Source: Chiloscyllium plagiosum (lineage: Eukaryota). From it: a DNA stretch of 64,000 nucleotides. The translations under genes were made by a program, and so were the position numbers. Below, piece after piece: positions 1 to 64,000 of the stretch. The notes beneath the pieces are model-generated. The model made no database searches. It was not told the DNA's origin and saw nothing but the letters and a program-made list of their open reading frames with translations. Every line of letters begins with the position of its first letter. Within the stretch, counting starts at the first letter, position 1. The stretch spans positions 5,154,199 to 5,218,198 of the forward strand of contig NC_057751.1 of assembly GCF_004010195.1 (NCBI RefSeq). The letters run 5' to 3'.

Positions 1-615
1 GTCAAAACATTTCAAGAAAGTAGCCCAGCCCCTAGCTTTGCTTGTTGTTTTAAGCAGGTGTGTAGTGGATATTCCAGGAGCACTGGCCCAACCACTGTTT
101 TAAACAAAACAGAATTTATTTGCAACACTACCAGATGAAACACAAACAAAGAACAGAATGCAGAATAACTTGACCCATCCGACAACCCAACAGATTATCC
201 CACCTTAAAGATGCTGTTCCAAATACTTGCAACAATCCCCATAAACACCCATTGGCTCAAAAAGGTAAAATCAAACCCAGGGTCTTACAGGAGAGAGAGA
301 GAGAGAGAGGGAAGCCAGCATAGAACACCTTCTGGTTACTTGGGCCAGCTGACTCAAAACTGCCTGCCTGCCTGCTAAAACCCAAACCAAACCAGAGAAA
401 AGCAGAGCTGGGTGAAATGGCCATTCCCCTTTCAGTGTACAAGGGTTGGTTTTTAAACTTGAAAGCCTTTTGCCTGAAGCGGTATCTGTGAGCTAAATTC
501 AAATTGGCCCTAAAACCCTTCAAAACCTGGACCTTTCGGAATCGCTCCTTTTATGATTCCTCTGAAAAAAGAGCCCAGGACAGTGTAACCTTGTTAAAGG
601 AGCAGTGTGGTCACA
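1..615. mobile_element. Solo-LTR-like repeat, cut by window start; same family as 56803-57436
   Basis: Colinear similarity to 56803-57436 (aggtagcccagaccctaactttgc..., aaaccaaaccagag...gctgggagaa, aaccttgttaaaggagcag...tcaca); ends in CA. Confidence 0.65.
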
Positions 616-745
616 GTGTCAATGGGGAGTGCTGAGTGTACACCAAGCTGGTCTCTGTGAGGAAATCAAGGAGTTTCCCGGGCTTGAGGAACAACACATG
701 ACTTGTTTGGATTCATTGTAAAACTCTTCTTCTTTCCTTTGCTAG

Positions 746-842
746 ATGGAAGAACTGGTGGGTGCGAGGAATCCTGACCCTGGCTATGATCAGTTTCTTC
801 TTCCTTATCATCTACCTGGGCCCCATGGTTCTCATGATGATA
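746..842 (+). CDS. CDS2: CDS2 (phosphatidate cytidylyltransferase 2) internal coding exon (equivalent to human exon 3); upstream exons outside window
   Basis: tag|A TGG AAG AAC...; (R)WKNWWVRGILTLAMISFFFLIIYLGPMVLMMI |gtaagt. CDS2-type residues VRG, YLGPMVL rather than CDS1-type. Confidence 0.95.
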
Positions 843-1335
843 GTAAGTTTCAGTGGTGCACTTTACACCCCTGACTCAACGCACACATGCCCTATGTACC
901 TCAACTCATTTCTGCTCAGTGTCAACCAACTCAGAAACCCAACTCAACAGGTCTGCCCACATCTGTGGGGAGAAAAACAACCAGCCTGTGTCTGTCAACT
1001 CGTCTTCCATACAAGAGTCATTGGACTCAGAAAGGTTAACTCACACTCTCTCCCAGCAGATCTGGGGAGTTTCTGCAACACTTTGTTTGGATTTAAGAAC
1101 TCCAGCCTTTGCATTATTTAGCATTTATTTTCTGTTTAGCTCGAGTCAAGTGCCAGTGTACCCATATATGCAGGAAGTCTCCCTTCCCCCCAGAGAAATA
1201 ATGATTGTGGAACTCTCGTGTGTTAATTGATATTTGCTGTCTCACACCCCTTCCTCCACTGCAACTTAAAAAAGGGATTGACATTGCCAGAACATCTTTT
1301 AGGATGACATGCTGAGTCACTGAGCTGCTTTTCAT

Positions 1336-1652
1336 AGAAATCCTACAATCCCTACAGTGTGGAAACAGGCCCTTCGGCCCAACAAGTCCACACCGACCCT
1401 CCAAAGAGTTACCCACCCAGACCCATTCCCCTATCCTATCTTTACCCCTGACTGCACCTCACCTCCACATCCCTAAACACTATGGACAATTTAGCATGGC
1501 CAATTCACCAAACCTGCACATCTTTGGACTGTGGGAAGAAACCGGGGCACCCGGAGGAAACTCTACACAGACAGTCACCCAAGGCTGGAATCGAACCAGG
1601 GTCCCTGGTGCTGTGAGGCAGCAGTGCTAACCACTGAGCCAGCATGCTGCCC
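1336..1652 (-). mobile_element. HE1-type tRNA-derived SINE
   Basis: Reverse complement has tRNA-like head GGGCAGCATGCTGGCTCAGTGGTTAGCACTGC...GGTTCGATTCC and CR1-like tail GGGCCGAAGGGCCTGTTTCCACACTGTAGGGATT; four further copies in window. Confidence 0.85.
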
Positions 1653-2988
1653 CTTTGAACGTCGAGTCTCTGTTGTTATGGATTTACATGCACTTTGCAT
1701 CTGCATGTGTTTGAACACAGCAAAATCCCAGCCCAAACAGCAGTGAGATCGGTGATCTGCTGATGTGCTTTCAAGGGAACTAATTCAGAACTGGATGTGA
1801 GGGAGAGCTTTCTTCAAATATTGCCTTGGGATATTCGGAGAGATTCAAGGATTCACTGAGTGACCGACAGCACCTCCAGCAATGCTGCAGCACTCAGGTG
1901 AAATGTCAGAGGACATTATGTGCTGAAATCAGAGGAGTGCGCCTTGAACCAACAACCTACTCCTACCTGGGAAACAGGCATGAGGTCACTCAGCCAGTAT
2001 TGGGGGTAGGAGGGGGAGTGCTCTGACTGACTGCATAAACAGGTGCCCATACACCAAATCGTCACTCAGTGAATGGTGTCTGGGGCAAGGAATGGGGACT
2101 GATTTCGTCTCTCGCCAACCCAGAGATGATGATGGCACTGAGTATCAGAACAGAGATGTTTAAACATGCTCAGATAGTTTCATTCACCACTGGATTTTTA
2201 CATTGATAGTTAAACTGGGGACGGTTAGGAGTGGACTGAAAGTGTGTATAACACACACACAAACTTATACTGTGAAGACCTTCTATTCAAAAATACTTTG
2301 ACAAAATCTAATCTTCCCAGTTGAAGACGATACTGTCACACAGTCATGTTTTCATCAATAAAACCATTATTTTTTGAAACAAGCCCTACTGACAGGGAAA
2401 AACTGTAAACATTAAAATGTTAGAACATTACATATGCTGAAATAATCAGTGAATATGGTACTTAGAGTTCAATAAAGACTGATCAAACATATTTAAAACT
2501 TTAATAAAATGTGAGTGGAAATGATATTTTGAACAATCACTGAGTTACAGGCAGGTTGTTTGCTGTAGATGGAGGGTATGTATTTTTAAAGTCCAAGCCC
2601 ATGGCAGCAGGAAGGATTTGATCTGATCTTGAGCTTCAGCATAATTATCTCACAGCGACATTTTCCAGCTTTCGAACCAGATTTCAGTGAGCAATCCTGT
2701 GTGCCCAATAATCTGCAATCACAAATTGTCCCACAACTTGACCTCTCAGACTCAAGAGCATTGACAGAGGGATTGAAGGTGTCTGGAAATTTGTGATCTG
2801 AAGATTAGTCCTTCTTCATCTGCTAGCTCCCCTCACTGAGCTTTCAACCCCGTGTAAAATAGTCCCCCATTGTTCAGGAGTGATGAATTTACAATGCAAC
2901 CACAAGGGAACTGCTGCTTATGGCCTTGAATCTAACTTCGATGGTGAAGTCCAGGTCACAGTGTATTGTTCTTCTTTCATTTTCCTAG

Positions 2989-3086
2989 GTTCTCTGTGTG
3001 CAGATCAAATGCTTTCATGAGATTATCCTCATCGGCTACAACGTCTATCATTCCTACCATCTGCCATGGTTCCGGACTCTGAGCTG
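2989..3086 (+). CDS. CDS2: CDS2 coding exon
   Basis: cctag|[32 protein letters not shown](W)|gtgagc; frame continuous with flanking exons. Confidence 0.95.
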
Positions 3087-4608
3087 GTGAGCACATTGAC
3101 GGGCACAGCTGAAGGGACAAAGGCTGAGTGAATCATGCCCGGGCATTGGGAGAAATCCTATGTCACTGTCTGGGGTTTGTTTTAAATCAGAATACCACCC
3201 TCTCTTGCCTCTCCAACTGTGTCACTCGTTGTTAGGAGAAAGCTGACATACCGTTTCATGTGTACAGTTTGGCCTGTAATACAAAATTCACCTCTGGCAC
3301 AGATAATAAGCAGGAGCACACTCATCCATAGGATCATGGCAGTGGAATTGAAATATCACTGCTTCCCAGTCCTCTCAAATCTGAAACAAATTCAGATATC
3401 ACCCCATGTGAGTGGGAGCACTTTCCACCATGTCATCTATTCTTTGTTAATGTCAAAAACAGCCATAAGAGAGTCTCATTGGCGAAAACAAAGTTTCATC
3501 ATTCTACATTTAATGTGCTCGTCTGAATAGAAGACGAATATTCTCACTGTTGTTTTGGCATGTCTTTGCGTTTCTCCTGAACACAGTCCCTCCCCCGAAC
3601 ATGAGAGTCTCGCTACACCACAGCCACCCACAAGGCAAACACTGCAATCTCAGCAAACGCAAACTCAAATCAAGAGCCCCTCAGCCTGAAAACTGAAGCA
3701 AGTCATAGTCTGAGCCCAGTGCAACCACGGATGTGCCATTGAGTGTTTAAAGCCGAGTTATGAGTGAGTTATGATCTGGTGTTCCTATGGTCCTCTGCAC
3801 AGCTCGGGGATTGTGTTGAAGATGAGATTGGATCAGTCAGAGCTGTCAGCTGCTAAACTGCATCCACTTTGCATTGCAAACTTTTAAAAGAATTAACCTT
3901 GTGTTGACAAGGACATGGAGGGACCCACAGAAGGCATATTACGTGAGGTAGTCGTCAAGACTCTGTGCTCCTCAACATATGGTTTCTGATCCTAGTCAAT
4001 TACCATGCTCCAAATGTTGTTTCTGAGTAAGTGGTGATAGCAGCTTATATTTGAATAATTAAGTCCCAAAGTGTTACTTTCCAGTATTTCACTTTGAGCT
4101 TCATGTGGTGGTATTGGGACAGGTGGTAAAAAACAATACTGAAGGGGTAGGCTCCAAGGAATGGTTAAAATCAGGACACAGAATGAAAGAGAGAGAGAGA
4201 GACAGACAGACACACAGGTGGGGAGGCTTTAAGGAGTGAAGTCCTGAGCTGGGGACTGAGGTGGCCAAAGATACAGCAACCACTGACTGAGATGGAAATG
4301 GTGAGGTGATGGGGGGGTGCACTAAATACCAGAACTGTAGGAGCACAGAACTCTTAAAGCTGGAGGAGTTTAGGAGGTGACAGAAATGGGACTTTGGAGT
4401 GGGCTGGTGTGGAGCAGAGGGACCTATTGTGAGCAATGTCTAAACATGGTAAGATTGCAACTTTCACAGACCAGAGGCAAACACAGGTTATTGAAGGAGA
4501 GGCCCCTAATGGTTCACACAAGCTAATACCTTCCTGAACTGGAAGTGTTTGATTTACCCTGCTTGCAGAGTTTTGAGATAAAATGTCTGACCCTGTTTTC
4601 TCTCGAAG

Positions 4609-4748
4609 GTATTTCTTGCTGTGTGCTAACTACTTCTTCTATGGGGAGACAGTAACAGATACGTTTTTCGCCCTGGTTCAGAGAGAGGAGCCCTTGCGGA
4701 TCTTGAGCAAATACCATCGCTTCATCTCATTTGCTCTTTACCTGGCAG
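4609..4748 (+). CDS. CDS2: CDS2 coding exon
   Basis: gaag|YFLLCANYFFYGETVTDTFFALVQREEPLRILSKYHRFISFALYLA(G)|gtactg. Confidence 0.95.
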
Positions 4749-5418
4749 GTACTGTTGCTGAGTTGTCCCAGTGGACCTGACACGATCTGTGAAAATAATA
4801 ACACATACTCCCTCAGTCAGCGGTGAACTCTGTGTCAAATGCCAGCACTCTTTCTGTCTGACTGAGCTCATGGGATTTGGCGGGTTAGACTCTTCAATAT
4901 TTTACAAATGAAAAGTCAAATAATGTATCAGACAGGCATTGAGTCAGTGTGACAGGAAGGAAATGCCCACTGTGGACAAGCTGTTAGATTCAGAGAATTA
5001 GAGAAATTCATGTCTGTGTCACTCACCAGACTTGGTGTTGTCAACATTTTGTAAATACAGCCAAACGCAGAGGCAGAGAAATATGTTCAGCTATTGAACT
5101 GGAAGTTCAAATTGACAAGAGCTTACCAATGTGGGCTGCAGTTGTACAGCAAGTCCTTGAACAGTGCTGTGAACAAGCCAGGTCAGACAGTATGGTGTCA
5201 GGCTCTCAGGGAGAAAGGACATACAAGTTCCACTTCATGTTATACGTGGAGATCCATTATCAGAACACAGTCTTTTCCGTGGCATTTATCCAAGCTGTCA
5301 AGAGTCACCCTGATTGGAAACGTGAGCTTGTTTTCTCTCCCTGGATGCTGCCTGATCGGTTGTGGTCTTTCGTATGTTGTGTTTTTGACAGACAGTGACT
5401 TTGTTGTTTTGTTTGTAG

Positions 5419-5477
5419 GATTCTGCATGTTTGTCCTGAGCCTGGTGAAGAAACATTACAGACTGCAGTTCTACATG
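5419..5477 (+). CDS. CDS2: CDS2 coding exon
   Basis: gtag|FCMFVLSLVKKHYRLQFYM|gtatgt. Confidence 0.95.
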
Positions 5478-5971
5478 GTATGTCAAGCCCTGATGTTCAC
5501 AGGGACACCCACTCTGCATTTACAGTGCCACTTGCTCTCGCTCCTGGGCCACCATCCCAATCCACTGACTGGGTTTGTTTTGGTCAGCACCTTGGACACA
5601 CCTGAAGCTGAGGCAGAACTGCAAAGTTCTGTGGGGGTTAGGGAACGATGGGGAGGAGAGCCAGCTCACTGTATTGTGTTCTTCCTGCTGCAGCCGAACG
5701 TGAGAGGGATGGAGGGAGGGAGGGAGGGAGGGAAGGAAGGAGATGGCAGTGCCTTCACTGTTGGGTGCTGGCTGGGTGTCTGGTTGATCTCACTCTCTTT
5801 GCTGCCTACTGTGTGATACCTGTTGTCCACTGCTGAATAGACATGTGTAAACCATGGAAAGCCCAGTTCTGCTCAGTCCTCAATGGTCTCGATTCCCTTG
5901 GATAGATGTGTTGGCACTCTGGTGTGTGGATCCTGAGTGTTTCCATTTTTGTGTTCTTTCTTCCTTTCCAG

Positions 5972-6054
5972 TTTGGATGGACCCATGTGACCTTGCTGAT
6001 TGTAGTTACCCAGTCTCACCTGATCATCCACAACCTCTTTGACGGAATGATTTG
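5972..6054 (+). CDS. CDS2: CDS2 coding exon
   Basis: ccag|[27 protein letters not shown](W)|gtaagt. Confidence 0.95.
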
Positions 6055-6851
6055 GTAAGTGACTGCCCAGTGCTTGCTTCCATCACGCAGGGCTGTACAA
6101 AACTTGGGCCAGTTTTGTATTTGTCTTTTCAGCCAGTCTGACCTTGCCCTGCCAGAGGGTGTGTTGACAGCAGCTTTCTCCAGCTCTGGGATGTGCCCGT
6201 CAGCATTCAGGAGAAAGCTGCAGTTGTTGAGGCTGAGCTGAGTGTTTCAGTGACTGAGGGCTGCCCCTTGCGTCTACCTCTGTGAGATGTTAGATCAGGC
6301 ATCCCCTTATACAGTGACACGAGACTCATGGGTTCTCATCCTTGGGAACTGGATCTCACAGAGATCCCTGTTTCAAGGCAAGGTCATAAAGTTGGGACAA
6401 TGTTCCCATTTGATGCCAAAATGGCTTTCCAAGGTTGAGTCAGATCGTTATGTTCAAGCATGTCTCTTCCCAACACCCAGAGAACATTCCAGTGACTCGA
6501 TGCTGAAGAACAAATGGAGCATCTCTCAAGCCTCAGAGACAGAAAGTTGGTCTAACCCTGTCCCACTCGGCAGGTTCTTATACAAATACCATGCCTCCAA
6601 ATCAGCCCTGGTTCTGTCTTACTGTGCATCCTGAACTTGAATCAATTTGGGTCATTTGAGCTGTTAACTTTAGATAGTTCCCTGGCAAGCCCAACCCATA
6701 TGTGTGAATACCTTGCTGAGTAACGTAGTCCTGGGTACCTGCAGGTTATACATGAACAGCCAGGGACCCACCTTCACAGAGTGCTGTCACATTGAGAATA
6801 CACTTCCCAGCTGCTGCTGTCCCTGGCTTCATGTGACTAGGATTCCATGTA

Positions 6852-7085
6852 CAGAGGAACCCCGATTATCACGCACTCAATTCACCCAATTTCAGATTCT
6901 CTGAACAAGATCGCAAGGTCCCGATACTTGGCTAACTATGTTGTCTGGCATTTGATTCACTGAATTTTGGATTATCTGAACAAAATGTTAAAGTCCCAAT
7001 GCTTGGCTGACTATGTTATCTGGCATTCAATTATCTGAATGGAATACTCCCTGCCTGTGTCCTTTAGGTAATTGAGGTTCCTCTG
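6852..7085. mobile_element. MITE / non-autonomous Tc1-mariner/pogo-type DNA transposon
   Basis: TA|CAGAGGAACCCCGATTATC ... GGTAATTGAGGTTCCTCTG|TA: 19-bp imperfect TIRs (16/19), TA duplication, internal ~80-bp tandem duplication. Confidence 0.8.
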
Positions 7086-7173
7086 TAGTTTAAAGGTTGC
7101 GGATTTCTGAGTGGTCTCTTACTTTGTCTGGCGCATGCTGTTTGATCGTTGCTCCCTCTGTTTTGTTTCTCAG

Positions 7174-7261
7174 GTTCATTGTTCCAATTTCTTGTGTGAT
7201 TTGCAATGATATCATGGCCTACATGTTTGGATTCTTCTTTGGTCGAACTCCCCTCATCAAG
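7174..7261 (+). CDS. CDS2: CDS2 coding exon
   Basis: tcag|[29 protein letters not shown]|gtcagt. Confidence 0.95.
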
Positions 7262-8344
7262 GTCAGTGACTAGATAAACACACATGACCTCATGTTGCAG
7301 AGATTAAAATCAATCCCACCCCAGAGAAGCAGCAATCTCAGTCAGTCCCAGTTTGTACTGACCTGGTGAGCTCTGTCTGCTGTTTACCGTGGGTGGAAGT
7401 GGAGACAAAGTGTGGGGTCAAGGCAGCTTCAGACTGCACTTCCTCCCTTGCAGCTGGTTGGACTTGCTGCTGGGACGACAGGGAAAGGCGCTCAGAAGTT
7501 CCCCTCTCCCACGTGCACTCAATGTTGACCTTTGAACCCAGTGTGGAAGTCACACATGTTACTGTGGAACTGGGCAAAGGGTGCTGATTATTGTGCTAAC
7601 GTGTTCCACAAGCAATTCCAAATGGGCAAGTACCCACGTTAAACCATCCCGGTGACTGGTTCACCTGACAGACGGGCACTCAGGACCTGCGTCCACAACG
7701 GGTCTCATCACTGGACAGAAAATAGCTGGACTTTTACACTTGACCCTGACAAATGGCAGAGCAAAGAAAGGACATGAGAAATCCTATCAGGCAACTTTGA
7801 TGATATCCCTTCAAACATCCCAAATACACACACACACACACACACACAATGAAGACAGAGAGTTTGACCCAGGTACTGTGGATGGGAAAGGAATACAGAT
7901 AGGAGAAACAAAATGTATATCAAAAATCTATATTTCATCCCCATGGGTGAAATAGTCTCTGACAGTCTTTGATTTGTTTTTAGCACTGATGATGACATCC
8001 TGTTTGCTATCGGCTGCTGGTCACTCTTAGATCCAGCAGTAATCAGGTGGACCTCAGTCATTTCTTGTTTGAAGTCTTTTAGCTTTTGTGCTGCAGAGAT
8101 TGGGTCAACAGGAGGTTGGGGGGAAGGGGGTGAAGAGGGAGATGGATGCTTCCTGTTTGTAGGCTGTAGGTTATTTCCCTCTGTGCTTTCCCTGACCCTT
8201 ACAGCTTCATCCACCCATCGGAGGGCTTGTCGTCAGGCAGAATGTGCTGAACGCCAAATTCTCCCACTCGCTGCTTCAAAAAGCAGCACCTCAAAAATAT
8301 CCAGCACTTTCACTGCAAGTTGCAGAACCCTCCCAGTCTGCCCC

Positions 8345-8800
8345 ATCGCAAATTCACCTGCACCTCCACACACATCATTTACTGCATCCGNNNNNNNNNN
8401 NNNNNNNNNNNNNNNNNNNNNNNNNNNNNNNNNNNNNNNNNNNNNNNNNNNNNNNNNNNNNNNNNNNNNNNNNNNNNNNNNNNNNNNNNNNNNNNNNNNT
8501 GCACCGCCTTCTTGACCTGCAATCTTCTTCCTGACCTCTTTGCCCACACCCCCTCTCCGGCCTATCATCCTCACCCTCACCTCCTTCCACCTATCGTATT
8601 CCCAGCACCCCTCCCCCAAATTCCCTCCCACATACCCTTTATCTCAGCCCCCCGGCACACCAGCCTCATTCCTGAAGAAGGGCTTATGCCCGAAACATCG
8701 ATTCTCCTGCTCCTCGGATGCTGCCTGGCCTGCTGTGTTTTTCCAGCACCACATTTTTCAACTCTAGTCTCCAGCATCTGCAGTCCTCACTTTCTCCCAG
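8345..8800 (+). mobile_element. Penelope-like element 3' fragment (GIY-YIG remnant + hammerhead-bearing terminal repeat), interrupted by gap
   Basis: Encodes HRKFTCTSTHIIYCI, the start of a PLE GIY-YIG endonuclease domain; CTGAAGA-A-GGGC-TTAT-GCCC-GAAA at 8672-8695. Confidence 0.75.
8391..8499. other. Assembly gap
   Basis: Run of N. Confidence 1.
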
Positions 8801-9057
8801 TTATATAACAGTCCAACTTCCACTTCAGTTTGTCATCCCAGTGGTAAACATGTCTGGGCTGTGACATACTTTCACCCACTGATGCACTGATATGTGGGGT
8901 TCCAGGGACAGGTAGGGAGCAGCTCTCGGTCAGATGTTCTTCAGAGGGTCAGCACGGATGTGATGGGCTGAATGGCCTGCTTTCATGCTGTAGGGATTCT
9001 ATAATTCTGTGATTCCACTGTCGCTTGATCAAAATTGGAGATGGATAAGTCTTTTTG

Positions 9058-9290
9058 ATGCATTCATGGGATGGGGCACCACTGGCTAGACCAGCATTTC
9101 CCAGTTAGCCAGAGGGCAGTTCAGAGTCAACCACATTGGCTGTGAGTCTGGAGTCACATGTGGGCCAGACCAGGGAAGGATGGCAGTTTCCTTCCCGAAA
9201 AGTGAACCAGATGGGTTTTTCCCAACAACCAACAATGGATTCCTGGTTATTGGGAGACTCTTAATTCCAGACTTAGTGAATTCAAATTCA
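9058..9290 (-). mobile_element. Dispersed SINE-like repeat, family unassigned; related copies ~31810-32120 and ~48130-48260
   Basis: Shared block caaccacattg...ctggagtcacatg...ggatggcag..ttcc..aaaggac/gaaccaga in three places. Confidence 0.6.
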
Positions 9291-10579
9291 ATTGCAGATG
9301 CAAAAGGGATAGTGCTTTCTTGCTGTGTCAGCCGAGAATATAAATTCTTCACAACAGGTTAACAAATGGGAACCCTGAGGTGGGATCCAACAAAGTGCAA
9401 GGCTTTCCAGATCAGTGTAACTAAAGGCAGAACATGGAGGTGAACAAAACACAAAACGCAGCCAGGCTGAGTATAAAGCGTACGGAGGTGAAAGCCACAT
9501 CGCAACTTAAGACAGAAAGCTCCGATTCCCTCTCTCCAGAAATCAAACTGAATAAACTCAGGAGAGTGGACAGAGCTGATCGCCCTTGAGAGACTCACCA
9601 TTTCACACAGTGGTTGAGACACAATGTTTCAGGGGAAGCTATAAGGGACAGTGAGGACATGAAGGGTCATTGTTTAACGATCAGGGATCGCCCACTTAAA
9701 AACAGGCGGTGTGGAATACAATCCTGAGAGGATTGAAAGGCTTTGGGACTCTGTCAACAACAAGGTACTGGGAGCAGAATCCTGGACTGTTTTCAAGGCA
9801 AGAATGAATCAATTCTTGTGATGCACGGAGGGTGAACGGGATAGGCAGGAAAATAGATTTGAGGTGGCAGTCTGATCAGCCGTCAGTGGTGGAGCAGGAC
9901 CAGGAGTGAAATGGCCTCTTCCTGCTCCTGATGCGTGGGACAAAGGAATATCAGGATATGGTGCTTGGGATTATCTGACTAAAGGTAGGTGCTGTGTCAT
10001 GTCGGGCAGCTGTGCTGGCAGGACTTAGCGGAGAGAAGTTAAGCACCTGAATTCTTTCTGTGTTGAGGTGAGGTGGCTGAGAGACCAGCCTGAAGTCTGG
10101 GAGATCATCATGGAATGGATTACAGAGCTACAAGTGTGGGACCGAAATTGAAATTGCTCCCAGCCAATTTCAAGCCTAATACTGGGAAGCATATCAATAG
10201 TCCCTCTGAAAAAGGACTCTGGGGTATGGAAGAGCCATTGGATCCTGTTCAATAGGGAATCAGAGGGGGTTCCAGAAGGTGGAATGTGTCTTGAGTTCTG
10301 TACTCCTTCTCCATTGAATTCAGGTTCAGCCTGGCTCAGATCAAGACCGAAGTGGGTGTGGAGGGAGACAGAGGAAACAGCCTTGTCCCTAACCAGTCAA
10401 TTACACATTAGGATCACCTTGGGTTTTGTGGCAGTCACTTCAGAGAGTCATTCAGTCAAAACAAGGCCCTTTGGCCCATCAAGTCATACCCTCCCCTTAC
10501 AAGCACCACTTTCCCACATATGGCCCACAGCCTTGAGTTCAAGTTGAACTTTATGTTGCAAAGCAGTTTCTGGTAAAAC

Positions 10580-10882
10580 CGTTAAAAATCACCCAACTCC
10601 AGATGATAGTCCAACAGGTTTATTTGGAAGCACTAGCTTTCAGAGTGCTGAATTTATAGCAAAAGGTCCCAATGTACATTGGTATATCATATATCAATAT
10701 ATCATTTCTATTGCATGACACTGTGATCTTTTGCTATAAATTCAGTGTCCTATGATTCTGTCCCACAGCCACCTGATGAAGGAGCTAGTGTGCTTCCAAT
10801 TAAACCTGTTGGACTGTAACCTGGCGTTGGGTGATTTTTACCTTTGTACACCCCAGTCCAACACCGGCATCTCCAAATCATG
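10580..10882 (+). mobile_element. Penelope-like repeat (second family) with inverted arms; hammerhead core partly deleted
   Basis: ~10580-10650 is the reverse complement of ~10785-10840; CTGATGAAGGAGC at 10773 lacks the rest of stem II and GAAA; homologous to 43027-43167. Confidence 0.7.
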
Positions 10883-10998
10883 GTTAGACAGTGAAATTTT
10901 AAAGAACAATCCCAAAACAATAGGACTGACAGCAACCTTTACAATGCTCTGGCATCGCAAAAAAGATCTGAATGTCTTTCATATCTGTGTTTTTACAG

Positions 10999-11067
10999 TT
11001 GTCCCCGAAGAAGACCTGGGAAGGATTTATCGGAGGATTCTTTTCCACCGTTCTGTTTGGTCTTGTG
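10999..11067 (+). CDS. CDS2: CDS2 coding exon
   Basis: acag|[23 protein letters not shown]|gtgaga; SPKKTWEG is the cytidylyltransferase family motif. Confidence 0.95.
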
Positions 11068-12006
11068 GTGAGAATTCAGTAAAACACTGGCTTGTACAGA
11101 GTCAGACCAAAAAGCATGGAGCCACCATCATTTCTCTACACAGCTGTGACTCTTTCAGCTGCTCCTGTTTTTAAAACCAGGAATGGTCTTCCTTAAACCC
11201 GGTGGTCAGCAGAAACAACGTGTTAAATGCCAGAACGAACTCAAATAGGTTTTGGAAGTTGCGAAGAAGGTGGTTTCTTCCCTGAATTTCCACCTTTGAT
11301 TTTGCGAGGCCTGGACAGGAGTCACGTGCTGTGCAAGAGGCAGTTTGCTTTGTGTGAGAGGGAGAGCTGGGTGCTTGGGAAGAGGACCAGGAAAGGGTTA
11401 GAACGAGGGAATTCGCTACAATTGTAGCTGGAGTGGGAGATACTGCTGAAGCTGGGGGTCATTCCTAGCAGAGAGAAATCATTCACTGGAGCTTGAACAG
11501 ATTCAAGTGAAGCAAGGAATTTGCTGGGATAAGTCGGAGAAACTAGGGCCAATCGCAGCGAACCTATGGCCGGAGAGTCAGAGGGAATGGAGAGAATCTC
11601 AGTGATGTCTGAAAAGACAACAGAGGCCCAATTCAGTAGGAACTATCCAAAGGCTTTTGGCCTAATGCATGAAAACATCTGCGGGAGAGGAGCCCATTGG
11701 TTAGCTCCTGTACGAGCCGCACGGGCACCGTGGGCTGAATGGCCTCACACAGTCCATCACTGCCGTGATTGTGAGGAGCCTTTTCTGGGTTGGCCGCACA
11801 GTGTAGTGGACCACCGGCCAGCTCTGTCACAGCTTGCAATCACATGACCAAGAGCAGTGGTTGCAGGGTTACAGAGAGTAGAGGTGCAGGCCTGGGGCAT
11901 AAACGGGGTTGTGTCACAAGCTGGGACAGCACTTGGCAGCACCGAGTACAGCCAGCACTCTTGGAAAGTGTCTGTTCTCAGTCTGGGTTGTGTTTGTATT
12001 TTGCAG

Positions 12007-12159
12007 CTCTCCTACGTGATGTCGGGGTACAAGTACTTTGTCTGTCCATTTGAGTTCAACAATGATGCCAACAGTTTCACCGTGGACTGTGAGCCATCAG
12101 AACTATTCCAGCTGCAGGATTACAGCATCCCCTGTCTGGCCCAGACCATTTTAGGCTCG
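12007..12159 (+). CDS. CDS2: CDS2 coding exon
   Basis: gcag|LSYVMSGYKYFVCPFEFNNDANSFTVDCEPSELFQLQDYSIPCLAQTILGS|gtatgt. Confidence 0.95.
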
Positions 12160-12375
12160 GTATGTCATCAGCAACCTCTCGCGAGTAAAGGTTTGAGAGC
12201 TGTTTTTGTTTTTGCTGTAGACGGGCTGGGCAGTCAGAGCACTGAAAGGGCAAAATGGAACAGGCTGAATGTGTGTGGCTGAAGATCAGGGCCAGACACA
12301 GCCCCTCAAAGCTCGAATTTTCCAACTACCAAAAAAACAGTGAGCTGATTTCTGCTTCTTCTTCCATGGCTGCAG

Positions 12376-12495
12376 GAGAGTATCCGGCTCTATCCATTCC
12401 AGATTCACAGCATCGCCCTTTCCACCTTCGCTTCTCTCATCAGCCCCTTTGGAGGATTCTTTGCCAGCGGCTTCAAGAGAGCATTCAAAATCAAG
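12376..12495 (+). CDS. CDS2: CDS2 coding exon
   Basis: gcag|[40 protein letters not shown]|gtattt. Confidence 0.95.
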
Positions 12496-13745
12496 GTATT
12501 TCTAATGCTTCCTTCCCTGGCCAGGGTTTCTGGCAGAGAGAGAGAGAGATGCTGCAATGTTTGGGAGCGGGCCAGCACACTGAGAGGGAAAGTGATCAAA
12601 CCATCCAGCACACAAGCAAACATACAGATCATTGCAACCTCATGCTGAAGTTGTTAGCCTGTTTGTGTCTGGAGTGTCTCCACACAAGAGCAGGCTAACT
12701 TGGTCCCATACCCTGCTTCCTAAATCCTCTGAGCGACTCCCTCCCAAGTGAACGTGCACTGCCAGGTTTTGAAATGACCCTGGAGCCACGCTGAGAAAGC
12801 GGCTGGGATTCTGAAGACCACCAAAGGTGATCTGGTCACAATACATCCATATCTTCCAGGAGCTGACAAAGACAGATGCTTGCTTTCACCTGGCTGGAGG
12901 CTCTGGGAGCAGGCAGTGGGTGATGGGGGTGACCATTCCATTCTCTGGATACGGTGCCCATGTACACAGCTGATATAAGGAGAAGTGTCTTTGCTCAGGC
13001 TTGGGGAGTACTACAGTTCTTGATCAGCCTAGTTTAATGTTCAGACACAGAGGGGATAGAGGTCAATGAGGATCAGACAGGAAAGTGGCCCGAGGATACA
13101 TTGGTATTGAATAAGGAGCTGTGCAGCTCCTAAAGCTCCATGTCTGAGTATTAACCTTAAGTGTGTTTACCTGGACACTGACAGCATCTTCCCATGAGAT
13201 GGATGCTAACGCTGCCCTATGAATTCTCTCCCTTTCATTGGGGATGGGGGAACCAAGAGATTTCCGGAGAGACTCTGTCAATGGTTCCCCAGCACTGCCT
13301 CCCAGTGGCCCAGTGTAAGACAACAGGCCAGTTGACGGCGGTGACCCCACTATATTGCTGTGACGCAGTGTTTGCCAGTGCACCAGTGTAGAGCAATGGC
13401 CTAGTATATGGCAGCAAGCCAATTTGTCACGATGGCCCAGTGTATTCCAGCTACCCACTATGTGGCAGCAACCCTGTGTCTTGCTGCGGCTCACTGTATT
13501 CTCCAAAACTCGAAGGAGCCAATCCATTTGGTCAGTCTGCAGGAAGGCGAGCCTGTCCGTACATCTCCTGAGAAGACACTCAGGGTTTACTCAGAAACTG
13601 ACTACTCTCTGAGCAATTGCTGAACAGGTGGATCCATGTTTAGAAGGAGGTGAATGTTTAAAATATAGGAGATGGAGACTTTTGATGTGACTTCATGTCT
13701 GAAAGATGGGATTGGTATGATTCCCGTGGCTGCTTCTTTTCCCAG

Positions 13746-13849
13746 GACTTTGCTGATACCATACCGGGTCACGGCGGGATCATGGATCGGTTTGATTGCC
13801 AGTATCTAATGGCCACCTTTGTGAATGTCTACATTGCCAGCTTTATCAG
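13746..13849 (+). CDS. CDS2: CDS2 coding exon (catalytic signature)
   Basis: ccag|[34 protein letters not shown](R)|gtaaga; KD...[11 protein letters not shown] signature. Confidence 0.97.
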
Positions 13850-15118
13850 GTAAGAATGAGTGGTATCCCCTCAGCATAACACCAAGCACTCACTGGAGCA
13901 GGGCATCACCTTTCCTCAGTTACCCAGCCACTTCAAGGCAAAATTTCCACATAAGCTGCATTTACATAGTACCTTGAACAGCCCAGCACCCAAACTGACA
14001 CAGGACCATAAGAAATAGGAATAGGAGTAGGCCATTCAGCCCATTGAACCTGCCCCAGCATTCAGTAGGATCATGGCTGACCCAATATTACTGACATCCA
14101 CTTCTGAACCTCTCTGTCTGTCTCAGCCTTAAATGTGCTGAAGGATCCTGCCCCGTCAGCAGGGAGTGCCACACGCTCCCAACCCTCTAAGGGAACATGC
14201 CAGATGTACAGAGTGAAGGCAGTGTGCTAGGAGAGTGAACCCTGACCTGCCAGCACTCAAAGTGGGTCACGACAGCGTTCAGGAAGGAAGTGTCTTCATT
14301 TCTCGACTTCCTGCAGCCTGGCCGCAGTTTAGGAAACTACTTCTTCCTCCAGCACTGGCCTTTTCAACTTTGTCCCTTTGACTGAGGCTGTGCCCTCTGT
14401 CCAAGTCTTGAGCATTCCCTCCCCAGAACATCCATTCCCCCCTCACCCTCCAACCCTGCAATGGTTTCCTCTCCTTTAGGATGCACCCTCCTGTCCGAAT
14501 CTCTCATGGTCCCTTGACGTCAAATGCCTTGGCAGATTCCCCTGGCACAAGGATGCTACCTAAATGCAATCTGTTGTTAGTGCACTGCATACATTACCTG
14601 GATAATGTAACAGTCCCCCACTCCTGACAATGAGCCTTGCCCGTTAGAGCGGACAGGAGGGAAGTGTATGGTTTGAGCCCGCAGCCATGTACGTTCCCTT
14701 TGCAAGTTACTGTCGTGGAACCACTCTTGCTTGTGCTTTCACCTTGGAGTTACAGAGGTGTGTACAGCATAGAAAAGGGCCATTCAGCCCATCGAGTCTA
14801 TGCCAGTCAAAGACAGCCACCAGACTATGAATGATATGATCATGGATCCATGCATCAGTCCAGAGGGTTGAGCTGTCTCAGCATAGACTGGTGCTCTCTC
14901 GGTTGTGAAGCCCTCTCCATCTGCTGTTTGAGGTGCACAATGAACATCCCACAGCGCCATTTCCAAGAAACAGGAATGAGTTTGCACCAATGTGTATCCC
15001 TTGAACAGGAAGCAGCTGGTATGTTTGTGCGGGATGAGGAGAGCTAAAATCTCTGGCACTTGGTTTTCCAGAGTGGGGGAAGGGGGTCTGTATTGAAATG
15101 TCTCTGCTTGGTCCTTAG

Positions 15119-15242
15119 GGGCCCGAATCCGAGCAAATTGCTGCAGCAGCTGCTGGCTCTCCGCGTTGACCAACAGCTCCAGATCTTCAAGAGCCTGAAG
15201 GCCAACCTGATCCAGAAAGGTGTCCTGCAGAATGGAGCGTAG
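15119..15242 (+). CDS. CDS2: CDS2 last coding exon (stop TAG 15240-15242)
   Basis: ttag|GPNPSKLLQQLLALRVDQQLQIFKSLKANLIQKGVLQNGA*. Confidence 0.93.
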
Positions 15243-18200
15243 AGCTGACCCGTTCTGGTGCACCAGCCTGAGGAATGAATCCAGCCTCTGAACTTGCTCT
15301 CAAAACACAGTGTGTGTCCAATCTCATATCCAACCAGCGATTTTCGTACGTAATCTTGAGGTTCAGATTCCTTCCGACACAAAAGCTTCACATTCTGGTC
15401 GATGCAATGATCACGAAAGTACGCACGAGTTTAATGATGGAGTCTCAGCCCATCAGCTGTTCTGCCACTGATGTGCTGAGCCTGTGATTAACAGACACAC
15501 CCACACACACGCACAAAATGCTTTTTTCAAAAACAAAGATGCACCATTGCTGTTTGCAATGCAAAGCAAGTGAGGAGTTCTGAGGCTGAATCAGAAACTG
15601 TGCAAAAAGGATGGATCTGGACTCAATAGTATACCAATCCTAGCCGACTGTGCACCACTTGGGGAATCTTGTGTTCAAGGTCTCACTGACTTTCCGCGGT
15701 TACTTGCTCTTTAGCCAGAATGTACTCTTAGGGTGGATTAGATGTAGAAATTTGGTGTAACACAGGCTGTGTCATTTTGAGAAAAAAAAACCCACATTCA
15801 AGTTTTATGTTTGCATTTGTAGGGCTTCTCCAGGCAACTGAGAGAGCTTTGAGAATCGTGCTTTGCACTGGTTGTGTTCCTTTAGATAGATGGGAGGCAT
15901 GGAGAAACAAGTGGAGGTTGAAAAAGAGAAAGAGAGTGGAGCAGCAGGCACTTGTCAGTAGTGAGGTGTCGGAGTACCTGTTACCTGAGGGTCAGAGTTC
16001 CTGGGGTACCATGTTATACCCCTCACATTCTTGAACTTGTTGGATTGAGCCAAACTTTCTTGTTGACCCATGGCTAAAACTGCTGTCCGTTTCTTTGGAA
16101 ATTTTCACAAACCGCGTAGTCTCATCAAGAAAAATAGCTCCACAGATGGCAGTGTCCTCAGAGATGAGTAATGTCAAACATTACCTTCATACACAAAGAT
16201 CCATCCTCTGTCCGTCTGAAAAGGAAGGTGTGATCACGAGCAGTATTTTGTTGTTATCTGACCTCAGCACTGACCCACATGCTGTTGCAAGGAGAAGTCG
16301 CTGTGCAGTAGTTTCCATCACTTCTGTCAATGAATCCTTCCCTGGGGAGCTTCCAAGAACAGCCTGGAGGCCATCCTTCACATATAAGCCTAGATGGTGT
16401 CTGATGCAGATGGAGCACTTTCCCCCAGCCCAGTGTCCAGACAGCAATGCTAGATGGGGGTCAGGACCCCTCAACAAGCTGAATTCTAACTGGTACAGCA
16501 CAGCCTACAATCCGGATTCCCTGCTCTCTCTGTTTGAATAAAGTAGACAGGGCAGAATAGATTCAGTGAACAAGAATTGGGATTTCTGCATGTGTCACTG
16601 ATCAGCTGGTGACTGGGGCAGGTTTGGAAGTTGGCTCACCCTGCTGTTTCCAGCAACCTCCCTTTGCCTTACCCAGAGAAGATGGTGAAGGGTCCAAGGA
16701 GACCGTGATAGTCGTCTTTCTGTCAAGACCCCAAGTCATACTCCTACACCTCCTGCTGCCCAACTTCCTGACCCTGACTCCCAAAGCCCGTCATTTCACC
16801 GCATTCGACCAGCTCATAGCCAGCCAGAAGCAGTGCCCAGCTGCTGTGTTACCTACTGTAGTGTACAGCAGGTCCGGTCCACTTCTGAGCCCCACCTACC
16901 ATGCATTCTCAGTGTGTACAGCTTCACACGCGATGCTTAGTGTCTGGTCAGGGGAGACAGCCACGTTTCAAGTAATTGTTGTACTGACCTTTTCCAGCCT
17001 TTGCTCGCTAATTGCTTTTGGTTTTGAAGTGGTGAATTTGGTGAAAGACCAGGTGTGCTTGCAGGAGGGTGCTACATATTATTGGCTTCAGCTATCTTGG
17101 ATTATCAGAGAGCATGCTGCAGCTTAGACCAGTACTTCAGCATCAGCGATCAGGCACTGGTAAAGAGGGGTTAGTTAGCTGGTGGACTGAAGGAATAGGA
17201 CAGGTTAAAAGGAGGTCAGAGTTGCTTCGGTCTGGGTGATGTTGCTCAGTTTCACTCATGTGAGGGATAGAAGTGGGGGAAGATGATCTTAATAACAGCT
17301 TGGCTCACTGGAGAGTGTTACTGCTGGCAAGTGGAATAAATTACAGCAGGTGGGGCCAACAGGAGAGACATGTTTTGTGAACGGTGGACGAGAGGTCGTT
17401 GGTTGAAGACACAGGGCCAACTTGTCTTCATCTGACTGGAAAGCACTGATTGAGCTGGTGAATTTCCCTCAGCAGGAATTAGCAGCATTAACTTTGGGAA
17501 CTGAGAGGCAGACAAGGTCAAAGTACATTATGCAATGATCTTGAAACCATTTTCACAAGGCCCCCAATATACCTAGTAGCTGCATGGTTGCCACTTAATT
17601 ACTCAGGCTGTGGTATGCACAGTCGTGGCTTGGTTTTGACAGCACCCCAGAATGATGTACCAGTTTAGGGAAGTTTCAACTTTGATAGGACTGGCTAGTA
17701 GTGCTGATTTTATCGGAAAATACATTTGCTGCCTGACCAGGGAAAGATTCTCAATGCCATTCTGCTCAAGATGGAAATTCTGACTGGGAAGATAAAAGGA
17801 TGGTGTTGATGTCAAATGGCAGGCTGAGCCAGCTCTCTGCATATCTGCTGACTCACACCAGCTCACCGTCTGGTAAACTGCCTGTCTATTATTTCAACAT
17901 TTTCTGTCATCAAGGAACAATCCTCGAGGTGACAGAACCCCCTACCCCCCCCTCAAGGGAAAAGGGAAATCCTCCCTCATGGCCAAATATGAGAACCAAC
18001 TCCTGCTTGTACAGGGTCAAGTGTGGGAAGCAAATGCCCAGGGAATTTGTTCATCCACTGGCTGCACTGCACGAAGGAAGGAGAGACTGAACAAGTTCTG
18101 AGTTTCGCAGCTTCTCTTGTGTATAAACTCAAATCTGGGATGAAAGTTGTCTCTCTGAAACACATGGTAGCCAGCGCCAACTGGTTAACTTTGAAACCCT

Positions 18201-21200
18201 TATCAGGAGTGATTGTCCCTCCATCCCTTTCTCTTGTCTGACTTGTAACTAGCTCCTGCTCAGCCTGCTGTGACTCCAGTCAGCACGGTTTCCGCACTGC
18301 GGCACCAAGTATGTTTAGCATGGGGTTTTGTTTTCCCCTTGAGACTCTTTGTTTGAACACTGAAATTTTCTATAGTTTACTTTTCTGATTGGTTGAATGT
18401 TTGTTGGTGAAAGTCTGCAGTAAGAAACAGGTTTCTGAAGTTCAACATTTAGTTTGAGCATGGAAGCCTGGGAGCCATTGGATGCAGATTGACGGAGGAA
18501 CCAATTTTCCAGAAATTGGTGTGGAAGAAGTTGGATGGAATGCCAAACCAACCAACAAACAAACAAATAATCACATCCTGAAATATGCTGTTTGTTTTTT
18601 TGCTGAAGCTTGCGGAAGGACAACGTTGTTACACTGTTTAGATTTGGTCTGTTACAAAAGCACTGATACAAATTTGAGTCTGAAAAGACTATCCACACAC
18701 CATTGAACCAAAGTCCTTGTTTGATTCAAACAGGCAGTATCACCATCAGCACTAAGTTCAAGCTGTGTTTGGTACCATGTGCATGGGTGATGCAGCGTAT
18801 AATTACATCTTCTTAGCCAGCCCAGAATGAGAACTGCAGATGTGCAAACGTACATTAACCCTTTAGAGACAGCACCGTCCTGAAAACCCTGCAGGTCTCA
18901 GCACCAGCATGGAGCGAGAGCAAGTCAACATGTGCCAAAGCTGACCTGTCACTAGAATGCCATTGAAGTAAGTCATTTGAAGTTCTTTGCTGATTCTCGC
19001 TGTGATTGGGTTGTGATGGGGAATGCGGGCCCCAGTCACACAGGGCTGTACTCCAGGCATTGAGTGAGGAGACAGGCCACATGTGTTGGTGTCTGTCAGC
19101 ACAGCAAGCTGAAGCTCCCCAGCATCCTCATCATAACCTGTAGTGCTGGCAGACAAGGCCCTACACCTTGTAATAATGCGATTGCTCCTCCCCATTCCCA
19201 CTCCAACCCAGGCACTGTGAGAGATACCTGTTGGATCAAAGCAGCAGCTGGGAACACCTGGCAGGTCTTTTGTGAACATTTTGGGGTGAAGGGTAATTTC
19301 TTCAAAAGCAAAACCTGGGAATGACAAAGGTGTGGGTGTCAGGGGGCTTGCAGGAATTGAGTAAAATTCACATTTCGGAAGGCAGTGTTGATTGCAGTTT
19401 TGTGAAAACTCTTGAGATGTGTTTTAAATCCTTGAATGAACTCCATGCACTCTTGTGCAACATGAAGACCCGAGTCAATGCTGTGTCTCTTTGATCTTGG
19501 AAAGGTTCAACATGCTGCTTCTTTTGGGTTTTTGGTTGATAATGATTCAGTCGTTGCAGATAATATTCATCAACCCGTTCAGATCTAACATAGCTCTGGA
19601 GCTAGGGGTAATGAATCTGGGCATCCTCCCTCAGAGGTCGGGCCACAGCCACTGCATTGCAAGAGATCTCGTCATTCCTTATCGCATCACAATTCCTGTT
19701 TAGGATGTTTTACTGCACCCACTTGGACAGGTTCAATTGGGTTCAAATGATTCAGCTGCAAATTTAACACAAGAACCTAATGTGTGCTCAGGATATTGAG
19801 AATGACGTGCTGGATGGTAGTTTGGGGGAGTCAAGATGACAAATTGAGAGCGAGCTTTCTGCAGGAGTTGGGGATTGTCCCATCAAGGTGCCTTGTAATC
19901 TCTCATTTCTGAGAGGAAACGTGGACAGCAGTGGTGAACAATACAGCCTGTGTTCTGCTGAAGGTGCAGAGCTGTGTTTGGGCATTTCCTGGTGCACTGT
20001 TGCTGGAGACTGCAGCCAGCTCGCTGGCTTGCTGACATTGTATGCATTTCACACCTCTGAGTGGTGACCTAGTCCAAGTTACTCCCTCCTCCAGGTAGGC
20101 CAAACAAAAACCCACCAGAGCAGCTTTTGCTCTGGTCCTGGATATGAATCTCTTGCTGTCTTTGCTGATATGTCTGAAGCCAGTGAATCATGAGCATGAT
20201 CAGTTTCCCTGTGCTTTATTCAGTCTGGCAGCAATATGCTACAACCTCCACTTCATGTCTTTTTGCTCTATGTTACTTTGATTGGCAGAAACTCGTACTT
20301 GTGCAATCTCCTTTCAAAAAGTAAATTTACCCAAAAATAAAATCAAAGCTGCAGTGAGCTCACCCAAATGATTTGTGAATTTCTCGATGAGCTACCAGCT
20401 TAAATCAAAATGGTCCGGCAAAACAAACTCCATTTTTAGGAAGCCCCAATTGATATGGGATGTGGGCTTGCTGACCCATCCCAAATTCGCTTTGCTCGGA
20501 GTGACAGGCTTGGCCCATTTCAGTGGGCAGTTGAAAGTTAGCCACATTGTGGGTCTGGAGCAAGGATATCATTGGACAGGAATGCACCAGCTGGATTTTT
20601 TAATAACAGTTGATAGTGGTTTCAAAAAGAAAGCATCAACTGCCTGCAATTCCAGAATGATCAATTTAATTCCACCAGATGGTGTAAAGGGATGAGTGTT
20701 CGCTCAGGCCTCAGGATTAGTTATGAAATTGTCTCCTCTCTTCAATCAATTAGTGATTTAAAGTTAAGACCAGCTATTGGTCACCAGCAATGTCCAGAGA
20801 GCAGGTGGACCATAATGCACACTTAACTATTGCAATGGCAGTTCCTGATGTCCAAACCAGAGAGAGGTGAGTTTGGTGTCAAGTGCAGGAAGCCAGGACT
20901 GCCAGAGGAGGACAGTACAGCAGAATGTGCTGTCAGACCTAACCAAGAGACTTACTGTGACGGCTTTACTTTCAAAACACAACCTACACTTTGGGTTTGA
21001 TTTGTGAGTTCCAGCCCAAAAGAAGCAGATTCCAAGGTTCAACATTTCCAACGTCAAACTGAAATCGTGTTGAAAGCTTTCAGAGGCCAAAGCACAGCAT
21101 TAATTCGGAACCAGTTACGTTGCAGAATAGACTCACAGATGTGTTTATTTCAGTAAAGTGGTTGAGTAAATCCTTAATAAGTGCTTCAACATGTGTGTCT

Positions 21201-21375
21201 GTCTGTGTGAAGTATGAACTATCCAATTGAAGTGATACCTGCTGTCATGTGTTATTGTATATGGGCCTGTTTTTAATTCAACATCAACTTTAATGTGTGT
21301 GCGTGCGCACACGCATACGTGTCTAAATATATATATGATGGTGTTAAAGACTACACAATATTTATGTATGTTGCA

Positions 21376-21381
21376 AATAAA
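21376..21381 (+). promoter_or_regulatory. Candidate distal polyadenylation signal of CDS2 (proximal candidate AATAAA at 16537-16542)
   Basis: AATAAA preceded by AT-rich TGTA/TATTTATGTA elements at the end of a ~6 kb transposon-poor stretch after the stop codon. Confidence 0.55.
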
Positions 21382-21752
21382 AAGAATCAAGTAAAAATGA
21401 CCAAGTCTTCTTCTAATACTTCACTAACTCTGAAGGTGTCATCTTGTTGTCAGAGCCCAAGCAGTTGTTGAAGCAAGGAAAGCTGCCATTTATATTCTGG
21501 ACAGCGTGCAACTCGGTGACTCAGATCCCACAGCCTGCTGTAGTATTGATAACCATCATAAAACGCAGTGATCCTGTGAGACCAATCACCTTGCTGCATT
21601 GAGGGGTTGCAACTAAGTGCAGGCCATGCCAGCAACACCCCGATCCTGTCAGCACTTCTTCAATCTTGGCACTGAAGTTGAGGGATTCACCCACATTGGC
21701 TGCAGCAAAATGCACCATGTCAACTCAGCAAGGCTCCTCAAACAGCACTTTC

Positions 21753-22252
21753 NNNNNNNNNNNNNNNNNNNNNNNNNNNNNNNNNNNNNNNNNNNNNNNN
21801 NNNNNNNNNNNNNNNNNNNNNNNNNNNNNNNNNNNNNNNNNNNNNNNNNNNNNNNNNNNNNNNNNNNNNNNNNNNNNNNNNNNNNNNNNNNNNNNNNNNN
21901 NNNNNNNNNNNNNNNNNNNNNNNNNNNNNNNNNNNNNNNNNNNNNNNNNNNNNNNNNNNNNNNNNNNNNNNNNNNNNNNNNNNNNNNNNNNNNNNNNNNN
22001 NNNNNNNNNNNNNNNNNNNNNNNNNNNNNNNNNNNNNNNNNNNNNNNNNNNNNNNNNNNNNNNNNNNNNNNNNNNNNNNNNNNNNNNNNNNNNNNNNNNN
22101 NNNNNNNNNNNNNNNNNNNNNNNNNNNNNNNNNNNNNNNNNNNNNNNNNNNNNNNNNNNNNNNNNNNNNNNNNNNNNNNNNNNNNNNNNNNNNNNNNNNN
22201 NNNNNNNNNNNNNNNNNNNNNNNNNNNNNNNNNNNNNNNNNNNNNNNNNNNN
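21753..22252. other. Assembly gap
   Basis: 500 N. Confidence 1.
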
Positions 22253-22398
22253 GACATTGACATGTTGGCTCTATTCCTGATGAAGGGCTTTTGCCCGAAA
22301 CGTCGATTTCGAAGCTCCTTGGATGCTGCCTGAACTGCTGTGCTCTTCCAGCACCACTGATCCAGAATCTGGTTTCCAGCATCTGCAGTCATTGCTTT
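22253..22398 (+). mobile_element. Penelope-like terminal repeat with intact minimal hammerhead core
   Basis: CTGATGA-A-GGGC-TTTT-GCCC-GAAA-CGTC at 22277-22304, followed by family tail ggatgctgcctgaactgctgtg...ccagcatctgcag. Confidence 0.75.
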
Positions 22399-22399
22399 T

Positions 22400-23103
22400 A
22401 CCCAAATGGGCAGTTGCCTGTCAGGGAAATGTGAGGGAATGTATTTTGGGGGAAGGAACATGGAGAGACAGTACAGGCTCAATGGCACAACTCTGTGGGC
22501 AGGACAGGAGCACAGGGAGCTCAGGTTTCACATGCATGATTTGCTGAAGGTGGCCAGGCAAGCTGAAACACTTGGGAACAAGGTTGGTAGGATCCTGGGG
22601 TTTATAAGTAGAGGCTTAGAGTGTAAAAGCAAAGAAAGCATCTGATTCAACAAAGGATATTAAAGATGGAGAGAGTTGAAAGGGGATTTACGAAAATGAT
22701 ACCAGGAATGAAAGATTTTAGATAAAAGTTGAGAGAGATTGGGTGTATTCTCCTTGGAGTAGGGAAGATTAACATCTAAACCTTATTGAGGTGTTCAAAC
22801 TCGTTACCAATTTTGACAGAGTAAAAGGGAGATCTTGTGTTTCCCATGAGTTGGTGTGTCAGTGACGAAAGCTCACAATTGAAAGATGGTCAGCAAAGAG
22901 AGCTCGGGGTGAGATGAGGAGAAGCATCTTTGTTAGGATTTGGAAGGTGCTGCCTGAGAGCGTGGTGGGAGCCTCTCCAAGAATGCTGGGTATTTATTGG
23001 AGAGGGATGAATTTAGAGGCCTATGGAGATTGAGACTAGCTGGGTATCTCTTTCAGGAGCTGGTACAGTCACAATGGGTGGAAGGGCGTCCTGTGCTGTA
23101 AAA
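22400..23103 (+). mobile_element. Decayed CR1-clade LINE 3' fragment
   Basis: Degenerate CR1 RT C-terminal sequence (ggatcctggggtttataagtagaggc, aggggatttacgaaaatgataccagg) ending in cctgtgctgta tail. Confidence 0.65.
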
Positions 23104-24530
23104 CATGGTGGACGGGGTTCCAATTTGAGGGAATAGTGAGGCGATGGACATGAAGTTGGTGCTGAGATCGGAAGGGAGTTTGCTGCACAGATGTTCCCAG
23201 GGTCTGACTGGGTGCTACAGGTGATTCACAGAGATTTTACTGTTGTACAACATAATTCCTGTGGGCTCCGACTGGATCAGAATCCCAGCCAAGGCTTCAG
23301 GAATTCTCTCTCCTTCTGGTAACTTGGTCAGATTCTTATAGATGAGCTTCAATCAAGGTGAGATCCCACTGCCAATTAAAACATAACCTTTGTAACAAGA
23401 CCTGACAAAGGCTGAAGGCAACCATTGTCTTTATTGAGGGAGATCAGTGTGGGCCGAATCCAAATGGGGCTCAGGAGAACTGGGAGGGAGGTTAAAGGAT
23501 CAACTAAACAGGACAAATGCTGTTGTGAGCTGTTGTGAAAGCTAGACTGAGCTAGGTGGCACCTCTCTCAGTCTAATGTCTGGGGACCTTCTTGACCTTC
23601 AGAGAAATGCAAGTTGTTGTCAGTTGGGTGCACTCATCAATCTCAGTGTGAAAGACTGGGGTCAGCAAGCCCCTAGCCTCGAGCCCATCCTGGAATCTGA
23701 GAATGCGATGCAGGAAGATTTAGCAGCTGCTGTTTGCAGCTTCTGCTGTCTCACCCAATACTAACGCTGTGACTCTGGTGGCTGCTGTAAAAGACGGAGC
23801 CTGAGATGTTTAACACCTCGGGGTCACACACACTGCCATGACCCAGGTCTCTGAAAGGCCTACTGACCAGCAGACACAGTCCTACCCTGGAACACACAGT
23901 GTAACCCAAATCGTGAACATGCACTGTGCAAAAGTGACTCAATGTGGGAGTCAGTGGCTGGAGAAGGGGTTACACTACCTCTCCTCCTCTGGTTATGGAG
24001 GTCTCAGCCATACACTCCTTCACCCCCATCGTGGGTTCCAACACCTCACAGAGTCACACTGTATCGAAGAGGCCATTCAGCCCATCAGATCCGTAGTGCC
24101 AAAAGCAAATGCTGCCCCCACCAGTGTCACTTTCCCACGTGCAGACTATAGCCATGAATGTGACCTGTGATGAGCATTATCATGTCACAGACAAATAACT
24201 CCACTGACACATCCATGACCAATTTAAAGGCGGTGAGATTTCCAGACGCCCAGCTTCCTCTGGGAGAAATATCCCCAGGAAACCTCCTGTCTTTCACTTA
24301 TCCCTTATTCCTGAGCCATCAACTAAGGGGAACAGTTGCTTCCTGTTCACCCAGCTCACAATCTGAAACACAATGTCTTGTGTCAAATCCTCACCCTCAT
24401 GCTAATGTCACCCTTGTGCTCCAATGAGAAATCCGGCCTATCCCTGTTCCTGGAATCCATCATTCCAAAAACCCTTCCCATCAATGTCTTCTGACCCTCT
24501 CAGCTTTGGTGGCAGAGTTGACCTAACCCT

Positions 24531-24852
24531 ACGGTGACTCAGTGGTTAGCACAGTCACCAGGGATCCGGGTTCGATTCCAGCCTTGGGTGACTGTGTGGA
24601 GTTTGCACGTTCTCCCTGTGTCTGCGTGGGTTTCCTCCCACAGTCTAAAGATGTGCAGGTTCGGGTGGATTGACCATGCTAAACTATCCCGAGTGTTGAG
24701 CGATGTGTAGGCGAGGTGGGTTAGCCCTGGGAAATATAGGGTCTCAGGGATAGGGGGGATATAGATGGATCTGGGTGGAATACTCTTTAGAGGATTGGTG
24801 CAGATTCGATGGGCCAAATGGCCTGCTTCCACACTGTAGGGATTCCATGATC
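24531..24852 (+). mobile_element. HE1-type SINE
   Basis: acggtgactcagtggttagcac...ccgggttcgattcca...gggccaaatggcctgcttccacactgtagggattcc. Confidence 0.8.
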
Positions 24853-25354
24853 CTTAAGGAGGATTTGCAGCCCTGAGCTTTTCTCTCTCTGCTCCTTCTT
24901 GAGTCTCGTTTCCTGCAGGATCTAGCCAACATTAATCACAATGTTGAAAATGTCAGCTGAGGACAGAGAGAGAGATGGAGACTTCCGTCCACATGGATTC
25001 AGGATCTGAATGTGTTGATCAAACACACAGCAGATGAGATGACCATCTACTCACTCTTTGCAAAGATCACCAGGAGGCCTTCCTGAGGTGGGCAGGAACA
25101 TGAGTCCGGAGTTGGACTGCAGCACAACCACTCGGATCAGTCGCAGGGTTGTTGTGAAATAGAGAGAGCAGGCCGGGTGCCTTGCCTTTGCGTGTGGCTG
25201 GCTTTCTAACTCGTCACAGTCGGCTGACGCAGGAACAAGGATGTGGGCTGGTAGGCATCTGTACAGGCTGAGTCGGGGACCAACCTGCTTTGAAGACAGC
25301 CGCCTGCGACACAGTGAAGAGAACACAGTGCCATCCTTTCAGAAAAGGAAAATC

Positions 25355-25418
25355 ATGTCACTGAAACTACCACGCAACGTTTGGGACTTCAACCTGAAAG
25401 GAGACGGCAACCGAATAG
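25355..25418 (+). CDS. ARHGAP25: ARHGAP25 (Rho GTPase-activating protein 25) first coding exon
   Basis: ATG..MSLKLPRNVWDFNLKGDGNRI(G)|gtaagg; matches the N-terminus MSLKLPRNWDFNLK I recall for ARHGAP25 (not ARHGAP22/24); phase 1 fits next exon. Confidence 0.9.
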
Positions 25419-28400
25419 GTAAGGAGTGATCGCCCCTTCCCCCCACCTTCTGCCTGTTAGTTTCCAGCCTTGCTGAGTGTGAGTGTGTGTGTGGGGAGGG
25501 GGTCTCAGAATCACAGCTGCTGGAGAAGGAAACACATGACATTTTGCAGTCTGTGTGTGTATGTGTGTGTGGGGGGGGGCTCCCCCTCTGCATCTATAAC
25601 CAGTTACTGTGGAAAGCGAGGGGCTACCGAGAGCTCTGAACTGGTCATTCTTACCGAGGTGAACGGGGAGAAACAGTGACAGTCAGGAGCCTGATGCCCT
25701 TCACAGCTTGTGACGGTGGGACTGATAGTGCTGGTATTCTGTTTGAATCCCTGTATGCCAGGCCAATCCCCCGTGCACAGGACAGCCTTGGGGGAACTGG
25801 GTTGGAGAGGGCTGGAGGAACGTTGCTGTCTGTCTGTTAGGGTGAATGAACAGGATTCTCCATTGGGCTGACTCCCTGAGAGGTGTATGACAATGCCTCA
25901 GAGTGAGCAAGTTCCAGTCTATGTAAGGCAATAAAGTGAACCGGAAAGAGAGGTTGCAGGCGTGGGCATGGAGACAATAACTAATGATCCAGATTGAAAG
26001 ATGCATCGTTACTTGAGCAACATTGGTTGCTTCAACATTTGATGTGGTCAGATGTGACTATGCCTCTCCAGCTTCCATGTCCAGGTGCTGGTGTTTGCCT
26101 GGTAGGCTTCTATTGGCTGGTGTTACAAGCTACACTGATGTTCACCTTGCCTTTACTCTCTCAGGGGGATTTGGCAAGTCCTGGGTATTGGACTGACTGG
26201 CTCACTGGGCCATTACTCCAAGACAGTGAGAGGATTCTATGGATGTGGAGTCAGACGGGGATTAGAAAGGCACTTCCTCTTCCTGTCAAAAACGAGGAGG
26301 AGCTGAGAGTGACACAGATTTCTACCGTCAATGATGGTGGCCATCATTCCTGCACTGTGTACGGGAAGGTTCACTTAATTCATTGCCACAGAAGGCTGTG
26401 GTCATTGAGTATATTTAAGGCGGAGATGGATCGGTTCTTGATTGTCAAGGGGATCAAGGGTTACAGGCAGAAAGCAGGAAAATGGGATTTGAGAAACTTA
26501 TTAACCACGATTGAATGGCTGGGCAAACCCGATGAGCTGAATAGCCTATCTACTCCTGTGTCTTATGGAATTCCACTAGCTTTCGGAGTGGGATTTGAAC
26601 TCACTTTCCTGAGTGTGTTAATCTAGGGCCTGTAAAATGGCCAGACCAGTGACATGACTGTTGTCTCCCCCAAGCCCTGACCTTAAATACCTCTGGCTGA
26701 GTAGATTGTACAGTGTAGACACTCCATTCTCCCAATCTCCTGGTGTCTAACCCTCACCCTTCCCTTCCCTTCCCTTCTCCCCTTGGTGCCAATGCTAGCC
26801 CAGTCTCCAATTTCCCAGTGTAAAACACTGTCAGAGCCAAGCCAAAGCCCAGCTCTTTGCCCACACTGGACTCTCCTCTATCCCAGTTCTCCTCAATGTT
26901 TCACTGTGCAGGAGGATTGGAGATGACCTCATGACAATGACTGACAAACCCACCCCTGCCTTGTTGTTGCTTCTCAGTGGACAGGGGTAATCTGAATGCC
27001 TGCTGTTGTTGCCAGAGAGTGCACTGACAGACCATTCGGCCCATCTGCTGGGGGCTTGTGTGGGTGTTCCACATGAGCCTGCCCCTAGCCCTGTCATTGT
27101 CTCACCCTATCAACATATCTCATCCCTTTCTCACTCCCATCCACTCTCTGTTTATCCAACTTGATATGAAAGCGGCCCGCTCCCTGGGATTTGAAAGTTC
27201 AGAGCCTCTGGGGGACATTCTCGTGGGGACTAACCTACACTTCAGGTAGACACTGCTCTCCTACCATGGAAGCTTCATGTCTCTCCCTTGTTTCTGGTGC
27301 TGGGTATTTTGGTGAGACACCAGATTGGCAGGAATACAATCACTGCCGGACACAGGAACTGGTCACAAAACAAAGCTTGGAATGGGCCCAGTCTGTGATC
27401 CCTGATCCCATCTCAGAGCCTGAGCTGTGATTCCCATCTTGGAGCCTGGTCCCATGATTCCTGATCCCACGTTGGATCCCAGTCTGTGATCCCTGGCAGT
27501 GGGATCTCAGTTCCCCCAGCACACAAAGAAAGCTGAATCCCTGTGAATTGTGAGACAGTGAGCCAGCACTGACAGGGGCTCCTGCCCAGCATCCTGTCCC
27601 AATCTCATAGTCCACCTTGACCACCCTTAGCTGTTCCTGGATCCTGGCTCGATCCGTGCTCCAGTCCTGAGTGCACCCACCCATCTTGATGACTGTGCTG
27701 ATCCTGGCTGCTGGTCAATGTAACACTGTGACCATTCACAAAAGTCTCCCCCTCATGTTCAAGTGCCTGTGTGCTTTCACCTACCCCTACCTCTGTGTCT
27801 GTGTCTCTGTCTCGGTCTCGAGAACATCTCGCAGCACCCCCCCTCTGCCCCAATAACTCTCCAAGTGCTGAGCTAGCTTGAGTTACTGCGCCAGGCTAAC
27901 GGATAGACCGATGGACAGACAGGTGCTGGGATCGAGAACTCAGCTATTCCTTGTTCATATCCCCCTCCACTTCCTCTCCTTCCAAACCCCTCCTTAACCA
28001 AGCCCATCACTACCTGCCCTCAAAGGACCCGCACTCCGCCTGGGTCACGTTAGATTGGATTCTGGATCCTGGGAGGTGCTTTGGGACATATGACTGCAAG
28101 ATAAGGAATCATATCAATCATTTCAATCAGAGAAAAGAGAGAGGGTTGGAGGAACCCAACATTCCACGCCTGTTGGTGGGCAGAGTGGGGATGACAGAAG
28201 AGAGAACGTTTTGAATCTCATGATCCCCCCTTTTTCAGTTCTCAATGTTTGTAGAGTTAATTTCAGCCAAGAGGGATTGAAGGAACTGAGCACCCATGGC
28301 CAAATCCAAGAGGACACAGCCAGCCTGGGAGGTAGAGCTTTCCTACAGCAGCAGAGGGACTCGGAAGCTTAGTGTTAGAATAACAGGACCAATCCCACCT

Positions 28401-29364
28401 GACATGTTCTCATCTGCTCGGTGACCTGCTGGGAAAGGACAGAGCAGGATTCAACTTCTGCCTCAGTGCTCAGAGCTGAGCTGGAGGGGGATAATGTCCA
28501 GCAATAACGTGTTTTATAGAGCTGCAAACAAACAGCATTCAGGAGCTGCACCGAAGAGAACAATGACAACATTTGAAAGCCATTTGAACATGGAGGTGGC
28601 TCGGAGGGGTTCAGGGGGATATGGGCATGTGTGACCAGTTCCATTTCGGAAACCTGGTCAGCATGGAGGAGCCTGTTTTTGTGCTGTATACCTCGATGAC
28701 TGTTTTGGGCGAACAGCTCCTACAGGCACGATGGGCCATACAGTGTGTGCGTGTGTGCAGAAAGGAAGGGAATATAAACAGCACTGGAACCAATCCCTGC
28801 CAGGTGGCAGGTGGATATCGGGATACAGGGAGAAGGTGAACTCCCAGGCTGGAGGTCAGGACACACAAGGGTGTGAGAGATTACGTCTTCTCTCTCACCA
28901 AACTGTCAGGGCTGACAGCTTATAATCCGTTCCTCATCCTTCTGATAATATCAAGCCCTGTGTCTGCAGGAGGCTGAAGGAACCACATGAGAACATGCAG
29001 CCCCCCTGAGCGTGCTCCCACCAAGTGGCCAGAACAGGATCCATTATCCCCGGAGTTCCCTCACTGAACCACAAAAGGGGGGAAATCAGCCAACCTCTCC
29101 CAGTTCCAAATATGACCTGTGTCCCTGATGATGGGCCTGAAAATGTGCAACCCTGACAGGCAGTGATAGAGTTCTTCAGCAAACTCCCAGTGTTCAATCC
29201 TCTGAAAGATTAAACCTCTTAGAGACCTACACTGTCAGAGGAGGGAGCTGTCCCTGCTATCCTGGTGCACGTTTATCACTCAGTTCATAACACTCAGACA
29301 GATTCTCTGGACATGATCACTTCCTGACAATGACAGAGTTTGCAAAAGGAGGACTTCATTGAAT

Positions 29365-29646
29365 TAGAATCCCTCCTGTGTGGAAACAGTTCCTCAAAGA
29401 GGAACCCATCCCCCAACCTCTTTATACCCCTGACTAATGCACCTAGTCTACACATCCCTGAACATTATCAGGCAACGTAGGCTGGCCAATTCACCTGGCC
29501 TGCACATCTTTGAACTGTGGGAGGAAACCAGAACAAACCCATGTTGACACGGGGAGAACGTGCAAACTCCACACCTGAGGCTGGAATTAAACCCAGGTCC
29601 CTGGTGCTGTGAGGCAGCAGTGCTAACCACTGAGCCACTGTGCTGC
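29365..29646 (-). mobile_element. HE1-type SINE
   Basis: Reverse-complement tRNA-like head gcagcacagtggctcagtggttagcactgctgcc; homologous to 1336-1652. Confidence 0.8.
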
Positions 29647-29999
29647 TCTAGACTGAGAGCTGACAAGAGTGATACCTGTCCTGTCAATGGACGATATCAA
29701 TGTTGAACAACATTGGAAAGGACAGCAGTGTTGGAATCACAGGCAGGGTGTTGATCTTTGAAGTATGTAGGAGTGAGGGGAGGGACGTGGTACACAATAT
29801 GGTACTGTCTAGTCTACAGTATAACTAACTGTAATGTAGAGGAATTCGCAGTTAGAAACTAGAGAGCCAGTCACCAGCGTGCACTGGCATTTCCTCCAGC
29901 TCATCAAAGTGATCACGCAGAGGATAGCTGCTGGGGAAGTGGGGTTGTTATTTTCCCTTTCCCATTGCTGTCTCCTCAGACCTGAACTCCTCAAGACAC

Positions 30000-30186
30000 T
30001 GTGTGAGTGAGAATGTGAGTGAGTGTGCGTGTGAATGTGTGTCTAAATAAGTGTGTGTGCGTGTGAGAGTAAATGTGTGTATGTGAGTGAGTGAGTGAAG
30101 TGTGAGTGAGTGTGCATGGGTCTAGGGGTGTGTGTGTGCGTAAGGTATATGTGTGAGCTTGAATGTGTGAGAGAGAGAGAGAGAGG
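30000..30186. repeat. Imperfect (GT)n/(GAGT)n/(GA)n microsatellite
   Basis: Visible dinucleotide runs. Confidence 0.8.
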
Positions 30187-31169
30187 AGAAAGTGGTCATG
30201 AGAAAAATCAGATGTGTTCCTGAAAGTGATTGTGCACTCACACAGAGGCATCAGAAAGGGAGGCATGGGGGTGGACTGTGCATGTCAAAGCTTGTTTTGA
30301 GTGTCTGAAAGTTCAGCAAGAAGATTGCACCCGTGTTAGTTGAGTTCTGTTACAGGATGTGGCTTTGCTGATAACGCTGCAGTGCTGGAGAGACTGTACA
30401 CCTTCAATGGGGAAACTAGCTCAGCTTACTCAGCTCAGGCAAGGCAAGAGAGCTTGTACTCTCCCTCAGGCAGAGCTGAGAGCTGCTGTACCTTACATGT
30501 AGACTAACTCAGCACACTGACCCATCATCAAACCCACCAACCTCAAACAAAAACCCCCAGTGCTGGGGAAACCTCGTCAGTCTGGCAACATGTGTGGAGA
30601 TAGAGAGAGAGGAACAGAGTACATGTGTTCAGTCAGTCTTCTTCAGAGCCCAGGCCATTCTAACAGTGGGGTGGGCAGACACAGGGAGAGGTGAGGGCCG
30701 GAACATTTCCAGTGCTCAGTGGTTTGGGAAGAGCCTCCTGTCTTCTTGACCCACAGATCTTTATTATCAAATACTGCCATTTCTCAGACACACGTGCAGG
30801 CACAGGCAGTGTCAGGAAATGGCCCACTCAGAATGAAATTGGAACAAGAACTGGTCTTGACACAGGTTTCGCTGAGTTTTGCTGTGAACGTTGACCCTTT
30901 ACACAAACTGGGGTATCTAGTTTTCCATTCCCTGGGTGGTGCTAACCCACTGGTATCTGCTCCAAGTGCTTACTGTTTGTGTATCTGAGATCCAGCAGCC
31001 TGATGTCCTAAAGCATAGGATCAGGACCTTGTTACAATCTCCAAATCCACCCAGAACTTCGAAAACAAAAAGAAACATTGGACTCCTCGCTGACCAAGTT
31101 AAAGGAATTGGTCAACGAGGTTACAAGTCGGAAGACTTTTACTGTAACAAACAAATTAAAAGCAACGGG

Positions 31170-31496
31170 GGTGGCACGGTGGCACAGTGGTTAGCACTGC
31201 TGCCTGACAGCGCCAGGGACCCAGGTTCAATTCCCGCCTCAGGCGACTGACTGTGTGGAGTTTGCACATTCTCCCCATGTCTGTGTGGGTTTCCTCCCAC
31301 AGTCCAAAAGATGTGCAGGTCAGGTGAATTGGCCATGCTAAATTGCCTGTAGTGTTAGGTAAAGGGGTAAATGTAAATGTAAATGTAGGGGTAGGGGTAG
31401 GGGTTGGGGTACGGGTGGGTTGCGCTTCGGCGGGTCGGTGTGGACTTGTTGGGCCGAAGGGCCTGTTTCCACACTGTAATGTAACCTAACCTAATC
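31170..31496 (+). mobile_element. HE1-type SINE
   Basis: ggtggcacggtggcacagtggttagcactgctgcc...ggttcaattcccgcc...gggccgaagggcctgtttccacactgtaa. Confidence 0.85.
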
Positions 31497-32586
31497 AACA
31501 GGGACAAACAATTCACAGAAGGCAACTGAGACTCAAAACAAGAGTGAAGATATTCCCTCGTCAGACACCAATTAGACAGATATCCTCATGATCACTGTCC
31601 ATTTGGCAATGCCCTCTCCACAGGATTACAGAACCCACTCCAGATTTACTCCTGGTTTTCAGTCGGTGATTCTCTCTGTTTCACTCAGAATCCACGACCA
31701 ATGACTGTAAAAGACCGACACCCTCTGCTGACTCCTTTAGATTCCCACAGCTTCCTTTCTCTGGACTTTATAAACAAAACACGTACTTTGGTGGAACGTG
31801 GGTTCATTGATAAGACCGCTGTTTGGTGCCCGTCCCTAATTGCCCTTGAACAGAGGGCAGGGAAGGGTCAACCACATTGGTGTGGGCCTGGAGTCATGTG
31901 CAGGGTAGAGGGGGCAGATGTCTTTCCCTGAAGTCAGGACATGGGGGAATAGAGGGTGGACAGGGTGTATTTGTTTCTGGCAGTAGGTTTGTAGTCACTA
32001 TGATGGAGATGTCTTTCATCTTCCAGGTGGCTAGGAACCGGATTAGGAATTGCACCAGTTACGGTGCAGGGTGGGGTGGAATTGAAATCCACAGCTCCAG
32101 AGCATTGGGCCTGGTTATCTGGATGTTGTCACCATGTTCCTCCCTGGCCCTCTCAGGTCTAAAGCATGTTTTCCTGCCCCCATGCGATAGTCCTGCTGAC
32201 TGCAGCAAAGCGAATCTCCAATGATTGCTCACCGTCTTCCCCATCTGAAGGTGAGCATTGTCATAACACCTTGGAATGCCCTCTGAGGAGGTATGGGGGC
32301 TCTGGAAGAGTTTGGGCGAGTGATGGAGGGAGGTTTGGTGACTCTGAGAGACCTGGAAGGTGGAAGAGGGCTGCGTTTCTGCTCAGAACGACGAGTCGGT
32401 ATCAGCTAGCAACTGAGCTAGGAGGGCGTGGACTGGGGGGTCATGTTCTGCTGTTTTGGGTCTTAGTGAAATCAGGGTCACTTGACACAAAGCCATCCAA
32501 TTGGCCTTTGGCTGTGAAACGTGGAGCTTGCATTTTGGCAAATGCAGATTTTGGAGAGGGGTGAGGGAGTAGTGCCGGGCTCCCAT

Positions 32587-32730
32587 TTTTATCTCTCAAC
32601 ATCCCCCGCCCCCCTCAGCCCACAAGCCTCATTCCTGAAGAAGGGCTCGGGCCTGAAACGTCGATTCTCCTGCTCCTCAGATGCTGCCTGACCTGCTGTG
32701 CCTTTCCAGCACCACACTCTTCGACTCTGC
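32587..32730 (+). mobile_element. Penelope-like terminal repeat with minimal hammerhead core
   Basis: CTGAAGA-A-GGGC-TCGG-GCCT-GAAA-CGTC from 32635; family tail follows. Confidence 0.7.
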
Positions 32731-33849
32731 TCCTGTGTTGACCATCTCTTGCTGGCCAGAATCCAAAAACACCAAGAGAAATTGCTGGAGCAACTCAGTA
32801 GATCTTGGCAGCATCTGTGGAGAGCAAGAGAGACAGAGACAGTGTGAGAGAGAGAGTGAGAGAGAGAGAGACAGAGAGAGACACACACAAACAGTGTGTG
32901 GACAAAGAAATGGGAAATGGTCAGTCAGGGGGGAATCAGTAACTACTAATGGGGGCCATGGTGACCAACAATGGCAGCCTGTTTGAGAACAAAAACAAGG
33001 CTGTGTGTGTGTGCGCGCGCGTGTGCAAGAGAGAAAGAGAGGGGGAGAGAGTGAGAGTGTGTGTGTCTGTGTAGGGGGTGGTGGGGAGCGGTAGGTGGGA
33101 TGGTGGTTTGGGATAAGGACCTGGAAGACAGTGTCCAGGCCTACAGAGAGAGACAAACACACAGAGCACTGTGTGCACTCCCAGCTGAGTCACACACATA
33201 TTGGTGATACTGTCACATACAACATGCACTGCCAGAAATAACCCCTTCTCCTCCCCCCCCGCTGGGTCAAGATATATCACAGGAAATCAGCCGAACAGAT
33301 GTGAGGGGGTGTAGGCAGGTTGAGGAGCTGAGAAGATGAAACTCAGGTCACATCATGCTTTTAAAAAAAAAAGACTTGTGTTCTCAAAGGCCTTTGCACA
33401 GGCAGCAAAAAATCCCAAAGCATTTCGAGTCAGAGAGGTCTACAGCACAAAATCAGGCTGTTCAGCCCATTGAGTCTGTCCTGGTCCAGAAACAAGCACC
33501 TCGCTGCTCTAACCCTATTTCCCAGCACTTGGCCCATAACCTGGCCATCACAAGTGTACACCTCAACTTTCTCGATGTGATGGAGGTTTCTGCCTCTCCC
33601 ACTCTCACAGGCAGTGAGTCCCACCACTCTCTGGGTGAGATATATCTCTCTCACATCCCCTCGAAACCTCCTGCCCCTTAGCTTCGGTCTCTGGCCCCTG
33701 GTTGTTCATCAAGGGGGAATTGTTCCTTCCTCTCATCACTGTCTATCGCCCTCAGCATGTTATCCATCTCCATCATGTGTGTATTCTCTGTTCCCATCTC
33801 CCTTGGACAGACATCCCACTCTTCGAGGGTAAAACAGGCCCAGTCTTTA

Positions 33850-34124
33850 GGGCAGCACGGTTGCTCAGTGGTTAGTATTGCTGCCTCACAGCACCAGGCA
33901 CCGAGGTTCAATTCCACCCTCAGGCAACTGTCTGTGTGGGAGTTTGCACATCCTCCCTGTGTCTGTGTGGGTTTCCTCTGGGTGCTCCAGTTTCCTCTCA
34001 GTCCAAAGGTGTGCAGGTTTCAGTGGATTAGCCATGGGAAATGCAGGGTTACGGGGATAGGGTGGGATGCTGTCTGGAGGGTCAGTGTGGACTCGATGGG
34101 CTGAATAGCCTGCTTCCACACTGT
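33850..34124 (+). mobile_element. HE1-type SINE
   Basis: gggcagcacggttgctcagtggttagtattgctgcc...gggctgaatagcctgcttccacactgt. Confidence 0.8.
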
Positions 34125-34904
34125 GTGAGGCCAGCTCAGTGTGGTGTGGGGACTGGGGCAGCCCTGAGGTATATGCTGGGGAGTACAGGCTGTGGGGAAG
34201 GGGAACTGGGTTTCTCAGCCTCTCAGTCAGTGCATTCTGCTGCCTGACTCTGCTGAGAGCTTCCTGCATTACTTCCTGTTTTCCTCACAGCTCTCTCGCC
34301 CTTGCAGCGATGCACTCGTGCCACCTCTCAGCCTCACCTAGGGTCATGTTCAGGCTGCTGTAGGGCAGGGAGCAGAGTGCTGACCTCATCCTCTGAGCCA
34401 ACACTGCCCTTCAATGACAGTGCTGCACTCCCACGGTGTGGCCCTGGGGATGTCAGGCAAGGTCAAGCCCTGCAACCCTCAAAGGGGGGATGTGAGTCTG
34501 TGTGTGTGTGTGAGAGTGTGAGAGTGTGTGAGCGAGTGAGCGAGTGAGTGAGACTCTCGACCTGCCTACTCAGTACGTGGTGCTAGCAGACTGTGTCGAT
34601 CTCACTTTCCGATCTGGGTCTTGTGTCCGAGTTGAGGGAACCACAGGCCAGGGAGAAACCAGCTTCATGGTTTTGCAGCTATGCCTCTGGCCTGGGCTGG
34701 TATCCTGAGGTTGAAGATGAGTCACCAGCAGAATGCCATGCAGTTCCTTCTGTAGTCCAGGTGGGTAGTGGAGCACAGAGTGCAAAGGGAGCCAGGGTTA
34801 AAATCACAGACTGCCGACAGGGAGGGGAGCCTTGATCGATGCTTTGAAGGGCTACGACGTGCAATTCTCCCAATGTCTCCTTCACTTCTAAACACACAAC
34901 TCTG

Positions 34905-35255
34905 CTTCATGAGAGGTTCAGGCCAGATCTTGGTGGAGTAGATGCGGGGAGGCTGTTTCCCCTTGTGGGAGAGTCTGGGACCAGAGGGTGTCGTCTCAGA
35001 GAAAGGGAGTGATGAGGAGGAGTTTCTTCTGTCTGAGGGGAGTGAAGCTGTGGGATTCTTTCCTGCAGAGGGATGGTGAGGCTGGGGGGTCTATTCAAGG
35101 CTGAGACAGATTTGTAATCAGTGAGGGGGAACGAAGGGCTGTGCGGAACAGGCAGGAAAGAGGAGTTCAGGAAGATCATTTTAGCCCCAATCTCAGTGAA
35201 TGGCGGAGTCGACTCGATGGGCTGAATGGCCTCCTGCTGTTCTCATGTCTTATGG
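34905..35255 (+). mobile_element. CR1 LINE 3' fragment (related to 48690-49190)
   Basis: ttccccttgtgggagagtctgggaccagagggtg...ctcagaga...gactcgatgggctgaatggcctcctgct tail shared with 48900-49190. Confidence 0.65.
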
Positions 35256-36389
35256 ACAAAAAGAACAGATGGAGTTCACTCCCCACTCTAAACCTGCCTT
35301 GGCCTATCCCCTGAGTTGATCTTATCAGTCCATTTCCCTGTCTCGATGGTGCACTCCTTTGTGACTGAGAGAAAAAGGACGCAATTCATCCTCAAGGAGA
35401 AATCTTCAACTGACGGTCAGTTTCGACAGGGCTGTGTGGGTGGGTGACCCTGACCCTGAAGGGAACTCAGAGGTTGCAGAATAACTTTGCTGGGTGTTAC
35501 TACTGAATAGACCAACTCCAGTCGAAAACAGGACAAGGGGTCAAGAGAGAGTGCTGCTGTTCGAAGGCACACTTGACGGCTCTGTCAGCTCAAGAGGAGA
35601 CAAAGCAAGCAGCTGTTCATGGAGATGGCTGTGCTCTCAATAAGAATGCCATGTCACTCTGTGTTAATGAGAACCAGAGACTTTGAAACCTCTCCTGAAC
35701 TTTGCCATTGAACAATGGAACCAAGTCGTTCAGACACATCCCAGACCGTCTCTGAGCACTGCAAAGTCATTCTCCAGGACAAAGTGGGATGTCAGATACT
35801 TTCACACAACTTCTGCTGTTCTTATTCCCTCATGGGACATGGGGGTCACTGGCTGGGCCCAGCATTTCCTGCCTGTCCCTCGTTGCCACCTTGAGAAGGT
35901 GGGCGTGAGCTGCCTCCTTGGAGCTGCTGCAGTCTGTGTGTTGTAAGTTAATCCACAATTCCCTGAGGGAGGGAATTCCAGGATTTTGACTGTCACACTC
36001 CTGTTTTCCTGGCGATTCAGCTCTGAACAGATACTGCAAACGCCTTACAGTTTGTAACGGCTAGGGTTCACATCTTGGCTTTCTGACAGATCCACCTTTC
36101 TCCTTTTGTCAATCAGACGAGCATGAATTTCAGAAACAAATCACTTCCAAACTCTGGCCCTTTTTCACTGGGTGGGGAATGAGCTGCTCACACAATGCAC
36201 TCAATCACCTCTTCATTCATGTGAAAGACTGCACCATCTCAAACTGAATGCAACCACTTCTGCCTTATTTTTCACACCAGTACGATGAGCTGTTCTGATG
36301 TGCCTTTTTACTCAGCATTCCAAGGGACACGGCTCTTGCTGGTAACAGTCAGTTCCATCATGTAATGTCAGTCCCACAACCTGACAATG

Positions 36390-38890
36390 CCAGGTACAGA
36401 GGGGATGGAACCCAGTACGGAGGGGATCATTCCCAGTACAGAGGGGATGGAACCCAGTACGAAGGGGATCATTCCCAGTACGGAGGGGATCATTCCCAGT
36501 AGGGGGGGATGGAACCCAGTACGGGGGGATCATTCCCAGTACAGAGGGGATGTAACCCAGTACGGAGGGGATCATTCCCAGTACAGAGGGGATGTAACCC
36601 AGTACGGAGGGGATGGAACCGAGTACGGAGGGGATCATTCCCAGTACAGGGGGGATCATTCCCAGTACGGAGGGGATGGAACCCAGTACGGAGGGGATCA
36701 TTCCCAGTATGGAGGGGATGGAACCCAGTACGGAGGGGATCATTCCCAGTACGGGGGGGATCATTCCCAGTACAGAGGGGATGGAATCCAGTACAGAGAG
36801 GATCATTCCCAGTACGGGGGGGATGGACCCAGTAGGGAGGAGATCATTCCTAGTACAGAGGGGATGTAACCCAGTATGGAGGGGATCATTCCCAGTACGG
36901 AGGGATGGAACCCAGTACGGAGGGGATCATTCCCAATACGGAGGGGATGGAACCCAGTATGGAGGGGATCATTCCCAGTACGGAGGGGATCATTCCCAGT
37001 ACGGAGGGATGGAACCCAGTACGGAGGGGATCATTCCCAGTACGGAGGGGAACATTCCCAGTACGGAGGGGATGGAACCCAGTACGGAGGGGATCATTCC
37101 CAGTACGGAGGGGATCATTCCCAGTACGGAGGGATGGAACCCAGTACGGAGGGGATCATTCCCAGTACGGGGGGGATCATTCCCAGTACGGAGGGATGGA
37201 ACCCAGTACGGAGGGGATCATTCCCAGTACGGAGGGGAACATTCCCAGTACGGAGGGGATGGAACCCAGTACGGAGGGGATCATTCCCAGTACGGAGGGG
37301 ATCATTCCCAGTACGGAGGGATGGAACCCAGTACGGAGGGGATCATTCCCAGTACGGAGGGATGGAACCCAGTACGGAGGGGATGGAACCCAGTACGGAG
37401 GGATGGAACCCAGTACGGAGGGGATCATTCCCAGTACGGGGGGGATCATTCCCAGTACGGAGGGATGGAACCCAGTACGGAGGGGATCATTCCCAGTACG
37501 GAGGGGATGGAACCCAGTACGGGGGGGATGGAACCCAGTACGGAGGGAATCATTCCCAGTACGGTGGGGATCATTCCTAGTACAGAGGGGATCATTCCCA
37601 GTACGGGGGGGATGGAACCTAGTACGGAGGAGATCATTCCCAGTACAGAGGGGATGTAACCCAGTAGGGAGGGGATCATTCCCAGTACAGAGGGGATGGA
37701 ACCCAATACGGAGGAGATCATTCCCAGTACAGAGGGGATGGAACCCAGTAGGGAGGGGAGCATTCCCAGTACAGAGGGGATGTAACCCAGTACAGAGGGG
37801 ATGTAACCCAGTACAGAGGGGATGGAACCCAGTACGGAGGGGATGGAACCCAGTACAGAGGGGATGGAACCCAGTACGGAGGGGATGGAACCCAGTATGG
37901 AGGGGATGGAACCCAGTACAGAGGGGATCATTCCCAGTACGGGGGGGATGGAACCCAGTACGGAGGAGATCATTCCCAGTAGGGAGGGGATGGAACCCAG
38001 TAGGGAGGGATCATTCCCAGTAGGGAGGGGATCATTCCCAGTAGGGAGGGGATCATTCCCAGTAGGGAGGGGATGTAACCCAGTACAGAGGGGATGTAAC
38101 CCAGTACAGAGGGGATGGAACCCAGTACGGAGGGGATAATCCCCAGTATGGAGGGGATGGAACCCAATACAGAGGGGATCTATCCCTGTATGGAGGAGAT
38201 CATTCCCAGTACGGAGGGATGGAACCCAGTACGGAGGAGATCATTCCCAGTACAGAGGATGGAACCCAGTATGGAGGGGATAATCCCCAGTACGGAGGGG
38301 ATGGAACCCAGTACAGAGGGGATCTATTCCTGTACGGAGGGGATCTATCCCCTGACAGAGGAAAATCAATCCCAGTTCAGAGGAGATCGATCCCAGTACG
38401 GAGGGGATCATTCCCAGTACAGAGGGGATCATTCCCAGTACAGAGGGGATCATTCCCAGTACAGAGGAAAATCGATCCCAGTACGGAGGAGATCGATCCC
38501 AGTACGGAAGAGATTGATCCCAGTACGGAGGGGATCATTCCCAATACGGACGAGATCAATCCCAGTACGGAGGAGATTGATCCCAGTACGGAGGAGATTG
38601 ATCCCAGTACGGACGAGATCGATCCCAGTACGGAGGGGATCATTCTCTGTATAGAGGGGATCATTCCCAGTACAGAAGGGATCTATCCCCTTACAGAGGA
38701 AAATCAATCCCAGTATGGAGGGGATCATTCCCAGTACGGAGGGGATCATTCCCAGTACGGAGGGGATTGATCCCAGTACGGAGGGGATCGATCCCAGTAC
38801 GGAGGGGATCGATCCCAGTACGGAGGGGATCGATCCCCTTAGAGGAAAATCAATCCCAGTCAGGGGAGATGTAGGAAATGTGACCCCAGT
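36390..38890. repeat. G-rich minisatellite, ~21-bp unit CCCAGTACGGAGGGGAT(CATT/GGAA), ~2.5 kb
   Basis: Over 100 tandem units with interspersed variant types; lies in ARHGAP25 intron 1. Confidence 0.97.
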
Positions 38891-39130
38891 ATGTCTGAGC
38901 ACTTAAGGATAGTCATGTCAAACTTCTCAACTTTATTTTCTTCTTTTTCTACTTTGTAAAAAGAAAGGTTTTGTACCTCGGGTGGTGCTGGGAATGGGGA
39001 CATTGTAGAGTTTTCGCTGTACTCCTGTACTTGAGTATGTGACAGATTGTGGAACCCCCTCCTGGAAGCTGGGGATGAGTGATTGAAAGTTATGTTTTGT
39101 GATTTGTGTTTGTTTGCTAACTGTTGCTAG

Positions 39131-39330
39131 GTCGATCAAAGAGTGTGATGCCAGGTGAACACTGTGCTGTGTCACACAGATCATCATCACCCAACACATT
39201 GGAACGTCCCGTCAAGTCAGGCTGGTTGAAGAAACGGAGGTCACTTGTGAAACAATGGCACCAACGCTGGTTTGTCCTTCGGGGTGTCTATCTATGTTAC
39301 CACAAAGAAGAGGAAGACGGAAAGCCACAG
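39131..39330 (+). CDS. ARHGAP25: ARHGAP25 exon 2 (PH domain start)
   Basis: ctag|RSKSVMPGEH...PNTLERPVKSGWLKKRRSLVKQWHQRWFVLRGVYLCYHKEEEDGKPQ|gtacat. Confidence 0.93.
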
Positions 39331-39458
39331 GTACATCTGATCGGGAGCAGTTAGTCACTGTGCTGCTCCTCACGAGAGAACTGTCCGCTTTTTGGCAGCA
39401 GTATAATCACAAGAAACTGAAACAGGAATAGTTGGAAATACTCAGGAGGTCAGGCAAC

Positions 39459-40087
39459 TGTTATCGACCACACCAAACCCCCCTCCAAATACATTCAGGG
39501 GATAGCCTTGACCCAAACTTGTCCTTATCTTAAAGGAAAGTGCCTTTAAGGCAGTGCATTCCAGATGCAATTTGATTGGTCAAGCTACCAGGTTGGAAGG
39601 AAAGTACACTTCATTTGTACCCCATCAAATATATACAAAAGTAAAAAATACCTTAGAATAAATGACCTCTGCTGGGAAATGTAACAGTAACTGTTCCAAT
39701 ATAGTCACTTCCTACAAACACACCCTTGGCAAAGGCAAATTCAGTAAAATAGATTGTCTCACATGGGATTTTCCAGTCCATGAGGAAAGAACATCAAGAG
39801 AAAACTGAGAGGAGAGAGAGCAAGAGCGAGATATTCTAAAGTTTCCAAACCCCAGCTTCAGGACCCCAGAGGCAACTGCAACTGCAAAACTGAAACTAAA
39901 ACCTTGGTTCTGAGGGAGCTTGACTCCACCCAGTCAGGCTGCTTCTATTGTTCCAACTTTTAAAAAAATTACCCAAGGCCTCACAAGTTGCTTCTGTTAT
40001 TGGAATCAAATGGACAGCTTGGTTTTAAGACCTCGCTTTAAAAAAAACAGGAAAAATTACACCTTTTAAAGCCATAATATTCTCACT
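39459..40087. mobile_element. Solo-LTR-like repeat inserted into an older PLE-type repeat
   Basis: Starts TGTTATCGACCACACCAAACCCCC, distantly similar to 56803-57436; flanks ggtcaggCAAC / CAGCatgtgtgag rejoin a PLE-type tail with a near 4-bp duplication; partial copy at ~50415-50586. Confidence 0.55.
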
Positions 40088-40820
40088 CAGCATGTGTGAG
40101 TTAACGCTTTCAGTCAGTAGATTCTCCATCAGATATGACAGCGGTGAGGAAAACGTTGGTACTTAAGCTAAAGGTGAGGTTGGGGGAGAAGGGAGTGTTG
40201 CGTGGATACGTGGAGGTGGAGCTCAGAAAGAGAGATGTGAAAAGGGGAGGTAAATGAGGGAATTATTGACGGTAACTCAGGTAAGAAGAGAAGCTGACTA
40301 AGTGATGATGGGAGCTCAGAATTATAGAGAATGGGTAATCTGTTCTGAAAGCAAACCATGAAATGTGCTCCTTGGTCCCAAGAGTGGGTGTCAATGGGTT
40401 AGCTGAACGCAATGCAACGCATGTCATAACAAGACTGGGTTTGGGGATGGGTAAGATCAGTACAGAAAGATTCCAGCAAGTTCTCCAGTTACTGAACTCA
40501 ATGTCTTAAATTCTATAGAAGGCTGCAGGGTCCCCACCCGGAAAAGGAGATGCTGTTTCTACATCACTGGAGCACTGCAGCAAGCCTGAGACCGACATGT
40601 TGGTCAGGCAGCATGGGTGCTGTGTGGACAGAATGGAGCTGCTCTGTGGATTGGTTGCTCAGTGGGGATTTTGTTTACCCTGTGTAGAGGAGACCACATT
40701 GTGAGCAGTGAGTACAGGAGGTATTTCTGCTGCCTTGGATTGGGAGGAGGGAGAGGGTCACAGCCTATGCTGTCAGAGGAGAAGGTGCCGTGGGGATGTA
40801 CTGGCAGTAGAGCAGGATTA

Positions 40821-40947
40821 CTGAAGAAGGGCTTATGCCCGAAACGTCGATTCTCCTGCTCCTTGGGTGCTGCCTGACCTGCTGCGCTTTTCCAGCAACA
40901 CATTTTCAGCTCTGATCTCCAGCATCTGCAGACCTCACTTTCTCCTC
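40821..40947 (+). mobile_element. Short Penelope-like insertion starting at the hammerhead core; 12-bp flanking direct repeat
   Basis: CAGGATTACTGA at 40813-40824 and 40948-40959; CTGAAGA-A-GGGC-TTAT-GCCC-GAAA-CGTC. Confidence 0.8.
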
Positions 40948-41998
40948 CAGGATTACTGACAGTGCTGGCTGGCCAAGGGCCTTCACTCAGTTCACTTCCA
41001 GGCTGTGCGTGACTGCACCCCAGCTGAACGGAGTCCATACTGTGAGGATCAGCATCAAACAGCAGTCACTGCCTGGTGCCTTTGGAACGGGAGGTCAGCA
41101 TTTTAAAGCCCCGTTCCATGGGCAGATGGGCAGAGTCTGACAGATTGTGTAAGAGGCTGAATTTGGAACATGGCTGTGTTATTTAGCTGAACTGCACTGT
41201 CTGTCCCCAGCCGAGAGAGAGAGAGAGAGAGAGGGGAGAACGAGACACAGTCCACACTTTTCAAGGGGAGGGGAATGGAGGCAAATTAAATATCATCATG
41301 AACTCTCACAACAATGGGGCAAGGCACACCTCAGTTCCTCTTGGGAGGTCACCTCAGCCACAGTCCAAGTGATGCACACAACAGGAGCAGGCCATTCAGC
41401 CCTCAGAGTCTGTCCTGTCATTCACTGTGATCATGGCTGATCATCCACACAGGCTCCTGCTCCCACCTCCCCATCCCGTTTCAGCCCTTTTCTTCCAAGG
41501 AATTACATTGGACCCTTTCTGGAAATACTCTGGCATCAACCACTCTCTGTACCAGAGAATCCCACAGGCTCCCCGCTCTCTGGGTGAAGCCATTTCTCCT
41601 CAGCTCAGTCCCACCCTGTATCCTGAGACTGTGAGCCTTGGTTCTGGATCTCCTGGTTACTCAGCAACATAACTCCCTGAGTTTATGCTGGTGACTCATC
41701 TTTGAATTTATAGGTTTCTACCAAATGCTACCGGATTCTTCTAAACCCCAGTGCAGATAGTCTGAGGGGTCAGTGTGGGGAACCATCACTGCATTCCCAT
41801 CGTGACTGGAATAGCCTTCCTCAGGTAAGGAGACTGAGTGTAATCCTCCCAGCTCTCCATTCTCAATGTTACAGAGGAGAAGGACTGCAGGTGGAGGGTA
41901 AGGGTAAGGGTTAGACGACTCAGCAATTTTCCTGGTCACATCTCCCCAGAGTAGAATTGGAAAAATGATCCCTCGCTGTTCACCAATGTCATGTCAGG

Positions 41999-42064
41999 CT
42001 GCAGACACAGCGTGATCTGGGTGATCTGTATCCTGCAGACACAGCGTGATCTGGGTGATCTGTA
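41999..42064. repeat. Local tandem duplication (32 bp x2, period 34)
   Basis: ctgcagacacagcgtgatctgggtgatctgta twice. Confidence 0.85.
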
Positions 42065-42225
42065 ACCTTTCCCCAGGGTCAGTGTCATTGAGTGGGTGGG
42101 GAAGCATCGCCTTGGCACTGCTTTGGTCTTTTGTTAATCAATCAGAGGGATATTGTGACTGCAGGCTCTTGTTATTTATACACAGGGACTGGGTGATGCA
42201 GTCACTAAATCTGTGTCTTTTCCAG

Positions 42226-42313
42226 GGCTACATTGTGCTCCAGGACTGCAAGGTGAATGAACTACCAGCTAACCCGGATGATCCAGGAAAATTCCTCTTT
42301 GAAATCACTCCAG
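42226..42313 (+). CDS. ARHGAP25: ARHGAP25 exon 3 (PH domain)
   Basis: ccag|GYIVLQDCKVNELPANPDDPGKFLFEITP|gtattg. Confidence 0.92.
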
Positions 42314-43026
42314 GTATTGTCTCTCTCTGTGTCAGAAACCCCTGTGTACATATTTCCCCCCATCCTGCCAATTCACTCTCCCAGCTGGGAGCTCTGGCCA
42401 TCTCGGAGGAACATTCCTGGGCAGGGACAGGAAGGTGAGGTGAGGGGGAGGCAGGCAGGTCTGAGCATCCCCCATTGTGGCCCATTGTTTGGACATGGAG
42501 CAGACCCACAAAGGGGTCTCTTCACAAGCCATCAGCCCCCACCCAATCCCTGTCAGTGATAGATGGGTTCAGCATCAGTCCCAAGGGGGCCTTGCCCCTC
42601 TCAGTGCTACCTGGCAGCCCACATTGCCACTGCATCTTCATCATGTAATGACACCCCGACGTAGCTAGCCACAGCCAAGTGATCTTACAGGGAACGGGAT
42701 AAGATATTGTGAAGCAAAATACGGGTAAGGCGAGGATTGAGCATGGGTAAATCGACCGTTTGGTTAATTTAATCACCCGCTCATCATTTGTTGTGCAGAG
42801 TGAAAATTTATTTTATTAACACCCAGTTTACTCTCCACCCTTAACTCAGTGACTAAAATACAATAACTTTATTACTAAAATAACACTTAAGATTAAACTA
42901 AATTATTTCTAAAACCTATTTAAAATTCTAAACTTAAAAATTAAATAAAAATTAAAAATAATTTCAAATGTAATTAAATTATGTCTAACGGAGGATCTAT
43001 AAAAGTCCTAAGAGTCCATAAAAATT

Positions 43027-43167
43027 ATTGAGCCCTCCACTACCACCTGATGAAGGAGCATCGCTCCGAAAGATAGTGCTTCCAATTAAACCTGTTGGAC
43101 TATAACCTGGTGTTGTTGTGTGATTTGTAACTTTGTCCACCCCAGTCCAACACCGGCACCTCCGAAT
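43027..43167 (+). mobile_element. Penelope-like insertion with hammerhead core, nested in R2 ORF end
   Basis: Flanked by CATAAAAATT (43017-43026, 43168-43177); CAC-CTGATGA-A-GGAGC-ATC-GCTCC-GAAA-GATA-GTG at 43044-43078. Confidence 0.8.
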
Positions 43168-43900
43168 CATAAAAATTCTCAACAGTTGAAGGGTCAAAGA
43201 CAACACAAGGTTTGTGATGGTCCGTGCAAATGTTTTACACTTTTCAGCCCCGAGGGCTTTCATTGTTTTTCATTGTTTTTCTCATACCATTTCCCCCAGG
43301 CTCCCATCACAAAACCATAAAAGGATACTATCGATCCCTTGGTAAAAGTTACCATTTCTTCCTCCAGATGTTTATACTTAGTAGTCTTCTCTTCCCATGC
43401 CTGTTTGAGTGAGTTTATTTAAGTATCTGATCTAATCCTCACATCTGTCACAATTACTTGCTGTTCCTTTTTAAAAATCAAATCCACAATCCATAGTTTT
43501 CCTTCTTTGCCTTTTATCCGCGGCTCTATATACGTTGTCCATCCCTTTGCTTTGACATACTTTGTTATTTCCACTGCTATCCTGTTATGTCTTTTAATCC
43601 TCATATTTTTAACAAAAGGGCACCAGCCTGAAATATGTGCCACATTTTCTGTGATACATTACCATCTCCTGCAAGGTTTAATATTAAAAGGCCTTCCGTA
43701 GTTCAATGACGCTCTGGTTGGGAATAAAATTGAGTTGATTACTTTAGATGTCTTCATATATTGGATTTCTTGTGACCAATTATTGGAAATCCAGTCTTTT
43801 TAAAGTGATGGATGCCTGCCCCTTGACATGGCAGAGCCATCCATTTTTGCATTTCAATATCTCTCCAGTCGTTAGAATGCTTACTGCTGTATTCCTCAAG

Positions 43901-44236
43901 GAGAAAGTGAGGACTGCAGATGCTGGGGATCAGAGCTGAAAATGTGTGTTGCTGGAAAAGCGCAGCAGGTCAGGCAGCATCCAAGGAACAGGAGAATCGA
44001 CGTTTTGGGCATGAGCCCTTCTTCAGGCCCTCACCTTATCACCTTCACCTTAACCTCCTTCCACCTATCGCATTTCCCAACGCCTCTCCCCCAAGTCCCT
44101 CCTCCCTACCTTTTATCTTAGCCTGCTGGACACACTTTCCTCATTCCTGAAGAAGGGCTCATGCCCTAAACGTCGATTCTCCTGTTCCTTGGATGCTGCC
44201 TGACCTGCTGCGCTTTTCCAGCAACACATTTTCCAG
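43901..44236. mobile_element. Penelope-like insertion with inverted terminal arms, nested in R2; 17-bp TSD
   Basis: CTGCTGTATTCCTCAAG at 43884-43900 and 44237-44253; ~43935-44027 is the reverse complement of ~44146-44237. Confidence 0.85.
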
Positions 44237-46539
44237 CTGCTGTATTCCTCAAGCCCATTATTCATACTTTCATTACCCTCTATTTCATCCAATTTGCTCA
44301 TTAATTTGTGGATTCCAGATTTCTTTTAAATTATTTAGTTTCCTTAAGTTTTGCATTTTAGATATAATACTAGTTCCCTCGAAAAAAAATGAGGCATGTA
44401 AAATTTCATCCGAGGAATTGTACAACATCTCGAGATTTCTTAAAATAGCAATTGGAATAAAGAGAGATAATTTAGTTCGCCCTAACCCACCATCACGATT
44501 TTTAGTATATAATCATCCTTCCGTGATGGATTGTGGGAGATGTAATATTTCCTTAACTGTGTTTTTAATTAAAGTGTCTAATTTATTGAAATAATTTTGG
44601 GATGCTTCGGATAAAATAAGGTAATAATATAACCTGGGGATAAAATACGACTTTACAATTTCAAATTTCTGTACTGGTTTTAAAAAGGCTTTCTTAAGAT
44701 TGCCTGTCCAATCTCCAAATTGCAACTCCCAATGGGATTGGCTAATCCCAATCCATGGGTCAATTTTAGCCCCTAAATATTTATCGATTTTACCCGGCTC
44801 TATAAACTGTATTAGTCCATCGTTAAGTTTCCAGTATGGCCTATTATTATAAATAAACGTTTTGTTTTTATAGACAAAATAAAATCCTTTTGTCTTTTTG
44901 ACATTCACCTCCAAACCAGTGTTCCTACAAAATCTTTCTAAGAGTTTTAAATTATAAGCCATCCCTTCATATGACTGACTAGCCAATGCAATGTCGTCTG
45001 CAAATGCCAGGGAGGCAGAGTGGTGACTTGAACCATCTGGTCCTAAAAACAATCCCTTTTTACTCTCTTCTATCGTACTAATTAGAGGGTCCATTATAAT
45101 ATTAAAAAGTATTGGTGACAGTGAGTCACCCTGTTTAACCCCTTTTTAAAATTTTTATTGGATTAGTTTTACAATTAAAACCTTCAACCACTGTTGAATT
45201 ATAAACTTATAATTAATTTAATAACTTCGGGAGGGAGCTGTACTCTCTTCAGGGCACTAGTTATTAATTTATGTCCCACTGTATCAAAAGCTTTCGCCAG
45301 ATCAACAAAAACTATCACTAAATCATTTTTGTTTCTCTTGGCCCCATGAATGGTATTTTCGAGAATCTGAATATTCTCCTCGCAGCCCGATACCCCAGTG
45401 AAAAACCGCTTTTGTCGTTTACTTAGTTCTATTGCCTTACGCAATCTCTAAGCCATTATTTTAGTGAAGAGTCTTAATAAAATTGGCCCTATTGTGATAG
45501 GTTGCCAATTGTTAATATCCTTTAGCCCTTCTTCATCATTAACCTTAGGGATTAATACAGTCCTACTAACTTTCATTATTTCTGGGATCTTAGCCATTTT
45601 AAGCCAAATAGAAAATAATCTGGGTATAGTATTGTTATCTTTATTAAATATTCCAACCATATCCCTGAGTGACATCTGATCTGACCCTGCCGCAGTTTTC
45701 ACGTCCATCGCCTTAATGGCCTGATTGACGTCTTCCACCGAGACATGACCGATCAGCATATCACCCAGAGTACCGTCCCCATTACCCCTGTATTTGGCTA
45801 ACCCTCCTAAATTATTCTTATCGTTGGGAGTTGATTATCTTTCGTCAAAGTATTGTTCCAATTGTTCTTTGCTCAGGGGGCAAACACATTTATTTGGGGC
45901 CCCCATTAGCATCCTTGCTAAATATTGCCTCTTAGTTTTATATAACATCAGAGTTTGTTTAAACACCCCTTTCTTCTTACTATATCCTTTCTTGGCGTTA
46001 TTGGGCACTGTCTTAGCTTTCTGCCTATTACTATCTGAGCCACTATTTCATTTATTACTTTTATGTTTCTTTTTACCTTCCTTTTTATTCTCCTTTCTAA
46101 TATTTAACTTCTTAATTATCTCTTCCATAACAATATCACCTCCACTCATTCTTACCCGTTTACTCTTACTAATCTTGTCCTCAATAATGTCCAATAATTC
46201 ATTTAATGATTTATTACTTAATTCTACCTTCCCTATATCCTCACTTCTTCCTTATTACTTATCTACTTCCGTTCTTATCCCTTCAATATCCTTATCTATA
46301 ACCCCCTCACCAAAATCCTTATCTTCGTTAATCTCTTTATCATTATTGAGGACCACTTCCTGATTACCATTATTACCCTGTCTGATGCTGAGACCAGGGC
46401 TCCCAGCTCTGAACTTCCTTCCCTGACCCTCTTCCATCTCTCCCCCTCTGCTCTCAGGCCTGACTGAAATCTGAAACTGAAGCACGACAGGCAGAGAAGA
46501 GACACCCAGGTCCTGGGCGTGCCTCAATGGTTTCACAAA

Positions 46540-46928
46540 GGCTGGAGTGGAGGAGGTTGAGAGGCGACCTTATACAACTTTATAAAATAACGGAGTTCAC
46601 ATAAACTTCATGGTGGGTGTCTTTTCCCTCGGGTGGGGGATTTCAAAACTAGGCGGCATGTTTTTGGAGAAAACAGACATAAGAAAGATGTGAGGGCAAC
46701 TTTTTTTTTTACACGGAGGGTGGTTCACGTGTGGAATGAACTGCCAGGGGACGTGGTGGATGTGGATCCAGTTATAGTGTTTAAAAGATGTTCAGACAAT
46801 GACATGAGCAGGAAAGGTTTCAGAAGGATCTGGGCCAGGAGCAGGCAGTTAGGATTAGTTTATTTTCGGATTATGGTCAGCATGGACTGGTTGGGCCGAA
46901 GGGTCTGTTTCCTTGCTGCATGACTCTA
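46540..46928 (+). mobile_element. CR1/HER1-like LINE 3' end
   Basis: aggttgagaggcgacctt...gtggaatgaactgccagggg...ttgggccgaagggtctgtttccttgctgcatgactctat tail. Confidence 0.75.
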
Positions 46929-47252
46929 TCAAAACAAGGCCAGTAGCTTGATGCTGAAAAAGGATAGGGCAGAGTCACACCGTGCTGTCGGGGATAGCCA
47001 GCCACAGGGAGAGACTAATCTCACCAAACACTCGACTGCCCATGGCCTCGAGCAGGACAGAGCTGGATACATCTCAGACTCTAGCCACAGCATCCTGCAA
47101 TCACTCCTGCTCTCCCTTACTCTTCTCACCCGAAGGTGAGAACAGTGTCAGCTCCATGTGCTGCTTTTCAGTCGCTCAGCGGCTTGCTGTCGTTTTGTGG
47201 GCAGTCAGTTAGGCTAGACTCACAGAGACACACCTGGGCCGAGGGGGGAAAG

Positions 47253-47752
47253 NNNNNNNNNNNNNNNNNNNNNNNNNNNNNNNNNNNNNNNNNNNNNNNN
47301 NNNNNNNNNNNNNNNNNNNNNNNNNNNNNNNNNNNNNNNNNNNNNNNNNNNNNNNNNNNNNNNNNNNNNNNNNNNNNNNNNNNNNNNNNNNNNNNNNNNN
47401 NNNNNNNNNNNNNNNNNNNNNNNNNNNNNNNNNNNNNNNNNNNNNNNNNNNNNNNNNNNNNNNNNNNNNNNNNNNNNNNNNNNNNNNNNNNNNNNNNNNN
47501 NNNNNNNNNNNNNNNNNNNNNNNNNNNNNNNNNNNNNNNNNNNNNNNNNNNNNNNNNNNNNNNNNNNNNNNNNNNNNNNNNNNNNNNNNNNNNNNNNNNN
47601 NNNNNNNNNNNNNNNNNNNNNNNNNNNNNNNNNNNNNNNNNNNNNNNNNNNNNNNNNNNNNNNNNNNNNNNNNNNNNNNNNNNNNNNNNNNNNNNNNNNN
47701 NNNNNNNNNNNNNNNNNNNNNNNNNNNNNNNNNNNNNNNNNNNNNNNNNNNN
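47253..47752. other. Assembly gap
   Basis: 500 N. Confidence 1.
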
Positions 47753-47873
47753 TGTTATTGAGTGATTGTGACTGAAGAGGTGACCACCAATCTGAAGCCG
47801 GTTGGCGGGTCAGTGGTAGTGGATTGAAAAGCCTGCTGTTTGCTAACATTTCTCCCCATGTGATGTCTTACAG

Positions 47874-48002
47874 TGGGCTCCAGTGACCGTGAGCGGACAG
47901 GAGGTGTTCAGGACTCCCATGTGCTGATGGCCAATTCACAGAACGAAATGGAAGACTGGGTGAAAGTGATTCGCCGGGCCATGGGAACGCTGTCCAGTGG
48001 AG
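47874..48002 (+). CDS. ARHGAP25: ARHGAP25 exon 4 (PH domain end)
   Basis: acag|(V)GSSDRERTGGVQDSHVLMANSQNEMEDWVKVIRRAMGTLSSG|gtacca. Confidence 0.92.
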
Positions 48003-48689
48003 GTACCACACTATCCTCTGGAACCTCTCTCCAGTGTATCCTTGTCTTTGCCCCTCCTTGTTTCACATCACTCTGAGGCGAAGAGTTTCACTCAGCATGT
48101 TTACAGAGGGATGGCCTCTGGTTCTGTCTATTGATGGGGTGTTCGGGTCATCAGCGAGACCACCATCCCACTGTGGGCCTGGAGTCACATGCCAACCCAG
48201 ACTGGGTGAGGATGGTAGATGACCTTCCTTAAAGGACATGGATGAACCAGACTGGGTCTTTAATAGCAATGTCATGGGCATCAATGGGGTCACCTCTGCA
48301 GATTTCTCTCCAGCTGGCCATGTCCTCAGAACAGGAAGCTGGATTGTTCATCCAGTCACATGGCCGTGATGCCATTGGCACCCCATCAGTGCACTACTGC
48401 CCATGCTCTTGGCTGGTACAGCTGCATTGAGAACTCAGAGCAGCCCACCCCTCAACAACACATACGTCCATGATAACCACTCATTGCCAGACCAGACCAT
48501 GCCAGCCTCTCAGTTCCCCACACTGCCGTACCATCCTCATGGGAAGCATGGCTTTCCTTCAGGAATGTGATCACCAGCTGGCAAGAGGCTTCAGGAGACC
48601 CAGTCGCTAAGGGCCCACTCTCAATTGGAGGATAAAAATAGGCAGGTTTTCACCAAACTCTCCCAGGCCTTACTCAAACCCCAACTGGG

Positions 48690-49190
48690 ATCCTATGAAC
48701 AGTTTTCAGCCCCTTCTCAAAGGAAGGATAGACTGGCCATTGGAGGCAGTCCAGAGAAGATTCACTTGGCTGATCCTGGGGATGGAGGGACTCTCTTATG
48801 AGGACAGCTTGCGTAGGGTGGGCTTGTACTCACTGGAGCTCAGAGGAATGACAGGAGACCTTGCTGAAATGTACAAGACCCTAAGGGATATGGAGAGGTT
48901 GTTCCCCCTTGTGGGAGAGTCTGGGACCAGAGGGTGTACTCTCAGAGAAAGGGGTCACCCACTGAGAGAGAGATGTGAAGGAATTTCTCCTCTCTGAGGG
49001 GAGTGAGGCTGTGGGATCCTCTCCCGCAGAGGGATGGCGAGGCTGGGTCACTAAAGGCTGAGACAGAGGGGAGGGAGGGGGAATCGAGGGCGATGGGGGA
49101 AAGGCAGGAAAGGGAAGTGGTGGGTGATCAGGTCAGCCACGACCTCAGTGTCTGAGACTCGATGGGCTGAATGGTCTACTTCTGCTAATG
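48690..49190 (+). mobile_element. CR1 LINE 3' fragment
   Basis: Translates to LEAVQRRFTWLILGMEGLSYEDSLRRVGLYSLELR, typical CR1 ORF2 C-terminus. Confidence 0.75.
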
Positions 49191-50198
49191 ATTGTAAGGA
49201 AATGCTTTGATAAATTAACTTACAGTAAGATTCTACAAAACAGTCATTATCTTTCTGACCCCGATAATTTGCAGAGTATAAAGAAGTCAAATTTAACCTC
49301 GGTCTCCCATTGCACAGATACTGTCAGAACTGCTGAGGTGCTCCAATAATCTGTGTTCTTGTATGTGACTCACGGTCTGGGTTAAGAACCCAGGATTGGC
49401 CAGAGGAAATCCCAGATACTTCTCTGATTACACCCAATGGGACCTTTGGCCGTGATGTGGGATGAGAGATACCCCCCAGTTGACCATCCAATCCAATCTC
49501 TCTCTGACTGAGTAGGTTTCCCTGAATGCTGCTTACAGCTGGCTACCTCTGATAGTTTCAGGAAAGACACAGCTCAGCGTTTCCCCTGGGGCCGTGAAGA
49601 GTGAGTTTCCTTTGAGAAGAAGATGGAGTTTGTGGAGGCTTTGGGAATATACTGGGAAGCAGCTCAGAGAACATCTCTCCAATGGATATCACAAGGTTAA
49701 CTTGGATGCTGTCATGGTGAATGGACAGCTGAAAAAATGCAGAGATGTATGGACAACAACACAAGCAGGTCTTGTACTGAGTTAGGGTGTGCCAAAGGAG
49801 GGGATAATGCTCGGACATTTAGAGCCCACATATCCTCAATCTAGGCAGGCATCATGGGATCCAATCTGGATGTGCCCATGACTAGAGACAGTCACACACC
49901 ATTCAGAGAAATGGCTCAGTGAGTGGGTCTGAGGCTATTGAATCCATATCCTGAGTGAGGGATGAGGAACATGCTGGAAGGAAACATCCCATTGATAATG
50001 TGATCAGCAGGTCCTTGAGAAGGATGAGGGAAGGGCAATGGCTCATTTAAAGAGCTAGCATGGTCCTCCTGTGCTCCGGGCTTTGAGCTTTGGATGAACG
50101 TGAATGGGGCCAAGCCACATAAGGGGGACCTTGGAGCAAAAGCCCCAGGACATGTGCAGTGCCCATCACTGTCTTCACCTGAACTCCTTTTCTTTCAG

Positions 50199-50406
50199 CT
50201 GTCTTCGGTCAGCGTCTGGCAGAGACGGTGGCATATGAGCAGAAGTTTGGCCAGCACCTGGTGCCTATGGTGGTGGAGCAGTGCACAGACTTCATTCGGA
50301 ACCATGGGCTGAATGAGGAAGGTATCTTCCGCCTTCCAGGGCAAGACAACCAGGTGAAAGAACTGAGAGATGCTTTTGACTCTGGAGAGAGGCCTTCTTT
50401 CGACAG
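50199..50406 (+). CDS. ARHGAP25: ARHGAP25 exon 5 (RhoGAP domain, arginine finger)
   Basis: tcag|(A)VFGQRLAETVAYEQKFGQHLVPMVVEQCTDFIRNHGLNEEGIFRLPGQDNQVKELRDAFDSGERPSFD(R)|gtaggc. Confidence 0.95.
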
Positions 50407-51074
50407 GTAGGCAGATAAACACTTTCCAACACTCAGTCAGGCTGCTTCTATTGTTTCAACTTTTAAAAAAGACCAAGGCCTCACCAGTTGTCTATCTTCT
50501 TGTAGATTGCTTGCTATCTGTCCCCAAGTTGCGCTCCCTAAAAGAAACCAGAGCAAAGCACACTCTTAAAGCCATAGTGCCATCACCCACTCTGTGTCCT
50601 CAAATTCAAACCAACCACCTGGTTCATGGCTCAGACACCATCATCACCAACACACATTGAACATGACCTTGGACAGAGATGTGTCTCTGCTGCTGGTAGT
50701 TTTACTGTGGGACACCTTCCCTCTAGATCCCAGATAGATTGTTTCAGCCAAGGTACCCCCTTCTAGAGGGTACAGGGGCTTCATACACACACATTCCCTC
50801 TCTGAACTCTCCACACTTTTCCAAAACTCACTTTGGAAGGAATCGAGTGCTCTTTGACTCGGATTCACAGAATCATGATAGGGCAGGAGGAGGCCATTCA
50901 GCCCATCATGACTCGCACCAGCTCTGCCATCTTATGCCATTTGTCCAAAAGCCTACACATCATTATCGTCCCATAACCATCTGATGTCCCTCTTCAATGT
51001 CTCCACCACAGCATTTTTCATCATCCTCCCAGTGGTGGAGTACTGAGACACCAGGTGGGCACCATCGTTTTCTC

Positions 51075-51445
51075 GAGAATTTAGAAGGTTAAGGGGTGAG
51101 CTGAAATATTAACAGGAAAAAGACAGGGAAGATAAAGATAAACTATTCCCACTGATTGGGGATTCGAGAGGTGGGGTGGGGGGGCACAGCCTGAGAATGT
51201 GGGCCAGAGATGTCAGGAAGCACTTCTCCACACACAGGGTGGGAGAGCTTTGGAACTCATGCACAAACCCCAGTGGATGTGGGAACAGTTGTTAACTTTA
51301 AATCTGAGAGAGAGAAATGTTTGTGAAGCATAGGTATGAAAGGGAAATGGGCCAGGTTAATAGAGTTAGGCTTGAGACCAGCCATGATCCCATTGAATGG
51401 TGGGACAGGCTGGAGGGGCTGAATGGCTGCCTCCTGTTCCTATGT
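51075..51445 (+). mobile_element. CR1 LINE 3' fragment
   Basis: gagaatttagaaggttaaggggtgag...ggggctgaatggctgcctcctgttcctatgtt tail. Confidence 0.6.
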
Positions 51446-52559
51446 TTCGTTATGGTATGAACAGACAGAGAAGGGTGGACAGGGAAAGATTGATTGGCTC
51501 ATCCAATCTGTCTCATCTCATTCCGATGCCTGGAGTCTCACGATGTATGTCCTCCCAGTCATCTGCAGGGAGCGATGAATGAACTGAGACTGAGGAAGAC
51601 AGAAACATTGGCAAGCAGCTTGTGCTCAGGAGACTTGGAATAAACAGAAGCTGTCCAGAATATCACCACCTTGTTTTTCCTCCTCCCCCATTATAACCCC
51701 GACCCCAGTGTCCCACCAACCTCTCTGCACGTGAGGGGAACTGGTGGCAAATGTGAGAACTAAGCAAGAGAAAGTTTGGAAAGAGCAGGGACGGGATGGG
51801 ATAGCTCAGCAGAGGACAGAGAGAGAGAGAGAGACAGGGATAGAGAGAGAGAGAGAAAACTAATTCTCCCAGATCCTAACTTTGGTCCGCCAAGGTCATT
51901 CTCCTCCAAAGATTTTGTGATAACAGAAGTATTTCAGTCACAGCTTGGCCAGAACTGTGATCTGAGCCCTCACTCACAGGGATGATCTCAGATGAAGCTG
52001 AAGGGGTGATTGAGCACTGATCTGTTCCAGAACAGGTTCGTTTGAGTGTATTCAGTTCACCCTGAGCACTAGGACAGTTCTGTTGAGGGATGTGGTGGTT
52101 CACTTGCCAATGATGGAGCAAGGATCGGGGCACTGGCCCCTCAGCTCTCTGCTCAATGATTGTGCAGTGTTTCAGGGAAGCATCACCTTTCTACAGTGGG
52201 GAGAGGAGTTAATCTCTGCACCACTGACATCACAGGCCACTCACCCCATTGTGATTATACCAATTCCAATCTCCACATATCCCTGCACATTACCTCTCTC
52301 CAGAGACTCATTCAAAGCCCTAATACATGGCATACAAACACTGACAAACAGATAAAGAGCCTTTGGGTGTATTCTCCCTGCTCTGTAAATGGGCAGGGCA
52401 AACATGACACTCCTCATTTCCACCATCTTCTCCAGCTTTCTCCCAGCTCAGCCCAGACACAAGGCCAAACCGAAGGGATAAGTTCATTGGAGAAAACAAC
52501 ATTCGCTCGGTCCCATTAGCTTTGTCCCTGAGAGCAGGCACATACTCAAGCCTCACTCA

Positions 52560-52990
52560 ATCAGGCATTGGCATGTGGGTGTTGCTGGCTGGGTCAATAT
52601 TTATTGCCGGCCCCTAGTTATGCCCTTGTGAAGGTGGGGGTGAGCTGCCTTCCTGAACCACTGCAGTCCCTGTGCTGTAGGTAGACCCACAATGCCCCTG
52701 GAGAGGGAATTCCAGGATTGTGACCCAGTGACTCTGAAGGAACGGCGAGAGATTTCCAAGTCAGGATGGTGAGTGGTTTGGAGGGGAACTTGCAGGGGGT
52801 GGTGTTCCGATGTACCTGCTTCCCTTGTCCTTTCAGATAGAGGTGGTCATGGCTTTGGAAGGTGCTGTCTGAGGATCTTTGGTGAGTTTCTGCTGTGCAT
52901 GTTGTAGATGGTACACACTGCTGCTACTGAGGGTCAGTGGCAGAGGGAGTGAATTTTGAAGGTGGGAGATGGAGCACCAATCAATTTATG
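52560..52990 (-). mobile_element. LINE 3' fragment (same family as 57455-57945 and ~35830-35995)
   Basis: Reverse complement of the 57590-57940 repeat. Confidence 0.65.
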
Positions 52991-53256
52991 TTATTAATGT
53001 GAACAAACTTCCACATCATTCCCATTGAATCCAAGTCATTTGATCCAGTAATTCACTTGAGGTTGAAGTGTGGGAAACATGGGGTTGAATTCCTTCCCCT
53101 AACAGTGAGGGTTTTGTCAATGGGAGGAAGAGCTCCTGAACTTCTGAGTTGTTTGGTAGGTCATGCCACCTGTGGGGTTATTTGTGGAGTGAATTCCTGT
53201 GAATCCTTCCTTTTCTATTCAGGATTTGAGATACTGCAACTTGCTTTCTCTTGCAG

Positions 53257-53389
53257 GAACACTGATGTACACACCGTAGCCTCTCTCTTTAAGCTGTACC
53301 TGAGAGAGCTCCCCGAACCAGTTGTCCCCTGGTCTCAGTATGAAGACTTCCTGGCTTGCAGCCAGCTCATGAACAGCGATGAGGAGCAG
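53257..53389 (+). CDS. ARHGAP25: ARHGAP25 exon 6 (RhoGAP)
   Basis: gcag|[44 protein letters not shown]|gtatgt. Confidence 0.95.
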
Positions 53390-53639
53390 GTATGTTCTGG
53401 ACCTGTGTGTTCCACAGTGCTCTGTGTGCTGGTGAAACAGAACCCAATCTCTCAGTCTCACTGCCACTGTGTTCAGACAGACTACAGCAGGAGTCCCAGC
53501 GTGTTTCAGAGTGATGACCAGGTTCCGATTCTCAGAATGAAGAGGAACTGAGCTCGGATGGGTTCAGGTCCTGGAAAGACACAGGGTTTGGTGTTGTTCA
53601 CCGTCCCTCACCACAGCTGACGGAGAGAGTAAAACAGTA

Positions 53640-54205
53640 TGGACCATCCTGTGGTTCATTGTTACATCTGTGTAAGACTCTGGTGAGACCACACTGAGAA
53701 TATTGCAGTCAGTTGTGGTCACCACATTCCAGGGAGGATGTGGAGGCTTTGGAGAGGGTACAGTTGGGATTTTATCTGGATGCTGGATTAGAGGCTATGA
53801 GCTACAAGGAGAGCTGAGAAAAAGCTTGCGTTGTTTTCTCTGGAGCAGCAGAGGCTGAGAGGAGACTTGATAGAAGTCGATGAAATTATGAGATGCCAAC
53901 TGATGATCAGAATCTTTTTCCCATTGAGTTGAAATGTCTAATACTTGGGGGCATACATTTAAGGTGAAGGGGAGGGGGGTGATGTTCAAAGGAGATGTGA
54001 GGGGCAGGTTTCTCACACAGAGACTGGTAGGTGCCTGGAACACACTGCCCGGGGTGGAGGGATATTTAAGGGACTTTGAAATAAGCACATCAATATGCAA
54101 GGAGTGGAGGGATGTGGGCCAAGGGCAGGCATTAATTTGAGGTCATGTTCAGCACAACATCGGGTGGGCTGGAGGATCTGTTCCTGTCCTCTACAGTTTG
54201 ATATT
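53640..54205 (+). mobile_element. CR1 LINE 3' fragment
   Basis: Degenerate CR1 ORF2 end (tggtgagaccacac..., ggctttggagagggtacag, GHTFKVKG...FLTQRLVGAWNTLP). Confidence 0.7.
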
Positions 54206-55457
54206 CTGTGTTCCTCCCAGTGGATGTCTGGCAGAACCTGTCACTGTGATGGTGCATTGGGAACCTCTGATGTTTCCCACCCTCAGCTGCACAGAGAATG
54301 TGTGTACCTGCTGGGGCCTTGCAGTGGGCAAAGGGAAGGTCTGCCAACACCCCGATGTTTCAGCTGATTTGACAATGCCATCGCTCAGACCACAAGATGC
54401 TGGGTGTGGATGTCTGGTATTGAAGGATCCAACAGACAATCATTACAGCTAACTGTAATGTAAAACAGAAAGATGACATAGCTCAGGTACACAAGTGTCT
54501 GGGCTAACATGAAGCATCTGAGGTTAGAACAGAGAAGTATGTTCCCAGAAGGAACACATTCTTCTAGTGATCCGGGGTAAGTTGGGGGATGTGATCCTTA
54601 AGGCTTCAGGTCAAACACTGTGATGCAATGATAATATCACAGGCATGGCCCCTAAAGGCATCCTGACTTACTGACTGTGAGACATCACACAACACTGGGG
54701 CTGTCATTGTCCTGCCCCAGTGAAACCCCAAGGAAGGTATGGATGGTGTTAGACATTGACTAGCTGTAGAAAGCAGGCATTTCTGAATGTCAGCCAGGTC
54801 ACCCTGAGGGACATGGTGTATGAAAGCTGGCCACACTGTGAGCTCGAAAACTCATTCTGCAGAATCTGCAGTGGGCAGACAGGTCAGAGAGCTGGAAATG
54901 TTACCTTCACATTGGGAAGGCTCAAGCAATCCCCGCCAGCTGTCATCGCTCTGACTCAATGGAAGAACAGGCCCACGTAACTCCCTGTCAGGAGTTGAGC
55001 TGGTGCAGTGTGGTTTTGTTGCATGCTGGTATGGGGATAGAGTTCCAGTACAGCTGACAGGAACAGCCTTTGGAGAAAGGTCACTGTTAACTCTACTTTC
55101 TCTCTCTCTCTCTCTGCAGATGCTGCCAGACCTGCTGAGTTTCTCCAGCATTTTGTGTTCGTGTTTCAGATTTCCAGAATGTGTTATCTCATTGGTATTG
55201 TGTTGAGCTTATCTCAATGTCCTTTAGAGGCGTGATTGGGATTGTAGGATTGACATGTATGATGTGAAAAGGAGGGCAGGGGTATCAGTTGAGAGATGTT
55301 GCCTGGTTGGTACAACCTTTCCCCTCAGTACAACAGAGATCCTAGACTGGGACAGTGAACACAGACTCTGAAACTGCACCAGAATCTTCTTTCAAACATT
55401 CACAGGGTGGACAATGAGAAGAGACAATCCATCTGACCTGTAACTTATTCTCCACAG

Positions 55458-55531
55458 GGTCAACAGGAAGTGATGAGGCAGATTTCCTTACTGCCTCAGG
55501 TGAACTATAACCTCCTCAGCTACATCTGCAG
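55458..55531 (+). CDS. ARHGAP25: ARHGAP25 exon 7 (RhoGAP)
   Basis: acag|GQQEVMRQISLLPQVNYNLLSYIC(R)|gtactg. Confidence 0.93.
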
Positions 55532-56481
55532 GTACTGTCCCACCATGCCACACTCTCACTCACTCTCATCCCAACCTTGGCCTCTCCACAGCTTCAGAAC
55601 AGAGAGTGATGTGGGTTCGGAGACAGGGAGAAGAGAGGGGAGAGTGGCAGTAAGGGATCTGGGAAGTCGGTGGGGGCTGGGGGTGGTGGTGGTGATGCGG
55701 AGCTCAGGAGAGAGCAATGTGGATCATGTAAAAGGGGGTCTGGAGTTCACAGGGGTGGGAATGTTGGAATGGCAATGAATGCAGGTGGGATTGGAAACAG
55801 GAACGTCAAGTTTGGAAGAAATGGAAGAGATGGGAATTATGTGTTCAAGGTTTCGATAGATGACAGTGGCTGAATGGACAAAGTAATAGTGCTTCCCTGT
55901 CACATTCCAGAAACATGATTATCTGATGGATTTTCCCACCTGGGAGTGTTGACCCATCCATTCCAAACAGTCAGAAACTGGTGGAGAATGTTTTGAGAGT
56001 CCACTGGCAATATTGTTTCCCCTGAGGCTGGGTATCAGAATATCAGTATCCCAGGTGGTTCTCCAACATGGAACGCTTGCTGGGTAACTCCTTAGGGAAT
56101 CCTCAGGGGTAGGATTTCCATACCATCACCCTCACGAGACAAGTGGGGTTTAAAGACAGACCAGTTCCCTGGTCCCTATGGCTCTGATCCGAGGATCCTG
56201 AAAAAGGTAGATGCAGGGATCGTGGATGTACCGGATGCCATCTTCCAGGCACTGGGGGAGGAATTCAATTCAGCCGGCTCTTTCAAAAAGGAAACGGGAT
56301 AAAGGCTGAGAGTGGAACAAAAAAAATCAGACCTGGGGAAAGAGCTGGCAGGCAGAGGAGGGGTGGAATGGCCTCCTTTTGTCCTGTTGTCTCACTGATA
56401 CCAATATGTTCTTTCCAAATTGTTTCGGACGATTGGTTCCTGAGTGAATGTTTGTTTATTTTATTTTGTTCCCCTGGGCAG

Positions 56482-56603
56482 GTTTCTGCATGAGGTCCAG
56501 CTCAGCTCCAAGATCAATAAAATGAGTGTGGACAATCTGGCAACTGTCATCGGGGTGAATCTCCTCAAGCCCAAAGTCGAAGATCCCGTGGCCATCATGA
56601 GAG
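56482..56603 (+). CDS. ARHGAP25: ARHGAP25 exon 8 (RhoGAP); GC splice donor
   Basis: gcag|FLHEVQLSSKINKMSVDNLATVIGVNLLKPKVEDPVAIMR(G)|gcaagt. Confidence 0.9.
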
Positions 56604-56802
56604 GCAAGTCAGGGTCTCGCGTCTTCCGGGAGACCTGTTTGAATTCTCACTCGCCCGTTACATCCCTGTCAGGTAGTGGAGACAACCACTCGGTGCTCCA
56701 GAGGGTAATCGGTTTGAGTCTCGCTGGGTCTTTAATCATTGTGGAGAGATACTGACACATCAGAGTGTTGACACAGCATTCCCTAGGCCAGGAACTCCCC
56801 AG

Positions 56803-57436
56803 TGGCAGGACCAGGCCAAACCCCCTCAAAACATTTTCAGAAGGTAGCCCAGACCCTAACTTTGCTGATTGTTTTAGGCAGGTGTAAAGTAGATATTCCA
56901 GGAGGGATGCAGCTGGTCAAACCACTTAGTTTTAAACAAAACAGAACTTATGTACAGGCTACTGAATGAAATACAAACAAAAGAGAACAGAATACAGAAT
57001 AACTTCATCTATCTGAAAACCCAACAGATTGTCCCAATTTAATGATGCTATTTCAAATTGCTGCAACAATCCCCATAAAAACCCCTTGGCAAAAAGGTAA
57101 AACTAGCCACAGGTTGTTACAGGAGAGAGAGAAAGAGAGAGAGAGAGATGGCAGAGAGATTGAGCATGGAACCTCCCTCCACTGTTGCTGTTTCTTTGGA
57201 TTTCCCAGCTTACCTTGACCAGCAGCTCTGAACAGCCAGACTGCGAAAACCAAACCAAACCAGAGGAAAGCTGAGCTGGGAGAACTGGCCACTCCCTTTT
57301 CGTTGGACAAGGATTTTTATTAAACTTCAAAACTTCTTCAAGTAGATAAATCCCGACACCTCGGAACCCATGACTTTATGACCCCGCTGAAAAAGAAATG
57401 TCAACCTAACCTTGTTAAAGGAGCAGTATTGTCACA
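56803..57436. mobile_element. Solo-LTR-like repeat (TG...CA, ~630 bp)
   Basis: TGGCAGGACC...GTATTGTCACA with flanks CCAG/CCAT (near 4-bp TSD); homologous to 1-615. Confidence 0.7.
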
Positions 57437-57454
57437 CCATTACCAAGGGCCCAA

Positions 57455-57945
57455 ATCCAGAATGGCATGAAATATTCTCCACTGGCCTGCATGGCTCCAG
57501 CTCCATCAGGAAGCTGAATATCATCTGCCTGTTTGGTACCACATCCACAAACATCCACTCCCTTCCCCACCGACGCTCAGTAGCAGCAGTGTGTACCATC
57601 TACAAGACACACTGCAGCAATTCACCAAAGATGCTCAGACAGCACCTTCCAAACCCATGACCACCTCCATCTAGAAGGGCAAGGGCAGCAGATACATGGG
57701 TACACCACTCCCTGTAAGTTCCCATCCGAGCCCCTCACCATCCTGACTTGGAAATATAATGCCGTTCCTTCACTGTCGTTGGGTCAGAATCCTGGAATTC
57801 CCTCCCTCAGGGAATTGTGGGTCAAGCTGGACCCCACGGTCTACCGTGGTTCCAGAAGGCAGCTCACCCCTACCTTCTCAAGGGGCAACTGGGGAATGGT
57901 CAACAAATGTTGGCCCAGCCAGTGACACCCAGATCCTGCGAAAGA
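57455..57945 (+). mobile_element. LINE 3' fragment
   Basis: Translates to IHSLPHRRSVAAVCTIYKTHCSNSPKMLRQHLP (decayed ORF2 C-terminus); other copies at 52560-52990, ~35830-35995 and before the 21753 gap. Confidence 0.65.
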
Positions 57946-58714
57946 ATGTGAAACTTTTCCAGGAAGAGATTACCCATCTGCCCTCACACGTTAAATCGAG
58001 TAAAGGAAAAGAAATGTTCCAATAGTGTGACTTGGTGTGAAAGCTGGCAGGAATCCACTGTATGCATGTCCAATGACTGCTGGGGTGTGGTATCTTGCAG
58101 TTCCCTTCCTTGGAACAGTCGGACTTTGGATTGGTGATAGAATTGGGCCTCAGAGGCTTCACAATGTTCATGTTGCTTGCTCACATTTGGCAGAAGCATG
58201 GGGCTCGCAAACATTCAAGTCAAAACTGGGGCAGCATCAGTCAGTGACTGGAGGGGTCGGGGAAACCAATGGGAAGAAGCAGTAGTGAGATTTCAGACCC
58301 CAACCCTGATCCCACAGTGAGCTCGGCCCTGCATTGACAGCTGGAGATTACCCTGCAGCTCAAACCACTGCAGGACTGCTGATCAGAAACCTGGTCAGAG
58401 CAACTCTGAGGGTGTGAGCCTGTGGACACCAAGCCTGGCCAACAACTGGGAAATACCTGACTGATTCCAATCAGAGAAGCTGTGCCAGAGGCCAGAGTTG
58501 GGAGAGTGTGCAGAGAGGGTGGGAAGTCAGCCCGTGAGACCTTTCTGGGCCAGGCCAGTATGGGGCTTGTTGGAGCTGTCAATGTATTTACTGTCCTTGT
58601 CCTGATCATGTGGTGGGAAGGTGCTGCTGTCTCCCTGTTAAAGCTCAGCAGGACAATAATGAGAAACTCTCTTTGTGTGTGTGTGTCTCTCTCTCTCTCT
58701 CTCTCTGGAGACAG

Positions 58715-58887
58715 GGACCCCTCAGATCCAGAAGCTGATGACTGTTCTGATCAGCAGACATGATGAACTGTTCCCTAAGTACAAGGATAAGCCTCCTTCA
58801 CCCTCCTTGAGAATGTGTGCCCAGCGAAGCATGGTGGGCTGGGGAGCTGCTGACCCCCAAACAGGACCGACAGCAGGAACACACAAG
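58715..58887 (+). CDS. ARHGAP25: ARHGAP25 exon 9
   Basis: gacag|(G)TPQIQKLMTVLISRHDELFPKYKDKPPSPSLRMCAQRSMVGWGAADPQTGPTAGTHK|gtgagg. Confidence 0.88.
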
Positions 58888-59769
58888 GTGAGGCTGGTGG
58901 ATCACGCTGAGCAGCTTACTCTAGGCTTTCTGAATTGCCACCATCACAGCCCGTCCCACTGTGCCTCATCAGATAGGCCTTCCTGCCTTTCCCCAGGAGA
59001 TCCCAGGCCTGGCTTTGGAAAGGCACTCTCCCAGGATGGGGAGGCAAGTCGGGGAGAGGGCATTTGGAAGCCGGAGATCCAGACACAAAGCAATCCGTGT
59101 TTCTTGAGGAGGGTGGGAGCTGGAAGAGCCAGGAGATCTCTGAGATATTTCCCCTTGGGCTGGGTTCGGATCCAGAGAGAGAGAGAGTGGGAGAGAGCTG
59201 GGGTCAGAGTGAGGAGGGGGTGTGCAGTGAGGCAGGGGGTGAAGGAGGGTAAATATCGACTGAGATCTGCAGTCACGAGCTGTGATGGCCCCTGGTCCAC
59301 CTTCAGGCAGTGATAGTGGTGTCCTGGGGAACTGGGAGAGACAGCTGACATCTGCTGAGCTCAACACCATCTGGGAGAGTCAGGAACATATTGAGTCACT
59401 GCCCCAGGCCACAGCTAGCAGCCTTCAGGATCTCTGTCAAAGCCCAGTAGCAAAGTGGGATCCAGGGGATACCCAGCTCCAACAGCAATGGACAGGGTTA
59501 GAACATGGGGCTAAGTTACTGTCTCTGTCTCAGCATATCCCCTCTTTGTTATCACTTAGGCCAGTTCTGATTTCCCAGTGATCTCCAGCAGAGGTACAAC
59601 AGCAGTACCCAGTGTCAAGGGTCAGCCCATCTCTATCCTTAGACTTCAGCACAGGACAGAGAGGGTGCCACTCTGTCACCCGGACTGTCCCTCAGCCAGG
59701 CTATTGGGGTGGGGGGGGTGTAAACTCCCATACGCCTGTGGGGAGACAGGCAAGTATGTGGCTCTGATC

Positions 59770-59905
59770 TCATTCTGAACAAGAGTCACTGGACCCGAAA
59801 GATTTACTCTGTTTCTCTCACCACTCCACAGATACTGTCAGACCTGCTGAGTTTCTCCAGCATTTTCTGTTCCTGGTTCAGATCACCAGTATCTGCAGTC
59901 CTTTA
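59770..59905 (+). mobile_element. Older Penelope-like terminal repeat with degenerate hammerhead core
   Basis: tctgaacaagagtcactggacccgaaa...cagacctgctgagtttctccagcatttt; related fragments ~30545-30650(-), 32760-32830(-), 49310-49350, 55075-55180, 62110-62170(-). Confidence 0.5.
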
Positions 59906-60284
59906 GATTTTTCTAAAATGTCCTGGCCTGATAGCATTCCTTGATGTTGGAGAAATATAGAAAATACAAGCAGGCGTAGGCCATTCGGCCCTTTAAGCCT
60001 GCCCTCCCATTCAATACAGTCATGGCTGATCATCCAACTCAGTCCCCTGTTCCTGCTGTCTCCTCATGACCCATTGACCCCTTTAGCCCAAACTCCTCCT
60101 CAAAGATATTCAAAGGTGTGGCTGAGAATTTCACAGTCTCCCCACTCTCTGGGTGAAGACATTTCTCTCCATCTCAACGCTAAGTGACCAATGACTCCCT
60201 GGTTCTGATTAGGAACATCCTTGCTGCATTTCCCCCGTCTAGTCCAGTTTGAGTCTGATTAACAAATACAAGGACATTGTTTGG

Positions 60285-60720
60285 TTTGTGTGTGTGTGTG
60301 TGTGTCCGTGTGTGTGTATATGTGTGTCCGTGTGTGTGTGTCCATGTGTGCGTGTGTGTGTGTCCATGTGTGTGTGTCCGTGTGTGCGTGTATGTNNNNN
60401 NNNNNNNNNNNNNNNNNNNNNNNNNNNNNNNNNNNNNNNNNNNNNNNNNNNNNNNNNNNNNNNNNNNNNNNNNNNNNNNNNNNNNNNNNNNNNNNNNNNN
60501 NNNNNNNNNNNNNNNNNNNNNNNNNNNNNNNNNNNNNNNNNNNNNNNNNNNNNNNNNNNNNNNNNNNNNNNNNNNNNNNNNNNNNNNNNNNNNNNNNNNN
60601 NNNNNNNNNNNGTGTGTGTGTGTATATGTGTGTGTGTGCGTGCGCGTGCATGTGTGTGTGTCCGTGTGTGTGTGTGTCTGTGTGTGTGTGTGTGTGTCTG
60701 TGTGTCCGTGTGTGTGTGTC

Positions 60721-60752
<32 letters not shown>

Positions 60753-60800
60753 AGCGCGCATGTGTGTGTCCGTGTGTGCCTGTGTCCGTGTGTGCGTGCG
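60285..60800. repeat. (GT)n-rich microsatellite spanning an assembly gap (N 60396-60611)
   Basis: Visible GT runs either side of the gap. Confidence 0.9.
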
Positions 60801-60955
60801 GTGGGGGAAGCTGTCTGGTCGCTGTTCCTTCAGTATGACTCCAGGACCACAGTGATAGGTGCTCTCGGATATGTCAGGACCATGAAATGTTCTACAGGAA
60901 TGCAGGCTGGTCACATTGATGGGAATGTTAACAGGAATGTCTTTCCTGCCCCTAG

Positions 60956-61479
60956 GAAGAGCGTGATGTGAGCACAGCAGAGGATGAATTGGAAAACTGG
61001 AGCGAGAGTCCTCGGAAGAGGACACAAACCCTCCCGGTGCAGAAGTGTGCAGGAACATCCAACAGTTTGGAGGATGCTGTGTCCAGCATTGAGTTCTGGA
61101 AATGGTCAAAGGGCTCCCCGGTCAGGAACAGCCAGGATCCTCTCAGGGAAAAGCACAGGCGCAGTTTCTCCCAGGATAGCTGGCAAACTGTGGCTCCCTG
61201 TCACCTCCAGCTCTCCCCTCCCGGTGACACACCGGTCCCACCAACAGCCTCTGTGGCTCATGCTCAGGATCAGGAACCTCCCAGCTGTCGACTGACAGTT
61301 ACCTGTCCCTGTGACGAGACACCGAGCCAGAACACAGCAACCGACTCATCCCAACACTGCACAGAGAGCCAAGGGGAAAATCACAGAGCCACAGATGTAG
61401 CAGAGCTCAGGGCACAGCTGGACAACCTGAGGAAGGACTTTGAAAGCAAGAGGAAGGATTACGAGGAGAGAATAGCGAG
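60956..61479 (+). CDS. ARHGAP25: ARHGAP25 exon 10 (low-complexity linker, coiled-coil start)
   Basis: ctag|EERDVSTAEDELENWSESPRKRTQTLP...EFW...HRRSFSQD...VAELRAQLDNLRKDFESKRKDYEERIA(S)|gtcagt; RKRTQTLP and HRRxxSQD motifs as recalled for ARHGAP25. Confidence 0.88.
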
Positions 61480-62650
61480 GTCAGTGTCGAACACACATTT
61501 GGGGACCCGGGGGCTGTCATGGTGGTGGGTGGGAGGTGAGGTGAATAGGTCAGGAACTGCAGATAGGGTGCAGACAGAAAGTGAGACATGAAACAAAGAG
61601 CTCACCAGACCAGTGCAAGGCCTGGCATTGGCGTGAAGGGACTTTGCACTCGAATGTGGAACATTGGTCAGTACAGCACAGGATTAAGTCCTCTGGCTCA
61701 CCATGTTATGCCAAAAGTGGGCTCAAAAGTCAAGCACAAATAACAAACAGCAATATGTCCAAGTACAGTCCTTCCTACCCACAGGAGCAAAACCTCACCA
61801 CATGACAAATTGGGACGAGGGTCAACTGGAAATCCAAGTAGATGTGACAGTCTCAAAGGACAAATCCTTTGCTGAGCTGCAAATCAGAGGAATTGCATGA
61901 TCCTGTCCAGGGAGTGGGGTACAATGACCATTTGCTGTGGCCTTCTGTGACCCACTTAGAGTGCAAACTGAGTTGGTGTCCCTGGGACAAGACTGTCACA
62001 GACGGGCTGTCCCTATCTCAATGCATTTCCTCCAAGCTGGACTGTCAACAGTGTGAAAGCCAAAACACTTCTCCAGAACCAGCAATCCAAAATAAAACCC
62101 ACAGCTATCAAGTGCTGGCAACCCTTGGTGGGTCAGGCAACATCTGTTCGCAGAGGGAGAGACAGAGAAACAGGGTGATGTGGTTCAACACTGCCACTTT
62201 CCATCAGATCCCAGAGATGGGAGATATCCTGCAGCCCAGGTGGGATAGGAATAGGTGACAGGGCTGGAAAGGGACAGGACAGGGAGGCTGGGGTGAGCGA
62301 CAAAGAGACTTGTGGCCATTGTGCACCCCAGCACCATTCCCTTTGATGTTGGAAGACTGAGCTGTCTTACAGCAGCAACTGGAAACAGCTGGAAGCTGCC
62401 CAGGCAGTTGGTGAGTGTGAATAACGTGTCCAACTGCTTGTGTGGGATCAGTTCCCTCGGCTGTGTTGCTGGGTGACACCCACCCAGTGTGGGTTCACCT
62501 CCCAGTCACACCAGTGGTGGTACTCCCTTTGCCTGTGGCACGGTGACCTTTGGGTTCAGCTGAGCCCCGGTTCTCTGTGTCTGTAACGACAGGGCTGCTG
62601 CTGCTGCTGTGTGTTACACTGACCCAGTCAATCCTGCTGTTGTTTTCCAG

Positions 62651-62846
62651 CTTGGAGAAAGAGAATTATGAAGTCTGGGCCAAGGTGGTGCGACTGAACC
62701 GAGAGCTGGAGCTGGCTGGGAAGCAGTATGAAGCCTTGGAGATCCGGTTACAAAATGCCAACAGGGCACGGCAGGAGGCAGAGAAACGCAACCAGCTGCT
62801 GGAGCAAGAACTCACCAACTTCTTTCAGAAAAACAAGGGAGATTAA
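62651..62846 (+). CDS. ARHGAP25: ARHGAP25 exon 11, C-terminal coiled coil, stop TAA
   Basis: ccag|LEKENYEVWAKVVRLNRELELAGKQYEALEIRLQNANRARQEAEKRNQLLEQELTNFFQKNKGD*. Confidence 0.93.
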
Positions 62847-63591
62847 TACTCACTCTCAACACCCTTCATGGAGCTGCTTTCCTGGGGCTGAACTGACTCA
62901 TTCACACAGACACACACATACAGACACACGCGTTTCCCATAGCAAAGTTTCATTACAGTTCCCCTGACTGGCGGACAAGGACAAGGGGAAATCTGCAGGA
63001 CTCCCTTCATGTTGAGTAACATTCCCTTGAGAACGCGGTTGGCTGGAATCCAACAGTGGGCTGGCACTGACTACAGAGGACATGTCTGACTCTGTGTGTG
63101 GAGGGATATGTCCAACAGGCTGAGTGACAGTGATGTTCCTCATTGGACAGAAAAAGCTGCTCTCTCTCTCTTGTCTTTCTCTTTCTGTCTCTCTCTCTCT
63201 CTCTGTCTGTCTTCCTCTCTCTCTCCCTCCACCACCCCCCCCGCCAACTGTGTGTGTGAGCCCTCTCATGGTGATCAAGAATACCACAGTACCTGGTCCA
63301 GATGAGGACTTGGTCAGGTTTACCAGGGTAGGTAATCCTCTCTCTGGTTTGGTGTATCTCAGTCCATATCCAGTGCAGTGCAGTGCAGTGCTGGCCTGAT
63401 CAACCATATTCCTCTGGGAAGAGTTGGTGAATCCATACTTGGGAGTGGGAGTGGGCTGTGGGACATCTCTGTAAGTTCTTCAGCAGGAGTGAAGGGGGTT
63501 CCATTACTCTTTCAGGGTGTGTTGACTCATTGACTCTCCAGTTGTATGGTCACCAAATCTCTCTGTCATTGGCTGTCTGAATGGTCAGGGT

Positions 63592-63813
63592 TGAAAATGT
63601 GTTGCTGGAAAAGCGCAGCAGGTCAGGCAGCATCCAGGGAACACCTCCCTACCTTTTATCTTAGCCTGCTGGACACACTTTCCCCATTCCTGAAGAAGGG
63701 CTCATGCCAGAAATGTCGATTCTCCTGCTGCTGGAATGCTGCCTGACCTGCTGCGCTTTTCCAGCAACACATTTTCAGCTCTGATCTCCAGCATCTGCAG
63801 TCCTTACTTTCTC
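63592..63813. mobile_element. Penelope-like insertion with inverted arm; 15-bp flanking direct repeat
   Basis: CTGAATGGTCAGGGT at 63577-63591 and 63814-63828; ~63592-63635 is the reverse complement of ~63735-63778; degenerate hammerhead core at 63690. Confidence 0.8.
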
Positions 63814-63949
63814 CTGAATGGTCAGGGTGGAAAGTGCCAATGGGACTGAGTGGTCTTTCCAGACTCCCACGGCCTTATTAGCCAGTGGGATGGAGAGTAA
63901 CCTTTCCAGATTCCTGTATTCCCATTGTTCTGTATACCTTGCCACCTTG

Positions 63950-64000
63950 TGTTTCCTGAAGAAGGGCCTGTGCCCGAAACGTCGAATCTCCTGTTCCCTG
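63950..64000 (+). ncRNA. Minimal type I hammerhead ribozyme core (PLE-derived; host repeat runs off window)
   Basis: TTC-CTGAAGA-A-GGGC-CTGT-GCCC-GAAA-CGTC-GAA; all core nucleotides intact. Confidence 0.6.

Follow-up and report, generated by a model that had tools for sequence, protein, structure and literature searches.

The 64-kb stretch of shark DNA analysed here (the window) carries a decayed copy of an R2 retrotransposon, which lies antisense within an intron of a plus-strand gene whose PH and RhoGAP exons flank the insertion (Table 1). The preliminary description had named this gene ARHGAP25; its PH and RhoGAP domains were recovered, and ARHGAP25 itself is the probable identity from the best PDB match of the PH exon, KIAA0053, which we take to be a synonym, with ARHGAP22 and ARHGAP24 as alternatives. 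Comparison of the RhoGAP exon with PDB picked no single paralogue, and an ESM Atlas look-up of a host exon gave no useful name. Elsewhere in the window, a 21-bp tandem repeat of 117 copies (36385-38837) produces long open frames, and a stop-free plus-strand stretch (702-1118) resembles a membrane-enzyme exon (NWWVRGILTLAMISFFFLIIYLGPMVLMMI) of a neighbouring gene, presumably CDP-diacylglycerol synthase-like.

Table 1 The R2 copy and the surrounding host exons, with positions in the window
Feature	Position	Strand	Basis
Host PH-domain exon (stop-free stretch containing exon)	39175..39339	+	Pfam PH E 6e-9; PDB KIAA0053 PH E 2e-14
Host PH exon just upstream of insertion, start approximate; splice donor GT at 42314	42190..42313	+	Read from sequence/translation; alone without Pfam match
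Decayed R2 (lineage A) copy	42640..46386	-	64-73% identity to ten relatives (blastn, local alignment)
3' UTR remnant without conserved terminal ~60 nt	42640..43007	-	Alignment to relatives
Second nested high-copy repeat, 141 bp	43027..43167		10-nt target duplication
Zinc knuckle and restriction-like endonuclease (aa 1038-1287 of P0001), frameshifted	43168..43903	-	tblastn 51-72%
Nested SINE-like high-copy repeat, 336 bp	43901..44236		17-nt target duplication; very high depth
RT second half, thumb, linker (aa 741-1024 of P0001)	44294..45145	-	tblastn 64%; RVT_1 E 2e-15
Linker and RT first half (aa 383-719 of P0001), in-frame stops	45202..46215	-	tblastn 54% identity, 3 stops; RVT_1 E 2e-6
Host RhoGAP exon downstream of insertion (approximate)	53216..53419	+	Pfam RhoGAP E 8e-12

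The broken minus-strand reading frame contains the RT, zinc-knuckle and endonuclease motifs of the preliminary description in the order given there; its two nested insertions are marked by their target duplications, and its end in IFMDS and a stop at 43008 holds once the second insertion is skipped. A single ORF in which the RT is followed by a zinc knuckle and a restriction-like endonuclease is a feature of R2 lineage A. The proposed R2 identity was supported by Pfam and PDB matches: the longest stop-free piece (44516-45145) matched Pfam RVT_1 and was much closer to vertebrate R2 structures than to LINE-1 (E ~1e-46 versus 1e-7), the second half of the RT matched R2Tg (E 2e-46), a turtle R2 (5e-43) and the 1114-aa RT-like protein 8gh6 (4e-16), presumably R2Bm, and the knuckle-endonuclease piece matched PDB R2 proteins (E 7e-12).

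Both ends of the copy are missing. Relative to ten related copies, its 5' end is truncated at ~46386, close to the 46380 first suggested, and ~1.4 kb including the ribozyme, zinc fingers and Myb domain is gone. Aligned to four relatives, it falls 51-64 nt short of the conserved 3' end of the family. The flank at 42600-42660 does lack 28S sequence, as had been noted, but it is not the 3' junction of the element for which it had been taken; as the last ~60 nt are absent, the true 3' junction is lost and the missing 28S flank is uninformative on targeting. The 64-kb window contains no 28S core words and gave no match in an Rfam scan, in line with the reported absence of rDNA. A search of the rest of the window for the 5' part of the element found repeat matches only, a 500-nt N gap (47253-47752) being unreadable.

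The window copy is among the oldest of its family: it is common to two other organisms, 5'-truncated, 3'-trimmed and interrupted by two later insertions. Contigs of these organisms (B and C) span its 5' junction at ~94-95% identity, and contigs of organism B also span its 3' edge, which places the insertion before these lineages separated. The stop density of the copy is among the highest in the family (5 of 712 aligned codons), and with at most 76% DNA identity to any copy compared from the shark genome (G000) it represents a distinct subfamily. Organism B also has a 3.1-kb contig that shares ~85% identity with the window copy, more than any G000 paralogue found. Depth figures were discarded, as the nested repeats dominated them.

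The shark R2 family

At least 103 distinct loci of the family were identified in G000, 56 of them on 32 of contigs C1-C51; this count is a lower bound from four DNA searches, each with its best 40 or fewer candidates, and it is probe-biased, with duplicates and tandem arrays counted in. Full-length copies measure ~4.6-4.7 kb and encode three N-terminal zinc fingers and a Myb domain, dispersed and 28S-flanked copies alike. In an RT tree of 69 rows, the window copy, its closest database protein P0001 (68% identity over the window's RT piece) and five G000 copies form a seven-row clade (SH-aLRT 100), which is joined next by catshark P0002 (99) and then by the clade of PlaMe R2 (P0021) at a support of only 80; the neighbours of the window copy are three-finger proteins including PlaMe R2, in a tree whose rows include no labelled NeSL, Utopia, HERO, R4 or R2NS references. 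NeSL, Utopia, HERO and R4 elements target SL RNA, U2 snRNA or other 28S sites. The Myb domain and the use of the canonical R2 site argue against membership in any of these groups.

The family is the published 28S-flanked R2-1_CPu family, and the window holds a decayed, probably off-target example of this known type of R2. P0001 matches the R2-1_CPu ORF across the 400 residues that Table S2 of PMC13188248 shows, and the same table gives R2-1_CPu with 28S flanks on both sides. Published shark R2s comprise a PCR fragment from 2016 and full elements from 2026 (PMC13188248), so that the family, put forward as a candidate non-site-specific lineage, was largely catalogued already by the 2026 paper. 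The bamboo-shark lineage-A elements R2-1_CPu and R2-1_CPl described there resemble the family in their 5' start, length (~4.65-4.75 kb) and C-terminus (IFMDS). The available portion of PMC13188248 gives one 28S-associated copy per species, whereas the family analysed here is also dispersed. The matched passages of that paper on outside, non-rDNA, off-target or non-specific R2 mention no dispersed shark copies, and a description of a dispersed shark R2 population was not found in the accessible literature, a scope that excludes subscription journals, Repbase and Dfam.

The best PDB matches of the window copy are lineage-A R2 proteins of birds and turtles (R2Tg/TaGu, ZoAl, PlaMe), which have three zinc fingers and a Myb domain in common with the shark family. 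Unlike theirs, the first zinc finger of the shark family ends in Cys (H-x3-C), as read in P0001 (aa 146-166), L050, L051, L064, L046, L052 and L039; the other lineage-A R2 proteins examined have H-x3-4-H at this place, with His in eight of nine other pattern-matching proteins and P0034 ambiguous. This ZF3 change was considered as a cause of leaky targeting and kept as a lead only, since in the accessible part of PMC11204384 a ZF3 deletion keeps fidelity.

Twenty aligned 5' ends conserve HDV-like P1, P2 and P3 pairings together with the core motifs (paired cells: P1 77/81, P2 100/111, P3 47/54; fold z -2.7). The 5' end is therefore predicted to form an HDV-like ribozyme with P1 starting at the element's first G. 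Cleavage by it is predicted at the first base of the element, in contrast to the Drosophila R2 ribozyme, which according to available passages of PMC13580325 cuts ~28 nt upstream in the rRNA.

One locus outside rDNA, L034 (G000:C95377:12097-15203, minus strand), has a stop-free ORF of 785 aa that runs off the contig. Its 3' side shows a 10-nt 28S match followed by a short-period satellite. In three trees it groups as sister to the window copy, though at only ~74% identity, and it has no close relative in the assembly.

Junctions at 28S and dispersed sites

All 3' ends in 181 loci were compiled and like flanks merged, which left 47 non-redundant, complete, non-tandem junctions; eight 3'-truncated copies (the window copy included; L060 moved by hand), one end that a locus edge cuts off, and the head-to-tail tandem junctions of eight unplaced contigs were set aside. 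Nine of the 47 run from the canonical nick into at least 260 nt of 28S, and one more, L063, joins 28S irregularly, giving 10/47 in 28S. In another four, a 28S tail of 48-76 nt gives way to unrelated DNA; the remaining 33 are dispersed, so that 37/47 are outside long 28S. The assembly contains four exact empty 28S targets, its rDNA being collapsed or under-represented, and for this reason the proportions are not insertion or off-target rates. At the 5' side, five junctions join upstream 28S, while at least 25 dispersed full-length copies begin at the element's first bases without 28S upstream.

These counts bear on both readings offered in the preliminary description. A rare single off-target event does not agree with 33 of 47 complete junctions outside rDNA, which do bear out a dispersed multi-copy family. 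The reading of a non-site-specific lineage is not supported, given the ten 3' junctions at the 28S site and the five 5' junctions with 28S, the three zinc fingers and Myb domain that are kept, the match to published 28S-flanked shark R2s, and the dispersed copies forming no clade (see below).

Several loci in 28S have individual features. L063 (G000:C99392) shows the 3' end followed by 28S from ~130 nt upstream of the target and then an intact empty target, together with a short inverted 3'-end fragment at an upstream target. A shifted target, as in fish R2s with moved junctions, was considered for the family from this locus and rejected, L063 being a single irregular locus and the other copies using the canonical nick. 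R2 copies within 28S were also seen on large contigs (L064, L137, L162, L163 and L174 on C26, C1, C8, C47 and C16), where the surrounding 28S consists at least partly of short decayed fragments away from an array; L064 sits in a fragment with ~570 nt of 28S upstream and 743 nt downstream. Tandem head-to-tail junctions occur on G000 contigs C94519 (L105, L106, L130), C76844, C85578 (L132), C76542, C79548, C67705, C37983 and C2289, in some of which a short repeat of the 5' start separates the units, and the L132 array ends in downstream 28S. They may have arisen by template jumping or serial insertion.

At 21 of the 33 dispersed junctions the flank matches downstream 28S by TAG or longer (best of eight offsets; 20/33 under a fixed rule), against a chance TAG match of 6.6% at random flank positions (best of seven offsets, one fewer than in the junction test), and at 12/33 the match is below 3 nt. 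Empty sites rebuilt from repeat paralogues show that the first downstream bases pre-existed in the target at L041, L046, L050, L062, L074 and L160; one rebuilt site reads TTAAGG/TGAG. At L053, the 28S-like TAGCCAAA is missing from the uninterrupted repeat paralogues. In the 25 dispersed full-length 5' flanks, 28S likeness is confined to the last 12 nt (p ~0.001), and at -40..-12 none was significant (p 0.10 and 0.43). A distal 28S-like motif had appeared significant at -40..-8 in 17 flanks; it was lost at -40..-12 in 25 and was dropped. An Rfam scan of 11 loci gave no match, though a 76-nt 28S tail plain in the sequence also went undetected by it.

It is conceivable that the dispersed copies were not placed by the R2 protein, but that host LINEs (CR1, L2, L1) or break repair captured R2 RNA, or that rDNA fragments moved as DNA. 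Several 28S-flanked copies do sit in short chromosomal 28S fragments such as that of L064, eight copies including the window copy are 3'-truncated, and segmental duplicates exist. Such placement is nevertheless improbable and fits a minority of loci only: family 3' junctions have no poly(A) tails, none of 12 two-ended copies has a target duplication above 6 nt (those of the window's SINE-like inserts measure 10 and 17 nt), and most junctions lie exactly at the element's 3' end and continue with TA or TAG. Movement as DNA would, moreover, bring 28S on both sides, whereas 25 full-length copies start at the first bases without it.

Phylogeny and origin of the dispersed copies

In a tree of the last 1.1 kb (54 rows; L177 was dropped for short cover), at least six starred clades contain 28S-flanked or 28S-tailed copies, mostly beside dispersed ones. 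AU tests rejected both a topology holding the 34 dispersed rows together against 13 (p-AU 5e-48) and one holding the 10 rDNA rows together (p-AU 4e-54). The clade of the window copy (22 rows, support 100/99) has no long-28S member and includes two short-tail copies and one with a 10-nt match; a second starred clade of six rows consists of dispersed copies throughout. Twelve close dispersed pairs gave dN/dS values of 0.28-0.63, two pairs with 28S-flanked members 0.18-0.19, two short-contig copies without flanks 0.10, and comparisons between subfamilies 0.07-0.14 (8/14 pairs unsaturated). Selection among dispersed copies is therefore relaxed, yet not neutral. Shared 3' flanks were considered as a sign of autonomous dispersed sources; in the three groups compared (the C8 group, L032/L040 and L058/L065) the 5' flank is shared as well, so these are duplications and not 3' transductions.

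One explanation of this pattern is an intrinsically relaxed shark R2 protein, which would still use 28S but nick many TA/TAG sites, with some subfamilies, including that of the window copy, propagated partly or wholly from dispersed sources. It would account for the 37 of 47 complete junctions outside long 28S, the many full-length dispersed copies (at least 25), the two starred clades without long-28S members, the H-x3-C first finger of P0001 and of rDNA and dispersed copies where eight of nine others have His, and the lack of 28S likeness beyond -12, where ZF1-Myb bind according to accessible passages of PMC11204384. We consider it unlikely: members with 28S flanks or tails are spread over at least six separate starred clades, the three groups compared contain no 3' transduction, ZF3 deletion left the target fidelity of avian R2 unreduced in the part of PMC11204384 available, and, on the available parts of PMC11371274 and PMC13580325, slow loss of copies outside rDNA can raise dispersed counts where the off-target rate is 0.1-1%.

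The explanation we prefer, with a probability of roughly 0.68, is that the window holds a dead lineage-A R2 copy and that the dispersed copies arose when the R2 protein inserted copies of rDNA sources off target. In its favour are the family members at the exact 28S site, the common first base of dispersed full-length copies, the TAG bias of dispersed 3' junctions, the mingling of both classes in the tree, and the relaxed selection in dispersed copies. Accessible portions of PMC11371274 report that avian lineage-A proteins require pairing of the 3' tail with the primer, and that avian R2 inserts off target in human cells at ~0.1-1%, at sites with little target likeness besides primer-complementary bases after the nick. 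Head-to-tail tandems arise there as well, and the junctions of the shark family fit this description. From this fit and the 48-76-nt tails we infer rDNA sources, recurrent off-target insertion and long persistence. Such tails suggest that read-through 28S transcripts served as templates; where the 5' side has been lost, insertion into a small fragment of 28S would leave the same picture.

As a mechanism, an rDNA copy would be co-transcribed with 28S, the predicted HDV-like ribozyme would cleave at the first G of the element, and the RNA would retain a 3' tail of downstream 28S (UAGCC...). Occasionally, a nick or break at a genomic site that pairs 2-5 bases with this tail would be used for insertion; alternatively, priming further out in the tail would lead to 28S sequence being copied. 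An off-target copy would have no rDNA promoter and would decay, while escaping the turnover that purges rDNA copies, such that successive subfamilies would leave fossils.

Several observations stand against insertion from rDNA sources: the 22-row clade of the window copy lacks a long-28S member and all rows of the six-row clade are dispersed, the match at 12 of 33 dispersed junctions is shorter than 3 nt, and L034 keeps its stop-free ORF outside rDNA. The dN/dS values well below 1 in dispersed pairs allow some replication after dispersal; source divergence and CpG effects would also lower dN/dS. For the window copy itself, whose own junction is lost, the route of insertion is taken from its relatives.

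Relation to known R2 systems

Many copies at unrelated sites are also found in R2NS-1_SMed and R2NS-1_CSi (PMC5035012) and, in the accessible part of PMC7650587, in the cockroach BLAG elements. These are, on the same sources, separate families without 28S specificity, whereas the shark family interleaves 28S and dispersed copies; among R2NS-type features, neither an absence of 28S-site copies nor a lineage of dispersed copies on their own was found. R2-1_CGi was renamed from R2NS after one copy was found beside 28S. Further parallels are the decayed avian R2 remnants, many of which have non-rRNA flanks (PMC5035012), and the extra-rDNA R2 and R1 of Drosophila, dead copies derived from rDNA sources (PMC2718515, available passages). 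Drosophila R2 is described there as 'seldom' outside its locus and such copies as often incomplete; the dispersed shark copies, by contrast, include at least 25 of full length and many subfamilies. From avian and turtle R2 the shark family further differs in that its off-target copies are natural germline insertions.

What the genome contains is probably a natural record of R2 insertion off target, and not a lineage whose target has been lost. The single window copy is of little importance alone; more deserving of attention is the genome-wide pattern of a family anchored in 28S with many dispersed fossils. The family's dozens of germline off-target junctions are a natural case reproducing the signature that R2-based gene insertion shows at ~0.1-1%, and R2 engineering gains a vertebrate lineage-A protein open to direct comparison of stringency with avian ones. 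Extinct R2 subfamilies, normally erased by rDNA turnover, are preserved in the dispersed copies. Judged from sequence, it is possible, if doubtful, that the shark lineage is a natural transitional form, standing between site-specific and generalist R2, which would have kept its 28S home while a loosened protein and a boundary-cutting ribozyme placed a large share of germline insertions at TAG-offering nicks that pair with the 28S tail. If so, the genome would be a layered archive of the erosion of target specificity in a vertebrate.
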